From: a virus
Length of the DNA: 64,000 nucleotides
Reading direction: 5' to 3' (one strand)
IMG/VR virus record: IMGVR_UViG_3300002052_000002
Coordinates: 32,001-96,000 of that record
Shown piece after piece: positions 1-64,000 of this stretch. Both the position numbers and the translations under genes were made by a program. The notes under the pieces are model-generated. The model did no database searches, was not told the DNA's origin, and saw only the letters and a program-made list of their open reading frames with translations. How positions within the stretch are numbered: the first letter of the stretch is position 1; each line of letters opens with the position of its first letter.

Positions 1-23
1 TCCTTCGAGCATATCTTAACCTC

Positions 24-203
24 CTATACCATCTCAGGGTGTGCCTTAGCTACCCTTTTAGATAGCTTCAGTCCTTCTTGCACTTCCTCTTTCTCTATAG
101 GAATGTTATGTCCACACCCTGAGCAATGGAGATATGAACAGCAAGTGATTAACATTCCTTTACCACAGATAGGACAAGCTTTTGGTTCAATAAATGTATT
201 CAT
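24..203 (-). CDS. small zinc-ribbon protein (59 aa), not in ORF track
   Basis: Manual translation MNTFIEPKACPICGKGML...CSGCGH; ATG at 203 overlaps the stop of the upstream ORF; TAG at 24-26. Confidence 0.7.
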   Translation of the reverse strand: MNTFIEPKACPICGKGMLITCCSYLHCSGCGHNIPIEKEEVQEGLKLSKRVAKAHPEMV

Positions 204-442
204 GGTCGCACTCCCCTTTCTCTTTTATATCTCCCATTTTGCTTGACAAATATCTCTATTTGCCTTGGCTTCTTAACTATGGGAGTGGGATTGCATTTAA
301 CATGGGCGAGCTTATAGGAAGTGGTATGATGACCCAAGACTTTATACATAGTGGGATATAACTCTGGAGATTTTCTGCTAACTAACTGATTGCATATTTG
401 ACAAATCCCTCTGTATCTATGCACAATATCTTTGAGCCTCAT
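200..442 (-). CDS. degenerate HNH-like zinc-binding protein
   Basis: CQIC...LAHVKCN pattern; start moved to ATG 442 behind AAGGGAGGTGA RBS; the usual DH catalytic dyad is absent. Confidence 0.6.
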   Translation of the reverse strand: MRLKDIVHRYRGICQICNQLVSRKSPELYPTMYKVLGHHTTSYKLAHVKCNPTPIVKKPRQIEIFVKQNGRYKRERGVRP

Positions 443-472
443 ATAATCACCTCCCTTATGTGGTAAGTAGAT

Positions 473-513
473 AAAATAAAAGGGGAGCAAGGCCAAGAAC
501 CTTACTCCCCTTT
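473..513 (-). terminator. intrinsic terminator closing the large ncRNA
   Basis: Minus strand AAAGGGGAGTAAGG-TTCTTGG-CCTTGCTCCCC followed by TTTTATTTT. Confidence 0.8.
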
Positions 514-517
514 CTGA

Positions 518-1520
518 TGTTATTCCTTTTTAGTTTCTCTTCGGCATTGGAACAACTACTATATTGAAGCACTCAGTTTCATGTTATCGTGTTGAACTGA
601 GTGGGTAAACCATCACTCTCTATTGACTTAGAAGCTTCCGCTTCTCTCTCTGCATTTTAGTTGACGGCTTTCCACTTTAGTCCGCCTGATTACCAGATTA
701 GGATGAACGCTTGTATTAACTCCCATATCATCCTTACTTGGAGCATATAATCTATGTAGGCTTTTATTCCTTGCCATAGATAGCAGGTAATATTTCAGCT
801 CTCCTTGGTTTATCTCCGAACGTAACCAACTTGGTTACTTGACTGTTTCCCTCTCTCCGCTTACTCAAGTGTATAAGCAGAATTCACGGCTTATTTCTTG
901 CCTTAATCTGTAGCTTAGATAGGCAAGCTACTTTAGGCAATAACACCGTGAGAGAGTAAACCCAAGAGCTTTCTCCGTTACCACGGCTTCGGTATACCCC
1001 GCAGGATAACCAGCGTTTTTGTTGACGGGGAACTCGCATCCATAAGGCGTTGCCTTTATCCGCTGTTACAAGCTGGCATCACCAGTCCATCTGTGCAACT
1101 GGCTTGCTACTTGTTAAGAATCGCTATGTTACAGTAAGGTATCCGCTTAGGGTATATATCCGACCACCTTTCGTATGGCTCCACCCATCATCTTCTAACC
1201 CTCACATAGCTAATAGTTGTCACCAAGCTAATGAAACTTGATGGAAAGTTTAAAGGAGTTTAACCATTTTTCGTTGACTATCGCATCCCTTGTGTGAGAT
1301 ACCAGTTAAGGGATGTCCAAGTTATCCACTCCTCAAGGCAGGCATATAATATTTGAGTCCTCTAAGGTTCGCATTTATCCGAAAGTTAATTGGCATTATG
1401 ACGAATAAATCATTTGAACCGCTCTACCCTTATATGCCACATATATTCAGGCACTTTCAAGCCTTGGCTATATGCAAGCCATATATGATGTTATCTCTAT
1501 GCTTATATTAGCCATAGAGA
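518..1520 (-). ncRNA. large multi-helix structured non-coding RNA (ROOL/GOLLD-like size class, family unassigned); ends approximate
   Basis: About 1 kb without a credible ORF. Long-range closing helices 1211-1226/547-561, 1233-1238/532-537, 1252-1257/524-529; nested helices 570-603, 750-781, 797-812/957-970, 822-838, 885-950, 897-927, 1123-1129/1204-1210, 1284-1315, 1341-1349/1430-1438. Confidence 0.75.
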
Positions 1521-1549
1521 ATTGCATCCATACCATAGAATAGAGTAGG

Positions 1550-1816
1550 TCAGTCTATAAATTGTTTCATATCACCAGCTTTGCGAAGAATAATAGTGGG
1601 AATAAACTTCTTCTTAGCTATTCCCCTTGCATTCTTATTGAATATCTTAATCTTCGCTCTGCCCTTTACCATCAAAGCACCCTCATTACATTTGCCATAC
1701 CGAACTCTATGGCGTATAATATCCCAGTTGGTATGACCCTTAAGGTGTCGCTTTATATGTCCGTAAGCGTGGCGTCTATGATAGCATTTAATTCCTATCA
1801 TCTTTAAGCTCCACAA
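1550..1816 (-). CDS. hypothetical basic protein (true start may be about 1798)
   Basis: ORF track; packed against neighbouring minus-strand ORFs. Confidence 0.55.
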   Translation of the reverse strand: MWSLKMIGIKCYHRRHAYGHIKRHLKGHTNWDIIRHRVRYGKCNEGALMVKGRAKIKIFNKNARGIAKKKFIPTIILRKAGDMKQFID

Positions 1817-1988
1817 AGAGCAGAGTCTTAAGCATCTCCATCACTTCCCAATATGCGGAAGCCTTACCCTCAAAGTAAGCCTTAAGTTGCTTACTATTTC
1901 TCTTCTCTTCTGCTTCTTCCACAATGGTCTGTGCTGTATGATGCTTAGACGCTAAACTCTCCAGTATTCTTTCGATAGCCTTTCTCAT
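1788..1988 (-). CDS. hypothetical helical protein
   Basis: ORF track; RBS AAAGGAG; overlaps upstream stop. Confidence 0.7.
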   Translation of the reverse strand: MRKAIERILESLASKHHTAQTIVEEAEEKRNSKQLKAYFEGKASAYWEVMEMLKTLLFVELKDDRN

Positions 1989-2164
1989 ATGCCACGCTCC
2001 TTTCTGCTACCAATATTCCTGCGTTTTATTTCAGCAGGATAATAGCACTTAAAGTCCTGCGTGGCATTAGGCTTCTTATGGAGCAGATTCATTTTGAGCC
2101 TGTCGCCGCAGGATTGACAGCATTTAGTCGGATGTAAGTCCGTGTTTTTATAAGGCTTCTTCAT
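1985..2164 (-). CDS. hypothetical Cys-containing protein
   Basis: ORF track 1985-2200, start moved to ATG 2164 behind AAAGGGG; CQSC motif. Confidence 0.6.
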   Translation of the reverse strand: MKKPYKNTDLHPTKCCQSCGDRLKMNLLHKKPNATQDFKCYYPAEIKRRNIGSRKERGI

Positions 2165-2291
2165 CGACTTTCCCCTTTCTATCTCCTTTAATCGTTCCAT
2201 ACACTATTAAGTATGCTAATACACACAAGCAAGGAAACCACAAAGGAGATGTGAAGAATAGAATTGTCAGCATAAATGCATATGCTTCCAT
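2148..2291 (-). CDS. small membrane peptide (47 aa), not in ORF track
   Basis: MEAYAFMLTILFFTSPLWFPCLCVLAYLIVYG...; RBS GGGAAGGAG. Confidence 0.65.
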   Translation of the reverse strand: MEAYAFMLTILFFTSPLWFPCLCVLAYLIVYGTIKGDRKGKVDEEAL

Positions 2292-2326
2292 ATTATTCTC
2301 CTTCCCGACTAACCTACTCTATTCAA

Positions 2327-2338
2327 TTTTCAAAGAAC
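2327..2338 (-). promoter_or_regulatory. boxA-like antitermination motif
   Basis: GTTCTTTGAAAA(TTGAATA), matching the rrn-type boxA pattern GYTCTTTGAAAA. Confidence 0.7.
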
Positions 2339-2340
2339 GG

Positions 2341-2455
2341 GGACTCATCAGTGTAGCTATGAGCTACATATAGGGGAGCATCAGATTGATTTGGGTTTGC
2401 ATTCACGCAGTTTAGTTGCGGAAATCAACCTTCAACTGCTCCCTCTATTTCGTCC
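2341..2455 (-). ncRNA. type II hammerhead ribozyme with extended stem III
   Basis: GGAC-GAAA-[UAGAGGGAGCA...UGCUCCCCUA]-UA-[UGUAGCU-CAU-AGCUACA]-CUGAUGA-GUCC; full catalytic core; predicted cleavage after AUA, between 2369 and 2368. Confidence 0.9.
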
Positions 2456-2518
2456 TTCTATGCAGGTTGGAATTGTCCGTATAAGGGTTTAATTGCTGTA
2501 TCCAACCTTCATATAGGA
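2453..2518 (-). other. long bulged hairpin, possible RNase III site
   Basis: TCCT..TATG.AGGTTGGA / TCCAACCT.CATA..AGGA directly after the stop at 2519. Confidence 0.55.
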
Positions 2519-2692
2519 TTAATCGCCGATAGACACCTTCAACTCCTCTTCTAGTAGCGGCTTCAATTCCGCCCTATCCTGTGCATTGAACCCCTTGATT
2601 TCACGAGCGAATTCGCCAACAGACTGGTTATGGAGTTTACCAAAGAATCGGCTACAAGCAGCAGCAAAACTAATCTTCTCTCCGTCTGCCAT
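2519..2692 (-). CDS. hypothetical early protein
   Basis: ORF track; ATG 2692 behind AAAGGGGGTGA RBS. Confidence 0.75.
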   Translation of the reverse strand: MADGEKISFAAACSRFFGKLHNQSVGEFAREIKGFNAQDRAELKPLLEEELKVSIGD

Positions 2693-2717
2693 TCTTGTCA
2701 CCCCTTTCTTATTTGGA

Positions 2718-2728
2718 TTTAAAAGAAC
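2718..2728 (-). promoter_or_regulatory. boxA-like motif
   Basis: GTTCTTTTAAA directly after the 3' arm of the upstream stem. Confidence 0.5.
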
Positions 2729-2732
2729 AATA

Positions 2733-3128
2733 TAGATAAGGGATAAGGGAAGGATAGAAGATGGGAAGTAATCAAGACCATTTAGTAGCGGTATCTAAAC
2801 GCCCTTAGAACCGCCCAGAGCTTTTTCAGTTCGAGCTTATTTAGCATGGCTACATCCCATGAGAAGTGAATAGGGTAGCCATTAAGGGTATACATCGAAT
2901 CGACAGGAACCAACTCTTCTATGACCTTTGGCATTGACTCTTTACCTTTCTTTTTTTGCCAATATATGTCATGAAGAATGGAAGATGTACATCGGTATCT
3001 ATTGACCAACTTCTCATCCAACTCAATCGGCATATTGTTGACAACGATTACCATAGCGTATTCCCCTTTCTGCAGTAAAGGGAACTGCGACTTCCCTTTC
3101 CTTCTTCCTTTCCCTTTCCCTTATTCTA
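2733..3128 (-). repeat. imperfect long-range inverted repeat (purine arm 3090-3128, pyrimidine arm 2733-2769) enclosing ORF 2782-3054
   Basis: UAGAAUAAGGGAAAGGGAAAGGAAGAAGGAAAGGGAAGU versus ACUUCCCAUCUUCUAUCCUUCCCUUAUCCCUUAUCUA. Confidence 0.75.
2782..3054 (-). CDS. hypothetical early protein
   Basis: ORF track; RBS AAAGGGG. Confidence 0.75.
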   Translation of the reverse strand: MVIVVNNMPIELDEKLVNRYRCTSSILHDIYWQKKKGKESMPKVIEELVPVDSMYTLNGYPIHFSWDVAMLNKLELKKLWAVLRAFRYRY

Positions 3129-3140
3129 TTTTCAAAGAGC
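3129..3140 (-). promoter_or_regulatory. boxA-like antitermination motif
   Basis: GCTCTTTGAAAA(TAGAATA). Confidence 0.7.
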
Positions 3141-3164
3141 TGTAAAGTGGTGTCAAATAGGCAT

Positions 3165-3211
3165 AAAAAAAGCCCATATAGACGACCATTATAGTCAATC
3201 CATATGGGCTT
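3165..3211 (-). terminator. intrinsic terminator
   Basis: AAGCCCATATG...TATATGGGC followed by TTTTTTT on the minus strand. Confidence 0.8.
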
Positions 3212-3257
3212 ATATATGCTGTTATAAGCAGGAATCTGATTGACAGATTATATCGTT

Positions 3258-3802
3258 ATATCGCTCGGCTTATAAGACGGTCTATATAGGCAACAAAAGG
3301 TCGCTTAGATGATGTAATCTACAAACAACTTGGTGCAGATTACAAATCAAGCAATTCGGCCAGCAAGGTCATGTTCTTCTTCGTGGACTCCTTGACCTTA
3401 TGCTCAACGGTCTTGACGAAAGATAGGCTAAATCCGCCCTTCACAGGCTTGCCGTATATCTTTCCTTCCCGAATGAGTTTCTGGCTTTCATCGATAGGGT
3501 CATAACCCAGCTCTCGAAGAGTGTCATTTAGCGACTTCATCTTCTGGTCGCCAATGACTGGCTTGAAATAGACGGTATGGCAAGAATAGACGACTCTAGG
3601 CTTGCCATCATTCCCTAACTTAGGTGTGCCATCTTCGTTCTTTAGTGGCACTCCCCTTTCAGCGGCTTTGATATAAGCACTGATAACTGCTTCTGCAGTA
3701 GGCTTCATAGTGTTCTCCTTTCCACTCCATCTGGAGTGCGATAATGAGGGTTTAGTAGCACATAGATAGCCTATACAGACCGCCTAACAAGCCGAACGAT
3801 AT
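3258..3802 (-). repeat. 34-bp long-range inverted repeat (arms 3769-3802 and 3258-3291) enclosing ORF 3340-3708
   Basis: AUAUCGUUCGGCUUGUUAGGCGGUCUGUAUAGGC versus GCCUAUAUAGACCGUCUUAUAAGCCGAGCGAUAU: 29 Watson-Crick pairs, 4 G-U, 1 mismatch. Confidence 0.9.
3340..3708 (-). CDS. hypothetical early protein (first gene of the minus-strand unit)
   Basis: ORF track 122 aa; RBS AAAGGAG. Confidence 0.85.
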   Translation of the reverse strand: MKPTAEAVISAYIKAAERGVPLKNEDGTPKLGNDGKPRVVYSCHTVYFKPVIGDQKMKSLNDTLRELGYDPIDESQKLIREGKIYGKPVKGGFSLSFVKTVEHKVKESTKKNMTLLAELLDL

Positions 3803-3806
3803 GTAG

Positions 3807-3818
3807 TTTAGAAAGAGC
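3807..3818 (-). promoter_or_regulatory. boxA-like motif preceded by two hairpins
   Basis: GCTCTTTCTAAA; hairpins at 3821-3846 and 3851-3867 just upstream. Confidence 0.55.
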
Positions 3819-4117
3819 GTCATCGTTGCATCCGTTTGCACCGATGATTCAGTCGGCCTAACCGACTTTCGACCCCAACTTAACACGATTTTGGTTATCC
3901 ACATCGGTCGGATGGGCAAAAACTCCAATGATTTTCGATACTTCCGAATCCAAATCCACAAATTTCGATATTTCAATCGGAGAAGTGCCACCTAACCAAG
4001 GTTGTGATGAACCACATACCCCCCCACCATGCCTAAACAATCCCTTACACCGACTCCGTTTCATATAAAAACCTCGATATATAACATAGAATGCTTATCT
4101 GGACTGGAAAACCCATA

Positions 4118-4164
4118 AACTTGCCGGAAATTACAACATTTCTTACATAGATAAAGGTATATAT
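4118..4164 (+). promoter_or_regulatory. putative phage promoter/operator motif, copy 1
   Basis: AACTTGCCGGAAATTACAACATTTCTTA...TATATAT; near-identical copy at 47274. Confidence 0.5.
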
Positions 4165-4305
4165 CTTATAGAAGCCAATAACTTGGTTATATATTATTTG
4201 GAAAATGCGCATTGGCGCAATTAATTTGGGCCCCATTGACAATTTGTACCATCCCATCACCTCCTTGAGCGGGAAATCCTCCTTTATGGGGCCCTAAATT
4301 TAAAT

Positions 4306-4557
4306 ATGAAGAGTATAAAGGGTATAGTTACTAGAGAAAGATGTCATCTGTGTAATAAGATAAACTCTGTTGGGTTTTGGGTTCCTAATAAGGTATGGAA
4401 GGCTGTTGTACCCAAGAACCTACAAGAATCTGTATTATGCATAGCCTGTTTTACCGACTTTGCGGATGAAAGACTTATAGAATGGGATGAGGAAATAGCA
4501 TTCTTTCCTGTCAGTCTAATCAATCATCTTAGATTTATAGAGGTTATAGATAAATGA
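4306..4557 (+). CDS. hypothetical zinc-binding protein
   Basis: CHLC...LCIACF. Confidence 0.75.
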   Translation: MKSIKGIVTRERCHLCNKINSVGFWVPNKVWKAVVPKNLQESVLCIACFTDFADERLIEWDEEIAFFPVSLINHLRFIEVIDK

Positions 4558-4657
4558 AGAACTTAATAAAGAGGATAGGGAGATGGATTATGGATTCCCT
4601 GGAGACTGTAGGGAAGATATATGACAGATATCCTTGGTATCCTTTAGGAGGATTATA

Positions 4658-4909
4658 ATGAAAGAGGATTATAAGGATTATATATTAGAGATTGGGCTTC
4701 CGGAAGGATTTAAACTTCTGGACTGTAATAGTGAGATACTAGGATGGAAAGCTCCTAATGGAGAGGCAGCTAGACTTGGTATTATATCCATAGATACATG
4801 CCCTATTAGAATGTTTGTAAAGGTAGTTGGTTTCGAGGACTTCCGAGCTCCTGTAAGATCCTGGGGAGAGAGACGTATATATGATACAGATAAGGCAGAT
4901 CAATCCTAA
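4658..4909 (+). CDS. hypothetical protein
   Basis: ORF track; ATG 4658 behind AGGAGG. Confidence 0.65.
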   Translation: MKEDYKDYILEIGLPEGFKLLDCNSEILGWKAPNGEAARLGIISIDTCPIRMFVKVVGFEDFRAPVRSWGERRIYDTDKADQS

Positions 4910-5318
4910 AGAGTTTGCTGAGGTCTTCCAGGCTGAGAATAAATGGAAGGAACATACTCAGAAGAGATTCCGTAAGGATACCATAGAGATGGTAGCCACA
5001 GGGGAAGGTATAGATTGGATGGCCGTAGCCGAAGAGGACGGTCAGATGGTTGGAATTACCTTCACCATAGAGCGCCAGGGAACTCATTGGGGCTGTACAA
5101 TAGTTAAGAAGGAATATAGGAAGTCAGGTATAGGTAGGAAGTTATTATCCTATAGAAAGAAACATTGCCCTTATAGGGTGGTATCCAAGGTCGGATGTAC
5201 CAATCTGGCCTCCATAAAAGTCTGCTTGCAGGCTGGGATGGAGCTTAAGGATGCTAAGTTAGCGGATCTAAAGGAAGAATTTCCCGATCCGGATCCGATA
5301 TTATTATTAATGGAATAG
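4881..5318 (+). CDS. GNAT family acetyltransferase
   Basis: Motif A VKKEYRKSGIGRKLL and N-x-AS motif. Confidence 0.85.
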   Translation: MIQIRQINPKEFAEVFQAENKWKEHTQKRFRKDTIEMVATGEGIDWMAVAEEDGQMVGITFTIERQGTHWGCTIVKKEYRKSGIGRKLLSYRKKHCPYRVVSKVGCTNLASIKVCLQAGMELKDAKLADLKEEFPDPDPILLLME

Positions 5319-5327
5319 GAGGATACA

Positions 5328-5510
5328 ATGATTAAAGTAACTTGGAAAAGTGGCGAGGAGAATGTATTCCATGGGAATGGAATGAGAGTAGTTGGGGATT
5401 ATATTGAGATCTATGAAGGGGCATTGGATTCCTGCTGCCCCATAGCTATTCTAGCAGGAGTGATGGTTCAGAAAGTGATGTATATATTCGACGTAGAGGA
5501 GGAAGAATAA
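5328..5510 (+). CDS. hypothetical protein
   Basis: ORF track; AGGAGG RBS. Confidence 0.7.
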   Translation: MIKVTWKSGEENVFHGNGMRVVGDYIEIYEGALDSCCPIAILAGVMVQKVMYIFDVEEEE

Positions 5511-5944
5511 TGGACGAAAGGCCTAAAGAAAGTATATATTCCAGTAGCCTGGATATAGAACATCAGCTTATAAATCTTGTTCTACAGGATGTGAGTGGAA
5601 CAGTAGAGCCCTCTAAGTTTGGAGATTGTCATAATTATAGGCTACTTATGACTAGACAGGGAGCTGTTGATATGGCTGCTCATCTCATGTGTACTATATT
5701 CGCACTTGATTGTAGTATAGACCATGAGAGCCCCTCCACCGTTTTAGAGGATGTACAGGACGCAGTGCATAGAATCTTGGAGAAATGGAGAGAGGAAAAT
5801 AAGGAGGTAGAAGAGGATGGAACTGAAAGTGAGCCAACTTGTGAAGTATGTGGGGACAGATTACCCAAGCTTGACGGGGAAGTTAGCGAGAGTGGAGAGG
5901 CTGGATTACAACAGCCGACCAGTGATTCGCTTCCCGTTTCCTGA
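5510..5944 (+). CDS. hypothetical protein
   Basis: ORF track; TAATG coupling. Confidence 0.7.
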   Translation: MDERPKESIYSSSLDIEHQLINLVLQDVSGTVEPSKFGDCHNYRLLMTRQGAVDMAAHLMCTIFALDCSIDHESPSTVLEDVQDAVHRILEKWREENKEVEEDGTESEPTCEVCGDRLPKLDGEVSESGEAGLQQPTSDSLPVS

Positions 5945-5996
5945 TTATGTATCGGCTACGGTTAAAGAATCTGATATAGAGGTGCTAAGTGAGTAG
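5817..5996 (+). CDS. small SH3/KOW-like protein (59 aa), not in ORF track
   Basis: MELKVSQLVKYVG...TVKESDIEVLSE; AAGGAGGT upstream. Confidence 0.55.
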   Translation: MELKVSQLVKYVGTDYPSLTGKLARVERLDYNSRPVIRFPFPDYVSATVKESDIEVLSE

Positions 5997-6177
5997 TCTA
6001 AAAGGCTTCCTCATATCCATACTGCTCTTTGTGGCAGTGGCGTTGATTATGATCTGTAGAGTGGTATTTTCCCCTCTACTGATCTCATGGGAATGGCTAT
6101 GGGATAGTCATGATAGAATATGGCCAGAAGTAGCTATGGATTATTTTAAAGACTTAGTCGGGAGGAATAATGACTGA
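5989..6177 (+). CDS. small membrane protein
   Basis: Hydrophobic N-terminal half. Confidence 0.65.
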   Translation: MSSLKGFLISILLFVAVALIMICRVVFSPLLISWEWLWDSHDRIWPEVAMDYFKDLVGRNND

Positions 6178-6313
6178 TAAGTGTGTGCATTGTGGCAAGG
6201 CACTAGAGAACGTCTTTGCTATATATATGTATAATAAGAAGCTTTATTGCTCTAAAGAATGTAAGGATATAGTACGATTTGAGGAGATAGCCAAAGATGC
6301 AAGTGAAGTATAA
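6170..6313 (+). CDS. small TRASH/MYM-like zinc-finger protein (47 aa), not in ORF track
   Basis: CVHCGK...YCSKEC; GGGAGG RBS. Confidence 0.65.
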   Translation: MTDKCVHCGKALENVFAIYMYNKKLYCSKECKDIVRFEEIAKDASEV

Positions 6314-6641
6314 GGGTATATTATTAGATTTAGAATATCACCTAGGGAATAAAATTAACCTTACAGGAGATATGGGGCGAGTCGTAGACGAGCAGAAGGC
6401 TGGGATGTTAATGACCTACGTAGTCAACACATATCTTACTGGCGTATTAACGCACTCTAAGGTAGAGAAATTATTGACAAAATTATTGAAAAAAAGGATG
6501 AAACAAGCTATTAAGTTTGTGTATAAGGAACTCCAGTCAGGAGCGTACGATGCTACAAAGGAGGAAAAGAAGGATGGAGATGGAGAGGCTAGACCAGAGC
6601 CCGACAAAGGAACAGATGAAGCCCAAAGTGGGCAGATGTGA
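6297..6641 (+). CDS. hypothetical protein
   Basis: ORF track. Confidence 0.65.
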   Translation: MQVKYKGILLDLEYHLGNKINLTGDMGRVVDEQKAGMLMTYVVNTYLTGVLTHSKVEKLLTKLLKKRMKQAIKFVYKELQSGAYDATKEEKKDGDGEARPEPDKGTDEAQSGQM

Positions 6642-6744
6642 ATATTGTAAAAAAGATAAGGAATTAGCTGGAACCGTTGGTGGATTACCTATTTGCTATA
6701 GTTGTCGAAACGAGCTGAGGGAGATCTATGGACACGGAGTCTAA
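6574..6744 (+). CDS. small zinc-finger protein
   Basis: CEYC...ICYSC. Confidence 0.6.
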   Translation: MEMERLDQSPTKEQMKPKVGRCEYCKKDKELAGTVGGLPICYSCRNELREIYGHGV

Positions 6745-6922
6745 GAAAAATTTAAGAGCGTATAGAAATGAGGATGATCATTGCTGGTGGTGTGGTAAAA
6801 TGGTTATTACTGCTGCTGGTGGAGACCCTGAACATTCGACTTTCTGCTCTCGTGACTGTGAAGATAGATGGAAAAGAGCTATTGGAGAGATAGAAGATAG
6901 GTTTAAAGAATGGGAGGACTAA
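6728..6922 (+). CDS. small zinc-finger protein
   Basis: CWWCGK...FCSRDC. Confidence 0.7.
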   Translation: MDTESKKNLRAYRNEDDHCWWCGKMVITAAGGDPEHSTFCSRDCEDRWKRAIGEIEDRFKEWED

Positions 6923-7228
6923 ATGGGAGAGTGTAAAAAATGTGGTGAGTGCTGTAAATGGGTTTATATTTCCTCTCTAAAAACTCCTGAGATAGATGAT
7001 GAATGGTGCAAAGGCAGAGGAATCATCTATGATATAAAAGGAGCCTATATTATATTTAAGATACCCTTAAAATGTAAATATCTTACAGAGGATAACCTAT
7101 GTAGCATACATGATCATAAGCCTGACGTATGTAATAGCTTCCCAGAAAAAACACATAGGTTTTTAATCCCAGAGGAGTGTAGGTATTATGACGCCCCAAT
7201 ACCAGAAGTACCAGAAACGGCTGATTAA
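6923..7228 (+). CDS. YkgJ-family cysteine-cluster (Zn/Fe-S) protein
   Basis: CKKCGECC...CKYL...CSIHDHKPDVCNSFP. Confidence 0.85.
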   Translation: MGECKKCGECCKWVYISSLKTPEIDDEWCKGRGIIYDIKGAYIIFKIPLKCKYLTEDNLCSIHDHKPDVCNSFPEKTHRFLIPEECRYYDAPIPEVPETAD

Positions 7229-7982
7229 GATATGCGGAGAACGTGGCTACTGGATGAAGGTCTTGGGATTCGTAGGCGATAAGCCTATATGGTTTGTTAG
7301 TATAGATGGTCCTATAGACCAATCAGAAATGTCCCCTTCAAGCCAAGTACCTAAGATACTAGTTGTGGCAGGATTTCATGGGGAGGAAAAAGCGGGTCCT
7401 TGGGCCATCCTGGAATGGCTAGCAACTTATGAAGTAGAGGACGCCACCTATATCTCTGTAATACCAGTTGTTAATCCAACGGCATTTAATCTAGGTAAGC
7501 GTTATAATACATGGGGAGAACGAAGCAATGCAGGATTTAGAGGAAGGGACGGTCTTTCAGAAGAAGGCAAGATTCTTATGGCTAATAAGGACCTTATATT
7601 GGACTGCGCTCATAATGGCATGCTATCTCTCCACGAAGATATAACATGTCCAGATTATTATGCATATACATTTGAAAAGTCTAAAGAGCCAGGTAAATTT
7701 ACTTGTGGGCTCCTAGATGAATTATCTAAGCATTTTGAGAAACCAGCGAATAACGAAACAATTTATACAGATGCAGAGAATCCTGGCCCTTATATAGTGA
7801 ATGGCTTAGTATATAAACATAAAGATGGATCATTTGAGGACTGGCTTTTCCACGAGGGAGTAGCCAGAACGGCAGTAACGGAAACGCCGGGCAAGAGAAT
7901 TCAGTTACAACGGCGGATTAAGGCCAATGTAGATATTATTAATAGATTCATAGAGTTGTGTACGGAGACCTGTAATGAATAG
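7188..7982 (+). CDS. M14-family metallo-carboxypeptidase / succinylglutamate desuccinylase-like
   Basis: GFHGEE, PVVNP, RYN, LSLHED and C-terminal TETP motifs. Confidence 0.85.
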   Translation: MTPQYQKYQKRLIKICGERGYWMKVLGFVGDKPIWFVSIDGPIDQSEMSPSSQVPKILVVAGFHGEEKAGPWAILEWLATYEVEDATYISVIPVVNPTAFNLGKRYNTWGERSNAGFRGRDGLSEEGKILMANKDLILDCAHNGMLSLHEDITCPDYYAYTFEKSKEPGKFTCGLLDELSKHFEKPANNETIYTDAENPGPYIVNGLVYKHKDGSFEDWLFHEGVARTAVTETPGKRIQLQRRIKANVDIINRFIELCTETCNE

Positions 7983-8160
7983 GATACAAATTGATGCGAG
8001 ATTGTCTAATAAAAAGACTTTTGTTCCCAGAAACTGTGAGGTTTGCCCAATGTTGGCATGTGGCATGGTAGATTGGTGTAACTATTATAATAAGCGCATA
8101 GATGTACCAGATTCTAAGCCAGATTTTTGTGAAGTGAAATCTATTATAGTGGAGGAATAA
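7975..8160 (+). CDS. small Cys-rich protein
   Basis: PRNCEVCP...KPDFC. Confidence 0.65.
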   Translation: MNRIQIDARLSNKKTFVPRNCEVCPMLACGMVDWCNYYNKRIDVPDSKPDFCEVKSIIVEE

Positions 8161-8161
8161 T

Positions 8162-8455
8162 ATGTCAGAGGAGATGGCACAGAAAAAGAAAGAAGAAGAG
8201 GAAGCTATAGAAGCGGCTAAGGAAGAGTGGAAAGAATCCATGAAGCATGATATATGCCCAAGCTGCGGTACTAAAACTATAAATTTTCCTGATAAGTGGA
8301 CCAAGTTAACGAATTGCCAAGGGTTTTTAATGCTTGGTGCTTTAGTTTGCCCTAATTGTGGTATACTATTTGTTCCTCTTTCAATTAGAAAGATGATGAT
8401 AGAGGATATTAGAAAGACCATAGAATCTCCTAGTCGTATAGTATTAGCAGGATAA
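8162..8455 (+). CDS. zinc-ribbon protein
   Basis: CPSCG...CPNCG. Confidence 0.75.
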   Translation: MSEEMAQKKKEEEEAIEAAKEEWKESMKHDICPSCGTKTINFPDKWTKLTNCQGFLMLGALVCPNCGILFVPLSIRKMMIEDIRKTIESPSRIVLAG

Positions 8456-8458
8456 TAT

Positions 8459-8707
8459 ATGAGAGATAATCATAGAGAAACAGTAATTCTACCATCAGAC
8501 TTTGAGGAATGGGAATCCGCTCGGAATGGTGAAAGTTATACAAAAAGAAGAAGTGGCTATATTAAAATCTATACCCCAGAAGAGGTTATAGAATTTGCCA
8601 AAATTCATCCAGAAACAGTCCTTTCATTTGGTGCGTGGAAGGCTGAGCGGGATCGTAAAAATCTAGTAGATTCAGCTAGTTGTATCTTGCCGTGGAATCG
8701 GAGTTGA
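8459..8707 (+). CDS. hypothetical protein
   Basis: ORF track. Confidence 0.6.
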   Translation: MRDNHRETVILPSDFEEWESARNGESYTKRRSGYIKIYTPEEVIEFAKIHPETVLSFGAWKAERDRKNLVDSASCILPWNRS

Positions 8708-8713
8708 TGTCAT

Positions 8714-9040
8714 GTGAGCGAAACATGCGAGCTTTGTACAAGTTGTCCACATAGGGATTATTGCAGTTCTCTATGTCCAGAAGCAGAACTATATGTAAAG
8801 CAAGATGAAGCCCCCCAGAATGAGCTTACCATAGGCGTTCCCACATATGGCAGATGGCCTGATTCAAAAGAGAAAGCCCTATTTACTAAACGAGAGAAAG
8901 AAGTTCTCTCACGCCTAATCGACGGGAAATCAAGAGAAGAAATTGTACAAGAGCTTGATATCACTCTAGAAAATCTACGAGATATTATTAGAAGAATACG
9001 CAGAAAGCGTGAGAAAATTATACCCAAGATAGATGGGTGA
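8714..9040 (+). CDS. LuxR/sigma region-4 type HTH regulator with Cys-rich N-terminus
   Basis: FTKREKEVLSRLIDGKSREEIVQELDIT...; CTSCPHRDYCSSLC. Confidence 0.8.
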   Translation: MSETCELCTSCPHRDYCSSLCPEAELYVKQDEAPQNELTIGVPTYGRWPDSKEKALFTKREKEVLSRLIDGKSREEIVQELDITLENLRDIIRRIRRKREKIIPKIDG

Positions 9041-9250
9041 CTATGCGCCCACATAGAACTCCTTGGGCCTAGCACAGACTAATATAGAGCCGGAAGCGGT
9101 GGGATAACGTATATATGGGGACCCTGCCTTATATATTATGGCTACAACAGTTATCGTTATATATGGTTGCAGAGGAACAACGAATATTCTTCCAGCACGT
9201 CTGGAGAAAGATATAAAACCACGTCCAAAGAAAGGCGGGAGGAAGTAATT

Positions 9251-9415
9251 ATGCCGTATAGGATTGAGAAGCAAGGCGGGAGATACGCCATCATTAATAA
9301 AGAAACAGGCAAAGTTGTTGGACATTCCGATTCTCTAGAGAAAGCCAAAGCTTCCGTAAGAGCCAGGTTGGCTGGAGAGCATGGATGGAAGCCAACTGGT
9401 AAGAAAAGGAGTTAA
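9251..9415 (+). CDS. small basic phage protein
   Basis: MPYRIEK...; GGGAGG RBS. Confidence 0.7.
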   Translation: MPYRIEKQGGRYAIINKETGKVVGHSDSLEKAKASVRARLAGEHGWKPTGKKRS

Positions 9416-9416
9416 T

Positions 9417-9644
9417 ATGGCAGAGAGATTGGAAAATCTAACTCCAGAGGAAGAGAAGCATGTTGAAAGAGTTATGAATCTCTTTAATAGGAGACGGCTC
9501 CGTTCCTCCGATGGAGAAACTGTTACGGATAGAAGTAAAGCCCTAGCTATCGCTTATTCAGAAGTTAGAGCTAAAAGAGCCCACGGTGGGTTCGAAGAAA
9601 GAACATGGAAAGGACGCAAAAGACTGCGCCCCAAGAAAGCTTAA
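9417..9644 (+). CDS. small basic phage protein
   Basis: LRSSDG.TVTDRSKALAIAYSE motif; AAGGAG RBS. Confidence 0.7.
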   Translation: MAERLENLTPEEEKHVERVMNLFNRRRLRSSDGETVTDRSKALAIAYSEVRAKRAHGGFEERTWKGRKRLRPKKA

Positions 9645-9658
9645 GGAGTGATGTATTA

Positions 9659-9868
9659 ATGTCAGATCAAGCTGCATTTGGACCCAGTGGTGGGGAATCT
9701 GATGTGAAAGTGCCTGAGAATAAGGCCCCTGGTTGCAAAACTAAGAGCTCAATGGATGTTGTAATGGTTCCTGATAATCCGAAAGAACCAACTCAAGGTA
9801 GGCCAAGCGAAGGTATCGATTTACAGAAACAATCTGAGGATTTCACTGACCCTCTTTGTTTAGGGTAA
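9659..9868 (+). CDS. hypothetical protein
   Basis: AAGGAGTGA RBS. Confidence 0.6.
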   Translation: MSDQAAFGPSGGESDVKVPENKAPGCKTKSSMDVVMVPDNPKEPTQGRPSEGIDLQKQSEDFTDPLCLG

Positions 9869-9882
9869 AGTGATATAGTGTT

Positions 9883-10083
9883 ATGGATATAACAACTAAG
9901 AAGGCCAATAGACCAAAGTCTGAAAAATTAGATCCGTCTACCCTTATGGACTCTGGCAGGATAGCACATCCTCCTAGGTTAAAACGACCCGATGATGCTC
10001 CTCTTAGAGAAACTTTAGGTAGAGAAGTGTTTATTAAAGGGACACCTCCTAAGGTGTTAGAGGTTGTGATCAAGTCTGAGTGA
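9883..10083 (+). CDS. hypothetical protein
   Basis: ORF track. Confidence 0.55.
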   Translation: MDITTKKANRPKSEKLDPSTLMDSGRIAHPPRLKRPDDAPLRETLGREVFIKGTPPKVLEVVIKSE

Positions 10084-10600
10084 TACCGCTATTGATGTTG
10101 AAGTTATAGAAGATATCGAAGACGATGGAGAAGAAAGTTCTCCTCGTGCACCTTATTTAAAAACATTAAGTCCAGAAGAAGCAAAATTCGTACAGCTAGT
10201 TGGAGCTGAAGGATATACTCTTGCGGATGCATATAGAGAAGTATATCCTGAGCGTGCATCTTCAAAATGGTTGGGAAGGTACGCTTCCAAATTAGCAAAA
10301 TCACCTAGAATTAGAGAACAGATAGAGCTCCTGCAGCAAGCTGTACGGGCTCATTTTGTTATTATGGCCCCAAAGGCCGCGGATCGTATAGAAGAGTTGG
10401 CAGAAACTGCCAAAAGTGAAAAGGTTAAACTCGCTGCTAATCAGGAGATCCTGAGGCAGGGTGGAATAACTCCACCTCAAAGAGTAGAAAGCATACATAT
10501 AGGTATTTTTGGAAATGCATCTGCTGAGGATATGCGAAATGTGGTAAGAGCTAAGATCGCAGAGGCAAAATATGATGAAACTGGGAGGTTGATTGACTAA
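10076..10600 (+). CDS. terS: terminase small subunit (probable CTG start)
   Basis: Frame of ORF 10271-10600 is open back to 10070 and adds LSPEEAKFVQL...TLADAYREVYP...ASKLAKSPRI, a TerS-type HTH. Confidence 0.7.
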   Translation: MSDTAIDVEVIEDIEDDGEESSPRAPYLKTLSPEEAKFVQLVGAEGYTLADAYREVYPERASSKWLGRYASKLAKSPRIREQIELLQQAVRAHFVIMAPKAADRIEELAETAKSEKVKLAANQEILRQGGITPPQRVESIHIGIFGNASAEDMRNVVRAKIAEAKYDETGRLID

Positions 10601-10977
10601 TGCCAAGTTACGGGCGAAAAAAGCACTCTTTTAGTTTTGCAGCAACTGGAACTTCGTACGTAGATTGGGATATTGATTTTGTGAATTGGTTGTTCCATTC
10701 CTGGGTCGTGCAGGTACCCACATTTTCAGGGGATACTACTTCTAATTCTGGTTGTTCTGGAATCAATATATCAATTATAGATGAAGACGGATATGTGCTG
10801 TATACAAGTACCGAGTATCCTTCAGCAGGAACAGTAGTAGTGACTGGTATGGATTCGCTTATGGGCGCTGGAAGAGAGATTACTATCCGTGCACAACTAG
10901 CCGGAGGATCAACGATAGTTGAAGTTCCACATCCTGAAGCAAATGCTGATGTCATATTAGTACTTTATATCTGGTAA
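10600..10977 (+). CDS. hypothetical beta-rich protein, possibly virion-associated
   Basis: ORF track; TAATG coupling. Confidence 0.65.
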   Translation: MPSYGRKKHSFSFAATGTSYVDWDIDFVNWLFHSWVVQVPTFSGDTTSNSGCSGINISIIDEDGYVLYTSTEYPSAGTVVVTGMDSLMGAGREITIRAQLAGGSTIVEVPHPEANADVILVLYIW

Positions 10978-10983
10978 AAGATT

Positions 10984-11727
10984 ATGGGCATGCGAACGTA
11001 TTATGATGAAGATGAAGTAGCACACAAGGTCTCCATCATACGGAGGCATCGTAGTGGTGTAAGCTTCATACCAACAAATATTAGTGGATGTATACTTTGG
11101 CTTCGTTCTGACCTTGGTATAACAATGGATGGTTCTAATCGTGTTAGTAAATGGGCAGACCAGAGTGGAATTGGAAATGATTTCTCTCAGTCTATAGATG
11201 CCAATAAGTTTGTCTGGACTGACAGTGAGTTAAATGGGTATCCAGGACTTATAGCAGATGGTTCAAGTGATGAGATGCATTGCGTAGGATTTACGTATAT
11301 GCAGCCGATTGATTTTTACATGGTTGTAAAACAGATATCTTGGACTTCAACCGATAGGATTATGGGAGATACGGCGGCCCATGGCTATGCTTTTAATATA
11401 GCACAATTGCTGGTCGGGTCTCCTGATATTGCCATTTACTCTGGTACGGATTGGGTTTGCGTTAATAGTGATTTAACGGTTGGAAGCTATAAATTACTCC
11501 AGGCAACATTTAACGGGGCTTCATCTCTAACCAGGGTGAACGGAGGTTCACCTGTAACTGGAAATCCTGGGGTTGTGGGTTCAACAGACCTTTGGCTTGC
11601 AAGTATTGATGGGGCAAATCATGGAAATATTAGTTTTGTAGAGATCGTTGCGTACAACTCAGCCATTGGTGACAGTGACCGAATAAATTTACAAAATTAT
11701 TTCAACGGAAAATACATAATTTATTAA
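10984..11727 (+). CDS. LamG/concanavalin A-like lectin-fold protein
   Basis: LWLRSDLGIT...VSKWADQSG; C-terminal EIVAYNSAI...YFNGKY. Confidence 0.75.
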   Translation: MGMRTYYDEDEVAHKVSIIRRHRSGVSFIPTNISGCILWLRSDLGITMDGSNRVSKWADQSGIGNDFSQSIDANKFVWTDSELNGYPGLIADGSSDEMHCVGFTYMQPIDFYMVVKQISWTSTDRIMGDTAAHGYAFNIAQLLVGSPDIAIYSGTDWVCVNSDLTVGSYKLLQATFNGASSLTRVNGGSPVTGNPGVVGSTDLWLASIDGANHGNISFVEIVAYNSAIGDSDRINLQNYFNGKYIIY

Positions 11728-11751
11728 AAGTAGGAGATATGCAATATACTA

Positions 11752-12474
11752 ATGAGACTCCCACGAAGTAAGATTGAATCACCGTATATAGCTAAAGCAG
11801 TAAAAAGATACCGTCCTGGTGGCTTTATGCCCACGCAATTTGATGGATGTATCCTTTGGCTGCGTGCTGATTTGGGGATAACAATTGATGTAGGAGTATC
11901 AGAATGGAAAAATCAAGCAGCAGATAATCTTCATCCTGTTCAAGCAAATACAGATTATCAACCAACTGTACATAATAATGCGATTAATGGGCATGCTGCT
12001 ATCCAATTTGATGGCACTGATGATTATCTTCAATGTACTGATACATTAGCACAGCCGTATATTTATTATATAGTATTAAACCATATAACTTATGAATTTT
12101 CAGATTATATATATGCGGGAGCAGGATTATCTAATGCAGGTAATATAATTACCTGGACAAATTACTATTTACATTCAGGATCCTCCGTTGATACTGGTAT
12201 AAATGCATCTAGTAAATCTGGTGTATGGGTTATACTTTCTGTGTTATATAATGGAGCAAATTCTAAATTTCGATTAAATAATGGAGAATGGGTAACGAGT
12301 CTTGATCCTGGAACAGATGCTGGTGGAGGAGTTACTCTTGGTGGGTATCCTCCTGCTAGTAACTGGGCTAATGTAGAATATGCAGAAGCCATTACTTATC
12401 TTGAAGATAAAACTATATTAGGAGAAGATTCTATAATTTTAAATTATCTTAATTCAAGATACGCAATATATTAA
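11752..12474 (+). CDS. LamG/concanavalin A-like protein, paralog of the preceding gene
   Basis: LWLRADLGIT, FDGTDDYL, YLNSRY. Confidence 0.75.
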   Translation: MRLPRSKIESPYIAKAVKRYRPGGFMPTQFDGCILWLRADLGITIDVGVSEWKNQAADNLHPVQANTDYQPTVHNNAINGHAAIQFDGTDDYLQCTDTLAQPYIYYIVLNHITYEFSDYIYAGAGLSNAGNIITWTNYYLHSGSSVDTGINASSKSGVWVILSVLYNGANSKFRLNNGEWVTSLDPGTDAGGGVTLGGYPPASNWANVEYAEAITYLEDKTILGEDSIILNYLNSRYAIY

Positions 12475-12489
12475 AAAGGAGTGATATTA

Positions 12490-12606
12490 ATGATAACAGC
12501 ATTTTTGATTGGTGTAGGAATTGGTATTGGTGCAGGAGCATTTGGGCTCTATTTAGCGATTAAGAGAAGGATTATATCTGTTAAGATAGATGAGCCTTCA
12601 AATTAA
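12490..12606 (+). CDS. small membrane peptide (38 aa), not in ORF track
   Basis: MITAFLIGVGIGIGAGAFGLYLAIKRR...; AAGGAGTGA RBS. Confidence 0.65.
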   Translation: MITAFLIGVGIGIGAGAFGLYLAIKRRIISVKIDEPSN

Positions 12607-12619
12607 GGAGTGAAAGTTA

Positions 12620-13201
12620 GTGGACTTACTCAATATATTACAAGGAAGGCAATCTATATGGGCACCCCAAATGCCACAACCACTTCCTGAATGGCCTCAA
12701 CTTCCTGGCCCAAGAAGTCCAGAACCGACAGAAGGAGCAGAAAGAGGAAGAGGAGGTTGGGCGGATTACTTTCAAGGACGAGTTTCAGATTGGGTACAAA
12801 GGCAACGGGAAAGAATGAATATGCTAAGAGGTATGCCAATACCTCAGCCATTACAATTCAGTCCACAGATTCCGCCATTTGGTGGGACCCAACCGATACC
12901 ATTGATGCAATTTGGTGGACGGCTCATGCCAGGACAAACTGGGATAGTCGGGGAAGCTGGAAGACCTGAAATGGTAACTGCTGGACAAGGAGGAGCAAGA
13001 GTTACTCCGATGATGCCTCAGCAAGGATTAGTTCCTCCCACAGGACAAGGACCAAATTGGGCGGAGTTGTTACCATTTATTTTGATGGCCCTACAACAGC
13101 TACAGCAAGGTGGAATCGGAGGACTTGGACAGCCTAATTGGGGGATGCCGAGACAGATGACTGGCACGCCAAATATATCGCCTCCAACGCGATCTAGGTA
13201 A
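12620..13201 (+). CDS. Pro/Gln/Gly-rich protein
   Basis: ORF track; GG...IVGEAGRPE motif. Confidence 0.7.
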   Translation: MDLLNILQGRQSIWAPQMPQPLPEWPQLPGPRSPEPTEGAERGRGGWADYFQGRVSDWVQRQRERMNMLRGMPIPQPLQFSPQIPPFGGTQPIPLMQFGGRLMPGQTGIVGEAGRPEMVTAGQGGARVTPMMPQQGLVPPTGQGPNWAELLPFILMALQQLQQGGIGGLGQPNWGMPRQMTGTPNISPPTRSR

Positions 13202-13204
13202 TTT

Positions 13205-14614
13205 ATGGAATATGATGTCACGACCGAACAAAAGCTAAGATCTTTTGAGAAGTTGTTTAATTACAGACCTAATAATTTGAAATTGGCAAATATGCATAAG
13301 AGCGATTCCAAGACTCGTTTGATTCTTGGAGGTAAAAGGTCTGGCAAAACAACTTTTGGAGTCGTAGAGTGTGCATGGGCTGGATTAGGAATACACCCGT
13401 ATTTGAGTTATCCAGAGCCTCCACTGAACATCCGAATTTGTACCACTTCATTGACATCAGGAATAAAGGGAATCATTCTTCCTATGTTATATGATTGGAT
13501 TCCCAAACATGCCATAAAGAAATATTGGGCAGACGACCATATCCTAGAATTAGTGAATGGTACTTTATTCGATCTCAAATCCTACGAAATGGATTTGGAT
13601 AAGTTTGAAGGTGTCGCAAGGCACTTGGTATGGATGGATGAGGAGCCTCCCAAAGCTATCTATCAATCAAATCAATTGCGTACTATCGCAGCGGATTTAG
13701 GAATGGGCGAGATGGGAGGAAAGTTATTAATAACTTGTACTCCATTATACGGCATGACATGGTTATATTCTGACCTCTACGACAATACGGAGGCCAAGCC
13801 ACCTATTGTCGAACACTGTCATGTTACAATATTTGAGAATCCGACATTGCCTTTAGCCGCCATAGAAGCTGTAAAGAAAGATCCTGCTATGAAGGATAAT
13901 CTTGAGGCAGCCCTGTATGGGCGATTCTTCTCCAGATCTGGCCTTGTTTATCCAGAATTTGGGGATAGAAATTTAATGAAGCCAATAACAGAAATTCCTG
14001 ATGATTGGCTAGTTGTAATGGGAATAGATCCTTCTGGAGGTAGACACCCACATGGTGTTGTATTCTGCGGACTTACGAAAAGCAATATATGGGTTGTTTT
14101 TGATGAGGTACTTCAGACAGGGACTATTGATGAGTTGGTTAAAGAGATACAGAAAAGGCTCGGAAAAAGATTCCCGCCAAACTTAGTGGTGATGGATACT
14201 TCTGGCAAAGCGAAGCAAACTATCTCTGGAAAGAGTATTAAGGATATATTAGAAGCCCCTCCATACCGTTTGTACATAGAAGATGCGAGTAAGGATATTG
14301 AGGCGGGGCGACTGACAATGACTCAGTTATTGGATCCTGGCAAAATGCCTGATGGTAAGTTAATGGAGCCGAAATTATATGTCACTGAGAATTGCCACAA
14401 CTTGAAGCGAGAATTCAGAAACTATATATGGGATAACTGGACTCCAAAGAAAGCGGATAAGTCGGACCCAAAGGAAAGACCGCTAAAGAAAGATGATCAC
14501 TTGTTGGATGCTCTACGTTATGTCGTTATGCTTAACATTGTGTACCGACATCCAAAAATGACGTACAAACCAAAGCTTCCACAAGATGCTAGTAGGGTGA
14601 CGGGATATTTCTAA
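13205..14614 (+). CDS. terL: terminase large subunit
   Basis: Walker A GGKRSGKT, Walker B VWMDEE, TCTP coupling motif, nuclease GIDP and DHLLDALRY. Confidence 0.95.
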   Translation: MEYDVTTEQKLRSFEKLFNYRPNNLKLANMHKSDSKTRLILGGKRSGKTTFGVVECAWAGLGIHPYLSYPEPPLNIRICTTSLTSGIKGIILPMLYDWIPKHAIKKYWADDHILELVNGTLFDLKSYEMDLDKFEGVARHLVWMDEEPPKAIYQSNQLRTIAADLGMGEMGGKLLITCTPLYGMTWLYSDLYDNTEAKPPIVEHCHVTIFENPTLPLAAIEAVKKDPAMKDNLEAALYGRFFSRSGLVYPEFGDRNLMKPITEIPDDWLVVMGIDPSGGRHPHGVVFCGLTKSNIWVVFDEVLQTGTIDELVKEIQKRLGKRFPPNLVVMDTSGKAKQTISGKSIKDILEAPPYRLYIEDASKDIEAGRLTMTQLLDPGKMPDGKLMEPKLYVTENCHNLKREFRNYIWDNWTPKKADKSDPKERPLKKDDHLLDALRYVVMLNIVYRHPKMTYKPKLPQDASRVTGYF

Positions 14615-14922
14615 TGCTTACAGGAAGAAATCCAGATACAGGAGAATTTCAGGAAGTATCAGTTACTAGTGGTGGAGAAGTCTTAATAACAGGAGACATT
14701 GAAGCCGCTGCTGGCCCTACTGATGTGTATAAAGCGTCGGATATAGATGAGGGAACTACTAGCTATTTTGGTTTTATTGATGCGGATGGAAATTGGTATA
14801 TTTTGAAACTAACTGATACTCAAGCACGATATGCCGTTGGTACACCCCCAACATCCGCTTATACTGATGCCTGGACTGCTAGAGCTAGTCTAACTTATTA
14901 TTATTTTTATGAGGTGTTTTAA
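14614..14922 (+). CDS. hypothetical virion-associated protein
   Basis: ORF track; WTARASLTY C-terminal motif. Confidence 0.7.
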   Translation: MLTGRNPDTGEFQEVSVTSGGEVLITGDIEAAAGPTDVYKASDIDEGTTSYFGFIDADGNWYILKLTDTQARYAVGTPPTSAYTDAWTARASLTYYYFYEVF

Positions 14923-16482
14923 TTGGCAACACCAAGCTATACGACAGGATTAACAGGATTACTTCTTGAAATGCCAAGTACTTCAGGGTGGACAGCCCTT
15001 GGTGGTGGAGCTGGTGCATTAAATGCTCCTGAGACCGATGTTTTTATCCAAGGAGCAAATTGCATTGATAAAGGTTATTGGTCATCTGCCATTAAAGGTA
15101 TGATCTATAATATGGGATCTGACCAAGCTATTCCTGCTGACAATGCCCTTTACATATGGTTCCAATATACCGCTCCTCCTTCATTAGATACAGAAGCTAA
15201 TGGTGGAATCCGAGTAATAATTGGAAGTGGAACTGGTGATTATAATTATTGGTATGTAAAAGGGAAAGATACTTATACTTACGGTGGCTGGTTTTGTGCT
15301 GTAGTAGATCCTACTATCACTCCTGATAGTGCAGTTGGTTCTCCAACAGGTGCTCATCAATATTTTGGTGGAGTAGCAAATCTCCCTGGAGATGGTCCTA
15401 GTAAAGGGTATCCTTGGTGTATAGATGCTTTTAGATACGGAAGAGACTTTTATATAGGGAATGGAGAAGATGGAGACGAAGCTACTTTTGCGGGAGCAGC
15501 GGCTACAAATGATTTATCTGGAAATAGGTATGGACAATTCCAGGCAATAGATGGTGGATATTTAATGCAGTGCCGCCTAGTTATTGGGACTGCGACTTCT
15601 GCTGTGTATTTTGAGGATGCAAATACTCAAGTAATTATAGCCAATACTAAAAGAGTTTGTGCTGATTTTAATAAACTCGAAGTTAATAATGCTTCAAGTT
15701 ATGTATCTTGGACAGCAATTTCATTCTTAGCTCTTGGAACAGTTTCAAGAGGTGATTTTGAAGCGGTAGATGACGCTGATATAAATATAGATTCCTGTAC
15801 TTTTACGGATATGGGAACCTTCCTATTTAAAAGCAATAGTGCAATCGATAACACTACCTTTAGACGATGCGGCCAGGTTACACAGAATTCAGCTGAATTT
15901 GGTGGATGTATATTTGCTAATTCTTATGCTGCAATAGCTTTGTGTGCCAATGATCCCTCAAAACTTACTGATTGCTCGTGGACTTCAACTGGAACTGGTC
16001 ATGGTATTGAATTTACTACTACAGGTGAATACACATTCAATGGAAATTCATTCAGTAATTATGGAGCAGATGAAACAACTGATGCGGCCATCTATAATAA
16101 TTCAGGTGGGCTAATCACTCTAAACATTGGTGGTGGAGGGGATGGTAGTCCGACAGTTCGAAATGGATCAGGAGCCTCTACAGTACTTTGTGCTGGATTA
16201 GTCACATTAACATTAACAAACGTGTTCTCTGGCAGTGACGTAAGGATTTTCGACCAAGCTGGACCACCTCCAAATATCTTAGCTTCGGCAGATCCTTTTA
16301 CTGCAGCTGGATCAACAGGGAATTTCGAATATTCTTATACATATTCTCCTGATACATATGTGGATGTTGTAATTCATAAAGAAGATAAACAATGGTATTT
16401 TATTAACGATTATTTATTGGGGAATGCAGATGCTAGCATCCCAATTTCCCAGTTAACTGATAGACAATACACAAACCCTTAA
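14923..16482 (+). CDS. putative virion structural protein with beta-helix-like segment
   Basis: 519 aa, Gly/Ser/Thr-rich, repeated xCxF turns. Confidence 0.7.
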   Translation: MATPSYTTGLTGLLLEMPSTSGWTALGGGAGALNAPETDVFIQGANCIDKGYWSSAIKGMIYNMGSDQAIPADNALYIWFQYTAPPSLDTEANGGIRVIIGSGTGDYNYWYVKGKDTYTYGGWFCAVVDPTITPDSAVGSPTGAHQYFGGVANLPGDGPSKGYPWCIDAFRYGRDFYIGNGEDGDEATFAGAAATNDLSGNRYGQFQAIDGGYLMQCRLVIGTATSAVYFEDANTQVIIANTKRVCADFNKLEVNNASSYVSWTAISFLALGTVSRGDFEAVDDADINIDSCTFTDMGTFLFKSNSAIDNTTFRRCGQVTQNSAEFGGCIFANSYAAIALCANDPSKLTDCSWTSTGTGHGIEFTTTGEYTFNGNSFSNYGADETTDAAIYNNSGGLITLNIGGGGDGSPTVRNGSGASTVLCAGLVTLTLTNVFSGSDVRIFDQAGPPPNILASADPFTAAGSTGNFEYSYTYSPDTYVDVVIHKEDKQWYFINDYLLGNADASIPISQLTDRQYTNP

Positions 16483-16498
16483 GGAGGTTGAATAAACT

Positions 16499-18082
16499 AT
16501 GGCAATTATGGTTGATCCCGATTATTTAAATGACGGGACAGAAATTATTATTACTCCAGCTAGTAAGACTGTGCAGCTAGTAGAAACTGGCAATCTGACG
16601 AGTGATGGAGTAACTATCAAATGTGTTTATTCGAAATTGAAGGAACTATGGAAAACGAATAATACATACATAAAGTATGCATTTCCTATGACTCCAATTA
16701 CGGACGAGCAGTTTGAAATGGTTAATGACTGGGATTGGGCAGATAGTACTACACGATACCTACTTAGAACTGGTGGGTGGGCTGTTAAGAATACTGGTGG
16801 AATTTCTACCGCAGAATGGTCTGGTATTGTAGGACTAGGTAGCCTTGAATCAGATGCTCAGGTATACTTTCAGCAAGGCTTAGCAGGAGCAGCAGGAAGT
16901 GCTGCATCTAATTTCCAATTAACAGGGCAAGTAAATCAGGCTATCCAAGTTTATGCATCTGGTGGGGATGATTTTAGATCATACTTAAAATTATTCTGTC
17001 GACATTGGGGATATTCGTTTGCTCAAGTTGAAATAGATGATATTGGTGTTTCAACTCTTACTTATCAGGCATATCGATTCCCATTGACTCATGTAGCAGA
17101 TCCTAAAGTTACTCAACCAATGTCAGCGATGTCTGCATCTCCATATACCGATATTAGTGCTGCTTGGTATTCGGCCGCTCAGCAAAGAGATATTGGAGGA
17201 ACAAATCGTGATTTCCACGTCATAATTGATGCTTCTGATGAAAACCTTGAAGATGCATATATGAGAATACAGTATTTATTGCTATCAGGTGGAAATATTA
17301 ATACTGGCGGAACTTATGGAACAGTAGTTGGAGACACAGCAGATCACCTGTTACATTTTACTGGAGACACTCTATATACAGAATTCTATTCTATTGAACC
17401 TACTGGTGGAACATATATAGATAATTTCCAAACTGATGACATCAATCGACTAATCTTTGTAGATGATACTGGAACAGAACGGCAATTCCCATATACTGCA
17501 GTCCTTACGCTTCAGTTTGGAGCTAATGTCTACGGCGATTCTAATTCTAAATATTGGGTATATTTTACGGATATTCCAAGTGGTAATTATGGAGATTCGG
17601 ATGCTTATTTAGTTAATACAGATAATTATGTTGCTACTGTTGCTAGAGCACGTAATTCTAATACCGCATACTTAACTGCAGCCAATGCTCATGGATTGTC
17701 TGCTGAGGATGGTATCGAAGTAGTGGATGTTGGTGGAGCTGGATATAATGGTGTATGGATAGTTTTAGATACTCCAAGTAACACTGAACTATCTTATGCT
17801 TGTACAGCTGGAGATGAAAGTTATACTGCTGATACTGATGGAACAATCTATGAGCAAATGGCTGGTAAAGTATGGGGACAATCCTCTGTTCAGAAATCAT
17901 TTGCCTATGATACTAATAGCCAGGGTGGAAGAACATCTGGTTCTAATGCAGACGTAACTGCGGTATCTATTGGCCTATCGTCTTCTCAGTTTGTTCTAGC
18001 AACTGGAACTATTCAGAGAAGTACTGCCAACTCGGTTTCATTGGTTTCGGCCTTGGAAAGAAACTACCAGAATCCTGCATAA
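16499..18082 (+). CDS. putative virion structural protein
   Basis: 527 aa; C-terminus RNYQNP resembles RQYTNP of the preceding gene. Confidence 0.7.
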   Translation: MAIMVDPDYLNDGTEIIITPASKTVQLVETGNLTSDGVTIKCVYSKLKELWKTNNTYIKYAFPMTPITDEQFEMVNDWDWADSTTRYLLRTGGWAVKNTGGISTAEWSGIVGLGSLESDAQVYFQQGLAGAAGSAASNFQLTGQVNQAIQVYASGGDDFRSYLKLFCRHWGYSFAQVEIDDIGVSTLTYQAYRFPLTHVADPKVTQPMSAMSASPYTDISAAWYSAAQQRDIGGTNRDFHVIIDASDENLEDAYMRIQYLLLSGGNINTGGTYGTVVGDTADHLLHFTGDTLYTEFYSIEPTGGTYIDNFQTDDINRLIFVDDTGTERQFPYTAVLTLQFGANVYGDSNSKYWVYFTDIPSGNYGDSDAYLVNTDNYVATVARARNSNTAYLTAANAHGLSAEDGIEVVDVGGAGYNGVWIVLDTPSNTELSYACTAGDESYTADTDGTIYEQMAGKVWGQSSVQKSFAYDTNSQGGRTSGSNADVTAVSIGLSSSQFVLATGTIQRSTANSVSLVSALERNYQNPA

Positions 18083-18095
18083 CTAGGAGGATGGC

Positions 18096-18548
18096 ATGGC
18101 GTATACTTTCGATGGTACTAATAAAATTATCACGTACTCTATTGGAACAACTGCAATAGATGTGAAAGATATCTATTCCAGATGGAAGAATTGGGTCCAA
18201 GATGAAGGAAGTATGTATCTAAAAGCTATAGATATTGTTGGTGGGGATCCAATTGATGAAATTAATGGGATTTATATTTCTACGTATGTATTTCTTATAA
18301 ATGGTTGGAGGATTCGGCCAGCAGAGGAGAATCATAAGGTAAAAGTACATAGTGGGATCCTACTGACTGATGTTGGAGAAAGTCCCTTTATCTCAACTGT
18401 AGGAAGTTATAATGTACTTGTAGAGTATTCACAGCCAGTTACTTCACAGACTGTAATGCTAGAAACGGGAATTAGTGGATTAACACAGGAAGAAAGTGAA
18501 CAGTTATTTAAAGCATTAACTACTGCAAAATTCTTGGCTTTGAAATAG
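18096..18548 (+). CDS. putative virion structural protein
   Basis: DIYSRWKNW resembles CVYSKLKELW in the N-terminus of the preceding gene. Confidence 0.7.
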   Translation: MAYTFDGTNKIITYSIGTTAIDVKDIYSRWKNWVQDEGSMYLKAIDIVGGDPIDEINGIYISTYVFLINGWRIRPAEENHKVKVHSGILLTDVGESPFISTVGSYNVLVEYSQPVTSQTVMLETGISGLTQEESEQLFKALTTAKFLALK

Positions 18549-18556
18549 GAGTACTG

Positions 18557-18916
18557 ATGAATTGGTTATATAATATATTATCTCCTAGAAATGAATTAGA
18601 ATCGATAGAAGCGATGCTGGTCCACAGATTACCAGAATTCTTATACACGTCAGTTCCTGATATAGCGTTTCCTGAGCCGACGACCAGTGAATTGTTAAAT
18701 AACTTGATTAGACATGATTTTATTATACATCCTTCGACAGGGAATGTTATGACCGCATGGGATGTTAATAAAGTAGTAAAAGATAATTTAAAAACTATCT
18801 CCCATAATATGGCTTTAGAGTCACAAGTTGTGGAGAAAATCAAACCTATTCTTACGCGAGGTCTTCTTCCGGAATACCAATCACCAGGATGGGCACGATT
18901 TCTAAGATATTTGTAG
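18557..18916 (+). CDS. hypothetical protein
   Basis: ORF track; AGGAG RBS. Confidence 0.65.
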   Translation: MNWLYNILSPRNELESIEAMLVHRLPEFLYTSVPDIAFPEPTTSELLNNLIRHDFIIHPSTGNVMTAWDVNKVVKDNLKTISHNMALESQVVEKIKPILTRGLLPEYQSPGWARFLRYL

Positions 18917-18927
18917 GAGGTTTAATA

Positions 18928-19137
18928 ATGCCGAAGAAGAGCGATAACGAAATGAATGGAGAACAATCATACATATCTAAGATTGAAAGTGCAGCTAGAA
19001 AAAAGATGTATGATTTTCTAGGGTGGAAGAAAGAACAAGGCCCAGAAGCTCCAAGGGCTTGGAGAGCAAGAAAAGAACAAGGTCCAGGATTCTGGGGAGC
19101 AGATATTGGAGTTTCAGAAGAGAAAAAGAAAAAGTAA
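18928..19137 (+). CDS. hypothetical protein
   Basis: AGGAGGT RBS. Confidence 0.6.
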   Translation: MPKKSDNEMNGEQSYISKIESAARKKMYDFLGWKKEQGPEAPRAWRARKEQGPGFWGADIGVSEEKKKK

Positions 19138-19147
19138 GGGGTAAATT

Positions 19148-20950
19148 ATGCCTATAATTGCTGCGCATCAAGGAATGATGTCCGACGTCCCATTGAAAGA
19201 GGATCCAGCTACACATATTGCTAACCTGTATCTATCTGGAAAACAGTGGCGTCAGGCAACGGAAGATAGGTGGAAGAGATTCTATAAACTCTACCGAAGT
19301 TATAGAGACGCAAGTTCCCATCCGTTTAAAAGTAACATCTTTGTTCCTTATATATTTTCTATTGTGGAAAGTTTAGTTCCAAAGATGTTGGGTACGGTAT
19401 TTAATACTAGGCCGATCATATCAATCCAGCCTAGAAAGGGAAGAACAGTTGGCCTCTGTAAGTTATTGGAATCATTACTGGAATATCAACTAGACGAAGA
19501 GCAATTAGAGTTCTTCTCTAAGATTTTGGAGTTCTTCAAAGAGACTTGTATTTATGGAACTGCATTCATGAAAGTAATTCCAAGATTTAATGATGATGAG
19601 TTAGTTTCTTTCAACTATATAGATTTAGAACCAATTGACCTATTTAATATATTTCCTGATTACCGTGCCAAATCGATACGGCGGATGAAATATATAATTC
19701 AGCTATCCTATATGGACTTGGATGAACTACAACATATGGAGAAACAAGGGTTCTACAAGAATGTAAAGGAAGTAGGAAATATATTAGAGGCTAATATGAA
19801 TATTGATGAGGCTAAACGACAAAGGTTGGCTTCAGTCGGAATCTTAGATGAGTATGGATTCGATGCACAGCGTAAAACAGTTGAAGTTTTAGAATATTGG
19901 GACAGAGATAAGATTTATGTAATCGGCGGAAGAAAAGTAATTCTTAAGGAAGAGGATAACCCATTTAGCGGCTTGTTGCCCTATATAATGGCAAGATATG
20001 TACCAGTTCAACACGAACTATATGGAATTGGAATCCCAGAAGTCGCAGAATCTTTACAAGAAGAACTTAATACTGTACGTAATCAGAGAATGGACAATGT
20101 TAATTTAATCATTAATCGAATGTTTGTTGCTCATAAATACGCAGACATTGACTTTGACCAATTAGTATCATATCCAGGAAATGTAATCTTAACTAATAAC
20201 ATGGATGCCGTAAAGCCTTTAGATACAAGAGACATTACCAAATCGGCCTACATGGAAGAAGAAATTATTAAGAGAGACATAGATAACGCTACTGGAGAAT
20301 TTGCTTATTCGCGAGGAGAAGCACCAGAAAGACGAGAAACAGCAACAGGAATAGTTAGACTGCAGCAAGCCGCTAATATTAGATTTGACACAATAGTGAA
20401 ATCATTAGAGTTTACTGTACTACGACATATCGCTAAGATGTTCTTATGGTTAGATTACCACTTCTTGTCACCAGAAGCGATGGCTAAAATTGTTGGGCAA
20501 GAAGAATTCATGAAGTATAATGGAATAGAGTTTTATAATCAGGATATAGAAGATGTTTTAAAGCAGTATAACTTCCAGCCTATGGGCTCCGCTACTACGG
20601 CTGTAAAAGAAGTACGAATCCAGCAAATGATGCAAGCCTATAGATTGTTTAATATGGATCCAATGATCAATCAGTTAGCATTAAGGAGAATGGTCCTTAG
20701 TGCATTGGAAATCAAGAATGAAGACGAATTACTTCAGCCACCTCCCATGATGGGACCAGGAGCAGGAATGCCTGGAATGATGGGGCCTGGACAAGCTGGT
20801 CCTGGCGGGGTACAAGCTCCAGCTCCTCCTCAAGCTCCGCAACCTGGTCAGAAGGCTATCCCAGCAGAACGGCAAATGGCCGAAATGATGAGGGTAGCTG
20901 GTGGTGGCCTTATCAAAGGAGGCCCGACGTTTCCTCAAAACGTGGGCTAA
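19148..20950 (+). CDS. portal protein (P22/SU10-like)
   Basis: 600 aa; IYGTAFMKV, ELYGIGI, NQRMDN and ETATGI motifs; position between terminase and capsid. Confidence 0.9.
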   Translation: MPIIAAHQGMMSDVPLKEDPATHIANLYLSGKQWRQATEDRWKRFYKLYRSYRDASSHPFKSNIFVPYIFSIVESLVPKMLGTVFNTRPIISIQPRKGRTVGLCKLLESLLEYQLDEEQLEFFSKILEFFKETCIYGTAFMKVIPRFNDDELVSFNYIDLEPIDLFNIFPDYRAKSIRRMKYIIQLSYMDLDELQHMEKQGFYKNVKEVGNILEANMNIDEAKRQRLASVGILDEYGFDAQRKTVEVLEYWDRDKIYVIGGRKVILKEEDNPFSGLLPYIMARYVPVQHELYGIGIPEVAESLQEELNTVRNQRMDNVNLIINRMFVAHKYADIDFDQLVSYPGNVILTNNMDAVKPLDTRDITKSAYMEEEIIKRDIDNATGEFAYSRGEAPERRETATGIVRLQQAANIRFDTIVKSLEFTVLRHIAKMFLWLDYHFLSPEAMAKIVGQEEFMKYNGIEFYNQDIEDVLKQYNFQPMGSATTAVKEVRIQQMMQAYRLFNMDPMINQLALRRMVLSALEIKNEDELLQPPPMMGPGAGMPGMMGPGQAGPGGVQAPAPPQAPQPGQKAIPAERQMAEMMRVAGGGLIKGGPTFPQNVG

Positions 20951-20964
20951 TATAGGAGACTAAT

Positions 20965-21282
20965 ATGCCAAAAAGCAGATTAGAAATGGTAATGGCTGAT
21001 GAAGCTACTAAAGTAGATGACTCAGCTAAACTACGGCAGCAAGCCGATGAATTTTATGCCTTGAAAGTCACGCTCGATAGTCGTGGCTGGAAAGAGATTA
21101 TTGGTAAGTATCTAGCAAACCGCCTAGATCTTAACAGATTTCTCCAAACTAAAACAACTCAAGAAAGGCACGAAATGTATGGTGCTCTTAACGAGGTGCA
21201 AGAATTTATAAGTTTCTTAGAACAGAAACTCAAAGATGGAGAAAAGGCAGTTATGGTACTTAACCGAAGGGAGGAAAAATGA
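20965..21282 (+). CDS. hypothetical head-module protein
   Basis: Small helical gene between portal and scaffold. Confidence 0.75.
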   Translation: MPKSRLEMVMADEATKVDDSAKLRQQADEFYALKVTLDSRGWKEIIGKYLANRLDLNRFLQTKTTQERHEMYGALNEVQEFISFLEQKLKDGEKAVMVLNRREEK

Positions 21283-22379
21283 GTAAAACAATGGACGACT
21301 TACAAAGTCAAGTTAACGACATGCAGATGGGTCTAACTTCGGACGACGATCTGCAAGCCCTGTTCGATGGTCTACCAGAAGTGGGAACGACTGAACCCGT
21401 ACAGGCTGCTTCGGCGGGAGATAATCCGCCAACACCTCCGGCCCCTGAGCCAACCCCTGCTCCTGCGCCAGCTCCGGCCCCACAGCCGACGCCTGCGCCG
21501 AAGCCAGAACCTACTCCGGCACCAACGCCGGATCCGACCCAGGGAAAACCGCCCGTTTCTGATGTGCCTGACAAATTCAGAGACGTGGATGTGCAAGCTT
21601 CATTGAATAAAGCCGTAAAATCGTATGAGGAATTAGAAGCTCGGCACGCAGCTCAAGAAAAAGAGCTAGCAAATTTGAGGAAACTAGTTGGTCAATTGAC
21701 TACTGGTACTACTCCTCAGCCGACTCCTAGCGTACCTACACAGGTTCCGGTAGCGACACCGACAGTAGTGGACGAGGAAATTCCCGATTCGGATTACTTC
21801 GAAAAACCCAATGAAGCTGTAGGCAAAAAGGTCCTTCAGGATCTTAATAAATATGCTCCTGAATTGATCGCTAAGAAGATCATGGAGTATCACGATTGGA
21901 ATACCCGCCAGATGATACTTCGAGATTTTCGAAGGGAACATCCAGATTTCGATAATTATGTTCAGGATATTCTACAAATCGCTCAGGCTCGGCCTGATAT
22001 AGATAGATTACCTCCTGATCAATCATTGCCTATGTTATATGATTTAGCTAAAGAAAGAGCTAGATTAAAACTTGAGACAATGAAGAGAGATCTAGGTATT
22101 CCTGAGATAACGCCTGCGCCTCAACCTGCACCAGCCCCCGCACCTTCAACAGAAGAGATAGCGAAGATGGTTCAGGCTAGGTTGATCGAAGAAATCAATC
22201 GACGAAGACGCGCTTCAGGCATCACTGGAGCAGAAGGAACGCCCCCTGTGAATCCACAGGATAGAGCAACTCCGGCTCCGAAACCACAAGAGAAAACCTA
22301 CGGTGAAGAGGTTTTCGATAGAATGATGGCTACTAAACCAAAGCATCCTGATGATATATTGGGAACTGCGAGGTTATAA
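21279..22379 (+). CDS. capsid scaffolding protein
   Basis: Pro-Ala-Thr repeats, VPDKFR...KSYEELE coiled coil; directly before the capsid gene. Confidence 0.8.
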   Translation: MSKTMDDLQSQVNDMQMGLTSDDDLQALFDGLPEVGTTEPVQAASAGDNPPTPPAPEPTPAPAPAPAPQPTPAPKPEPTPAPTPDPTQGKPPVSDVPDKFRDVDVQASLNKAVKSYEELEARHAAQEKELANLRKLVGQLTTGTTPQPTPSVPTQVPVATPTVVDEEIPDSDYFEKPNEAVGKKVLQDLNKYAPELIAKKIMEYHDWNTRQMILRDFRREHPDFDNYVQDILQIAQARPDIDRLPPDQSLPMLYDLAKERARLKLETMKRDLGIPEITPAPQPAPAPAPSTEEIAKMVQARLIEEINRRRRASGITGAEGTPPVNPQDRATPAPKPQEKTYGEEVFDRMMATKPKHPDDILGTARL

Positions 22380-22423
22380 GCTATCACTTGCACATTTTAT
22401 AAAGAGGAGGTGCTTCATAGACT

Positions 22424-23611
22424 ATGGCAGTGACCGTTATTTCTGGTGCAACCGGAAGTTTAGGAACTAATGCTATTTTAGCAGCTCAGAAAGTTGTTGA
22501 CATTAGCGATAAGATCTACTTACTGGAACCCAACGCGGCTCCTTTATATGTTCTTGTTTCTAAGTTAGGGAAAGACGTTACTATCAATCCAGCTTTTAGT
22601 TGGTTGGAAGACGAGCTTCAGCCCTCTTGGACAACTCTTGCAGTTTCAGCAGCAGCAGGCGATGGCACTCTGACGGCGTCTAACGGATACGTTAATAAAT
22701 TTGATCTGTTGAAAGTCCCTTCTACGGGCGAGGTTATGCTTGCTCATACAGTGTCTTCGACAGCAGTTCAGGTTTATCGTGCGTACGGTACGACAATCGC
22801 AGCGTGCGCTGATGCTGGTGTTGATATCCTAATTCTTGGTCCAGCTTTTGCAGAAGGTTCTCTTGGAACAGACCTTGCAACCGTAACAACCCAGACAAAT
22901 GAGGTATGGAATTATACTCAGTTGTTTAGAAAGTCCTGCGAAGTAACTCGTACATTGGCTAATACCGAGCTCTATGGTGGGCCCGAAAGGAACAACCAGA
23001 GGAGAAAGAAAGGTATCGAGCTTATGCGAGATTTCGAAAGGATGTTCTTGTTCGGCGAAGGACTCCAAGATACTGGTGCTGGTAAAGACACTAACCTAAC
23101 CCATGCGCGTAGGACAATGAGAGGAGTAGATTCTTTTATTGCTTCTAATGCGACTGCGGCAGGCGGAGTTCTTACCGAATCAGAATTTGAGGCTTTCTTG
23201 CGAACCGTATTTCGGTACGGCGGATCATCCAGGTATTTGTTCTGCGCTCCCCTGATCCTTTCAGTGATCAGCCAGTGGGCACAGGGTAAACTCCAGATGT
23301 TCCCTAAGGACAAGAGTTATGGTGTTGCTATTACTCAGTATCTGTCTCCTCAGGGCTCAGTGAATTTGATTCGTGAGTTCATGTTGGAGAATGCTGGTGG
23401 AGTTTCTAGTGTTTCCTACTATGGCGGATATGCCTTTGCACTCGCTCTAGAAGAGATCAGGTATCGTTACCTGCAGAACAGAGATGTTCAGCTTGAAACT
23501 GATATCCAGGCTCCTGGGGACGATTCGTTCAAAGATCAGTATATCTGCGAAGTTAGTATGGAATTTCGTCAGCAGAGAATGCACGGAAAACTTACTGGCG
23601 TGACTGGTTAA
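22424..23611 (+). CDS. major capsid protein (SU10/DUF5309-like)
   Basis: FSWLEDEL, NYTQLFRK, ERMFLFG, RTMRGV and C-terminal HGKLTG motifs. Confidence 0.9.
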   Translation: MAVTVISGATGSLGTNAILAAQKVVDISDKIYLLEPNAAPLYVLVSKLGKDVTINPAFSWLEDELQPSWTTLAVSAAAGDGTLTASNGYVNKFDLLKVPSTGEVMLAHTVSSTAVQVYRAYGTTIAACADAGVDILILGPAFAEGSLGTDLATVTTQTNEVWNYTQLFRKSCEVTRTLANTELYGGPERNNQRRKKGIELMRDFERMFLFGEGLQDTGAGKDTNLTHARRTMRGVDSFIASNATAAGGVLTESEFEAFLRTVFRYGGSSRYLFCAPLILSVISQWAQGKLQMFPKDKSYGVAITQYLSPQGSVNLIREFMLENAGGVSSVSYYGGYAFALALEEIRYRYLQNRDVQLETDIQAPGDDSFKDQYICEVSMEFRQQRMHGKLTGVTG

Positions 23612-23711
23612 TTCTAGTTATTCCAAGTTTTCTTTAGCATAGATACTATAGATTTATTGCTCCATTAGCGAAAGGGCGTCTAATGGATGAATATAGATGG
23701 AGGTGGAGCTG

Positions 23712-24128
23712 ATGTCAAAACCCACGGAAGTTCATGACCCTTTACTTATTTATATTGCTGCTGCATTAGACATTGCTGGTAGCATAAGAATTGAAGTACC
23801 TAGGAAAACTGGAGAAGACAAAGGAGCATCCCTTTTAGTATGGATTCAATCAAAGAAATTCAAATTGATGGAATTATTACAAAGGAGAGGAGCTTTTGTT
23901 ACTCCTGTATCTGATGGACAATTTAGAGGAAAATGGAAGGATAAGAAAGCAGCAAGACTGCTTAGGCAATTATTGCCTTATCTCCATTTAAGAAGAGAAC
24001 AAGCAAAGATTGGGGTAGAGTTCATGGATGAAAGAGAACTGAACCCGACCGAACATACCGATGCGATATACCGTCTCAGGCTTAAGCTACAAAAGAAAGC
24101 GGATGAAGAGGACGGAAAGGAGAGATAA
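23712..24128 (+). CDS. degenerate LAGLIDADG homing-endonuclease-like protein
   Basis: YIAAALDIAGSI; LLPYLHLRREQAKI. Confidence 0.7.
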   Translation: MSKPTEVHDPLLIYIAAALDIAGSIRIEVPRKTGEDKGASLLVWIQSKKFKLMELLQRRGAFVTPVSDGQFRGKWKDKKAARLLRQLLPYLHLRREQAKIGVEFMDERELNPTEHTDAIYRLRLKLQKKADEEDGKER

Positions 24129-24130
24129 AT

Positions 24131-24652
24131 ATGGCTATATTTGCAAGTAGAATGAGAAGTCTAGTAGTGATTTTAGTTCCAACTGAAACTGTCCTAGACG
24201 AGCTTAGACGACCCATGACTATTAAAGGTAAGAAAGCTACCTTTGCTAATGGTCGATATAAAACTGATGACCCGAAAGAAATTGAGATGTTAAGAAATCA
24301 TGCACAGTTTAATATTGAATTTTTTGAGGTCACAGATGAAGCAAAAAGGATTAAAGAATTCCATGAAACTAAAGTTATTCATGGTGCATTAGGTGCTGGC
24401 CCAAAAGTGGAGGGAGATATAGCTCCTCCAGCGATTCCGAGTTTAAAAGAAGAAATTTTGGCAGCAGTTGATGTTAAAATAACCAACGTAATGGGACAGA
24501 TTTTGTCAGCCATTGAAGGGATGCCAAAGCCCGCAGCTGATGAGCCTGTAAAACCCAAGAAAATATTTACGTGCCCTATCTGCAAAGAGCCTTTCCCAAG
24601 TGGTATTGCAGTTGGGAAGCACAAGAAAGAGGCACATCCTGAGGTGAGTTAA
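24131..24652 (+). CDS. protein with C-terminal C2H2 zinc finger
   Basis: CPICKEPF...HKKEAH. Confidence 0.75.
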   Translation: MAIFASRMRSLVVILVPTETVLDELRRPMTIKGKKATFANGRYKTDDPKEIEMLRNHAQFNIEFFEVTDEAKRIKEFHETKVIHGALGAGPKVEGDIAPPAIPSLKEEILAAVDVKITNVMGQILSAIEGMPKPAADEPVKPKKIFTCPICKEPFPSGIAVGKHKKEAHPEVS

Positions 24653-24655
24653 ACT

Positions 24656-25378
24656 TTGAATTTTAGTACTCTAAAAGAACGAGTTACGGAGTATCTTGAA
24701 GATCGTACAGATACTGATTTTCAGATTAAAGTTGGTAACTGGATTAATGATACTCGGAAGGACTTGGCCCTAGAGTATGAATTTGATTACCTGTATGTGG
24801 AGGCAACCTATTCCACGAGCGCGGGCTCGGCGGAGTACGCGTTGCCTTCTAGTTTTATAGGTCTAGAAGACGTATGGGTAGGGACCAAGAAATTAGAGAG
24901 ATTATATCTTCCTGAGAGAGATGTGCTTTCTCCAACTGATGTTGATAGCCCTTCTGGAGAGACTTTCTTACTACCAATAGAACAGGGATTAAGTGGAGAC
25001 AGCAACCAGTCGATTCCAGATTATTATATAATTAGAGGCTTTGCACTTGAGCTATGGCCCGTCCCTGATGCTGCATATACTCTGAAGATTAAGTATTATG
25101 CACAGCCTACAGATTTTACTTTAGATGCAGACTACGATCATATTTCAAATTTCCATTTTGATGCCGTGATTTGGGGAGCTGCATTGCGTGGAGCCATATA
25201 CTTAGATGATAATGATAAGATTCAAAAATACGAAGGGTATTATCAGAAGGCCATAGAGAAGATGATAATGAAAGAGAAAAAGAGAGTGGCTAAAGATCAG
25301 CGCCCAAGAATGAAGACTTTCAAAGATTTCTATCTGCCTACATTTAAACGTATGACGAAGATGATACCAATAGAATAA
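24656..25378 (+). CDS. head-tail adaptor (tail tubular A-like)
   Basis: WINDT, EYALPSSF, LELWPVPDAAY motifs and position. Confidence 0.8.
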   Translation: MNFSTLKERVTEYLEDRTDTDFQIKVGNWINDTRKDLALEYEFDYLYVEATYSTSAGSAEYALPSSFIGLEDVWVGTKKLERLYLPERDVLSPTDVDSPSGETFLLPIEQGLSGDSNQSIPDYYIIRGFALELWPVPDAAYTLKIKYYAQPTDFTLDADYDHISNFHFDAVIWGAALRGAIYLDDNDKIQKYEGYYQKAIEKMIMKEKKRVAKDQRPRMKTFKDFYLPTFKRMTKMIPIE

Positions 25379-25388
25379 GGGATCTGTA

Positions 25389-26513
25389 ATGGGATTTAAA
25401 GAAGATTTTGAAAACCTTAAACAGGAAATTTCAGGATTACAAGAAAAAGTAGAGAAATTTCGTAAGCTATCTTATACATATGCTAACATGGATAGCATAC
25501 AAGAATTATATAATAAGATATTAGTCGCTCCGATAATAACTGATTTCTCTTACGCTAAACATTCGTCTATTCATGGTAGTGGTGGGATTGACCCATTAGA
25601 TCATGGTACTTTAGATGGGTTAACTGATGATGATCATCCACAATACTCATTAGTGGATGCAACTAGAGCCTTCACTGGAGCCTTAACTGGTACTAGCGGT
25701 TATTTCGCTACATCAGTTAGTGCTGATGCTTTTGATGGCGGAGTAATGGCTACGCGTGTGAATAGTGGATCAGATACGGCGCGTAGACCTAGATTCAACT
25801 TTATAGAAGGGGATTATATCTCCATTGTAGCTACAGACAATCCTGCTGGTGATGAGACTAATATAACTATTGGAGCAGATGCTCAAGGTTTTGATCCCAC
25901 AAGCTATGCAGAATTTTATGATGATTTCATGTCCATTAATGGTGTTGCATCCCCAGTTATCTCTGATAAACCTTGGATTTTTATAGGAGTATATGGATGG
26001 TCTGAAGACAATAATGGGGTTATACTTATTCGATCAGATGCAACAAATAGAGGACATTTTAGTCAATCTGATGGTAGTGGTACTTTCGCAAAAACTTGGA
26101 TATATTCTCTTAATCCAACTTTTATTTCTCGCATTGCTCAACTTGGAGCTAGTGCGAGCACTCGAAGACTAGGACTCGTTGATGCTACTCTAAATACGGC
26201 GGCTGAACCAGATAATGGGATTTATTTCAGATTTACAGTAGATGGGAATTACATAGCTGTTTGCAGATCAGGTGGATCTGAAGATACTATTGATACAAAC
26301 GTAGCCGCTGCTGACGGAACTTTCAATATATTGAAATTCGTTGTATCTGGAGATGGAACATCGGTTGAATTTTTCGTAGATGGAGTTTCCAAAGGAAGCA
26401 TAACTAATTACATCCCAACAGTTATATTAGGAATTAGTTTTGGAAGTAATACCACAGGAACAGGTAGAGGAGTATATATAGATTTTGTTCATGTTAGACA
26501 GGATAGATCATGA
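25389..26513 (+). CDS. putative tail fibre/appendage protein
   Basis: DHGTLDGLTDDDHPQY motif; C-terminal lectin-like domain FYDDF...IDFV. Confidence 0.7.
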   Translation: MGFKEDFENLKQEISGLQEKVEKFRKLSYTYANMDSIQELYNKILVAPIITDFSYAKHSSIHGSGGIDPLDHGTLDGLTDDDHPQYSLVDATRAFTGALTGTSGYFATSVSADAFDGGVMATRVNSGSDTARRPRFNFIEGDYISIVATDNPAGDETNITIGADAQGFDPTSYAEFYDDFMSINGVASPVISDKPWIFIGVYGWSEDNNGVILIRSDATNRGHFSQSDGSGTFAKTWIYSLNPTFISRIAQLGASASTRRLGLVDATLNTAAEPDNGIYFRFTVDGNYIAVCRSGGSEDTIDTNVAAADGTFNILKFVVSGDGTSVEFFVDGVSKGSITNYIPTVILGISFGSNTTGTGRGVYIDFVHVRQDRS

Positions 26514-26634
26514 CAATCATTCCAACAAAACTGTGTTTGCTACGACGAGGAGAAATATGCACTAATTGTGGTGCCTGCGAGTCGTGGTGGAATGATACAT
26601 GGTGTGATGTTTCGTATAAGGAGAAAAAGAAATA

Positions 26635-27351
26635 ATGGCATGGTTAGCATACTGGCCAACAGAAAGCGTAGAAGTAAGTGGTAGTACAACCCAAATAAGA
26701 GCTAATTGGGCCGCGATGCAAGCATGGTGGGAAGTGGAACATGTTAGTATAGCCAGTGCTTCTTCAGGAGCAGGGCAACATTTAGCTGGGACTGTTGGAT
26801 TTGTAATTTGGGGAGACTTCTCTGCCCTTCCAAGTACCGCTGCAACGGGAGCCCTCGCTTATACTGATATTGGATTCTTTATATACACCCCCAACGATGC
26901 ATGGGACTCGATAACAGAGACTTATTGGTCCAGAATTAGACAAAGTAATTTAGATTATCTTAATACATCTTATAATGATTTAGTAATACCAGCAAGTACT
27001 TGGACTAAAATGGCGATGAGTGCAACTAGCTCTCATCTTATATATGATTCAATGTCCGAGTATTCAACAGCGGCCAATAGGTGGACAGCGAAAGAAGAAG
27101 GATTTTATATGGTTATAGGAAATATCGTATTTCCTGATGCGGAGACTAATTATCAAAAGGCCGCAGCTATTTCACAAAATGGTGCTGCAGTTGCGGTTGG
27201 AAGAAAATATGGATCTCCAGTAAAGTCGGTACTAGTAAAAGATGTCCTGTATATTGATACTGGAGATTATTTAGAATTATATGGATGGCATAATCATACA
27301 GCAGCAGTAACTGCTGATGCCGCTACATTAATGATACAAAGGGTGAGCTAA
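26635..27351 (+). CDS. tail fibre-like protein, paralog 1 (C1q-like C-terminus)
   Basis: Shared N-terminal N..A...EH...G.H..G motif; WTAKEEGFY...GDYLELY. Confidence 0.7.
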   Translation: MAWLAYWPTESVEVSGSTTQIRANWAAMQAWWEVEHVSIASASSGAGQHLAGTVGFVIWGDFSALPSTAATGALAYTDIGFFIYTPNDAWDSITETYWSRIRQSNLDYLNTSYNDLVIPASTWTKMAMSATSSHLIYDSMSEYSTAANRWTAKEEGFYMVIGNIVFPDAETNYQKAAAISQNGAAVAVGRKYGSPVKSVLVKDVLYIDTGDYLELYGWHNHTAAVTADAATLMIQRVS

Positions 27352-29006
27352 TGGCGTACGCAGAATGGAATACCTCCGTTCCTACAACTGGGACTAAAAT
27401 AGTTAATATACCTAGTGTTCATTCGAAAAACTGGTACGCTTTCCAATATACTTTAGAAGAGGAACACTATGGATTTAGTAGTCCACTTTCTGGAAGACAT
27501 ATGCTTGGAAGGACTACTATGGTTAGTGCCGCTCCTTCGGCAACCATTTTAGGAATAGCTGCCCCATTTACAGGAGCAATGGGTTGGGATACTGATTCTG
27601 GACAGGGTTGGCTCTATGATGGGGATGCCTGGGTTGTCTGGTCAGAATTGCCAAATAGTAGAGTATTTGCATATATAGGAACAAATCAAACAATACCTGA
27701 AACTTTAGATAATTGTGATTCTATAACAGGCTGGCAAACCACTAATACATGCGCGTGCACTATCTCTTCAGATACTTCTCAAAAATGGGAGGGATCTGCA
27801 TCTATAAAAGTAATACTTGCACCAGCAGAAACAAGTGAGTTTATGGCCTTCGAAACATATACTACTTGTGCAGTAGCGGGTCAGGCATATCCAACATGGT
27901 TTGCTCAACAGTTTGAGACCCCTGAAGCTGCCGAAGTGAACTTTAATAAAGCTTCAATATATATAGCACGCAATACCTTTACGGAAATTCCTATGGCATT
28001 TTATTATATTTATACTGATAATGGCGCCACAGGTGGGGATGCCGGACCTGAAACCATGATAGCTTCCGGTACTAAAACTATGTCTTGGTCCTCCTCATAT
28101 ACATATGAATGGAAGGAATGCACTTTTACTACAGTTTCTACTGGATCAAGTGGTACTAAATATTGGTTAGTAATAAATGACCCGAATCTCGTACTGGAAG
28201 AGCATTATATAGCAATAGATGGAGATGAAGGATATACAGATGGTATATATAAGTTGGGGACTACATTTGCAAACATGGCCACTGCGGCAGCAGATATGGC
28301 GTTTAGAATAGAGGCCTCTACTGGTAGAGATGATTTTTATGTCTATAAAGATTTAGTTCCTTATAAAGATTTTACAGGACTAGGTAATTATAATTCCTAT
28401 GTAAAATCGGATACTAATACTGGTTCCTCAGTAATAGCACATGCTTTTGGGAAATACTCAATAGATGAAAATACTCGTAGCTTAACAATAACTCAAACTG
28501 CTAATTGGGAAGAATTTCGATCAACTATTGGAGAGATCCCTTATTACTCTATAGCTCATATAGGATATCATATTACTGCCACTAATTCTGGGAATATATG
28601 GTTCGACTTTATTACTGTTGGGGATTTCAGTGGTAGCAAAGCTACAGTTGAATTTGATACGGAGAGTTTAGATTCTTTGGGAGAATGGGACGCCTCAACA
28701 TATACTTTTACCGCATGTGCAGATGGATACTATGAGTTATTGTCCTCCTTAACCCTAAGTGGATATGGCGGAACTGAAGTATCAACTTACTTTGTGGTAT
28801 CTAATATTGGGAGCGAGCCAGTTACAGCTGGAAAAAGCGAAATGATAGCGTTATCTGATGATTCTTTTACAATAACATCGAACACTATAGCGAAAGTAGT
28901 AAGTGGTGGAACAGTTAATTTACAAATAGCTCAAGATTGTCCAATAATCTTTACGATACTTAGTGGAGAGGACAAATCATTTTTGAAAATTCATAAACTT
29001 TCTTAG
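27351..29006 (+). CDS. tail fibre-like protein, paralog 2
   Basis: Same N-terminal motif; FTACADGYY; large insertion. Confidence 0.7.
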   Translation: MAYAEWNTSVPTTGTKIVNIPSVHSKNWYAFQYTLEEEHYGFSSPLSGRHMLGRTTMVSAAPSATILGIAAPFTGAMGWDTDSGQGWLYDGDAWVVWSELPNSRVFAYIGTNQTIPETLDNCDSITGWQTTNTCACTISSDTSQKWEGSASIKVILAPAETSEFMAFETYTTCAVAGQAYPTWFAQQFETPEAAEVNFNKASIYIARNTFTEIPMAFYYIYTDNGATGGDAGPETMIASGTKTMSWSSSYTYEWKECTFTTVSTGSSGTKYWLVINDPNLVLEEHYIAIDGDEGYTDGIYKLGTTFANMATAAADMAFRIEASTGRDDFYVYKDLVPYKDFTGLGNYNSYVKSDTNTGSSVIAHAFGKYSIDENTRSLTITQTANWEEFRSTIGEIPYYSIAHIGYHITATNSGNIWFDFITVGDFSGSKATVEFDTESLDSLGEWDASTYTFTACADGYYELLSSLTLSGYGGTEVSTYFVVSNIGSEPVTAGKSEMIALSDDSFTITSNTIAKVVSGGTVNLQIAQDCPIIFTILSGEDKSFLKIHKLS

Positions 29007-29013
29007 GAGATAT

Positions 29014-30762
29014 ATGTCGACGTGGAGACCAACTAGACCAAATTCATCTGATGATATCGCTGATATCCCTAGTTTGACTCAGGATAATTTTAGTGCTATA
29101 GAGGCCGTATTAGGAGTAGAACATTATACTATTACCCATGCTCTTAGTGGTCTACATAAAGGTGGAATAGCAGGAGGAATGTTTGTAGGTACTACCGCTC
29201 AAATCGCGGCTTTATCAAATCCTCCTACTGGAGCGATGGCACAAGATACAGATCTTGGTGTTGTAGTAGAGTATAGAGGGGGTGCCCTTGGTTGGGATAA
29301 GATCGGGCAAAGTGAATGGTCTAGATCGGCTGCCTATCCAACTACCGCAGTCGCCGTTACCGCAGATGAGCCTCCTTATACTATAATATGGGATACAGAG
29401 ATATATAATACTCTTAGTGAAATGAATACAGCAGATGGAGTTTTTACAGCGAAAGCTAGTGCTGGGTCCTATACTATTGTTGTATCACTAGGATTGGTAG
29501 CCTCTGGTACTCAAGTGGTAGAGGGGTACGCACTTCCTGTAGGAGATTACGCGGTTACTTGGAGTAGGGTGACTACTGGAGCAACCTACAATTATGAAAC
29601 AGTAGATGATTACCCAGGAGCGGATGACGCAGATTATAATGCTGCATGGACAGAGGGACGAGAGGACGAATTCTATGTGGGAAGTTTAGAAGATTCTTGG
29701 ACTACTGGAGAAGATAGTTATTATAGCCTTAAATTAAATGCCGCTAATCATGCTGGTGCTCAGGGATTTATGCTTAGTGCTAATTCTGTAATTAATCATG
29801 TAGAGTTATCTTTAGATAAGCAGAGTCCTGGAGCTGCACAAAATACTAAGGTAGTCTGGGCAGAAATATGGTATGGAGATCCTAGTACTGACGTCCCATC
29901 GGGGGATTCAACTAATTATATTGCTAGAAGTAGCAGTGCTACATTTCAAACTATCCCTACTGCTGGTCCAACTTGGATTAACTTCTATTTTAATCCTCCT
30001 GTAATTCTATCTGCTGATACAGAATATCATATAGTAGCACAAGCAGATTATGGTAGTTCTCTTACTGAATATATAAGATGGGCGAAGGATACTAGTATAG
30101 CGGAATCTGGGAATGGCGGTGGATCAATAGCTAATGATAGTTGGGTATGGACATGTGAAGCAGATGATACGAATACATTATTTAAAATCTATACGCAACC
30201 TTATATACCTGCCGGGTCTACAGGGATTAAAGTTATGACTCATTATAGGGCACGTGCTCAAGGAACCACGGAAGCGACTATAGATTCCTTTATAGTTACA
30301 CCGAATGGCAAAAGTTATGGAATAACTGAGGAACTAACAACTGGACCATTTGTAGATTATGAATGGGAATGGGATTATGATCCGGAAACAAATGAATTAT
30401 GGACTCCCTCAGGAGCTATGCAAATATTAAGATATGGGTATGATTTATGTAATGAATCCCCAACAAGTGCTTCTTCCGCAAATATTTCCCAGATGTATTT
30501 AGAATGGACATGGAATCCTCCCAGACCAATAGTTACTATAGGACTATATAAAGATGATGTACTATTTGAAGCCTCGAAAACTCCCCTTTTTGAAGCTGGG
30601 GAAGCTTCTTACCAGACTGCACAGTTATTCTCTACAGCTAGATTAACGGCTGGACAGGATTTACGAGTAAAAGTGGATAAGACATTAGTGGATGATGAGA
30701 TAGTCGTAGATTCTAAATATACATGGATTTCAATTCATAGAGTTAGTGGAGCGGTATTATAA
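29014..30762 (+). CDS. tail fibre-like protein, paralog 3
   Basis: Same N-terminal motif; FTAKASAGSY; large insertion. Confidence 0.7.
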   Translation: MSTWRPTRPNSSDDIADIPSLTQDNFSAIEAVLGVEHYTITHALSGLHKGGIAGGMFVGTTAQIAALSNPPTGAMAQDTDLGVVVEYRGGALGWDKIGQSEWSRSAAYPTTAVAVTADEPPYTIIWDTEIYNTLSEMNTADGVFTAKASAGSYTIVVSLGLVASGTQVVEGYALPVGDYAVTWSRVTTGATYNYETVDDYPGADDADYNAAWTEGREDEFYVGSLEDSWTTGEDSYYSLKLNAANHAGAQGFMLSANSVINHVELSLDKQSPGAAQNTKVVWAEIWYGDPSTDVPSGDSTNYIARSSSATFQTIPTAGPTWINFYFNPPVILSADTEYHIVAQADYGSSLTEYIRWAKDTSIAESGNGGGSIANDSWVWTCEADDTNTLFKIYTQPYIPAGSTGIKVMTHYRARAQGTTEATIDSFIVTPNGKSYGITEELTTGPFVDYEWEWDYDPETNELWTPSGAMQILRYGYDLCNESPTSASSANISQMYLEWTWNPPRPIVTIGLYKDDVLFEASKTPLFEAGEASYQTAQLFSTARLTAGQDLRVKVDKTLVDDEIVVDSKYTWISIHRVSGAVL

Positions 30763-32363
30763 TGCCTTATGAAAAGTACGTTATAGAGAAATTTCAAGTT
30801 GGACTGATAGATGAGAATGAATTATCTAAATTGAGTCATCCTCCTGGAGCATCTATAGATTGTCAAAATGTTATTTGGATGCCTAGTGGGGCGCTGACTA
30901 AGCGAAAAGGCCTTAGAAAGCTAAATGCTGTGGGCCCATTAGTAGACTCTGCTATAGTCCATATGCAGCAGATGAAGGACAAAAATGGGTCTGATTATGT
31001 TGTAGCCTTTTCCTGTGCTTCAGGGAGTACCTCCGCTAGTATTGGTAGATTTGATGATTCTAGTGGGATTGGAACGTTCCATCCTATATATGTGGATGGA
31101 TGGCTAGTAGGAGATGGGCATCCAGTTTCAACTACAACTTTCATGGGATCTGGAGCTTGGACTTCTTGGAGTAATGTAGGTCCAATATATGGATGGGATG
31201 CCGCTGCAGCAACCCCATCAGCAGCTGTCCCAATAACAGATACTCCTAGTGGAGCAAAAGTTGTAGTTGCTTTTGGTAATTTCTTATTTCTTTGTAATAT
31301 GTTGGGGGATACTGGTGCGGAAGCTGGCGTGCAGCAAAGATCCAGAATTAGATGGTCTGCTGCTAGAGATTGGACAGATTGGCCTGTCACATATTATATG
31401 GATTTGGACACGGATGATGGAGACGAGATAAAAGCAGCCACTATGTTCCGTAACTCCCTAATAATATTCAAGGAATTTAAGATGTACGCTATACGTTGGG
31501 TTGGTGGCACGGAGTTATTTAGGGCAGAGCGTATAGATGATAGTGTAGGGTGTGTCGGCCCAAATGCATGGGTAGAGTCTGGCGGAGATTTATACTTCCT
31601 AGGCTGCCAGGTGCCTTATAAGTACACAGGACAAGGAGTACCAGAAAGTATAGGCGACGCGGTACAGAGTACATTTGATGAGATGGATCTTACTATTAGT
31701 CAAATGAATGATGTAGATAGTGATGAAGAATTCTATGAAGTTATGTTTAACATGGCTACAAGTGATTCTGAAGCTGCCAGGAAAGATACACAACTTGTAT
31801 ATGATACACGATTTGGTAGTTGGACTAGATTTGATATGACAGCCTCTTGTATACGTGGGATAGATTATGGCACTAATGCTATGTATATTACTTTAACACA
31901 GCCATATTCCGCGTATGCTGGTACACAAATTAGAGATTGGGCAGGGGCTAAAGAAGGAATGTTGGCAGTAGGCTCATACTCTGGAGATATCAGAGAGTAT
32001 GGACTATCAAATAATGATGATGGAGTGGCCATCGAAGGATATTGGAAAAGTAGATGGATAGATTTTGGAGATCCTACAGTTAATAAACGTCTATATAGAG
32101 TGACATTCTTTGTAGAGAAAGAATTGGGAGATTATGATTTTACGTTTGAACTCTATACAGATTGGGATCAGGATAATCCAGTTCTTACAAAATTAGTATC
32201 TTTAACAGGTGCCACAGAGGAAACGGTATTGGAGCAGAAGATAGACTTTACAAAGCCTTGTAGATCTGCACAATTTAAATTTTATACAAATGAACTCATA
32301 AGCCCTTTTACTATTCATAAGGTCATAATTGAATACTTAGTAAGAGGCAGAACAAAAACATAA
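30762..32363 (+). CDS. tail nozzle / packaged-DNA stabilisation protein (P22 gp10-like)
   Basis: GALTKRKG, RIRWS, VGCVGP, WKSRWIDFGDP motifs. Confidence 0.8.
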   Translation: MPYEKYVIEKFQVGLIDENELSKLSHPPGASIDCQNVIWMPSGALTKRKGLRKLNAVGPLVDSAIVHMQQMKDKNGSDYVVAFSCASGSTSASIGRFDDSSGIGTFHPIYVDGWLVGDGHPVSTTTFMGSGAWTSWSNVGPIYGWDAAAATPSAAVPITDTPSGAKVVVAFGNFLFLCNMLGDTGAEAGVQQRSRIRWSAARDWTDWPVTYYMDLDTDDGDEIKAATMFRNSLIIFKEFKMYAIRWVGGTELFRAERIDDSVGCVGPNAWVESGGDLYFLGCQVPYKYTGQGVPESIGDAVQSTFDEMDLTISQMNDVDSDEEFYEVMFNMATSDSEAARKDTQLVYDTRFGSWTRFDMTASCIRGIDYGTNAMYITLTQPYSAYAGTQIRDWAGAKEGMLAVGSYSGDIREYGLSNNDDGVAIEGYWKSRWIDFGDPTVNKRLYRVTFFVEKELGDYDFTFELYTDWDQDNPVLTKLVSLTGATEETVLEQKIDFTKPCRSAQFKFYTNELISPFTIHKVIIEYLVRGRTKT

Positions 32364-32376
32364 GGGGTGTAATAAA

Positions 32377-33321
32377 ATGGGTAATGGATGGGAAGTAACA
32401 AGTTTTCCGGAGGATCCAGCAGGATATTTAAATATGCCAGCTTCTTATTATGGAACGCCTGTATCATATGATTATACAAATTCCTGGTATTCAGATCCGA
32501 ACCTATGGAAAATACTAGGAGGATTTGGAGCTACTCTTGGATCTTCTCTACTCGGTGGTGGGGGAGGCGGAGGTGCTGGTAAAGCAGGAACTACAGCCAC
32601 AGCTGGTAAAATTCCTAAGCCAATCAAACAAACAGCAAAAATGGTTCAGGAACAATGGCCACAAGCTGCTACAACTCCAGAACAAGAAGCATATTATTAT
32701 GGTTCAGTTGTGCCAGCTCTATTAAGTGGAGAGGTAGACCCATTCTCTGCTAACATCCTCAGACTTATAGCAGGTGGAGGCCCTGGAATGTATATGCCAG
32801 ACGTGGCCGCTATGAGGGCCCCTTATGAGACGATGCTTAGATTAGGTGGAGAACAAGCTGCACGTTTATATGACCAGCTCCTTGGAATAGGTGCAGGTGG
32901 TATTTCTGGCCTTGGTGCTGGACAGCCAGAGGCCGCTGCTGCTTATGGTAGAGAAATGGCGATGTTGCCTATCATGCAACAGATTGCACAGCAAGAACAG
33001 GCCATTGCCCAGATGCAGCAGCAAGCAATGGGCATGTATCCTCAATATGGAATGGAGGCATTAAGACTTCTGCCCGCAACTGAAGTTCAAAACCTACAAA
33101 ATATGGCTACTAGAATGGCCATGATGGGATTTCCTTATGAGGCTATACTTAGGAATATACAAGAATATGCAAAAACATTGACTGGTTTATACGCCCCATT
33201 TACAGGGCAATTACCACAAGTAACGACTATGGAACCTTCGCAGGGTAGTCTTTGGGCCCAAGTTCTAGGACAAGGACTCGGAGCTCTGGGTAGTTATTTA
33301 CTACAACCAACAAAAACATAA
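32377..33321 (+). CDS. putative internal virion (ejection) protein
   Basis: Gly/Ala/Gln-rich; follows the nozzle gene. Confidence 0.65.
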   Translation: MGNGWEVTSFPEDPAGYLNMPASYYGTPVSYDYTNSWYSDPNLWKILGGFGATLGSSLLGGGGGGGAGKAGTTATAGKIPKPIKQTAKMVQEQWPQAATTPEQEAYYYGSVVPALLSGEVDPFSANILRLIAGGGPGMYMPDVAAMRAPYETMLRLGGEQAARLYDQLLGIGAGGISGLGAGQPEAAAAYGREMAMLPIMQQIAQQEQAIAQMQQQAMGMYPQYGMEALRLLPATEVQNLQNMATRMAMMGFPYEAILRNIQEYAKTLTGLYAPFTGQLPQVTTMEPSQGSLWAQVLGQGLGALGSYLLQPTKT

Positions 33322-33339
33322 TTAGGAGAGAGAAAATAT

Positions 33340-35280
33340 ATGGCAACATTATGGGGACATTTACCAGAAAGTCCGCCAGCAGAAATTATAGAACCAGCGC
33401 TTAGACAGATAGCCGCACAGGCTATAGCTGGAGCTGGTGGAGTTGCGCCTGATGTATTTACAGGCAGTCCAGCATGGGAGGCACAAAGACGAGTTCCTCA
33501 AACTTGGGGAGATCTACTTCGTTTATTGCTCGGTGGAGGAATGACAGGATATATTCCTCCTGAAAGGTTGGAACAGCTTAGGACCCCAACTGGACCTTCA
33601 ATGATAGGAAGAAGTCCTGAGGAACAGGCTGCGATTGCTGCAGCTAGTGTTCCGGCAGTCCCTTCTAGAGCCATGTTTGGAGTGGAAGAAGGAATGGCAG
33701 GATTACCAACGCCAACTCCTACTGTACCGACTCCTGTGACCCCTCCTACAGCAGCTCCTAAACCGAAGACAGGGGAACGACCATTATATGGCGTTGTTCC
33801 GCCTAAGGCGAAGGAAGGTGCAGCATACGAGGCACTTACCGGAGAGGCCGTGCCCCCTGCGGAACCAGAAGAAGAGGAAATGCCTTTTGCACTTCCTCCT
33901 TTTCCAGAAGGAGTGGACTTTGAAAGTGAAATGAGAAGGATAGCTGCGACAGCTCCTAGGACTCCAGAAGAGATCGCTGGACCTAGGCCAACTATTCCTA
34001 GAGCACCACTTCCTTTAGAATTACTTAGACAATTCTCTTATGGGATGCTCTACGGTGGAGCTAGAGGAGCAGAAGAGCACGAACGTAGAATACAAGCGGT
34101 ATTAGATAAACAATATGATGACAAATTACAGATGGCTGTTGCTGCTGCTAGTGAAGAGAGAAAGGCAGAGTATGCTATATTAAGTAATAAAGTAGAACAG
34201 CAAAAGATTGCTGAGGAAGGTTATGGCAAGTATTTAGAGCACATTGGAAGAGTTTATCCTGAGTCATTTACTACGCGTCCAGAAGTTTTAGGAGCAGCTA
34301 TGCGACTTTGGCACATGGATGAGAAGGCTATAAATGAATTTTTAGCTTCTCGTAAACGTCCTGATGGTACTTATGATCTGGGGAAATCAGAAGTAGATAG
34401 AAAAGTGCATGCGTATAAGACACAGGCTAGAGCAATGAAGATAATGTATCCCGCTCTTTCGGAAGAGGAAATTGCAGAGATCGTCGTAACTGGTGGATTT
34501 ATAGATCATACTAAACGATTTGAGAATAGAATGATGAGTGATCTAGCTGCTGCTCAACAGAAAGGGGACATGAAAGAATATAATAAACTATTGGATCAAT
34601 TTACTGCATATAAAAGTGCTATGCAGAAAAGTGCATTACGTGAATCCATGGACAAAATGACAGTTTTATACCAAATGAAAGATGTAATCGTGAAGAATCA
34701 AGGACAGGATTTCTTCAACTGGTTATCACAAAGTGCATATGCCAGCCTATTTGGAGCCAGAGTTCCTCATCCCTCTGAGATAGAGAAGGTTACAAAAGAA
34801 AAGGAAATGACTCCAACAGAGAAAGCTAAGATGCAAGAGATGAGATTGAAATATACAGGTCTTCCTGGAATTCTCGTTCTAATGTACCCAGAACAGGCCA
34901 CAAAGGAAGGCGGCATTCTATTTGAACAAGAGAATGCTAGAAAGGTAATTGACAAATATAATATGGTAAAAGCCGAAGTTCAGGATATGATTCAGAAAGG
35001 ACAAACTCCTGAGAAGGCCATGAAACATATTAATAAACAGGTGTCTAAAGAAGAACAAGCTCTATTATGGAAAATGGCAGATACGACTAGAATATACATG
35101 ACTTCCGTGGACCCGTTAACTGGGAAATTAAGAACAGATCCCACTGGGCGTCCACGATCAGAGATTCTTAGACACGTTATGATAACTCCTGATAACTTTT
35201 TACAAATTATAGAATTAATAGATATGGGGGAAACTAATATAAATATTATTAGATATTTCCGAACTCCTCCTACCAAATAA
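33340..35280 (+). CDS. putative internal virion (ejection) protein
   Basis: 646 aa, helical; position. Confidence 0.65.
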   Translation: MATLWGHLPESPPAEIIEPALRQIAAQAIAGAGGVAPDVFTGSPAWEAQRRVPQTWGDLLRLLLGGGMTGYIPPERLEQLRTPTGPSMIGRSPEEQAAIAAASVPAVPSRAMFGVEEGMAGLPTPTPTVPTPVTPPTAAPKPKTGERPLYGVVPPKAKEGAAYEALTGEAVPPAEPEEEEMPFALPPFPEGVDFESEMRRIAATAPRTPEEIAGPRPTIPRAPLPLELLRQFSYGMLYGGARGAEEHERRIQAVLDKQYDDKLQMAVAAASEERKAEYAILSNKVEQQKIAEEGYGKYLEHIGRVYPESFTTRPEVLGAAMRLWHMDEKAINEFLASRKRPDGTYDLGKSEVDRKVHAYKTQARAMKIMYPALSEEEIAEIVVTGGFIDHTKRFENRMMSDLAAAQQKGDMKEYNKLLDQFTAYKSAMQKSALRESMDKMTVLYQMKDVIVKNQGQDFFNWLSQSAYASLFGARVPHPSEIEKVTKEKEMTPTEKAKMQEMRLKYTGLPGILVLMYPEQATKEGGILFEQENARKVIDKYNMVKAEVQDMIQKGQTPEKAMKHINKQVSKEEQALLWKMADTTRIYMTSVDPLTGKLRTDPTGRPRSEILRHVMITPDNFLQIIELIDMGETNINIIRYFRTPPTK

Positions 35281-35293
35281 TAAGGGGTAATTT

Positions 35294-38200
35294 ATGCCTT
35301 TAGAGGAACAAGTACAACAGTTAATAGATTTAATTAAAGAAAAAGAAGAACCTACTGTAGCTCCCACACCCACTCCAAAGCCAACGGCTCCGGAAGAGCC
35401 CGCAGCGCCAACAGGAGAAGGAGTCGCCGATGTGTTGGCAATGCAGAGGGAACAGACAGCTCCCTTTATGATAACACAAAGAGATATAGGGGCTTTAGGG
35501 CATCTATTAACTGGTTTTAAACTAGGATTGTATGGTGAATTAGACTTTTTAGATAAAGCATCTGAATGGGTATCTAATCTTACAGGATTAGAGAAAGGCG
35601 GGGTCTTTGGTGAATTAAGAGACAAAGTTGCGCCGGAAGATTACGAATTATCTGACACTGGTCTAACCGCTACCATCCTAAGAGCTGTAGGCATGCTTCC
35701 TGTCCAATTGGGAGCAGCTATGATGGCTGGAGGAATTGGTGGTGGTATCCTTAAAATAGCTAGATTACCACAAGCAGTAATCCTTGGTCGTGGCGGTATA
35801 TCATTAGCCAGAGGTGCAGCAATGCCACTGAAGGGTGCTAGAATGTTTGGCCTAGGAATGCCTACTGGATTTGGTTTAATGGGAGCAGCAAGAGCAGGAG
35901 TCCAACCAGAACCTTCTGCTGCAGAAATGATTAAACATGGTTTGACAGGCGCTGGAATGGGCTTTGGACTAGAGGCTTTGGCTCCTATGAGAGCTATAGC
36001 TCGTATCCCAGGTACAGCTGGTATATTTGGTGGATTAACCGCACTAGAGGGTGCACCTGCTGAGGAGACGATTGCTCAGACTTTAGTTGGAGGTCTTTTG
36101 GGACTTCTTGGTAGACGTCCTAAATATCCTGAAGCTCCACTTCCTACTGCTGAAGTGCCTGCTGCTGCTGGAGTACCTCCAAGAGCACCAGAACAGATGG
36201 GCCTTCCGTTAAGAGTACGTAGACCTATGGCTCCTATAGAAGAAGGAGTAGAGCAACTTCCTCTTCCATTAAGAGTTACTGAACCAATGGAAAGAGAAGC
36301 TCCTCCTAAAGTAGCCGCTCCAGTAGTGGAGAAACCTACTACGGTGGAGGCACAACCAAAGCCTGATTCATTATATATTTCTAGAAATGAGATTATAGAT
36401 GGTTTAGTTGTTAAGAAAGATTTTAGACGAGGAGTACTTGAGCAGCTTTCTGATCCAGTTCTTGCGTGGTTGAATACCTCAAAAACCATAAAGGGATCAC
36501 AAGTAACATTTGATCCTACGACTAAAGCGGTAATAAAGAAGGTTGGTCGCAAGAGAGTCGTAGGTAAAATGACCGATAAAGAACTTGTGGACGAGTCAAA
36601 TACTACGATGTCCATGACTCGCTATAATCAAGTCATGACTGAACTGAAATCCAGACAACTTAGAGACATCGCTCTTGGTAAGGAACGGGTCGATTTAGCG
36701 GAAGAAGTTTCGGTCAGGGAACCAGTACGCAAACCAACAGTAGCTGAAGGAATGGAAGGGGCTACTCCTGTGGAGCGTATTCCTTATAGGAATGCATTAG
36801 TACAGGCTGCATATGGAGAAATTACTGAAGGTTTTCCAGAGAAGCGCTTAACTATAGATGAATTCTTAGAGACTGCTAAAGGTGTATATAAATTAACTCC
36901 AGAAGAACGTATAGAATTAACCAGACTTCTTAATGGAGAAGGATGGAGAATTATTGGCGAAGGGGAAACCCTAGATAAATTGGTTGGACGTAGAATAGAA
37001 GAACAGATGAAGGAACCTCCTAGAGTACCTGAGGAACTGACAGCCGAAGAAATTAAAGCTATAGCTAAACAAGATTGGGAAAAGACACATGATGAATATT
37101 TGAAAAAGGCAAGAGAAGATAAACTTATTCCCAGTGAAGAAGAATATAATAAACTTTCCCTATCTGAGAAAGAAGAAATCACTGATTTTTTGGATGATGT
37201 GTATGAGCTTTATGGTGAGATAGAAGCTTTAAAGGCCCAGAAAAAGTTCGATAAAAAGACAGCGAATACTTATTCAAGGAAAGTAGGGATTGTAAAAGGC
37301 AATATAAATAGGATCTTCAGTGCGGCCATGCGTGAGAGAGCAGGACGAGTAAAGGTCCCTGAAGAGATGGTGAGGAAATATGGGCTTCCTGAAGAGAAGC
37401 CTGAAAAAGTCGAAGTACCGAAGAAAGTTCCTGAAAAGGTGAGAGAGATCACAGGAGCAAAGGCACTTTATATAGATAAAGCTGTTGAGTTATGGGGAGA
37501 GAAAGCCAGGATGAATTTGGCCAGCCTCTCCGTCACAGACTTGATGAGAATTGTAGAAGGCAAGCTTACTCCAGAAGAGTATTCAATTACTCCTAGTGGA
37601 AGATTAGTAAAGATTCCTTCAAAAGTAGCAAAACCTGTTGAAATTAAAGGACTTAAAGTAAGATTCAAAGAACATCCAGAAGATCCAAATATCATGACAG
37701 CTATCGCTGGTGTGCCAGGAGCTGAGGCTATAGGTTTATGGTCAATTCGATTGCCTGTAGAAAGAAAACCTGGGGAGAAAGTTGGATGGTATAGCATAGA
37801 AGCGGATGTTACCCCTGAATTTACACGAAAGGGAATAGGCACTGCTATGTTTGATGCTATTGAAAAACAATATGGTGAACATTTAGGTAGAGTAGGAGAA
37901 CTTACTGGAGCTGGAGCCAAATTTGTTGAGGGCCTAAAAAGAAAAGGAAGAAAATATAAGGATATTGATGTTGAAGAGGTAGGAATAGAACCAGAAGCTC
38001 CTCCTAAAGTAGAAGCTCCAATCAAAGCTCCAAAATTGAGTAAAAAGGAAGAAGCTGGGATTAAACTTGAGCTTACTACTATTCGAGAGAAGTATACTGG
38101 TAGACCAGATTTAGAGAAAATTGTTGCTTCATACGAAAAGCATAGACGAAGTGGCTTGAATATTAAAGCTGCTGTAGAGGCCATGCGGCAGGAAATAGGT

Positions 38201-41200
38201 CTTCCTGAGAAAAAGGAAGCCGTTACTAAACCAGAAGCTTTAACAGAAGGAGAAAAGATTATCACTGGCCTCAGAGAAGAATTAAAGGCTGAAGGCAAGA
38301 AGACTCCTGAAGAAGTTCTTCGAGAAAAAGCCAAAGAACCTACAGAGGCTGAGACTTGGGCTGTGCCTGAAGAGCCAAAGAAAGCTCCAGAAGGCGACAT
38401 TGCGATGGAAGTCACGATGATTAGAACACGGTATAAAGATCGTGCCAATGTAGATAAGATGGCTGAATTATATGAACGATACAGGAAAGAGGGTCTTGAT
38501 GTGCAGGAAGCAGCACAACGTGCTGGCAAGGAAGTTGGATGGGAGGTTAAAGCTCCTGCTCCAAAAGCTGCACCTACTAGAGGAAAGCCCTCTGCTGAGA
38601 AGGCTACGGCTAAATTAGAAAAAGAAATAGATAAGGAACTTAGAGACCTATATAGTTTAGCACTTAATAGAGCCTTAGGGGAAGGATTATCTGAAACTGA
38701 AGCTATTACAAAAGCAGACGCTGCTCTTTCTAAACCAGAGGTTAAAACCTATGTAGAAAATCGTAGGAAAGGAATGAGTAGGGACGAAGCAACTCAGAAA
38801 GTTAGGGATAAGACTACTACTAGAGTTATTCTTCGAAAATCAGATGGAACAGAGCATGTAGTTACTAAGAAAGTTGCTAAGGATGTTGCAGATGCTGCGG
38901 TCGAACAAGTAGATAAGACTGTTGAAACTGCTGTCAAAATGGGAGCAGATCCTGAAATTGCTAAACAGGTTGCAGATTATAGACCCGAAGTAAAATCAGA
39001 TACTTTGATACGGCCAGAAGGGATGGAGCATTATCCAAATCCCAACGAGATCTTTATAAGCGCAATACTATCTCCGACGAAACTGGCGGAGGGATTGCCA
39101 AAGATAAAGAATGAAGTTAAACTCCTTACAGATCAATTAAATCGTATGCTTTCGTCAGCAGAGGGTATAAGAAAGGAGCTTGACAAGCCTGGCTTAAATT
39201 TGGACAAGAGAATGGATTTAGAAGCCAAGATTAGGGCTCAAGCCAATCTTAAGAACCAAATAGTTAGAGAACTAAGTGAGTATACTGCGGCTGCCAGATA
39301 TCTAGAAGAGAATATGAAAGCGGCCCCACAAGCACTTAAAGTTGAAAAACGCTTCCAAGATGCTCAAGGTGGAGTTACAATTATCTCTGAAAAGATTCCT
39401 GGTGGAGACAAGTTCTACATGTTGCAGGATGAGATGGGGCATGCTCCTCATATAGATTCTAGAGTTAAATATGCTGGAGCTGCTGAACTTGCGGAATCAA
39501 AAGATGAAGTTAAAGTTAAGATCTTAAATATAGATAAGAATATTGATCCTAGATTCGGTCGTATGCTTCTAGATTCAATACAAGAGAAGTATATGATGGG
39601 AGAGAAAGGAAAGAAAGTAACACGAGAGCCAGGAGCAGGAGGCTCTATATGGGATGCCGCAGGGGATAAAGATGCGGATAGAATTGTAGAAGAAGTCGGA
39701 TATGATAAAACGAGTAAAGAAGCTGTTGGTAAAGAAGGAGCGTATCAAGAGCAGGGATTACTAGAGAAGTTTTGGTATTCTTGGAGAGGCTATCCAGGAG
39801 AGCGAGAACAATTTAGAACAGCCATGAGAGCTGCTCATGATATTCGTGGTAATATAGATCCTTGGTTGACTGGTGTGGAATCTCGACGAGTTCCTACTAA
39901 AGAAGATATGGTTTCTGTGCTTGATTTAGGATCAGATCCTGTATCAAGTAAAAATCCTATAATTGCATGGGCTGCTGGATTAGCCAAACAGCAAGAAGAA
40001 AGAATGAGCATATATATTAAGAGAGCCACAAAATATTTAGATGAGCATATGGGGTGGTTAAGACAGGATAAAGCAAAGAATAAAGAATTCGTATACCATA
40101 TGCATGGCATAAGGAAGTCTAATGATCCTCGTATATTAGAGACTGAGAAAGCCGTTAGAAGGGTTGAAGATGATGTTGCCCAGATGTTCGATTTGGAGAA
40201 ACGAGGTCTATATAGGAAAGGGCACTTTGGTTTGATTATAGATCGACAAAAAGCTTGGGATTACTTTAGTCAGCCACTAGCTCTGGCAAGCGAATTTAGA
40301 GAATTACCAGTAAAGATTCAAGCAATGTTGACGGAGAATAATTGGGTAAGAGCTAAGTACTTAGTTGACAAGTTTAAAGTTTGGGATAAGATTCCTAGGG
40401 AAGAGAAGGCATGGATTGAAGATCATATTTTTCCTTGGGGAGGCATATTCACTGATTGGATGAAATCTCCTGGATTCTTACAGAGGATGTTGCCTAAGGA
40501 ATATCATGTGAAATACTTCCAGGAAAGAAAATCTAATATGGAATTCTTGGCAAAAGAAGACGCCTGGAATACTATGCAGATATATCTACATAGTGCTGTT
40601 AGAGGCGGGATGTGGAATGATTATTTGCAGACAGTACGTCCAGTAATAAATCAATTGAATTTTGCCAATAAACCAGGGAGCGTTAGACATTACTTAGAAA
40701 CCTATGTTAAGAACCTAGTGTATCCTGATACTGGATATCTGGATACTAAGTGGAATTCTTTAGTGATGGAAGTCGGTAGAATTCTTGGACGGGATTTTGG
40801 TGGAGCGGCTTACTTTATGCCAAGAAAACTAGCTGCCATGTATGGCAGAGCATTATATAGAGGAGCTTTAGGACCAGATACTGCAGTACGAAATTTAACA
40901 CAAACTCTACATACTTGGGCAAACTCTGGGGAGCTCTCTACTTTAACTGGTTTGAGAGACTACCTGCATGGTATCACTACTCAGAAACTAGAGAAGGTTG
41001 GAGTGAAAGTAAAAGTTCCTAAGAAATTCAAAGATTTCAAAGAATATTATGACATAGTTGACGAGTTTTTAGGGCATGATTTTGAGAAATTGTATAAGAA
41101 TGATAAGACCACTATGGATAATATAAGGAAGGCATCTACTTGGATTACAAGGATGGCCCTATTCCCTATGCATCTTACTGAAAATATTAATAAAGGTATT

Positions 41201-42292
41201 GCATACATGGCAGGATTGCATGAAGGAATAGAAAAAGGATTAGATTATAGAACTTCACACTTAATAGGAGTAAGTAAAGCTTCTAAATTCCAAAACTTCG
41301 ATTTAAGAATGACAGAAGCACAATGGTATGCGGTAAATAAGATGACGGAGTCACAATATGGGTACACTACAGTCCATACATCTCCTTATCTATATGGTAC
41401 TGGAAAGAAGTTCTTTACTCCATTTTGGTCATTCCCTTTGAAAACTTTCCAATTCTTAGGAAATGGCATTAAAGAAAGTTTTATATCTGAAGATGCAGCC
41501 AGGTTAACTAGATTCTTAGCCCTAACAGGATTCTTCGCATCTGCTCCAGTTATACTAGCTGAGATGCTAGGAGTTGATACATTCGCTCTTTGGGGCAAAG
41601 GAGCACTCCCCTTTAATATCTACCCAGCCTGGATGAAGGGAATGGGAGATATCTATACTGCCCTTGGTGGGAATGATCCAAGTTACTTAGACCAAGAGCG
41701 GGCACAAAGAGCTGGTATGAGTTTTGTTGGATTATTGGCTGTTCCACAATGGAGAGCAGGGAAAAAGCTTATAAAGAATATCGAAGATCTACAAAAAGGA
41801 TATGAGACTTGGGGTCCTGGAGAGCATCCATTTAACTCGATTAATATAGCTTCAGTAATTCTAAAGATGTGTGGATTCCCTCCGATAGAGTCTAAAGAAG
41901 CTAGAGACCTATTGAAGGAACTTCGTAGAGAAGAAATGAGTGTCTACAAGAAGCATGATTATGTAAAGAAAATTGCAGATATATATGAGAAAGGTGGCAT
42001 GAAAGCCATTGACAGTGTTAGAAAGATAATTGGTAAGGCTAGAGAGGAGGGTATAAATATTAGGCCACAGGATATATCTAGTTATCGTAGATTAAGAGAA
42101 CTAGACATCTACACTATGAAGCTACTCCGTGGTAAGAAAGAGCTTAGAAGAGGAATCTGGGGAGAAAGGCTACGAGAGGCTAGAGAAGAATATCTTGGAA
42201 AGAAGAAGTATGGTACACGACCTATCTGGTCATTACCAAGACAAATAGAACCTAGGGAAGAGGAGAGCTTCCAGGGTATAGGAGAAGAATAA
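35294..42292 (+). CDS. giant polyvalent internal virion protein with embedded GNAT-like domain
   Basis: 2332 aa; hydrophobic Gly-rich N-terminal block; VTPEFTRKGIGTAMF motif. Confidence 0.7.
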   Translation: MPLEEQVQQLIDLIKEKEEPTVAPTPTPKPTAPEEPAAPTGEGVADVLAMQREQTAPFMITQRDIGALGHLLTGFKLGLYGELDFLDKASEWVSNLTGLEKGGVFGELRDKVAPEDYELSDTGLTATILRAVGMLPVQLGAAMMAGGIGGGILKIARLPQAVILGRGGISLARGAAMPLKGARMFGLGMPTGFGLMGAARAGVQPEPSAAEMIKHGLTGAGMGFGLEALAPMRAIARIPGTAGIFGGLTALEGAPAEETIAQTLVGGLLGLLGRRPKYPEAPLPTAEVPAAAGVPPRAPEQMGLPLRVRRPMAPIEEGVEQLPLPLRVTEPMEREAPPKVAAPVVEKPTTVEAQPKPDSLYISRNEIIDGLVVKKDFRRGVLEQLSDPVLAWLNTSKTIKGSQVTFDPTTKAVIKKVGRKRVVGKMTDKELVDESNTTMSMTRYNQVMTELKSRQLRDIALGKERVDLAEEVSVREPVRKPTVAEGMEGATPVERIPYRNALVQAAYGEITEGFPEKRLTIDEFLETAKGVYKLTPEERIELTRLLNGEGWRIIGEGETLDKLVGRRIEEQMKEPPRVPEELTAEEIKAIAKQDWEKTHDEYLKKAREDKLIPSEEEYNKLSLSEKEEITDFLDDVYELYGEIEALKAQKKFDKKTANTYSRKVGIVKGNINRIFSAAMRERAGRVKVPEEMVRKYGLPEEKPEKVEVPKKVPEKVREITGAKALYIDKAVELWGEKARMNLASLSVTDLMRIVEGKLTPEEYSITPSGRLVKIPSKVAKPVEIKGLKVRFKEHPEDPNIMTAIAGVPGAEAIGLWSIRLPVERKPGEKVGWYSIEADVTPEFTRKGIGTAMFDAIEKQYGEHLGRVGELTGAGAKFVEGLKRKGRKYKDIDVEEVGIEPEAPPKVEAPIKAPKLSKKEEAGIKLELTTIREKYTGRPDLEKIVASYEKHRRSGLNIKAAVEAMRQEIGLPEKKEAVTKPEALTEGEKIITGLREELKAEGKKTPEEVLREKAKEPTEAETWAVPEEPKKAPEGDIAMEVTMIRTRYKDRANVDKMAELYERYRKEGLDVQEAAQRAGKEVGWEVKAPAPKAAPTRGKPSAEKATAKLEKEIDKELRDLYSLALNRALGEGLSETEAITKADAALSKPEVKTYVENRRKGMSRDEATQKVRDKTTTRVILRKSDGTEHVVTKKVAKDVADAAVEQVDKTVETAVKMGADPEIAKQVADYRPEVKSDTLIRPEGMEHYPNPNEIFISAILSPTKLAEGLPKIKNEVKLLTDQLNRMLSSAEGIRKELDKPGLNLDKRMDLEAKIRAQANLKNQIVRELSEYTAAARYLEENMKAAPQALKVEKRFQDAQGGVTIISEKIPGGDKFYMLQDEMGHAPHIDSRVKYAGAAELAESKDEVKVKILNIDKNIDPRFGRMLLDSIQEKYMMGEKGKKVTREPGAGGSIWDAAGDKDADRIVEEVGYDKTSKEAVGKEGAYQEQGLLEKFWYSWRGYPGEREQFRTAMRAAHDIRGNIDPWLTGVESRRVPTKEDMVSVLDLGSDPVSSKNPIIAWAAGLAKQQEERMSIYIKRATKYLDEHMGWLRQDKAKNKEFVYHMHGIRKSNDPRILETEKAVRRVEDDVAQMFDLEKRGLYRKGHFGLIIDRQKAWDYFSQPLALASEFRELPVKIQAMLTENNWVRAKYLVDKFKVWDKIPREEKAWIEDHIFPWGGIFTDWMKSPGFLQRMLPKEYHVKYFQERKSNMEFLAKEDAWNTMQIYLHSAVRGGMWNDYLQTVRPVINQLNFANKPGSVRHYLETYVKNLVYPDTGYLDTKWNSLVMEVGRILGRDFGGAAYFMPRKLAAMYGRALYRGALGPDTAVRNLTQTLHTWANSGELSTLTGLRDYLHGITTQKLEKVGVKVKVPKKFKDFKEYYDIVDEFLGHDFEKLYKNDKTTMDNIRKASTWITRMALFPMHLTENINKGIAYMAGLHEGIEKGLDYRTSHLIGVSKASKFQNFDLRMTEAQWYAVNKMTESQYGYTTVHTSPYLYGTGKKFFTPFWSFPLKTFQFLGNGIKESFISEDAARLTRFLALTGFFASAPVILAEMLGVDTFALWGKGALPFNIYPAWMKGMGDIYTALGGNDPSYLDQERAQRAGMSFVGLLAVPQWRAGKKLIKNIEDLQKGYETWGPGEHPFNSINIASVILKMCGFPPIESKEARDLLKELRREEMSVYKKHDYVKKIADIYEKGGMKAIDSVRKIIGKAREEGINIRPQDISSYRRLRELDIYTMKLLRGKKELRRGIWGERLREAREEYLGKKKYGTRPIWSLPRQIEPREEESFQGIGEE

Positions 42293-43323
42293 TGAATATA
42301 TTTATGATAAGTAACTTTGGAGAAAGCGTAGCTTTGGCACAGGCTTTGGAAAAAGAGAAACATGAACTCTCCTTCTTTATTAAGAAACGTCCATATAAGA
42401 AAATAGGAGATGGACTAGTAAACAAAGTGTCGGATCCTGGTTCTTTATTTACTAAATCGGATTTGATAATTGTGGATGACATTGGATCAGGAGCTTTTGT
42501 AGATAAGGCCAAAAAGATGGGACACTCAGTCATTGGACCAGGAACGGCTATAGAGAATCTGGCAACTGATTTTAGTCTTATGATAGATGTTCTCTCCGCT
42601 CTTAAAGTCAAAATAGCTACTGATAAAACTGAAGGTCAAATGGCTGTTGTTGGGGCATGGTTTGATGGAGAGAAATTTATTAAGCCTATACTAGTTGGAA
42701 CTAAATATGTGAGATTTGCGGCTGGAGATCTAGGTCCCGTAACACGAGGTACTGGAATCTGTGCTATGTCTTCCATTAGATCTAAGTTATTTCATGAGAC
42801 ATTATCTAATTTACAAGCATTCTTGGCATCGGTAAACTTTGTAGGATTTATCAGTCTAGATTGCTTAATAAATAATGATACTGTACATGTGAAATCTATA
42901 CATCCTTCTTTAGGATTTCCAAATGGAATAATTATGAGTGAGATGTTTTTAAACTCAGCGGGAGATTTCTTGAAGAAATTATACAATAAAGAAGTATCTA
43001 ATGCCCCTGTAAGGATAGACCGTATTCATGTGGGAATTCCTATATTCGTGCCAAATTGGCCTATATTACTTTCAGATTCTTTAGTAGAAATAAATACTCC
43101 AGCTTTTATCCCAATAGGAGTATCTAAAGAAGAAGATTATATACAGATGAGGATAGATGGCCTAGCTGGAATGGCAGTAGGGCATGGTTCCTCTGTCGTG
43201 GAAGCACGAAATATAGCCTATAAGGCAGCAAATAAAATTAAACATCCTAATGTATTATATAGGAATGATATTGAATTAGATAATCAATTCAATAGATTAA
43301 GAGAAAAGGGTTGGTGGAAGTAA
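42292..43323 (+). CDS. PurD (GAR synthetase)-like protein, internally truncated
   Basis: GDLGPVTRGTG (compare GDxGPNTGGMG) and C-terminal EARNIAY...YRNDI. Confidence 0.7.
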   Translation: MNIFMISNFGESVALAQALEKEKHELSFFIKKRPYKKIGDGLVNKVSDPGSLFTKSDLIIVDDIGSGAFVDKAKKMGHSVIGPGTAIENLATDFSLMIDVLSALKVKIATDKTEGQMAVVGAWFDGEKFIKPILVGTKYVRFAAGDLGPVTRGTGICAMSSIRSKLFHETLSNLQAFLASVNFVGFISLDCLINNDTVHVKSIHPSLGFPNGIIMSEMFLNSAGDFLKKLYNKEVSNAPVRIDRIHVGIPIFVPNWPILLSDSLVEINTPAFIPIGVSKEEDYIQMRIDGLAGMAVGHGSSVVEARNIAYKAANKIKHPNVLYRNDIELDNQFNRLREKGWWK

Positions 43324-44648
43324 TGCCCTTAGCGGATGACCTGTCTAAGGTTAAATATGGCCCATCTAGTAGTCCATATGGTGGATCACCGTACGCAGGA
43401 GCAGCAGGCTCACTCGCAGGTGGAGCTGCTAGTACTTTACTAGGTAGCCTATTAGATTATTCAAATCCTTATCAAAGATCTCTTGGCAAACTTGGTGGAC
43501 AGCTAGCTGGAGGCCTCACTAGTGCGATGCTACAACCAGGGCCTTTTGATTTAGGACAATGGGCAACTTATGGAGGATTACCTGCATTAGGTGGGACTGT
43601 AGGAGGACTTCTAGGAGGAATGGTCGATGAACAATGGGGAGCTCCTGTTGGTTCATATCTTGGAAGTTTAGGGGTGAACGCATTACTAGGAGCGCCAGCG
43701 TTAGCATCTGGTTTAATGGGACTTCCTAATTTAGCATTGGGTATCGGTACTCAATTCATAGACGATCCACAACTTAGACAAGCTCTTAATGTAGGACTTT
43801 CACCAATGTTAAGTACTGTAACTCCTTGGATTGGAGAAGCTCTTGGTTTAATATCCGCACCCCTTGCAACTAGTATGATGTGGGCAGGCCCAATTGGTGC
43901 GGCGCTTGGGATGGGATTGGCCGCATGGCAAGGACATAAAGAACATAAAGCAAAACAGCATATGAGTGAGAAACAACATTATGCTTATTATACTGGATTA
44001 AAAGAGGCGGAACCAGCATTATCTCAAATAACAGAAGATATATTTGATATAGGGCGACAAAGAATACTTGAAATAGAAGCTAGGGGAGAAAACCCAGCGG
44101 ATTATGGATTAGATAGATTTGGATTTACACAAGACGAATGGAACTATGTATCAGGTCAAATGAGACAGGGAGCAGCTAGTACGCAACTTGGTCAAACGGA
44201 CATAAGAGTACCAGGAACAGGATTTGAGAGAGGAACTTTTGTACCGGCAACCCCAGCAGAGGCAGCATTTACTCCGTCATGGGCCATAAGATCGTCTTAC
44301 GCACATCATCCGGCACCAATGAGGGATGTACAGCAGTATGAACAATGGTTATACAATATGGCTGGTGGGATGGCCCCATTCTTAGAGCCAGGACAAAGAT
44401 CTGGAAGTCCAAAAGATATAGATAATTATATTGCCTATCTAAATTATGAAACTGCTAAAATGTTAGGAGAGGAATATGATCCAACATTATATTCAGGATC
44501 GTATGAACCAGTTTCAAAGACAATAACAAGATATCAGAAAGAGAGAGCTGCAGCAGAGCGATACGAAGCCTATCAACAGAAATTAGAAGAAGAACAACGG
44601 GCACAGGCAGCATTAATGGAACAATATGGAGATATGGGAGGCTATTAA
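43323..44648 (+). CDS. Gly/Leu-rich putative virion or membrane protein
   Basis: Long glycine-zipper-like hydrophobic N-terminal half. Confidence 0.65.
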   Translation: MPLADDLSKVKYGPSSSPYGGSPYAGAAGSLAGGAASTLLGSLLDYSNPYQRSLGKLGGQLAGGLTSAMLQPGPFDLGQWATYGGLPALGGTVGGLLGGMVDEQWGAPVGSYLGSLGVNALLGAPALASGLMGLPNLALGIGTQFIDDPQLRQALNVGLSPMLSTVTPWIGEALGLISAPLATSMMWAGPIGAALGMGLAAWQGHKEHKAKQHMSEKQHYAYYTGLKEAEPALSQITEDIFDIGRQRILEIEARGENPADYGLDRFGFTQDEWNYVSGQMRQGAASTQLGQTDIRVPGTGFERGTFVPATPAEAAFTPSWAIRSSYAHHPAPMRDVQQYEQWLYNMAGGMAPFLEPGQRSGSPKDIDNYIAYLNYETAKMLGEEYDPTLYSGSYEPVSKTITRYQKERAAAERYEAYQQKLEEEQRAQAALMEQYGDMGGY

Positions 44649-45562
44649 TGCCATATCCTGATATAACAACAACAGAATTAATAAAGGCAGGAGCTACTCC
44701 AGAAGAAGCTCAAATGATAGCAGAATGGGAAGAAAATGCTAGAACACAAGCATTATCCTGGATTGCACAGGAATACCCTTGGATGTACAGTCAGGTAAAG
44801 AATATGAATATTGGTGTTCCAACTCCCTCTAGATTGAAAACCTTCTTTGGAGAACCAAAAGCCCCTGTTGAAGGAATGACTAAAACGTATCCTATAAATA
44901 TAGGATGGGGGGATGTATTAGCAGATAGACTTCCTTCAAGAATGTACGGAGTTGGAGTTCAAGAAACTCCAAATGTATTATTTAGTTTGGCCGCGACAGA
45001 TCTTCCAGGTGTAATTGGACATGAATTATTCCATAAAGTACAAAAATACCCCGAAGCTTCTGATATTATAAAAGAATATATGAAAACATTTTGGGGATCA
45101 CAACGAGGAGCAACATATTGGGAAGGATATTCTCCAGAAATAGATCCTTATGGTGCAGTTGCAGAGATAATGGCTAGACAAATTTTCAATCCAGGCATGC
45201 AATGGAATTTTGAAAGGATGCGGGGACCTCTATTACAATTTACTCCAAAAGAAGAAAGTCTTATTCAAGATATGAGAAGATGGTTGAGAACGGGCTCGAC
45301 AGGATTTCAAGTAAATCCAGAATATCACGGAGTAGAAGTCCCAGGCCCTGGCGGAACTGTATCTAGTGAGAGAACTATTACTATAGAGATGGATGGTATG
45401 TACTATAATATACCTACATTAGTTGGGGGAGAACAATTAACTACAGATGAGGCTGTAAGACAATTTAAAGAGGGCAAGATCCCTGCCGTTGGAGTAGCTG
45501 ATACTAGAGAAGCAGCGGTAAAGGGAGCCCAAGAACGCAGCGGGATGCTAGGAGGACAGTAA
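44648..45562 (+). CDS. putative virion protein with HExxH motif
   Basis: GHELFH...EIMAR. Confidence 0.6.
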   Translation: MPYPDITTTELIKAGATPEEAQMIAEWEENARTQALSWIAQEYPWMYSQVKNMNIGVPTPSRLKTFFGEPKAPVEGMTKTYPINIGWGDVLADRLPSRMYGVGVQETPNVLFSLAATDLPGVIGHELFHKVQKYPEASDIIKEYMKTFWGSQRGATYWEGYSPEIDPYGAVAEIMARQIFNPGMQWNFERMRGPLLQFTPKEESLIQDMRRWLRTGSTGFQVNPEYHGVEVPGPGGTVSSERTITIEMDGMYYNIPTLVGGEQLTTDEAVRQFKEGKIPAVGVADTREAAVKGAQERSGMLGGQ

Positions 45563-45563
45563 G

Positions 45564-45833
45564 ATGTTAGATGCACAATTGATAGATTTCATGACTGAAA
45601 CAGCGAAATCTTTAGGTGAGATAAAAGCTACTCAAAGAGCGATGAAAGAGGATATCACAGAGATGAAGGAACAATGTAAAGAAATTCCTACTATGAAGCA
45701 GAGTCTCACTAATCATTTGTCTACTCATGATAAATTAAAAAACCGCCTCCTATATCCTATTTTTGTAGGAATATGTATTACTATAGCTGGTATAGCTGGT
45801 GGAATCTCTAAATATGTACTTCATTTATTTTAA
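45564..45833 (+). CDS. coiled-coil protein with C-terminal TM helix (XhlA/holin-like)
   Basis: Coiled coil followed by a single hydrophobic helix. Confidence 0.6.
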   Translation: MLDAQLIDFMTETAKSLGEIKATQRAMKEDITEMKEQCKEIPTMKQSLTNHLSTHDKLKNRLLYPIFVGICITIAGIAGGISKYVLHLF

Positions 45834-45842
45834 GGTGATACA

Positions 45843-47267
45843 ATGGTAGAACGCTATATAGATCCTGAAAGACTAAGAGAAATGGAAGAAGCTAAGCAGT
45901 TCCCTACTGGTCCATTAGAACTAGGAGGAGTAACAGAACAGCCATTCACTTGGCACGATCTCCTAACTCTATTTGAACCTAGGGCTACTGAGGCTGGAAG
46001 AGAAGATATCGAAAAACGATTAAAAGAAGGTACTAAAGAATTTAAGGAATATGTTAAAGAACCAGCAGGAGAAGAAGGCGAAGCAATGAAATGGCTAGGC
46101 CACATGACTTCTCCTGGAGGATTCCTCTCCATACCAGGAGTAGCAGACATCGGCAGTGCCATTTGGGATATAATTGATCTTCCAGGGCTAGATATTAAAG
46201 ATATTCCTAGATTAGCAGGCAAAGCTCTTGGGCCAGAAGCCTTAACGGCCTGGTTGAAATTCATGGTTAGACCAGAAGCTAGACATCTATGGGGGCCTAG
46301 GGCCATAAAATATTGGGACGAGCTTGTACAAGAAGCCAAACATCTATCTCCTCGTACTGCTAGATATACTGAAAGAGCTGGAGAAGGTAGATTTGGAGTA
46401 CCACTGTGGGGAGGCAGAAGAGCTACCACAGGAGAAATAGCAGAGCAAGGTGGTAGGGAACTTGGACTATCAGCACAGATATTCTATAAGCCAGAATTTG
46501 ATTATAGAGATTGGTGGGCGTGGTCAAAAGGATATAAGACTGGTAAGACTAGACTTGCCAATTTAGCAACTGTTATACATGAGGAAGTTCATGCTGCATT
46601 TCGCAAAGGAGATCCAGCATTAGACGCATTAGCGCAGCAAGTGCATAGAATAATTGGAGAAAAGGATCTTAAGAGAGCATTTAGTCATGTACCAAAATAT
46701 ACTAAAGATACTTCCCAAGAACTCGCTGAAGAAGTGGTAGCTAGAGCATATGCAAGTGCTTTAACTGGTTCTAGGTCAACTGTACATATAAGTAGAATAA
46801 TGGATGATCCTACTTTTACTGCAGCTTTACAATATGCTGCAAAGAATCCAGATGCTGGTGTATGGGAACTTCAAAGGAAATTTCCAAAATTGTTTCCTGC
46901 GGATTATAAATATATGCCAACTAAAACAGCAAGAAGAACTATAGTAGATCAAAGAACTGAATTATCTAAAGCCTATACAGAAGAAGAAATAAGAAGGATG
47001 CGTAGAGAAGAAGTTCGGAAAACGACGGCGAAGCCTGCTGGGGGAGCCAAGAAGATAACTAGTCAAGAGAAAGGCACACGAGTCATGGAAGCCCCCACTG
47101 AACTTACTCCCGCCCAAAGAGAGACTGGAACATGGATTAGAGTGGGCGATAAGTATGTGAATTTTATGGACGATCCACGAATGTGGCCAGCTAGTGTTGA
47201 GCCAGACGCTAGAGATACCCTTCTGAGATTGAGGGCTCAGGAGCTTTATAGGCGAAAGACTAAATAA
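45843..47267 (+). CDS. putative virion protein with zincin-like HExxH motif
   Basis: IHEEVHA...LAEEVVARAY. Confidence 0.6.
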   Translation: MVERYIDPERLREMEEAKQFPTGPLELGGVTEQPFTWHDLLTLFEPRATEAGREDIEKRLKEGTKEFKEYVKEPAGEEGEAMKWLGHMTSPGGFLSIPGVADIGSAIWDIIDLPGLDIKDIPRLAGKALGPEALTAWLKFMVRPEARHLWGPRAIKYWDELVQEAKHLSPRTARYTERAGEGRFGVPLWGGRRATTGEIAEQGGRELGLSAQIFYKPEFDYRDWWAWSKGYKTGKTRLANLATVIHEEVHAAFRKGDPALDALAQQVHRIIGEKDLKRAFSHVPKYTKDTSQELAEEVVARAYASALTGSRSTVHISRIMDDPTFTAALQYAAKNPDAGVWELQRKFPKLFPADYKYMPTKTARRTIVDQRTELSKAYTEEEIRRMRREEVRKTTAKPAGGAKKITSQEKGTRVMEAPTELTPAQRETGTWIRVGDKYVNFMDDPRMWPASVEPDARDTLLRLRAQELYRRKTK

Positions 47268-47273
47268 ATAGGC

Positions 47274-47320
47274 AACTTACCGGAAATTACGACACTTTTT
47301 AGGAGGTGGCCATATATATA
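47274..47320 (+). promoter_or_regulatory. putative phage promoter/operator motif, copy 2
   Basis: AACTTACCGGAAATTACGACACTTTTTA...TATATAT. Confidence 0.5.
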
Positions 47321-47335
47321 GTATATGGAGACATA

Positions 47336-47731
47336 GTGAAAAAACTTCTATGTGTAGTAATCACAATTTCCCTCCTTTTAATTCCCACCTATATTCCAGC
47401 TAAAGAAATTTCCTATATAGATCAGCAAGTTAGACAATTTAAATCAATTCTTGCTGGAAAACCTGAATGGGAAGTTACATTAGATGGACATAAGTATATG
47501 ATTGAGTACAAAGAAAAGTCTAAAGTCCTAACGTTTTCAGAGAGTTGCGAAGGTCTCTGGCTTAAAGTATATTATTTTGAGAAAACAGGACAGTTTAGTT
47601 GGGAGGGCTACGTAGAAGATCGAATGCTCCCCTTTCAATCAATATCAAAGCAGAGAGGCTCTGCTTTGATGGATATGTTTTTAGATAGATTAGAAGAAAA
47701 AGGCTTAGCAGCTCCATTAATGGAGATCTAA
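47336..47731 (+). CDS. secreted protein with signal peptide
   Basis: GTG start behind GGAGA; MKKLLCVVITISLLLIPTYIPA. Confidence 0.65.
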   Translation: MKKLLCVVITISLLLIPTYIPAKEISYIDQQVRQFKSILAGKPEWEVTLDGHKYMIEYKEKSKVLTFSESCEGLWLKVYYFEKTGQFSWEGYVEDRMLPFQSISKQRGSALMDMFLDRLEEKGLAAPLMEI

Positions 47732-47743
47732 GAAGGAGGTGTA

Positions 47744-48121
47744 TTGACGATGGCAGGAACCGTAACATTGGAAATGACGGCAGGCGGACGAAGGCCCATG
47801 AGGTTGATTGGAGATAAAGATCTAGTCGTAGTTGTGGGAAGATTTACTTTCGACAGTGAGTACGTTACTGGTGGGGAGGATCTTACTGCAGCAGATTTAG
47901 ATTTACAAGAGATTATAACTCTTATCCCTTCTCCACTTTTCTCGGGTGGATCTACTAACAGAGGAGGCGGAATCCCTGTAGTGTATGATCATGATAACTC
48001 TAAGATTATTGCTATAGGACCAAGCGCAGTCCCTGGTGGATCTGATCTCTCTTTTGAGGTTCAGAATGGCACCGACCTCTCTGCTTTTTCATGCCGCTTC
48101 ATCGCAATAGGATATCAATAA
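47744..48121 (+). CDS. hypothetical beta-rich protein, possibly virion-associated
   Basis: YVTGGEDL...EVQNGTDLS...AIG motif; AAGGAGGT RBS. Confidence 0.7.
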   Translation: MTMAGTVTLEMTAGGRRPMRLIGDKDLVVVVGRFTFDSEYVTGGEDLTAADLDLQEIITLIPSPLFSGGSTNRGGGIPVVYDHDNSKIIAIGPSAVPGGSDLSFEVQNGTDLSAFSCRFIAIGYQ

Positions 48122-48194
48122 TCCTACCGTTTGACAATCCCAAAATAGGCAGGGGCCAGACCCCTGGCCCCAAAGCCTAGCAAAGGAGACTTAC

Positions 48195-49289
48195 ATGTTA
48201 GAAACACAAATCGAAGCTATTCATTATAAGAATAGATTGGAAGATATTGACTTTACAAAGAAACTTAAAGTAGCAATCGTGGCTGGAGATCGTTCTGGCC
48301 CATTTTACCACGACTATGGAGTCCCCATCCCTTTCTTTCAAAGCGTGACAGGATTAGAATTTACATGCTTTGATGCTTTAAACCCCCTCGTACAGAAAGG
48401 CCATGATATTATCCAGTTCCAAAGACAGTACTCTCCTGAATCCTGTATGATACTTAGAAAACTGCGGGAAGAAGGGGTAGTTACTATGGCTTTGGTGGAT
48501 GATAATGTCTGGGAACTTCCAGATACTAATCCTGCTAAAGCGACCTATCAAGGAGATATACTGGAGCGTTATCAATTAATCTTATCCGAGACGCATTCCA
48601 TATGTACATCTACGCCCTACCTAAAACAGCTTATCAAACCATTTAATCCGAATGTCTACATATGGAGAAATCTTGTAGACCCCTCCATCGCACAATTCCG
48701 CTATTTCGACAGAGATAATCCAGAAGAAATAAGGATTGGCTGGACTCTCACTATCCATCACGCTGGGGATGCTGGAATTGCTATGCCTGCTCTAGTGGAC
48801 ATTTGCAGAAAGTATCCTCAAGTAAAGCTTATATTCATGGGATGGATGCCGCCTTACATAGTGCAGAATGTACCAAAAGAAAGATATGAGTATTATGACT
48901 TTGTGCCAGTAGATGCCTTTTATGCTTGCTTTGGTTCATTGGATTTTGATATAGGCATTGCTCCATTAGAGGATAACGGATTCAATTGGGGCAAAACAGC
49001 TAGGAAGATGCAGGAATACGCTATTTTGAAGATTCCTGCTATTGTATCCCCTGTTAGGCCATATGACGAATGGAGTGATGGAGATACTTGCTTGAAACCA
49101 AAAGATAATACACATGCGAATTGGGTTAAGGCATTAAGTAGAATGATTGAGGAAAAAGAACTTAGAGAGAAATTAGTAGAGAATGCATACATCCAAGTAA
49201 TGGAAAATCATGATATAAATAAATACATTTTTGAGAGGGCAATCCCCTACTATGAAACATATGAGAAAGTTCAAAAAGGAGAATTATAA
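48195..49289 (+). CDS. GT-B glycosyltransferase (GT4-like)
   Basis: FQRQ, DDNVW, RIGW, DIGIAPLEDNGFN.GK...EY. Confidence 0.9.
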   Translation: MLETQIEAIHYKNRLEDIDFTKKLKVAIVAGDRSGPFYHDYGVPIPFFQSVTGLEFTCFDALNPLVQKGHDIIQFQRQYSPESCMILRKLREEGVVTMALVDDNVWELPDTNPAKATYQGDILERYQLILSETHSICTSTPYLKQLIKPFNPNVYIWRNLVDPSIAQFRYFDRDNPEEIRIGWTLTIHHAGDAGIAMPALVDICRKYPQVKLIFMGWMPPYIVQNVPKERYEYYDFVPVDAFYACFGSLDFDIGIAPLEDNGFNWGKTARKMQEYAILKIPAIVSPVRPYDEWSDGDTCLKPKDNTHANWVKALSRMIEEKELREKLVENAYIQVMENHDINKYIFERAIPYYETYEKVQKGEL

Positions 49290-51436
49290 TGGGAGATGCA
49301 AAACGTAGAGAACAAGCAGGACAGATGCCTTGGCAGCGCCCTCAAGAAGGCCCTCGCCATCTGCCGCCAAATATAACTCCAGGGCAAATAGTACCTTCTG
49401 GGCATAAAGTAATAGCATTTTTAGCCCCAGCTTTAGATTGTTGTACGGAGAAAATTATAGGAGAAATGGCTCCTTACTGGCAGAAAGATAAATATTTTAC
49501 TGTAGTGGTAAATGAAAAGAAGTGCAAAGAAGTGTTAAAATTTATGCCGCATATAGTGGTACTATTTCGCGTGGCCACGAAACAGATCCAAATTCCAGAG
49601 GTTCAAGAAATTGGTGGGTTTGTAAAACACATGCAAGGATTAGGGGTTAAAGTATTTTATTATATAGATGACTTACTCATTAATGCAAATAAGGGAGCCC
49701 CCATGTTCCTAGCATCTTTATGTGACGAAATAATCGTAGCCACAGATCGGCTCAAACAAATATTTAGAACTAATATAGGGCTCAAGCCTATTAATATAAT
49801 TAAAACACATATAGATTTACCAGCTATAGATTCTTTTCCAAGATCTCCATTAGTTCCATTTAGTGGATATAATATTTTAATGTCAAGCTCTGGTAGAATT
49901 GGAACGCTTATGATGATGCGTATTATGGATTATATGAACCAACACCCAGAGAAATATAAAGATGTGAATATGTTATTCATAGCTGGTGGGGTATCACAAA
50001 TTCGAAGTGTTGTGAATAAATTTAGGAATATCAAAAAGCATTATTTCGAATTTATGCCGTCACGAGATTTCTATAGTGTATGTAAAAGTGTGGACTTAAT
50101 TCTATCTCCAGGAGAAATAGGAGACCTAGATTATATGATTCCAAGAGAGCAGCAACAGGCGTGGTTGGATTCAAAAAGCTGTTTGAAATATACACTAGCA
50201 GGAGCCGCCGGAATTCCTTGTATTGCAAGTAGAAAACAAGCAGAATACGCATCTGCTATTAAGCACGGAGAGACAGGGTTCTTAGCCGATTCTCTAGAAG
50301 AATGGATGAGATATATTGATTTATGTCATGAAGATAAAGAAGCGGCTACGAAGATCGGAGAAGCTGCTAGGAAGGATATGGAGGATAATTGGAATATTAC
50401 GAAAAGAGCTAATGATTTCTTAGATGTCCTTACTGGAAGACAAAGGCCTGGAATTAATACTAATAAGATATGGCTTCCATTGTATGGAGGCGGAGGACCA
50501 GGAACTTTCTCCAGTGTAATGCATAAGTACGTCCCACAAATAGATTCTAAATGGGAAACTGTAGAATTTCTTTCCGATCCAGTACAGGCTGCAATTGTTG
50601 TTGCATATATAGGTGCACCTGCGGCCATAAAGAAGAAGGAAGAAAATTCATCTATAAAATTAATATCTAGAGTAGATGGACTGCCTTATAATCTGGATAC
50701 TGGAGAATTGCAGATGGAACACTTGAATATTATGCAAGAAGTAATGCACAAAGCAGATATAATAGTATATCAAAGCGAATTTTGCAAAAGAGCATGGGCT
50801 CCTTATACTAAAGGGATTGCGACTCCGTCTACTATAATTCCTAATGGAGTAGATAGAGAGATATTTTCTCCAGAAGGAGAAAAGTTCCCTATGGATAAAA
50901 CAAAGTTCAATATACTACACGTGAACTATTCCACCTTTCAGCATAAGAGAAAGGATCTGTTAGAGGATATTATTAAATATGCCGGAGAGAATTTGCCCAA
51001 TGTCCACTTTACTTTAGTGGGACAGTATATAGATACTACGATCATCAAAGACATGCAGAAATGGGCAGCTTATGATAATGTCACCTATATTGGAACAATC
51101 ACTGGACAGTATGAAGCAGCACGTAGAAAGTTAGCTAGTCTATACCGTGCAGCTGACGCCCTACTTTTTACCTCCAAGATGGAGGGAAGTCCAAATACCG
51201 CATTAGAAGCTTTTGGATGTGGACTACCAATCATATATAACACAGAGGCTGATATAATCCCAGAGTTACAGGGAGAGACTGGATTTGGATTTCACGATGC
51301 AGAATCTTTTGAGCAGATTGTTAGAAATTGGGATACTAAATTGATTGAATTTATTAAGAAAGAGAAATTACCTAAACTGGCAGTGAAATACTCTGCGGAG
51401 AATATGGTGAAAGCTTATCTGGAGATCCTTAAATGA
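49289..51436 (+). CDS. tandem two-module GT-B glycosyltransferase
   Basis: First module YYIDD...KSCLKY...HGETGFLA; second module IIPNGVD...EGSPNTALEA. Confidence 0.9.
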   Translation: MGDAKRREQAGQMPWQRPQEGPRHLPPNITPGQIVPSGHKVIAFLAPALDCCTEKIIGEMAPYWQKDKYFTVVVNEKKCKEVLKFMPHIVVLFRVATKQIQIPEVQEIGGFVKHMQGLGVKVFYYIDDLLINANKGAPMFLASLCDEIIVATDRLKQIFRTNIGLKPINIIKTHIDLPAIDSFPRSPLVPFSGYNILMSSSGRIGTLMMMRIMDYMNQHPEKYKDVNMLFIAGGVSQIRSVVNKFRNIKKHYFEFMPSRDFYSVCKSVDLILSPGEIGDLDYMIPREQQQAWLDSKSCLKYTLAGAAGIPCIASRKQAEYASAIKHGETGFLADSLEEWMRYIDLCHEDKEAATKIGEAARKDMEDNWNITKRANDFLDVLTGRQRPGINTNKIWLPLYGGGGPGTFSSVMHKYVPQIDSKWETVEFLSDPVQAAIVVAYIGAPAAIKKKEENSSIKLISRVDGLPYNLDTGELQMEHLNIMQEVMHKADIIVYQSEFCKRAWAPYTKGIATPSTIIPNGVDREIFSPEGEKFPMDKTKFNILHVNYSTFQHKRKDLLEDIIKYAGENLPNVHFTLVGQYIDTTIIKDMQKWAAYDNVTYIGTITGQYEAARRKLASLYRAADALLFTSKMEGSPNTALEAFGCGLPIIYNTEADIIPELQGETGFGFHDAESFEQIVRNWDTKLIEFIKKEKLPKLAVKYSAENMVKAYLEILK

Positions 51437-51969
51437 AGATAGATCTAGGCGGCGGGCTGCGCTCTAGAAGAGGTTATGTTAATTTTGATATTATAGAGGC
51501 ACCCACCGTAGATGTAAGATGTGATCTTAGAAATGGAATTCCATGTAAAGATGAATCTGTGGAAGGTATAATTACACTGGAATTTCTAGAACATCTTACT
51601 AAATCAGAAGCAGAATTGTTATTGAAAGAATGCTATAGAGTACTTAAGAAGGGAGGAGAACTAATAATAAGTTGTCCAGATTTCTTAGGCACCATAAGAG
51701 CTTTTAGTATCGCATATGACAACCGCCAAATCCGATATCTTTATACACAGATATATGGAGGGCAAACTACTCCATATGATTTTCATAAAAGTGGTTGGAT
51801 ATTACCAGAATTAGCCATACTCCTTTCCAACATTGGATTTACAGATATAGAAGATTGTAAACTAGAATTTCTCAGACAATGCAAAAGAGATCCTGAATTT
51901 CCAGGAGGACGCCCATTTACTGCTGAAGAATTTGCTGATATCAAGCTTAATATAAAGGCTATAAAATGA
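51433..51969 (+). CDS. SAM-dependent methyltransferase (type 11-like)
   Basis: IDLGGG, FLEHL, RVLKKGG. Confidence 0.85.
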   Translation: MKIDLGGGLRSRRGYVNFDIIEAPTVDVRCDLRNGIPCKDESVEGIITLEFLEHLTKSEAELLLKECYRVLKKGGELIISCPDFLGTIRAFSIAYDNRQIRYLYTQIYGGQTTPYDFHKSGWILPELAILLSNIGFTDIEDCKLEFLRQCKRDPEFPGGRPFTAEEFADIKLNIKAIK

Positions 51970-52805
51970 AACCATTAATCATTATTCAGATACTTGGACG
52001 CGGAGAAACCGCTAGTAAATGCTTTAATCTATTAAATCGAAATACGAAGCGGGAAGAATATGAATTATGTATTGTAGATCAGGATGCTACTGAAAAGGCG
52101 AAGAAAGCAATACAGGAAGTTAGTCCAGATTATAAAATAACTAGGGAATTTAATTCTGGGATTGTATTTGGTATTAATGAGGCCGCTGCTAAGTTTAGAA
52201 AACCTGGACAATCTATCATTAAGATAGATGACGACGTACATATTCTATCTGATACTTGGTTAGAATTATTTAATAAAGTATTAGCTACACCTAAAATAGG
52301 ATCTTGTCTGGGGAGACGTCCTACATTCTTTATAGATGCTCCAGAAAGATTCCCATTATATATAAAGATGCCCAAATATGAAATAGATGGAATATGGGTC
52401 GAAGAACCCATAAATGGATTAGTCGGTTGCTGGTGGGCTATAGGAGGTGATGTCCTGGATAAGTTAGGATATTTAAATGAGGCAACACAGAATGATGATA
52501 TGGATTATTTTATTAGGATGAAGGCATTGGGCTGGAAATCGGTATATATTCCAGATGCTATTTGTTACCAGCCATTTGATGAGCCAATAGATCATCCTAC
52601 TTATGGAATCGTTAGAAAGCTTGTTAGCCAACAATCTACACTCGCCCAAAATTACTATTCAATTTATAACTCTGGACAATTATTATATCTTCCTAGTATA
52701 TTCGATAACAATGGAGATAATCTATTTTATCTTAAAGAAGCTCAAAAGATGTATAAGGAGTATGAAAATGAGACTAAGCGATGCCGTACAAAAGGCATTG
52801 AATGA
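51966..52805 (+). CDS. GT-A glycosyltransferase (GT2-like)
   Basis: IVDQ, KIDDD, DDMDYFIR. Confidence 0.85.
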   Translation: MKPLIIIQILGRGETASKCFNLLNRNTKREEYELCIVDQDATEKAKKAIQEVSPDYKITREFNSGIVFGINEAAAKFRKPGQSIIKIDDDVHILSDTWLELFNKVLATPKIGSCLGRRPTFFIDAPERFPLYIKMPKYEIDGIWVEEPINGLVGCWWAIGGDVLDKLGYLNEATQNDDMDYFIRMKALGWKSVYIPDAICYQPFDEPIDHPTYGIVRKLVSQQSTLAQNYYSIYNSGQLLYLPSIFDNNGDNLFYLKEAQKMYKEYENETKRCRTKGIE

Positions 52806-53301
52806 AAATAGAAAAATAAATATTGATATTGGCTGTGGCCCAAAACCTGTACAAGGGTTTTTTGGGATTGACATGCAGGAGGATCTACATCCAGATATAG
52901 TTTGTAACCTTGAGAAAGAGAAGCTTCCTCTACCAGATAATTCTGTTGGAGCAGTTTATTCCTGCTATTTTCTGGAACATATAAATAATGTGTTGGATAT
53001 TATGGATGAGATTTGGAGAGTCACAGTTCCAGGAGCGTTAACAATTATTATAGTTCCACATTGGGCATGGGACGGACAGCATAAGGATCCCACACACAAA
53101 ACGACATTTAGTGAAGACAGTTATAAATATTGGGATTCTAGAGATGTGTCAGTTCCACACTATGGGCATGTGTCTAAATTTGATTTAGTCGATTTGAAGT
53201 TTAGGTTTGCTCCTTGGGCAACGGATGAGCATAAGGCTACATCTAAAATGTATAGAAATGTAATAGAAAATATGACTTTTATATTAAGGACAGTAAAATG
53301 A
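52768..53301 (+). CDS. SAM-dependent methyltransferase
   Basis: IDIGCG, FLEHI, EIWRV, DPTH; start moved behind AAGGAG. Confidence 0.85.
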   Translation: MRLSDAVQKALNENRKINIDIGCGPKPVQGFFGIDMQEDLHPDIVCNLEKEKLPLPDNSVGAVYSCYFLEHINNVLDIMDEIWRVTVPGALTIIIVPHWAWDGQHKDPTHKTTFSEDSYKYWDSRDVSVPHYGHVSKFDLVDLKFRFAPWATDEHKATSKMYRNVIENMTFILRTVK

Positions 53302-55571
53302 AAATATTATGGTTCCCAATTGGGGATATCAATACGGCTAGTACTAGAATTATGTGTTATCTACCATCCGCTTGGTTAAACAAGAATGGAATACAATCAG
53401 ATGTATTCTCTGGAATAGAAGATGCCAAAGAATATGATATATTGATTTTCCAGAAAGTATATGATAACTCATTCCAGGATTTAGCAAAAGAGATGAAAAG
53501 TTTAGGAAAGAAGATCATATATATTATTGATGATTTATACGAAGAAGGCTTTCCGATGGCCAAGATGGCCGATATCGTAGTTTGTGGATCTGATTATATA
53601 AAAGAGTGGATTCGCCCATTTACTAAGGCTGAACTCCATGTAATGGATGATGCATATGAAACTCCTAAAGATCTGTGTAAGAAGTCATACGATCCGAAAG
53701 ATAGATTAAAGGTGACTTGGTTCGGAACGTTGTTACACTTTCCACAGGCGGAAGAGATGCGTCCAATCATCGAACAATTAGGATTCAAATATGAGACCAT
53801 TACAGCACATGCGCAAGCGACAAAGCGATGGAGTTTGGACACTATTTGGGATGACCTATTAAATACTGATGTTATAATCATTCCATTCTTAGGTGAGCTG
53901 CCTCCATATGAATTAGCTAAAGGGAATAATCGACTCACCCAATCAATGGTTTTAGGCCTACCAGTGGTAACTTCCCCTATTCCGGCGTATCTGCCAATTA
54001 TTAAACAGGGGAAAAACGGATTTATTTGTTATAATAATACTAAAGAAGATTTTGTCAACTATTTGACATTATTGAAAGATCACACCTTACGTTCAAAAAT
54101 AGGAGCACGAGCTAGGTTAGACGTAATAGAAGAATATTCCATTGATTCCATTGGGAAAAGATGGTTAAAGATTCTGAACAATGTAAAGCATATACCAACT
54201 AAGAAGAGTAAAGGTTCAGTACTTTTGTATTACCCTGAAGTATCATATATAAAAACTCCAGGGCTACACAGAGCACCATATTCTACACTAAGTATAGCAC
54301 AGCCATTAATAGATGAGGGGTATGAAGTAGATCTATTTGATGCAAGAGTGGACGATGTGCGCCTGTTAAATAATTATCTATCGAAAAAGCCCATCTTTAT
54401 AGGAGTTAGCAGTCTAATTGGACAACAGCTAAGAGATGCTGGAAATTTTGCTAGGTACATAAAATCATTGAACTTACCTACTCCAATAGTTTGGGGAGGC
54501 TGGGCAGCGTCCTTGATTCCAGAGGATTTGATAAAAGAGTCATTTGTAGATATTGTGGCTAAAGGGCAGTTTGAGCATCGGATAAATAACCTAATAGAGG
54601 ATATCCAATCTGGAGAAAAGTCTTGTCCTGGCGCACTGTGGAAGGCTGCAGATGGTAATTTGACGGATACTGGAGCCCCCTCTTTACCAGACAAGCTTAG
54701 CAAGGCTCCCGTAGAATTGCTAGATTTAGATAAGTATGGCCCTTATTGGGGGTTTTTGACTAGCCTAGGTTGCTATATGCGATGTAAATTCTGTAGTGGG
54801 GCATCTATCTGGAACAGGAAATACAGATGTAAGGACATAGATGATGTCATCCAAGAGTTAATATACGTCATTAAGACTAAAAAGCATGTGATACATTTAA
54901 ATCTAGATGATGATGAATTCTTTTGGAATAAGAAGAGGGTCATAGAATTCTGTGAGAAATGGATAAATACTAAATTAAATCGTTTTCCTATATCTACGTT
55001 AGTTCACGTCCGAGCCGCTTTGACATATCCTAATGATTTGTACCATTTAATGCATAGAGCCGGAATTAGAGAGGTACTAATAGGGGCGGAAAGCGGAAGC
55101 CAGACAATCCTAGATAGGCTAGATAAACGACAAACTAAAGATCATGTTTTACAGTTCGTTGAAAAGATCACTCAATTTGGGATGATTCCTGATTTATCTA
55201 CTATGACTGGATTTCCTGATTCTGATGAGATAGGAGATTTTAAAGAAACTATCTTAATGTTGCAAGAAGCTTATCGGATTAATCCACATATGAAGTTCAA
55301 GTTGTTTTGGGTAAGGCCCTATCCAGGTGCCGGATTATTTGAAGACTTTAAGGCACAGGGTTATAGGATGCCACAAACATTTAAGGAATGGACTGAGTAT
55401 ACCTTACGCTACACCCCATCTTGGGTGAGTAGAGAATTATCGGATATGGTAAATTTCTTTTTAGCTAAATACTTACCAGAACATGGATGGGTATTTACAT
55501 GGGATAACTTTATTAATGAGTTTTGGAGATGTAGGGAACTAGATCAAATACCAATACAGAGAGGAATGTAA
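53298..55571 (+). CDS. glycosyltransferase fused to B12-binding radical SAM enzyme
   Basis: N-terminal GT-B (IFQK, DD, KGNNR...GLPVV); PIVWGG B12-binding region; GCYMRCKFC; GAESGSQ. Confidence 0.9.
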   Translation: MKILWFPIGDINTASTRIMCYLPSAWLNKNGIQSDVFSGIEDAKEYDILIFQKVYDNSFQDLAKEMKSLGKKIIYIIDDLYEEGFPMAKMADIVVCGSDYIKEWIRPFTKAELHVMDDAYETPKDLCKKSYDPKDRLKVTWFGTLLHFPQAEEMRPIIEQLGFKYETITAHAQATKRWSLDTIWDDLLNTDVIIIPFLGELPPYELAKGNNRLTQSMVLGLPVVTSPIPAYLPIIKQGKNGFICYNNTKEDFVNYLTLLKDHTLRSKIGARARLDVIEEYSIDSIGKRWLKILNNVKHIPTKKSKGSVLLYYPEVSYIKTPGLHRAPYSTLSIAQPLIDEGYEVDLFDARVDDVRLLNNYLSKKPIFIGVSSLIGQQLRDAGNFARYIKSLNLPTPIVWGGWAASLIPEDLIKESFVDIVAKGQFEHRINNLIEDIQSGEKSCPGALWKAADGNLTDTGAPSLPDKLSKAPVELLDLDKYGPYWGFLTSLGCYMRCKFCSGASIWNRKYRCKDIDDVIQELIYVIKTKKHVIHLNLDDDEFFWNKKRVIEFCEKWINTKLNRFPISTLVHVRAALTYPNDLYHLMHRAGIREVLIGAESGSQTILDRLDKRQTKDHVLQFVEKITQFGMIPDLSTMTGFPDSDEIGDFKETILMLQEAYRINPHMKFKLFWVRPYPGAGLFEDFKAQGYRMPQTFKEWTEYTLRYTPSWVSRELSDMVNFFLAKYLPEHGWVFTWDNFINEFWRCRELDQIPIQRGM

Positions 55572-55584
55572 GGAGGTGTTTTAA

Positions 55585-56103
55585 ATGGTAGTAAAAACTA
55601 ATAGATTAAATATGCGCCCCCTCAAAGATGAGGACGTAGAACTGATCCGGCAATGGAGAAATAATCATAGAGATTCTTTCTTTGATGCATCTGAGATTAC
55701 TAAAGAGATGCAAAGAGCATGGTATCAAAGATATAAAGAAACCGATGGGAAAGATCAGATGTTTATTATGTGCCTGAAAGATGGTACTGCTATCGGACAG
55801 GTCGCTATCTACAATATCAATGTAGCGGATAGAAATGCTGATTTTGGAAGATTCCTTTTACTTGAAGAATATAGAGGGCATGGTTATGCTGAAGAATGTG
55901 TGAAAGGAATGATGGAATATTGTTTTGAAACCCTTCGGCTTTATAAGGTTAAGATCCAGGTACACTTGGATAATATAGACGCTATTGCTATATATGCAAG
56001 ATCTGGATTCAAAACTACTACAAGACCAATCCTTTATATGGAGAGGGTCAATCCTAATTATGATTGGAAGAAGCCTATAACAATCGCAGGAGAGAAAGAA
56101 TGA
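55585..56103 (+). CDS. GNAT N-acetyltransferase (PseH/RimJ-like)
   Basis: IRQWRN, YRGHGYA, N..AIAIY..GF. Confidence 0.85.
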   Translation: MVVKTNRLNMRPLKDEDVELIRQWRNNHRDSFFDASEITKEMQRAWYQRYKETDGKDQMFIMCLKDGTAIGQVAIYNINVADRNADFGRFLLLEEYRGHGYAEECVKGMMEYCFETLRLYKVKIQVHLDNIDAIAIYARSGFKTTTRPILYMERVNPNYDWKKPITIAGEKE

Positions 56104-57215
56104 GACAAGTTACTTTATTCAAAAGCCTTATTTGTCCAGAAGCACATGAACGAGTTAAGAAAGTATTAGAAAGTGGGTGGATAGGACAAGGGCCTGTTGT
56201 TAAGGAATTTGAGGAGGCTTTCGCAGGATATATTGGGACCAAATACGCAGTAGCCACAAATTCTGGCACGGAAGCTCTGAGAATAGCTGTACTTTCTATG
56301 GGCCTGAAGCCTGGAACTAAGGTATTAACCACTCCGAATACCTTCGTATCTACTAACCATGTCTTGTTGCAGAGTGGCCTAGAGCCTATATTCTGTGATA
56401 TAGATCCTAGTAATGGTAATATTGATGTGGAATCTGTATACTATATGCTTAGAAATACTCCTGATATAAAAGGAATTATGATAGTCCATTATTCAGGAAT
56501 ACCAGTGGATCTAGAACAAGTCTATGACTTAGCAAAAGAGTATGGAGCAAAGGTAATTGAAGATTGTGCACATGCCGCTGGTGCCGAATACCATAAAAGG
56601 AAGATAGGTACGAATGCCACGTTTGCCTGTTTCTCTTTCGCGGCTGTAAAGAACTTGACAACTGGTGATGGTGGCATGTTTCTAACTAATGATGAGAAAA
56701 TCTATGAGAAGGCAAGGATGATTAGTTGGATGGGAATTGATAAATCCACCGCTTCTAGAACTACAGATAAGGTCTATCAATGGGGATATAATGTTCCGTA
56801 TTTAGGGACGAAATCCAATATGACTGATATTACTGCCGCAATTGGGGTAGAGCAGTTGAAGCATTTAGATGAATGGAATAATCATCGGACAAAGATCAGA
56901 AACTGGTACGTAGAACATTCTCCAAAGGGATTACGGTTCTCACCAGAATACCAGGATCGTAAATCTGCTAATCATTTCGTATTTTTACGGACTCTATATA
57001 AGACTAATCTGGTTAAATATTTGAGAGATAATGGAGTCCAGACAGGATTCCATTATAGGTCTAATCTGGATTATCCTATGTATGAGAAATGCAAACACGA
57101 TACTCAAACTGGCATGGCAGAATGGACTAGTACTGCGATTAGTATGCCTACACATCTTTATATGACAGAAGAAGATGTTGTATATATAACAGATAAAATA
57201 AAGGAGTTTATGTAA
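56100..57215 (+). CDS. DegT/DnrJ/EryC1/StrS sugar aminotransferase
   Basis: NSGTEAL, EDCAHA, SFAAVKNLTTGDGG with PLP lysine. Confidence 0.95.
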   Translation: MRQVTLFKSLICPEAHERVKKVLESGWIGQGPVVKEFEEAFAGYIGTKYAVATNSGTEALRIAVLSMGLKPGTKVLTTPNTFVSTNHVLLQSGLEPIFCDIDPSNGNIDVESVYYMLRNTPDIKGIMIVHYSGIPVDLEQVYDLAKEYGAKVIEDCAHAAGAEYHKRKIGTNATFACFSFAAVKNLTTGDGGMFLTNDEKIYEKARMISWMGIDKSTASRTTDKVYQWGYNVPYLGTKSNMTDITAAIGVEQLKHLDEWNNHRTKIRNWYVEHSPKGLRFSPEYQDRKSANHFVFLRTLYKTNLVKYLRDNGVQTGFHYRSNLDYPMYEKCKHDTQTGMAEWTSTAISMPTHLYMTEEDVVYITDKIKEFM

Positions 57216-57577
57216 TGGAATGGGACTTTTTTCCAGAAGAGGAATTAAAATGTAAATGTGGTTGTGGCGAGTGTGATATGGATGAGGACTTCATGAAAAG
57301 ACTCATCGAGGCCAGAAAAATAGCGGATATCCCTTTCGTCATTACGTCTGGATATAGGTGCGCCCACCATGATTCTATGGTAAGCGGAGCGGGTAATCAC
57401 TCGCAGGGCAAGGCCGTAGACATAAAGTGTATACGTAATTATAACGATAAAAGATTCAAGATTATTGATGCGTTGTTGAAGGCGGGGTTTGTACGAATAG
57501 GAATCGCCCAAGATTTTATTCATGTCGACTCTTGTACAGATAAAACGCAGAAATTGATGTGGCTATATTCAGAATAG
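57215..57577 (+). CDS. peptidase M15A (putative endolysin)
   Basis: CKCGC, ITSGYRC, H..GKAVD, FIHVD. Confidence 0.85.
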   Translation: MEWDFFPEEELKCKCGCGECDMDEDFMKRLIEARKIADIPFVITSGYRCAHHDSMVSGAGNHSQGKAVDIKCIRNYNDKRFKIIDALLKAGFVRIGIAQDFIHVDSCTDKTQKLMWLYSE

Positions 57578-57588
57578 GAGGTGAGATT

Positions 57589-57999
57589 ATGAGTATTTTA
57601 TCAGCTATACCAATTATTGGAGATCTATTTAGAAGTGTTGAGAATGTAATATCTCAAGTTGTAGTGGATAAGGATAAAGCCAATGAACTGACTGTAAAGC
57701 TAGTCGAGATATTCAAAGATACTATGGAGAAATACTATGACTTCATAATAAAGACAGAGGGTGCGTTATCTGATTTAGCACAGTTTGGTATATTTGGCAA
57801 GCTTCTTGCCTTCTTAAGGGTAGGGTGGAGGCCTATATTACAGTGGGGTCTCGTGATTGATATTATCAATCAAAGATTATCGATTGGTACTCCTTTCTTA
57901 GAAATGAAAGAGGAAATTATGTTTGTGACTGGATTAGCGGTATTGAGAGGAGTAGAAAAGGGCTTACCTTTTGTACGGAGAAATGGAAATGGCAAATAG
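57589..57999 (+). CDS. putative holin (3TM/GTA-type)
   Basis: IPIIGDL..., GWRP, LRGVEK motifs; next to the endolysin. Confidence 0.7.
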   Translation: MSILSAIPIIGDLFRSVENVISQVVVDKDKANELTVKLVEIFKDTMEKYYDFIIKTEGALSDLAQFGIFGKLLAFLRVGWRPILQWGLVIDIINQRLSIGTPFLEMKEEIMFVTGLAVLRGVEKGLPFVRRNGNGK

Positions 58000-58318
58000 A
58001 TGGAAAGTACCTAAAAAAGTAAATATTCTAGGATTGGATTATAGGATTAAAGAGCTTAAAAAACCAATTCCTATAGGTAAACATTTTGAAAAGAGTGCTT
58101 ATATAGATTATAATAAATTGGAAATAGCTATTTCTAAGAAACAAAGATTGCAAGAAATGCAATTAGATATGTTACATGAAATAGTTCATGGAATTCTTTG
58201 GTCTATTGAGGCTACTTTAAATATAAAAGAGAGACTTCATCGAAATGAAGAACTTGTAGATTTATTGTCTAAGGCTTTATTCGCTTCTTTAAAAGAAGCA
58301 AAAATTATACAATCTTAG
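57989..58318 (+). CDS. small HExxH metallopeptidase-like phage protein
   Basis: LHEIVHG...NEELV. Confidence 0.75.
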   Translation: MANRWKVPKKVNILGLDYRIKELKKPIPIGKHFEKSAYIDYNKLEIAISKKQRLQEMQLDMLHEIVHGILWSIEATLNIKERLHRNEELVDLLSKALFASLKEAKIIQS

Positions 58319-60134
58319 AGATACCATCCTGTCCTCTATTAACTGTAATTTGTCGTCCAAAAGATCCAGCTATTTCTTCTTTATGGCTTATGACAAAGAC
58401 ATGGAACACGTCTTGTATAATCATATAAAGAAGCCTAATTACGTCTTCTTGACCTTTAAGATCTAAAGATAAATCAAGTACTTCGTCTAATAATAGAAAG
58501 TCGAAGGATGTCTTACTATAATCTCTGCATAGCAGAAATATACTTAATAATGTAGCAAGATTGAGGCGTTGCCGCTGACCATCACTTAGGCCAGCATACG
58601 GTATACGCCTTTCATCTTTTCTAACCACAATATCAATCTCTTCCTTTAAGGCCTTGGATTTCAATTCTCTCTGAGGCCTTATTTCTATTTGGAATCTTTC
58701 AGAAGAGATCGCCCCTAAGAAACGATTTACAAGAAGCTCAAGCCTTCCGAATGCTCTTTCTATAATATAAGAGGAGACTCCTTCTCTAGATAGAACCCAT
58801 TTTAAGAAGCCATGAATATCTATCTTTTGAGAGACATCCTCTAATGATTTTGTTAGGCCTTCCACTTCTCCTTCACTTCTCTTAATGGAATCCTGTAGAT
58901 TCTTAAGGAGAGGGAGGAAAGGATTAGGACGCTCTCGTAATTCTTTTAAGTCAGTCTGTAGTTTCTTTGTCCATTCTTCATCGGCTTGTTTTTGACTATT
59001 ATGAGAGGCCATCTGTAGTTCGGTCTGGTGTATTACATGCTCTAGTCTATCTACATCTTGTTTTATAGAATTGAGTTCTGTTAGCTTCTTTTCAAAAGAC
59101 ATTAATTTTGCATAGTTAATATGCAAACACTTCGCATTCTCTGCGAGAGCTTCTTGTAATTCTTTCTTATGATTATCAGCAGCAATTGCTGTTATTAAAG
59201 ATCCACAATGTCTACAAGTAAAACCTTCTTTCTTATAAAGAAGTTCTTCTAATGCTTCTTGGTCATCCGCCATTTCAGCGGAACTAACAGCGTTTTCGTC
59301 CTGGAGAGTCCTAATAAGATTATGAATACGATCCTCTTCCTTCTCTGCTGCACTTGCTCTATCAATGGTGTCTTTTAATTCAATTCGTAACTTTTTAAAA
59401 TCTTCGGAATAATCTGTATATTTTCTATCCTTTATAATACCTAATTGATACTGAAGATCTTTTTCATTCCGCTCCATATCTTGACGATAGCTATTGGACT
59501 TTTCTTGAACCATTTCAAATTTATGTTGACAATCCTCTAGAACTCTCTTCTCAAGATCTATTCTAGCATTGCAAGTATCATAATCTTTCTGGAGTTTATC
59601 ATATGCCATCTTTACTCGTTCGGCGACGACATCTAACTCTTCTAATCCTAATATCATTTTGAAGAGTTGCTTTTTGTCAGCATCCCCCATGCTGGCTAGG
59701 AATTCTCCTGAATATTGGGTGAAGAGGTTGACTCTGGTGAAGAGGGAATAACTGGTTCTGAAAGTGGAGTTGATAATTTCTTGGATATCTCGCTTATGGC
59801 CTTTGATAGCGTTTCCTCCACTTGTGAAAGCAACTTCACCGTCTCGTCGAGTGATCTCATACATAGTCCCACTTGAACTACTAAATCTACCTTTAACTTG
59901 TACAGGTTCTTTAGAGTCCCATCTACGTACTCCCTCATGTGTGAGACCTGTTGGAGTTTTTCCGAAAAGACAGTAACACACTCCCGCAAAGATGCTTGAC
60001 TTTCCGCATCCATTAGAGCCTCCTCCTATCTCATTATATCCTTTAATTAGATATAGTCCTGGCTTACTAAAATCGATTTCAGCATGCTTGAAAGACATAA
60101 AGTTATCTAATGTCAGATATTCTAATTTAAACAT
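58305..60134 (-). CDS. SbcC/Rad50/gp46-like SMC ATPase
   Basis: NGCGKSS, CRHC zinc hook, LSDGQ signature, LLLDE, ISH. Confidence 0.95.
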   Translation of the reverse strand: MFKLEYLTLDNFMSFKHAEIDFSKPGLYLIKGYNEIGGGSNGCGKSSIFAGVCYCLFGKTPTGLTHEGVRRWDSKEPVQVKGRFSSSSGTMYEITRRDGEVAFTSGGNAIKGHKRDIQEIINSTFRTSYSLFTRVNLFTQYSGEFLASMGDADKKQLFKMILGLEELDVVAERVKMAYDKLQKDYDTCNARIDLEKRVLEDCQHKFEMVQEKSNSYRQDMERNEKDLQYQLGIIKDRKYTDYSEDFKKLRIELKDTIDRASAAEKEEDRIHNLIRTLQDENAVSSAEMADDQEALEELLYKKEGFTCRHCGSLITAIAADNHKKELQEALAENAKCLHINYAKLMSFEKKLTELNSIKQDVDRLEHVIHQTELQMASHNSQKQADEEWTKKLQTDLKELRERPNPFLPLLKNLQDSIKRSEGEVEGLTKSLEDVSQKIDIHGFLKWVLSREGVSSYIIERAFGRLELLVNRFLGAISSERFQIEIRPQRELKSKALKEEIDIVVRKDERRIPYAGLSDGQRQRLNLATLLSIFLLCRDYSKTSFDFLLLDEVLDLSLDLKGQEDVIRLLYMIIQDVFHVFVISHKEEIAGSFGRQITVNRGQDGISKIV

Positions 60135-61059
60135 TCTTTAACCATTCCTTGTAAGCATTATTCCAATAATTCTTAAAAGAGTGAGTTTTACCGCTTACCC
60201 AATAAGTATAATCTGGATTACTATTCCAATATGGATAATGCCATTTATATTCGGTCATCATTTCCAATGCTAAAGCAGTAGCTATCCACGGATCATTCTC
60301 TAGTTCGTGTAATTTAAATTCTAAATCTGCTCCCTTTATATTGAACCTACCAGCAATAGTAGATGGTAAAAATTGGAAGCAACTTACTTCCCTCTTCTTG
60401 CCTCTTTTATTTACAAAATGAGATTCCTGCCAAGCCAATCCAACTAATTTATATAGAGTTTCCTCATTTGGAGCAAGTTTTAACATCGCTTCTGCGTACT
60501 GCCAGATCTCATACTTTCGTGTGTCTCCATATAGTACATCCATAATCTTCCGCTGGTACTGCATTTCAGTAAATCCTAGATGACTCATCTTAGCATGCCG
60601 TTGGAATATATCAGTTTCTATCTCCGACTTATTCGTATATTTAATACCAGCCTTTTTGAACATGAATTTAGTTAGTATCTCTAATTTCACTTCATTAGGC
60701 ATTGGAGGCGGAGGTGGCAAAGGTTTAATCTCACCTTTCTGAATGATGAGCTTCTGACCTGGAAATATAATATTTGGATCGGCTATTATATTTCTATTAA
60801 GATTATATATGTCAGGCCATTTGTCGTGCTTCCCATAAAGATTATAGGCTATCCCACTAAGTGTATCATTTGGTTGTACAATATAGATCTTAGCGGGCTG
60901 CTGCTGTACCGCCTTCTGCTGCGTATACCCTTGTCCTTGGTTCTTGTGCCCTTCCTGGCCGCACTTCCCAATGAGGCTCAGGGAATACATTGTCAGGAGC
61001 AGGAGCGAGGCCGCCACCACGTACCGCCCTATATTCCCTTTCTTGTTCCATATCTTCAT
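60127..61059 (-). CDS. membrane-anchored LysM + lytic transglycosylase-like protein
   Basis: N-terminal TM; YIVQPNDTLSGIA...IFPGQKL; WQESHF and FQFLPST. Confidence 0.8.
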   Translation of the reverse strand: MKIWNKKGNIGRYVVAASLLLLTMYSLSLIGKCGQEGHKNQGQGYTQQKAVQQQPAKIYIVQPNDTLSGIAYNLYGKHDKWPDIYNLNRNIIADPNIIFPGQKLIIQKGEIKPLPPPPPMPNEVKLEILTKFMFKKAGIKYTNKSEIETDIFQRHAKMSHLGFTEMQYQRKIMDVLYGDTRKYEIWQYAEAMLKLAPNEETLYKLVGLAWQESHFVNKRGKKREVSCFQFLPSTIAGRFNIKGADLEFKLHELENDPWIATALALEMMTEYKWHYPYWNSNPDYTYWVSGKTHSFKNYWNNAYKEWLKNV

Positions 61060-61189
61060 TAAGTCCTCCTTCAAGATTTATTATAATCCTTCCATAGGCT
61101 AAAGAATCCATCAGAATTTGTACTTTATCAATATTCCAATCATCATCGACTCTGGCATTGACAAATTCTTTTAAATGACGTCCTTTCAT
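60890..61189 (-). CDS. hypothetical protein
   Basis: ORF track; ATGA coupling to the upstream gene. Confidence 0.5.
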   Translation of the reverse strand: MKGRHLKEFVNARVDDDWNIDKVQILMDSLAYGRIIINLEGGLNEDMEQEREYRAVRGGGLAPAPDNVFPEPHWEVRPGRAQEPRTRVYAAEGGTAAAR

Positions 61190-62166
61190 TGTCTAACCTC
61201 CCTTAGAACTTTGATTGCCTTTTGCTTATCAATAGCGGTCGTAGTCCCCTCGATAAATCTTTCTACTGTATCCCACAAATCCTCGTTCTCTTTCTCTTCT
61301 AATCTAGCCTCACGAGTAGGGGCAAATTCGTAGGAGACTTGAACCCTATGATTCAAAGCTGGCACTTTCACTTCTGGTGAAGTAACTTTCAATCTATAAT
61401 AATCAGTATTCTTCTCAAAGAATTCTAATAGTGTTTCCAATTCTTCTTGAGTAGATACTGTTGCTTCTTTGAATTTTGGTGATTGTATTTGTATAAATCT
61501 GGATTTACCATCTTCGAAAATTGTGACTCCCCTATCCAATATATCCTCTCCAAATTGATTAGCCATCACAGATCCTATATACATTGCTTCTGTAGCTCCA
61601 TATATTTTTACCAATTGTCTAGTATGGAAGTGCCCTAGATAAATATACTTATAGCCGAAAAGACTTTCTGGGGGAGTTCCATCTACATGAGTCCTAGTAA
61701 AATCCGCATTTACATACGCACCATTTAATCCGATATGGCCTAGCAGGATATCATTCTTCACTTTTGGAATCGGACAATCCCAGGGCACCATATCAATCCC
61801 ATTATCTAATTGTGTAGTATTTTCATATAGATATACATTCTTAATATCATCAAAGTTAGCCAGTATAGTTAACTTTCTAAACTGGTCATGATTACCAACT
61901 AACATATGTACTGGACATGCTTCTGCTAAATTATTAACTACCAAGTATGCCGCGTTATAAATTATCTTAGGAATACTTTCAGTTAGCCCATGCAATAAAT
62001 CCCCTAGAAAATATATAGCTTCTACTTTTTCCTTCCTAGCAACTTCAGCTACTTTATTTATTACCATGAGTTGTTCTAGAAGTCTAGTATTCATTCCATT
62101 CTCATTAACAGTAGAGAACTGGGTATATGTGGATAAATGGAGATCTGTAAATAATAGTATTTTCAT
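61186..62166 (-). CDS. SbcD/Mre11/gp47-like metallophosphoesterase nuclease
   Basis: DLH, GDLLH, GNHD, GHFH. Confidence 0.95.
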   Translation of the reverse strand: MKILLFTDLHLSTYTQFSTVNENGMNTRLLEQLMVINKVAEVARKEKVEAIYFLGDLLHGLTESIPKIIYNAAYLVVNNLAEACPVHMLVGNHDQFRKLTILANFDDIKNVYLYENTTQLDNGIDMVPWDCPIPKVKNDILLGHIGLNGAYVNADFTRTHVDGTPPESLFGYKYIYLGHFHTRQLVKIYGATEAMYIGSVMANQFGEDILDRGVTIFEDGKSRFIQIQSPKFKEATVSTQEELETLLEFFEKNTDYYRLKVTSPEVKVPALNHRVQVSYEFAPTREARLEEKENEDLWDTVERFIEGTTTAIDKQKAIKVLREVRQ

Positions 62167-62426
62167 GTCGTCTCTGGTACAAACTCTGCTAAAATATCAT
62201 TTGGATTATCTACCGGAATTACTTCCCCAGGCAAAACCTCTATAATTTTAAATAGAAATTCTCCTTCATGTTCTCTTTCATGATCCCTAACTAGTATTTT
62301 TCTGGAAATTCCAGATGGATAATCATGTTTGAGGATTTTCATGATATGTTGCCACCAATCTATATGGCCTCCAATTTGTTCCGTCTGTAGGATATATGGT
62401 CCATCCACCATTATTAATGCCACCAT
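62163..62426 (-). CDS. hypothetical protein
   Basis: ORF track. Confidence 0.6.
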   Translation of the reverse strand: MVALIMVDGPYILQTEQIGGHIDWWQHIMKILKHDYPSGISRKILVRDHEREHEGEFLFKIIEVLPGEVIPVDNPNDILAEFVPETT

Positions 62427-62523
62427 AATAATAAGTCACGGTACCTGTTGAATTGTTTATCATTTCCAGGATATTTACTTTCTTATTTTCTTCTTCCTCA
62501 TGTTTATGTTTCAATATTTTCAT
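62323..62523 (-). CDS. hypothetical protein
   Basis: ORF track, start moved to ATG 62523. Confidence 0.45.
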   Translation of the reverse strand: MKILKHKHEEEENKKVNILEMINNSTGTVTYYYGGINNGGWTIYPTDGTNWRPYRLVATYHENPQT

Positions 62524-62527
62524 ATTT

Positions 62528-63535
62528 TCACATATAGAAATATGGTTTGGAAAACCTCTCATCCTCCAGGATTTCTGGATGTTCTGCTAGAATCTTATAA
62601 AAATCTTTAGCGTAAAAAGAGATATCCCCATATTTATTCCAGGCTCCAGACGTAGTTATGATTCCCAAATCGATAGCTATATCTAATAATCCACTATAGG
62701 GATCTAGGCCACGTGACCAAGTCAATTCCATTTCACACTCTCCAAATGGAGGAGCACAGGAATTCTTAGCTACTCGTACTCTAAGGGTAACTCCTATTGG
62801 CCTGTTCTTTTTCTCCAATAGGATAGGAGTAGTTTTCAACAACTCTAGCCTCACTGTGGAATGGAACTTAGAGCCTCGTCCTCCTGGAGTATCTGGCTTA
62901 AATCCACCTGGGCTATCAATAATATGGTTTGCCAACATCATTATTGATTGTGTATCAGCAACAAGTCCAGGTAGAATACGCATAGCCTGTTTAATCTTCT
63001 GAGCCCTACGTCCTTGATCCGCTTTCATGTCTCCCTCTTCTACATCGCCAATTTCTTTAATGGTAGAAGCGGCGGCGATGCTATCAAGAGCAATTAAAAG
63101 TTTTCTTTTCTTCCCAATGTCATTTAGAAGTTCATAGGAAGCAACAGTAAAATCCTCTACTGTGGGGGGATGGAATAGAATTAGATTATCATTGTTCACT
63201 CCATGTATGGCTCCGAAAGTCTTATCGTATCTCCGCTCTACATCTGCTAGAGCGAAGATTCCACCCATCTTCTGCATTTCAGCTCCAGCCTTGAGAATTA
63301 GTAAGGTTTTTCCAGTAGATGGATCCCCAAATAATTCGCAGATTTGTCCGCTAGGATAACCACCTGTACCATCTACTCTCATGCTCATAACATAATCCAA
63401 AGCTAAATTACCACTATGCAGAAACCATTGGTTTGGAGGGGCCAGTATCCCCATAGTTTCTCGAAAATTCTGTACTATCGCCTCTACAGATTCTTCTGTA
63501 ATTGGTTCACTCGTCGTTTTCTTCTGGCGCGCCAT
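62528..63535 (-). CDS. recA: RecA/UvsX-like recombinase
   Basis: SGNLALD, GDPSTGKT, ALDSIAA, TPGGRG.KFHSTVR, KNSCAPPF. Confidence 0.95.
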   Translation of the reverse strand: MARQKKTTSEPITEESVEAIVQNFRETMGILAPPNQWFLHSGNLALDYVMSMRVDGTGGYPSGQICELFGDPSTGKTLLILKAGAEMQKMGGIFALADVERRYDKTFGAIHGVNNDNLILFHPPTVEDFTVASYELLNDIGKKRKLLIALDSIAAASTIKEIGDVEEGDMKADQGRRAQKIKQAMRILPGLVADTQSIMMLANHIIDSPGGFKPDTPGGRGSKFHSTVRLELLKTTPILLEKKNRPIGVTLRVRVAKNSCAPPFGECEMELTWSRGLDPYSGLLDIAIDLGIITTSGAWNKYGDISFYAKDFYKILAEHPEILEDERFSKPYFYM

Positions 63536-63905
63536 ATACTATCAATCTCCTTTTAGCGTCAAAAAGTATATCCTTCATGATTCTATTCACTATCATGTTC
63601 GGATTATTTGTCTCTACAGCTCTAAGACTGCAATATTTTACCCATCTATTTTCACAATCTTGTGCTGAAGCAACTATGATTTCTGCCGCACATTTACCTC
63701 TATGTTTACAATTTATGCAAATACAAGCATGACTTGCCTCTTGTTGCGACGGACAAGGAAAAAGGCAAGCTGGTTGGCTTGCCTTAGTTTTGTCTAATAA
63801 ATCTAGTGCTTCATGCAAAGCTTTCAATCTAACTTCTTCCCTATCTTTCTTTCTCTTCCAAAAAGCAAGTAAAGAAAATAGTTTTGAAAGGCTCATAATT
63901 ACCAT
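63507..63905 (-). CDS. hypothetical Cys-rich protein
   Basis: ORF track. Confidence 0.6.
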   Translation of the reverse strand: MVIMSLSKLFSLLAFWKRKKDREEVRLKALHEALDLLDKTKASQPACLFPCPSQQEASHACICINCKHRGKCAAEIIVASAQDCENRWVKYCSLRAVETNNPNMIVNRIMKDILFDAKRRLIVYGAPEENDE

Positions 63906-64000
63906 CCTCGCGGATCAGCTCTATAATTGGCCGCATGGTCAATGTCTATCATCTGTTTCAGAATCATACCAGCAATTTCCTCTGCATCACACCTGTTATA

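Follow-up and report, generated by a model that had tools for sequence, protein, structure and literature searches.

What does an otherwise densely coding phage genome hold in a kilobase of DNA that contains no gene? The question is raised by a tract near the beginning of the stretch analysed here (the window, 64,000 nucleotides long), which consists of bases 32,001-96,000 of the complete 112.9-kb IMG/VR virus record IMGVR_UViG_3300002052_000002. Large phage RNAs of the ROOL and GOLLD kind are among the least understood of RNA classes, each new family offering a handle on their role in infection, and a preliminary description of the window had proposed that the tract specifies a large multi-helix non-coding RNA, either a divergent member of such a class or a new one.

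The record comes from metagenomes of marine sediment and seawater, has direct terminal repeats at its ends, and represents an uncultured phage. Its recognisable virion and packaging genes are those for the large terminase, the portal and the major head protein; the portal shares at most ~25% identity with its counterpart in any cultured phage, and in GenBank it comes closest to podovirus portals or adaptors. A weak match to PagL (lipid A 3-O-deacylase; genome 28,386-28,952, minus strand; E 7.6e-5, right at the Pfam cut-off) hints at a Gram-negative host. The virion module also contains a 2332-aa protein (window 35294-42292, plus strand) that belongs to no PHROG family and is conserved in relatives, at 22-27% identity, only in its C-terminal third (from residue ~1500-1600).

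The tract lies near the start of a long leftward gene array. Genes to the left of window position ~4100 are on the minus strand, and the array extends ~32 kb further past the start of the window; contrary to its earlier placement, the tract therefore does not close the early unit. Public gene calls adjoin it on both sides and none enters it. The two flanking ORFs (Table 1) are themselves orphans: the upstream one forms a cluster of its own among 5.8 billion proteins, the downstream one is a singleton in the same set, and neither belongs to a Pfam or PHROG family. Downstream of the tract, in the same early leftward array, are genes for two proteins concerned with RNA: a Ro60-like protein with DUF2828 and DUF7788 domains (genome 25,272-26,804, minus strand; E 2e-34 and 1.5e-28) and an RNA_ligase-family protein of the Rnl2 type (genome 18,179-19,096, minus strand; E 1.6e-14).

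The tract has no coding capacity. Each of its six frames carries 18-23 stops over 345 codons, the longest ORFs are of 63 aa (plus strand) and 51 aa (minus strand), and none of the alternative codes tried (code 4 with TGA as sense, TAG=Q, TAA=Q) opens a credible frame, in agreement with the earlier statement that neither strand has a credible ORF. The codon-usage score is negative throughout, and a single weak SD+ATG candidate, for 32 aa, lies inside a hairpin. Six-frame tblastn of the tract against three relatives and the rest of its own genome finds no protein remnant below E 0.04. This is the sole gap of at least 450 nt between ORFs of at least 55 aa in the entire genome, and its G+C content (0.45-0.48) is above that of the flanks (0.35-0.40) and the genome mean (0.39). 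The strong terminator that had been seen directly 3' of the tract is confirmed (Table 1). A sigma-70-type promoter is not found directly upstream, which counts against an independent RNA gene.

Internal organization was also considered. An internal duplication or modular array was rejected, there being only short two-copy matches. One 16-nt motif, CCGUCAAC(U/A)AAAA(U/C)GC, occurs twice on the minus strand, at 652-667 and 1013-1028, at a distance of 361 nt from each other; when IMG/VR was scanned for this motif, chance matches alone came back. An antisense target elsewhere in the genome was likewise rejected, no match to the tract being longer than 18 nt.

Table 1. Features of the tract, its surroundings and the sister-phage RNA. 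Positions refer to the window except for G002 and G003; z-scores are relative to dinucleotide-preserving shuffles.
Feature	Position	Strand	Properties
ORF-free tract	515-1549	-	From stop codon of 83-aa ORF to terminator; all six frames closed, without SD-led ORF
Upstream 83-aa basic ORF	1550-1801	-	SD present; directly 5' of tract
Downstream 80-aa ORF	200-442	-	After terminator; own SD
Rho-independent terminator	478-514	-	17 pairs, 7 of them G-C, then TTTTATTTTAT (T-run); pairing probability ~1.0
3' half	518-1017	-	-152.2 kcal/mol; z -5.21; 0/100 shuffles as good
3' half, opposite strand	518-1017	+	-127.4 kcal/mol; z -2.41; 1/100 shuffles as good
Core structured domain (178 nt, four-way junction)	795-972	-	-65.1 kcal/mol; z -5.54; 0/200 shuffles as good
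3' hairpin cluster	560-745	-	z -2.86; 1/200 shuffles as good; P 0.83-0.96
5' half, non-coding, not significantly structured	1018-1549	-	z -1.20; 12/100 shuffles as good
Segment 983-1170	983-1170	-	z -1.10; 25/200 shuffles as good
Hammerhead-like three-way junction	2341-2460	-	GGAC-GAAA ... CUGAUGA-GUCC, stem II open; z -5.20
Sister-phage RNA, G002	~95,640-96,490	+	~850 nt; ends at own terminator
Sister-phage RNA, G003	core 960-1475		Conserved, ORF-free

Folding was evaluated against dinucleotide-preserving shuffles (100 or 200 per segment). In the 3' half of the tract the minus strand folds 25 kcal/mol more stably than the plus strand, a difference that favours a minus-strand RNA over a DNA palindrome. 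(A script that gave 518-1017 a value of -7.4 put ten control 500-nt windows, taken from other parts of the genome on the same strand, between z -2.1 and +2.2.) Most of this folding signal comes from the 178-nt core domain, for which the MFE structure and the centroid are the same and helix probabilities in the full-length ensemble are 0.93-0.98. Within a closing stem of 17 bp (7+6+4) lie a long arm of 7+6+8 bp, a hairpin of 9 bp, a purine-rich linker of 17 nt and a hairpin of 7 bp. This domain corresponds to a multibranch subdomain of the preliminary description (957-970/797-812 around 885-950 and 822-838, with 856-881 as a further element), which is thus among the secure parts of the fold. 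The hairpin cluster closer to the terminator comprises 734-700, 670-607 (holding a GGAA-tetraloop hairpin at 645-630) and 603-570; the last of these had been predicted and is recovered with P 0.83, and another predicted hairpin, 750-781, is marginal (P 0.53). Pairing with an 11-nt GAAA receptor was rejected: both of its halves exist, but not opposite each other.

The 5' half has isolated hairpins at 1520-1494, 1315-1284 and 1103-1081, and local windows over 961-1280 have z ~0. The 5' domains that had been proposed survive at 1284-1315 (P 0.93) and as a hairpin at 1494-1520 (P 0.91), but 1018-1549 as a whole folds like shuffled sequence. The long-range architecture predicted for the tract shifts with the boundaries that are chosen. 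Three stacked helices (1252-1257/524-529, 1233-1238/532-537 and 1211-1226/547-561), which had been thought to close a domain of ~740 nt, enter the MFE structure solely when the sequence is cut at 1260 and have P 0.00-0.02 in the full-length ensemble; the closed domain, which depends on them, is not supported, and helix 1204-1210/1123-1129 (P 0.01) is not confirmed either. An alternative terminal stem, 1549-1521/525-556, takes their place with P 0.4-0.66; 12.6% of the control duplexes drawn from this genome are as strong, and as a processing stem it was rejected as not significant against these controls.

Folding beyond that of shuffled sequence is therefore seen for 518-1017 (z -5.2) and for 795-972 (z -5.5) and not for 1018-1549 (z -1.2), implying a structured block of ~500 nt at the 3' end of a 1-kb non-coding tract. 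A single RNA of 0.75-1 kb, as originally envisaged, is not supported; excess structure is confined to this block (1017-518), in which the four-way-junction domain is accompanied by three more hairpins and that of the terminator. Nor does the tract resemble a known RNA. Rfam 15 cmscan of the whole window gives no match at gathering score, whether to ROOL, GOLLD, OLE, HEARO, introns, RNase P or tmRNA, and a permissive scan (E<=10) of 300-1800 gives unrelated noise alone (E 0.17-6). A structured non-coding RNA on the minus strand, outside every known family, fits the lack of ORFs, the raised G+C, the terminator, the want of an Rfam match and a 3' half that folds better than chance and asymmetrically between the strands; to that extent the preliminary description stands, and its size and closed architecture are not supported. 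The tract probably makes a non-coding RNA.

Homologues of the tract were sought widely. None was found among 50,697 GenBank phages (blastn, distant mode), in three whole relatives reached via the capsid protein (G001-G003, 102-110 kb; BLAST and nhmmer), or in three unrelated phages that share the DUF2828 gene. A single-sequence CM (R2) of the 178-nt domain finds nothing in 522 kb of relatives and loci or in five distant relatives. Exact-motif scans located 57 loci in IMG/VR, all of them chance by nhmmer, and 10 in GTDB contigs, likewise all chance. A portal profile finds more relatives in IMG/VR, none long enough on the side of the tract, and none in GTDB contigs; metagenome contigs, scanned with the terminase protein alone, yielded one contig of 9.9 kb that stops short of the locus. 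What does recur is the tract itself, identical and without variants in contigs of four other DNA sequencing runs from three further studies; no RNA dataset is among the public sequencing runs listed as carrying the sequence. The want of a homologue in these collections and the identity of the public reads leave no variation in which pairs could covary.

A second RNA in the same phage lineage (within which portals are 68-72% identical) bears on the question. Two of the relatives, G002 (IMGVR_UViG_3300031949_000008) and G003 (IMGVR_UViG_3300036760_000327), have in common, within this leftward early operon, a stretch of ~0.5-0.85 kb that is free of ORFs and alignable at the nucleotide level (nhmmer E 1e-17) between genomes whose proteins are 35-70% identical. 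RNAalifold of the two-sequence alignment predicts 79 pairs, all of them kept in both sequences; 26 of the 79 are changed on both sides, compared with 1-6 when the partners are slid. One hairpin swaps GGGG/CCC(A) for CCCC/GGGG around an invariant loop, GAUNNAGACUAA. The conserved core is made up of a helix enclosing GGAAAAACUAA, this covarying hairpin, and then CAACGAG...AUGUCGGCC. Folding scores are z -4.7 for the G002 core, -5.9 for G002 at full length and -3.1 for the G003 core. There is no match to an Rfam family or a GenBank phage and no further member in IMG/VR; the two sequences appear to make up an RNA family that has not been described before.

In G002 the slot of this RNA is between early genes Y and X. 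Their homologues in the window (26-36% identity with G002 or G003) are at 3340-3708 (Y, minus strand, 122 aa) and 2519-2701 (X, minus strand, 60 aa). The space between the two (2701-3340) is filled in the window by a 90-aa ORF. The window's element is, instead, ~1 kb downstream of X, past three further ORFs. The two RNAs have their lineage, operon, strand sense, lack of ORFs, absence from Rfam and similar z-scores in common; the window's element differs in having no covariation support. They do not appear to be related in sequence. A CM of the sister-phage core (R1), run with filters off on window 1-5000, reaches at best 14 bits, with the core deleted; the nhmmer profile finds nothing in the same 5 kb; and the sister-phage motif pattern is not found in the window's element with up to 3 mismatches allowed. 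The lineage would thus keep large early RNAs, and comparison of the sequences suggests that the window's element is a different one. The size of its folding signal, the same as that of an RNA supported by covariation, counts in favour of a structured RNA.

The explanation that best accommodates these findings, and that we think has about an even chance of being right, is that 515-1549 (minus strand) is the non-coding 3' part of an early transcript, of which the structured ~500-nt block persists as a stable RNA serving as scaffold or decoy. The element is plausibly a new, orphan structured RNA domain of ~0.5 kb ending a 1-kb non-coding tail. Its orientation, shared with the flanking genes, and its strong terminator count for this explanation, as does the RNA-centred gene content (the DUF2828+DUF7788 protein and the RNA ligase). 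(G002 and G003 have this ligase at 58-64% identity. The DUF2828 gene is missing from these two and 60-70% identical in three otherwise unrelated phage contigs.) What counts against it is the random-like folding of 1018-1549, the shifting of the architecture with the boundaries, and the want of homologues, which leaves the fold with no sign of selection. The neighbouring genes are orphans as well, and the segment as a whole might have been acquired recently and be poorly adapted.

A further point in favour is found ~0.8 kb upstream of the tract, where a three-way junction with a hammerhead-like arrangement (Table 1) folds with a z-score of -5.2. It has a long stem III, into which a hairpin with a CCGCAA motif is inserted, and a stem I hairpin; cleavage is predicted at 2369/2368. 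The Rfam hammerhead models do not match 2341-2460 even at E<=5, and we regard the element as a lead, a candidate hammerhead. Self-cleavage at the predicted site would set the 5' end of an RNA that ends in the tract.

The sequence of events may be pictured as follows. Transcription of the leftward early operon would start in the divergent promoter region around window 4100-4900, and the hammerhead-like element (2460-2341) might cut the transcript, leaving an RNA of ~1.9 kb that consists of three tiny ORFs followed by the structured block and its terminator. The block might shield this RNA from 3' exonucleases, or might itself survive as a processed stable RNA; in either form it would work as an RNA, most likely by binding protein, as a scaffold or a decoy, in early infection. 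Its partners might be host proteins that bind or degrade RNA, or the RNA machinery of the phage itself, the Ro60-like protein and the Rnl2-type RNA ligase. Expression and processing of the tract RNA, and any function, are what we infer.

The tract might, on a more modest account that we consider rather unlikely, be a long structured 3' UTR and nothing else, in which the hairpins and the junction domain, as 3'-exonuclease blocks or RNase III sites, govern the stability or processing of the messages of the small early genes upstream. Its position directly after three co-oriented small ORFs and its end at an operon-internal terminator would be those of a 3' UTR, no promoter of its own has been detected, and only part of it is structured. 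However, 1 kb far exceeds what a stabiliser needs (the terminator hairpin alone would do), and a spare kilobase is rarely kept by phage genomes; a hairpin for processing need not be as elaborate as the four-way junction, and the sister phages hold in this operon a large non-coding RNA whose structure is under clear selection. The known stable RNAs that are derived from 3' UTRs or otherwise processed from phage early operons are tens to a few hundred nt long. The window's element is like them in its putative co-transcription with upstream genes, its terminator boundary and the possible ribozyme or RNase site upstream; its 1-kb non-coding tail and 178-nt four-way junction are unusual in such company.

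The tract might also do nothing at all, as filler left by one or more decayed accessory genes or by foreign DNA recently acquired, with folds that are fortuitous. Genome positions ~24.5-39 kb are hypervariable among relatives, neither the segment nor the ORF on either side of it has a relative, and half of the tract has no excess structure. Still, decayed coding sequence would not be expected to fold with z -5.2 to -5.5 and a strand preference (against -2.1 to +2.2 for the controls), the six-frame translation of the tract resembles no protein in three relatives or the rest of the genome, its G+C is raised instead of drifting toward the A+T-rich genome mean, and the same sequence, unaltered, is present in runs from several studies. 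We judge filler to be unlikely.

A very divergent representative of a class already known (ROOL, GOLLD, a group I or II intron, or the sister-phage RNA), beyond the reach of the models, is very unlikely. ROOL (RF03087) and GOLLD (RF01998) are usually found next to tRNA genes in phages or prophages; to our knowledge neither has been assigned a function. The window's element resembles them in being phage-encoded, ORF-free, several hundred nt long, multi-helical and higher in G+C than its genome, and a large RNA is present in the same operon of G002 and G003. Against this, the element matches no Rfam family at gathering score and has no covariance-model match even with permissive filters, leaving the proposal of a divergent ROOL or GOLLD unsupported, and the sister-phage CM and nhmmer profile are silent over the first 5 kb of the window. 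The 64-kb window contains no tRNA gene (ARAGORN, and likewise Rfam), and no interrupted gene adjoins the tract as would befit an intron. The source also differs, being an uncultured marine-sediment phage with a podovirus-like portal and not a Firmicutes prophage, and with only ~500 nt of excess structure and no family there is no conserved core to set beside theirs. Both ROOL and GOLLD are described as RNA-only multimers in a cryo-EM preprint (bioRxiv 10.1101/2024.12.08.627333).

Least probable of all is an element that acts as DNA (a replication origin, a recombination or packaging site, a promoter array): a large intergenic tract in a dense genome might be one, and the plus strand over the whole tract also folds somewhat better than its shuffles (z -5.5, with few shuffles), but iterons, direct-repeat families and an A+T-rich unwinding region are all missing (repeats are limited to short two-copy matches), the G+C content exceeds the genome mean, the ends of the genome, as direct terminal repeats, are situated elsewhere, and the 25 kcal/mol advantage of the minus strand comes from G-U pairs, which are meaningless in duplex DNA.

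The stable early RNA thus preferred is a single-sequence candidate, smaller and less integrated than had been claimed. Seen together with the sister-phage RNA it acquires a wider interest: throughout this uncultured lineage, the operon expressed first seems to have room set aside for RNAs of 0.5-1 kb, one of which, that of the sister phages, has covariation support already. It is possible, if less likely than not, that a new family of large phage non-coding RNAs has its first member in the window's element, that the phages of the lineage each carry in the early operon a large structured RNA, non-homologous and interchangeable (the window's phage having one type, G002 and G003 another), and that these, perhaps released by a hammerhead, work with the RNA ligase and Ro60-like proteins as a machine or decoy of early infection. 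If the window's element were confirmed, unrelated RNAs would be filling the same niche in early infection, pointing to a general RNA-based function in takeover or counter-defence.

One minor observation concerns motifs of the kind found in Y RNAs. A Y-RNA-like handle (a closing stem followed by (U/A)C(A/C)GCAA) was looked for in the tract, and CAGCAA does not occur on the minus strand of 515-1549. Upstream, at 2383-2508 (minus strand), two hairpins share a common frame, AAGGUUGNNU-(A/U)(A/C)C(A/C)GCAA ... CAAYCUG, that is handle-like.

What the first reader, a model, noticed from the sequence alone, without database searches (positions are those of the whole stretch)
1538..3870. Early mRNA region built like an rRNA operon: repeated boxA + long-range stem enclosing protein-coding genes
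Seen: four boxA-like motifs on the minus strand (3818 GCTCTTTCTAAA, 3140 GCTCTTTGAAAA, 2728 GTTCTTTTAAA, 2338 GTTCTTTGAAAA). Three are followed within 5 nt by the 5' arm of a stem whose partner lies just past the enclosed ORF(s): 3769-3802/3258-3291 (34 bp), 3090-3128/2733-2769 (imperfect), 2307-2324/1538-1555 (18 bp). The three stems are unrelated in sequence. In the 34-bp and 18-bp stems five of six deviations are G-U pairs only on the transcribed strand, which points to selection at the RNA level. Known: boxA bound by NusB/NusE followed by a processing stem is how rrn operons flank 16S and 23S rRNA, and the Nus complex aids that long-range pairing. Inference: the phage routes its first mRNAs through host rRNA antitermination and processing, releasing end-paired, stabilised (possibly circularisable) mRNA cassettes. 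I do not know of this modular layout being described for phage mRNAs.
Basis: partly seen in the sequence, partly recalled or inferred. Interest (0 to 1): 0.92.

Follow-up and report, generated by a model that had tools for sequence, protein, structure and literature searches.

The report
rRNA-operon-style boxA and stems around phage genes
An uncultured 113-kb phage wraps several small early genes in long RNA helices. Each helix is preceded by an exact copy of the boxA signal that bacteria place before their ribosomal RNA genes. The phage therefore probably borrows the host's rRNA transcription and processing machinery for its first messages, though no experiment shows this.

Summary
Four boxA-like motifs lie on the minus strand at 3818, 3140, 2728 and 2338. 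Three of them are followed within 0-4 nt by the 5' arm of a long-range helix whose 3' arm sits just past the enclosed ORF(s).

- **Strength of the helices.** The 34-bp helix is the best long-range inverted repeat in the whole genome. The other two lie at or beyond the 0.5th percentile of a duplex-energy null.
- **RNA-level selection.** Three distant relatives and one metagenome contig carry helices of unrelated sequence around the same conserved first gene. Deviations are 12 G-U against 2 A-C on the transcribed strand.
- **boxA identity.** Site 2 matches the 16S leader of a sediment MAG, from the phylum whose other MAG records are labelled Thermodesulfobacteriota, over 23 nt. In rrn operons of the five MAGs examined, the leader-trailer helix starts right after boxA or includes its 3' end, as in the phage.
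- **Against the reading.** The relatives lack boxA. No promoter was found.

Verdict: an rrn-mimicking layout for mRNAs, real in sequence with an inferred mechanism. I found it nowhere in print. Earlier unchecked notes of this scan describe the same design in several other phages.

The parts
3822..3847 (-). Small hairpin directly 5' of boxA 1, in the boxB-like position of an rrn leader
   Evidence: It is paired in the MFE and centroid folds of 3150-3850. The hairpin-then-boxA order is that of rrn leaders (PMC10250234, PMC13753749).
3807..3818 (-). boxA 1, GCTCTTTCTAAA. The 7-nt core is intact and positions 8-9 deviate from the rrn form.
3769..3802 (-). 5' arm of helix 1, starting 4 nt after boxA 1
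3340..3708 (-). ORF122, the conserved first gene of the unit. It has no Pfam or PHROG family and only weak winged-helix-like fold hits.
   Evidence: Homologues sit inside equivalent helices in G001, G002, G003 and L064. Family searches and the fold search gave nothing clear.
3258..3291 (-). 3' arm of helix 1, 48 nt after the ORF122 stop codon
3165..3212 (-). Strong intrinsic-terminator-like hairpin followed by a U run, between cassettes 1 and 2
   Evidence: Seen in the fold and in the sequence.
3128..3156 (-). Sigma-70-like promoter TTGACA-17-GAAAAT that overlaps boxA 2
   Evidence: It matches 10 of 12 consensus positions. This is a consensus match only.
3129..3140 (-). boxA 2, GCTCTTTGAAAA. 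With its 3' flank it is identical over 23 nt to the 16S leader of MAG G061 (L148).
3093..3132 (-). 5' arm of helix 2, purine-rich, imperfect, and starting inside the A-tail of boxA 2
2782..3054 (-). ORF90, enclosed by helix 2
   Evidence: it has no family
2729..2767 (-). 3' arm of helix 2. It ends 1 nt before boxA 3.
2718..2728 (-). boxA 3, GTTCTTTTAAA, with no helix after it
   Evidence: -26.1 kcal/mol, the null level
2519..2701 (-). ORF60. Its homologue in relative G002 lies inside that phage's helix B.
2341..2455 (-). Type II hammerhead-like three-way junction that ends 2 nt before boxA 4
   Evidence: The core CUGAUGA, GAAA and AUA-cleavage triplet were read. The MFE fold gives the three stems with the core unpaired, z = -4.9. 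Rfam does not detect it.
2327..2338 (-). boxA 4, GTTCTTTGAAAA. Its 19-mer GTTCTTTGAAAATTGAATA is identical to rrn-leader and CRISPR-leader boxA regions of several MAGs.
2307..2327 (-). 5' arm of helix 4, starting at the last A of boxA 4
1550..2291 (-). Four small ORFs (47, 71, 66 and 88 aa) enclosed by helix 4
   Evidence: they have no family
1535..1555 (-). 3' arm of helix 4. It overlaps the stop codon of the last ORF.

Best explanation
The leftward unit at 3850-1530 is built as a set of mRNA cassettes that copy the architecture of a bacterial rRNA operon.

**Shown by sequence**
- The unit carries rrn-type boxA words on the transcribed strand.
- Three of them are followed within 0-4 nt by the 5' strand of a helix of 21 to about 40 positions. 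The 3' strand of each helix lies just past the enclosed ORF(s).
- The helices are selected at the RNA level, and the helix around the first gene is conserved in position in relatives.

**Inferred mechanism**
1. Host RNA polymerase transcribes the unit.
2. NusB/S10 bind each boxA and nucleate an rrn-type antitermination complex. This complex carries the polymerase through a region rich in untranslated, structured RNA, and perhaps through the terminator at 3212-3165.
3. Because boxA stays tethered near the RNA exit, the adjacent 5' arm is held until the 3' arm emerges, which favours the long-range helix. This is the model proposed for 16S rRNA.
4. The resulting helices of at least 20 bp are RNase III substrates. 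Cleavage would release separate mRNAs whose 5' and 3' ends remain paired and protected from exonucleases.

The helices are the older, conserved feature of this phage group. The boxA anchor is an addition in this lineage.
For: 1. **Motif enrichment.** 4 hits against 0.25 expected, three of them clustered on one strand within 1.5 kb.
2. **Identity with genuine boxA.**
   - Five sediment MAGs have GTTCTTTGACAA, GCTCTTTGAAAA or GTTCTTTGAAAT 70-110 nt before 16S. Four of them have GTTCTTTGACAATTGAATA in the spacer, and the fifth (L142) has GTTCTTTGACAATCGAAAA.
   - The 19-mer GYTCTTTGAAAAWWGAATA, which fits phage sites 2 and 4, occurs in 40 of 401 genomes of that phylum. The reversed control gave 0 hits.
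   - L148, L143, L144 and L149 place the 19-mer 60-106 nt before 16S. L148 is identical to phage site 2 over 23 nt.
   - L150 and L153 place it in CRISPR leaders, the other known boxA context (PMC13753749).
3. **Same spacing as real rrn operons.** In the MAGs the leader-trailer helix begins right after boxA or includes its 3' end.
4. **Helices beyond chance.** See, and the MFE folds.
5. **Conservation with sequence turnover.** Top-scoring helices of 30, 39, 29, 32 and 18 bp sit at the syntenic place in G001, G002 (two), G003 and L064. Four of the five enclose the ORF122 homologue. The 29-bp G002 helix B encloses the ORF60 homologue.
6. **Strand asymmetry.** There are 12 G-U against 2 A-C inside six helices. 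A binomial calculation by hand gives about 0.0065.
7. **Length.** E. coli needs a leader-trailer helix of more than 17 bp. boxA tethering is proposed to promote its formation (PMC10250234).
8. **No phage-encoded factors.** The phage encodes no RNase III or NusB of its own, so host factors would be used.
Against: - No boxA lies in the early regions of the three related phages or upstream of the L064 helix. The helices therefore work without boxA.
- BoxA 1 and 3 deviate at positions 8-9 from the rrn form, and boxA 3 has no helix.
- Helix 4 alone scores at background by the gapless measure.
- A terminator and a 10/12 sigma-70-like promoter whose -10 overlaps boxA 2 suggest that cassette 2 may be its own transcript starting after boxA 2.
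- No sigma-70 promoter was found upstream of boxA 1.
- The host is unknown.
- Some 19-mer hits in MAGs are the opposite strand of an IS66-like transposase C-terminus, not boxA.
Confidence: 0.52

Rival explanations
1. The helices are functional RNA structures, acting as RNase III sites, end-protecting clamps or translational controls as in icaR mRNA. The boxA-like words have no Nus role. They would be relics of host rrn-leader sequence picked up by recombination, or part of promoters.
For: - Relatives keep the helices without boxA.
- BoxA 2 overlaps the -10 of a TTGACA-17-GAAAAT promoter-like site.
- A 5'-3' UTR pairing that makes an RNase III substrate exists without boxA in icaR mRNA (PMC3868564).
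Against: - Four copies cluster on one strand.
- Three copies sit exactly at the base of a helix, as in real rrn operons.
- Only site 2 has a -35 element.
- Two sites are identical to working boxA regions over 19-23 nt.
Confidence: 0.22
2. boxA acts only as an anti-Rho signal that protects a poorly translated, RNA-rich early unit, as it does for CRISPR arrays. Its adjacency to the helices is incidental, and the helices serve an unrelated purpose.
For: - The unit holds long untranslated stretches: hairpins, a hammerhead-like junction and about 1 kb without ORFs.
- The same 19-mer precedes CRISPR arrays in MAGs.
- More than 117 viral contigs carry the 19-mer, mostly without a following long-range helix.
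Against: - Three of four boxAs are followed at once by a helix arm. The joint chance is about 5e-7 from the null, calculated by hand.
- The spacing is the same as in real rrn leaders.
Confidence: 0.15
3. The inverted repeats act at the DNA level. They would be ends of mobile or invertible gene cassettes kept alike by recombination.
For: - Each repeat brackets whole ORFs.
- A further imperfect repeat elsewhere in the genome (genome 1753-1806/2669-2722) pairs slightly better on the non-coding strand.
Against: - G-U outnumbers A-C 12 to 2 on the transcribed strand.
- The arms are unrelated between cassettes and imperfect.
- I noticed no recombinase gene among the small ORFs next to the cassettes, which have no family match.
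- The arms sit at fixed places relative to the start and stop codons.
- The helices are part of the MFE folds.
Confidence: 0.06

Closest known systems
Bacterial rRNA operon leader and spacer: boxB hairpin, boxA, boxC, and the leader-trailer helix cut by RNase III, transcribed by the rrn antitermination complex (NusA, NusB, S10, NusG, SuhB, S4)
   Same: - The boxA word is the same, identical over up to 23 nt with one MAG rrn leader.
- At site 1 a hairpin precedes boxA.
- The 5' arm starts 0-4 nt after boxA.
- The helices are longer than 17 bp and close the transcribed unit (PMC10250234).
   Different: - The helices enclose 1-4 small protein-coding genes with ribosome-binding sites, not rRNA.
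- There are three or four such units in 2.3 kb.
- The units lie in a phage.
- No processing has been shown.
boxA in front of non-rRNA targets: suhB and other genes (Baniulyte et al. 2017, PMC5725501) and CRISPR arrays (cited in PMC13753749)
   Same: An rrn-type boxA is used outside rRNA operons, without boxB or N.
   Different: Those cases have no long-range helix attached to boxA and are cellular, not phage.
Lambdoid nut sites (boxA, boxB, N protein)
   Same: A phage recruits host Nus factors through boxA.
   Different: - Here there is no boxB hairpin after boxA.
- No N-like protein was recognised.
- The boxA is of the full rrn type.
- It is joined to an ORF-enclosing helix.
T7 early mRNA RNase III sites, and the icaR mRNA 5'-3' UTR pairing (PMC3868564)
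   Same: Double-stranded RNA elements flank coding regions and serve as RNase III substrates. In T7 they yield stable monocistronic early mRNAs (my own knowledge).
   Different: - T7 sites are local hairpins between genes.
- The icaR pairing occludes the Shine-Dalgarno site and is repressive.
- Neither is linked to boxA.

Membership tests
rrn-type boxA (NusB/S10 site) | Consensus word GYUCUUU followed by an A-rich tail, on the transcribed strand | tested here: met
   Four sites were found. Sites 2 and 4 are identical to rrn-leader boxA of MAGs over 19-23 nt. Eight nucleotides are recognised by NusB-NusE (abstract of PMC3177189, listed).
rrn-type boxA (NusB/S10 site) | Lies in untranslated RNA, 5' of the region to be transcribed processively | tested here: met
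   All four sites lie between ORFs and upstream of a ribosome-binding site. The boxA-like words inside ORFs (38723 +; genome 27906 -) are excluded.
rrn-type boxA (NusB/S10 site) | Conserved in related genomes | tested here: not met
   No consensus boxA lies in the early regions of G001-G003 or before the L064 helix.
rrn-type boxA (NusB/S10 site) | Binds NusB/S10 and confers resistance to termination | not testable with these tools
rRNA leader-trailer (RNase III processing) helix | Long-range helix of more than 17 bp formed by the sequences that flank the unit | tested here: met
   The helices have 34, about 32-40 (imperfect) and 21 positions and appear in the MFE folds.
rRNA leader-trailer (RNase III processing) helix | The 5' strand follows boxA closely | tested here: met
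   The gap is 0-4 nt in the phage. In five MAG rrn operons the helix begins right after boxA or includes its 3' end.
rRNA leader-trailer (RNase III processing) helix | Pairing is maintained by compensatory evolution at the RNA level | tested here: met
   Arms of unrelated sequence sit at the same place in five genomes. G-U outnumbers A-C 12 to 2.
rRNA leader-trailer (RNase III processing) helix | Encloses an rRNA | tested here: not met
   The helices enclose protein-coding ORFs. There is no Rfam hit in the window.
rRNA leader-trailer (RNase III processing) helix | Cleaved by RNase III or Mini-III | not testable with these tools
   No end-mapping data were available. The phage has no RNase III of its own.
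Lambdoid nut site | A boxB hairpin 3' of boxA that is bound by an N-type protein | tested here: not met
   The sequence 3' of each boxA is a long-range arm, not a local hairpin. At site 1 the hairpin lies 5' of boxA.
Invertible or mobile DNA cassette bounded by inverted repeats | Repeats act as DNA, so there is no strand bias in mismatches and a recombinase lies nearby | tested here: not met
   G-U outnumbers A-C 12 to 2 in favour of the transcribed strand. The neighbouring ORFs have no family match.

The most novel reading that the evidence does not exclude
Phages exploit the RNA-chaperone activity of the rrn antitermination complex for messenger RNAs. BoxA tethers the 5' arm to the polymerase until the 3' arm is made. 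Each early gene is thereby folded into a closed loop and cut out by RNase III as an end-paired, long-lived mRNA. The notes of this scan suggest that this layout recurs in unrelated phages, which would make it a general and undescribed route of phage gene expression.
Probability: 0.33. Interest if true: 0.82.

Novelty: new variant of a known kind. Interest (0 to 1): 0.62.

Why it matters
If true, the rrn antitermination complex is more than a device for rRNA, CRISPR arrays and a few cellular genes. It would also be a folding and processing platform that viruses use for protein-coding messages.

That would give a natural test bed for the disputed 'boxA tether promotes the leader-trailer helix' model. 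It would also explain how phages protect their first mRNAs from Rho and from exonucleases, and offer a compact design for insulated, stable expression cassettes.

This case adds a useful dissection. Relatives keep the helix but not boxA, so the two functions can be separated.

Tried and rejected
- **Cultured relatives.** blastn of the region against cultured phages gave no match.
- **Rfam.** Neither the gathering nor the E-value threshold gave a hit.
- **Protein families.** PHROGs and Pfam found no family for the enclosed ORFs. A lone weak S4-domain hit (E 0.18) was not shared by the other family members. The fold search gave only weak winged-helix rows.
- **Closed or limited tools.**
The near-identical contigs carrying P0003 and the 65%-identical P0024 could not be fetched for a fine compensatory-change test.
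  - The genome search does not draw relatives for a virus record.
  - The search for related loci with the 4-sequence alignment had no usable block.
  - The first genome-contig scan found nothing.
- **Promoter reading of the motif.** Rejected as a general explanation. Only site 2 has a -35 element (and my own reading). No good sigma-70 promoter lies upstream of boxA 1.
- **Host.** I first guessed Firmicutes from the strong Shine-Dalgarno sites. The 19-mer was in 0 of 151 genomes of the phylum of a 'Bacillota' MAG, against 40 of 401 in the phylum of a 'delta proteobacterium' MAG. However, it also occurs in many AT-rich prophage-like contigs, so the host stays open.
- **Many-copy 19-mer hits in three MAGs.** One such copy examined (L147, G335) is the antisense of an IS66-like transposase C-terminus, by my own reading of the ORF, and not boxA. 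The copies in the other two MAGs, G036 and G075, were not examined.
- **boxA-like word at genome 27906.** It lies inside an ORF.
Full report
**Setting**

The window is bases 32001-96000 of a complete 112.9-kb IMG/VR phage record. The phage has an SU10-type capsid and portal and no close cultured relative. Genes left of about 4100 run on the minus strand. The finding lies in that leftward unit.

**Observation**

All four boxA-like words are present, on the minus strand and between ORFs. The pattern GYTCTTTNWAAA occurs 4 times against 0.25 expected. The fourth lies inside a 2332-aa ORF.

The three long-range pairs head the inverted-repeat list for the first 8 kb of the window.
- In a gapless, G-U-aware scan of the whole genome, 3802-3769/3291-3258 is by far the best pair. 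It scores 28.5 on the minus strand and 21.75 on the plus strand. The next best scores 20.75.
- The 21-bp pair 2327-2307/1555-1535 scores only at background in that scan. The purine/pyrimidine pair needs a bulge.
- I therefore asked a positional question. I took the 45 nt after each boxA and looked for the best RNA duplex 150-1500 nt downstream.
- Sites 1, 2 and 4 give -57.4, -44.3 and -41.8 kcal/mol. The partners lie just past the enclosed ORFs.
- For 400 random positions the mean is -25.4, the sd 4.7 and the 0.5th percentile -41.2. Site 3 is at the null, -26.1.
- Each helix closes its cassette in the MFE fold, with z-scores of -10.2, -4.3 and -9.1.

**Is the pairing RNA-level and conserved?**

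Capsid searches found three full-length relatives at 57-61% capsid identity: G001, G002 and G003. Their early regions share almost no protein with this phage.

The top long-range inverted repeats of each relative nevertheless lie at the syntenic place and on the strand of the early genes.
- G001: 30 bp.
- G002: 39 bp and 29 bp.
- G003: 32 bp.

The G001 helix, the G002 39-bp helix and the G003 helix each enclose the homologue of ORF122. So does an 18-bp perfect helix in metagenome contig L064. The arm sequences are unrelated between genomes.

I counted only positions inside boundaries common to both strands. The six imperfect helices then hold 12 G-U and 2 A-C on the transcribed strand. A binomial calculation by hand gives about 0.0065. 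This argues for selection on RNA and against DNA-level repeats.

**Is the motif really boxA?**

The relatives have no such motif before their helices or anywhere in their early regions. Conservation therefore does not support it. Comparison with real rRNA operons does.

- I reached five sediment MAGs through cellular homologues of ORF122. Their record titles name Thermodesulfobacteriota or 'delta proteobacterium', and Aminicenantes.
- In these MAGs the 16S leader carries GTTCTTTGACAA, GCTCTTTGAAAA or GTTCTTTGAAAT 70-110 nt before 16S. The 16S-23S spacer carries GTTCTTTGACAATTGAATA in four of them and GTTCTTTGACAATCGAAAA in the fifth, L142.
- Phage site 2 is the same 12-mer as one of these leaders.
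- The 19-mer GYTCTTTGAAAAWWGAATA fits phage sites 2 and 4. It occurs in 40 of 401 genomes of that phylum. The reversed control gave no hit.
- Checked instances lie 60-106 nt before 16S: L143, L144, L148 and L149. Others lie in CRISPR leaders, where L150 has a Cas2-like ORF upstream and both L150 and L153 have a repeat array downstream. Both are known boxA contexts (PMC5725501, PMC13753749).
- L148 is identical to phage site 2 over 23 nt.
- In the five MAG rrn operons the leader-trailer helix begins right after boxA or includes its 3' end. In the phage the gap is 0-4 nt.
- At site 1 a small hairpin precedes boxA, which is the rrn order (PMC10250234; PMC13753749).

**Caveats on the boxA evidence**

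- One many-copy 19-mer hit (L147, G335) is the antisense of an IS66-like transposase C-terminus, by my own reading of the ORF. The many-copy hits in G036 and G075 were not examined.
- The 19-mer was not found in 151 genomes of the phylum of a 'Bacillota' MAG.
- It is present in more than 117 viral contigs, none next to rRNA by a simple motif test. At least 40 are AT-rich contigs that share only a sharply bounded block of about 30 nt.
- The word is therefore not phylum-specific, and the host remains unknown.
- It also shows that rrn-type boxA in phage DNA is common, mostly without a following helix.

**Layout of the unit (minus strand)**

1. Hairpin (3847-3822) and boxA 1.
2. Helix 1 around ORF122.
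3. A strong terminator-like hairpin (3212-3165), then a TTGACA-17-GAAAAT promoter-like site that overlaps boxA 2.
4. Helix 2 around ORF90.
5. BoxA 3 and ORF60.
6. Two hairpins and a type II hammerhead-like junction whose core and three stems I confirmed. It ends 2 nt before boxA 4.
7. Helix 4 around four small ORFs. Its 3' arm overlaps the last stop codon.
8. About 1 kb without ORFs.
9. A terminator-like hairpin at 514-478.

The phage has no RNase III or NusB gene.

G002 and G003 have consensus sigma-70 promoters upstream of their units, read. Host polymerase is therefore the likely enzyme. In this phage no good promoter was found.

**Mechanism**

Shown: the sequence architecture, its RNA-level conservation, and its identity with rrn signals.

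Inferred:
- NusB/S10 load at boxA.
- An rrn-type complex carries the polymerase through this RNA-rich, thinly translated unit.
- The tethered boxA keeps the adjacent 5' arm near the exit channel until the 3' arm appears. This is the model tested for 16S in PMC10250234.
- The helices of at least 20 bp are cut by RNase III, leaving mRNAs with paired ends.

The relatives show that the helix function does not need boxA. The terminator and promoter between cassettes 1 and 2 show that not every boxA need be transcribed from one promoter.

**Comparison with the known**

The closest system is the rrn leader and spacer itself. It is not a member, because the enclosed RNAs are mRNAs.
- Lambdoid nut sites differ in needing boxB and N.
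- T7 RNase III sites are local hairpins.
- The icaR 5'-3' UTR pairing (PMC3868564) lacks boxA and is repressive.
- BoxA before suhB or CRISPR arrays lacks the helix.

My literature searches found no description of boxA-plus-helix cassettes around phage genes.

Earlier notes of this scan are AI notes that I did not check. They report the same design in several other phages and in candidate-phyla bacteria. This is therefore one more instance of a recurring and apparently unpublished layout.

**Verdict**

This is a new variant of a known kind. My confidence in the full mechanism is about 0.5. That figure combines roughly 0.85 that the helices are functional RNA, 0.7 that the motifs are working boxA, and 0.5 that RNase III processes them.

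Noticed in passing
window 2341-2455 (-): A type II hammerhead-like junction. It has the CUGAUGA, GAAA and AUA-cleavage core and three stems, with a 49-nt hairpin inserted in stem III. The MFE fold reproduces it (z = -4.9). Rfam does not detect it. It ends 2 nt before boxA 4.
   Followed up: partly
window 2464-2508 and 2383-2431 (-): Two hairpins with a U(A/U)C(A/C)GCAA segment after the 5' strand. They belong to a family noted elsewhere in this genome by another reader. Another note of this scan links ACAGCAAG-loop hairpins with boxA in an unrelated prophage.
   Followed up: no
window 520-1530 (-): About 1 kb without a credible ORF, between helix 4 and a strong terminator-like hairpin (514-478). 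It is a candidate large structured RNA and has no Rfam match.
   Followed up: no
window 3340-3708 (-); P0001-P0026: ORF122 belongs to an unnamed family (motif G-I/L-H-T-V-F/Y-S-G-L-N ... R-P-x-K-x-G-F). It is the first early gene in related phages. It occurs as a tandem-duplicated 185-aa protein in MAGs labelled Thermodesulfobacteriota, Aminicenantes, Omnitrophota and 'Eubacteriales'. The AF2 model (pLDDT 84) gives only weak winged-helix hits.
   Followed up: partly
L048 (G003) about 1330-1400 and L046 (G002) about 16130-16200: A conserved non-coding block is shared by two relatives downstream of their first cassette. Its internal hairpin shows compensatory changes (ccccg/ggggc against tgggg/accca). 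Its identity is unknown.
   Followed up: no
L155-L271 (viral contigs): More than 117 viral contigs carry the 19-mer GYTCTTTGAAAAWWGAATA, none next to rRNA. At least 40 AT-rich prophage-like contigs share only a block of about 30 nt, TGTTCTTTGAAAATTGAATA(A/G)T(A/G)YGGTAT, in otherwise unrelated flanks. This looks like a widespread extended boxA in phage DNA.
   Followed up: partly
L150 and L153 (MAG loci): The same 19-mer lies in CRISPR leaders. L150 has a Cas2-like ORF upstream of the motif, and both loci have an array of roughly 35-nt repeats downstream.
   Followed up: yes
L147 (G335) and similar many-copy hits in G036 and G075: Ten to 22 copies per genome of GCTCTTTGAAAAAAGAATA. The one copy examined (L147) is the antisense of the last codons (..LILFSKS) of an IS66-like transposase, by my own reading, and not boxA. 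This is a trap for boxA pattern searches.
   Followed up: partly
genome 1753-1806 / 2669-2722 (outside the window, 30 kb to its left): A second long, imperfect inverted repeat brackets two minus-strand ORFs. It has no boxA and pairs slightly better on the plus strand (23.5 against 20.75).
   Followed up: partly
window 3905-3975 (-), L048 20-45: The motif TATCGAAA(A)T occurs twice upstream of boxA 1. The stretch ATCGAAA(A)TCATT is shared with the start of the G003 early region. It may be an operator or promoter element.
   Followed up: no
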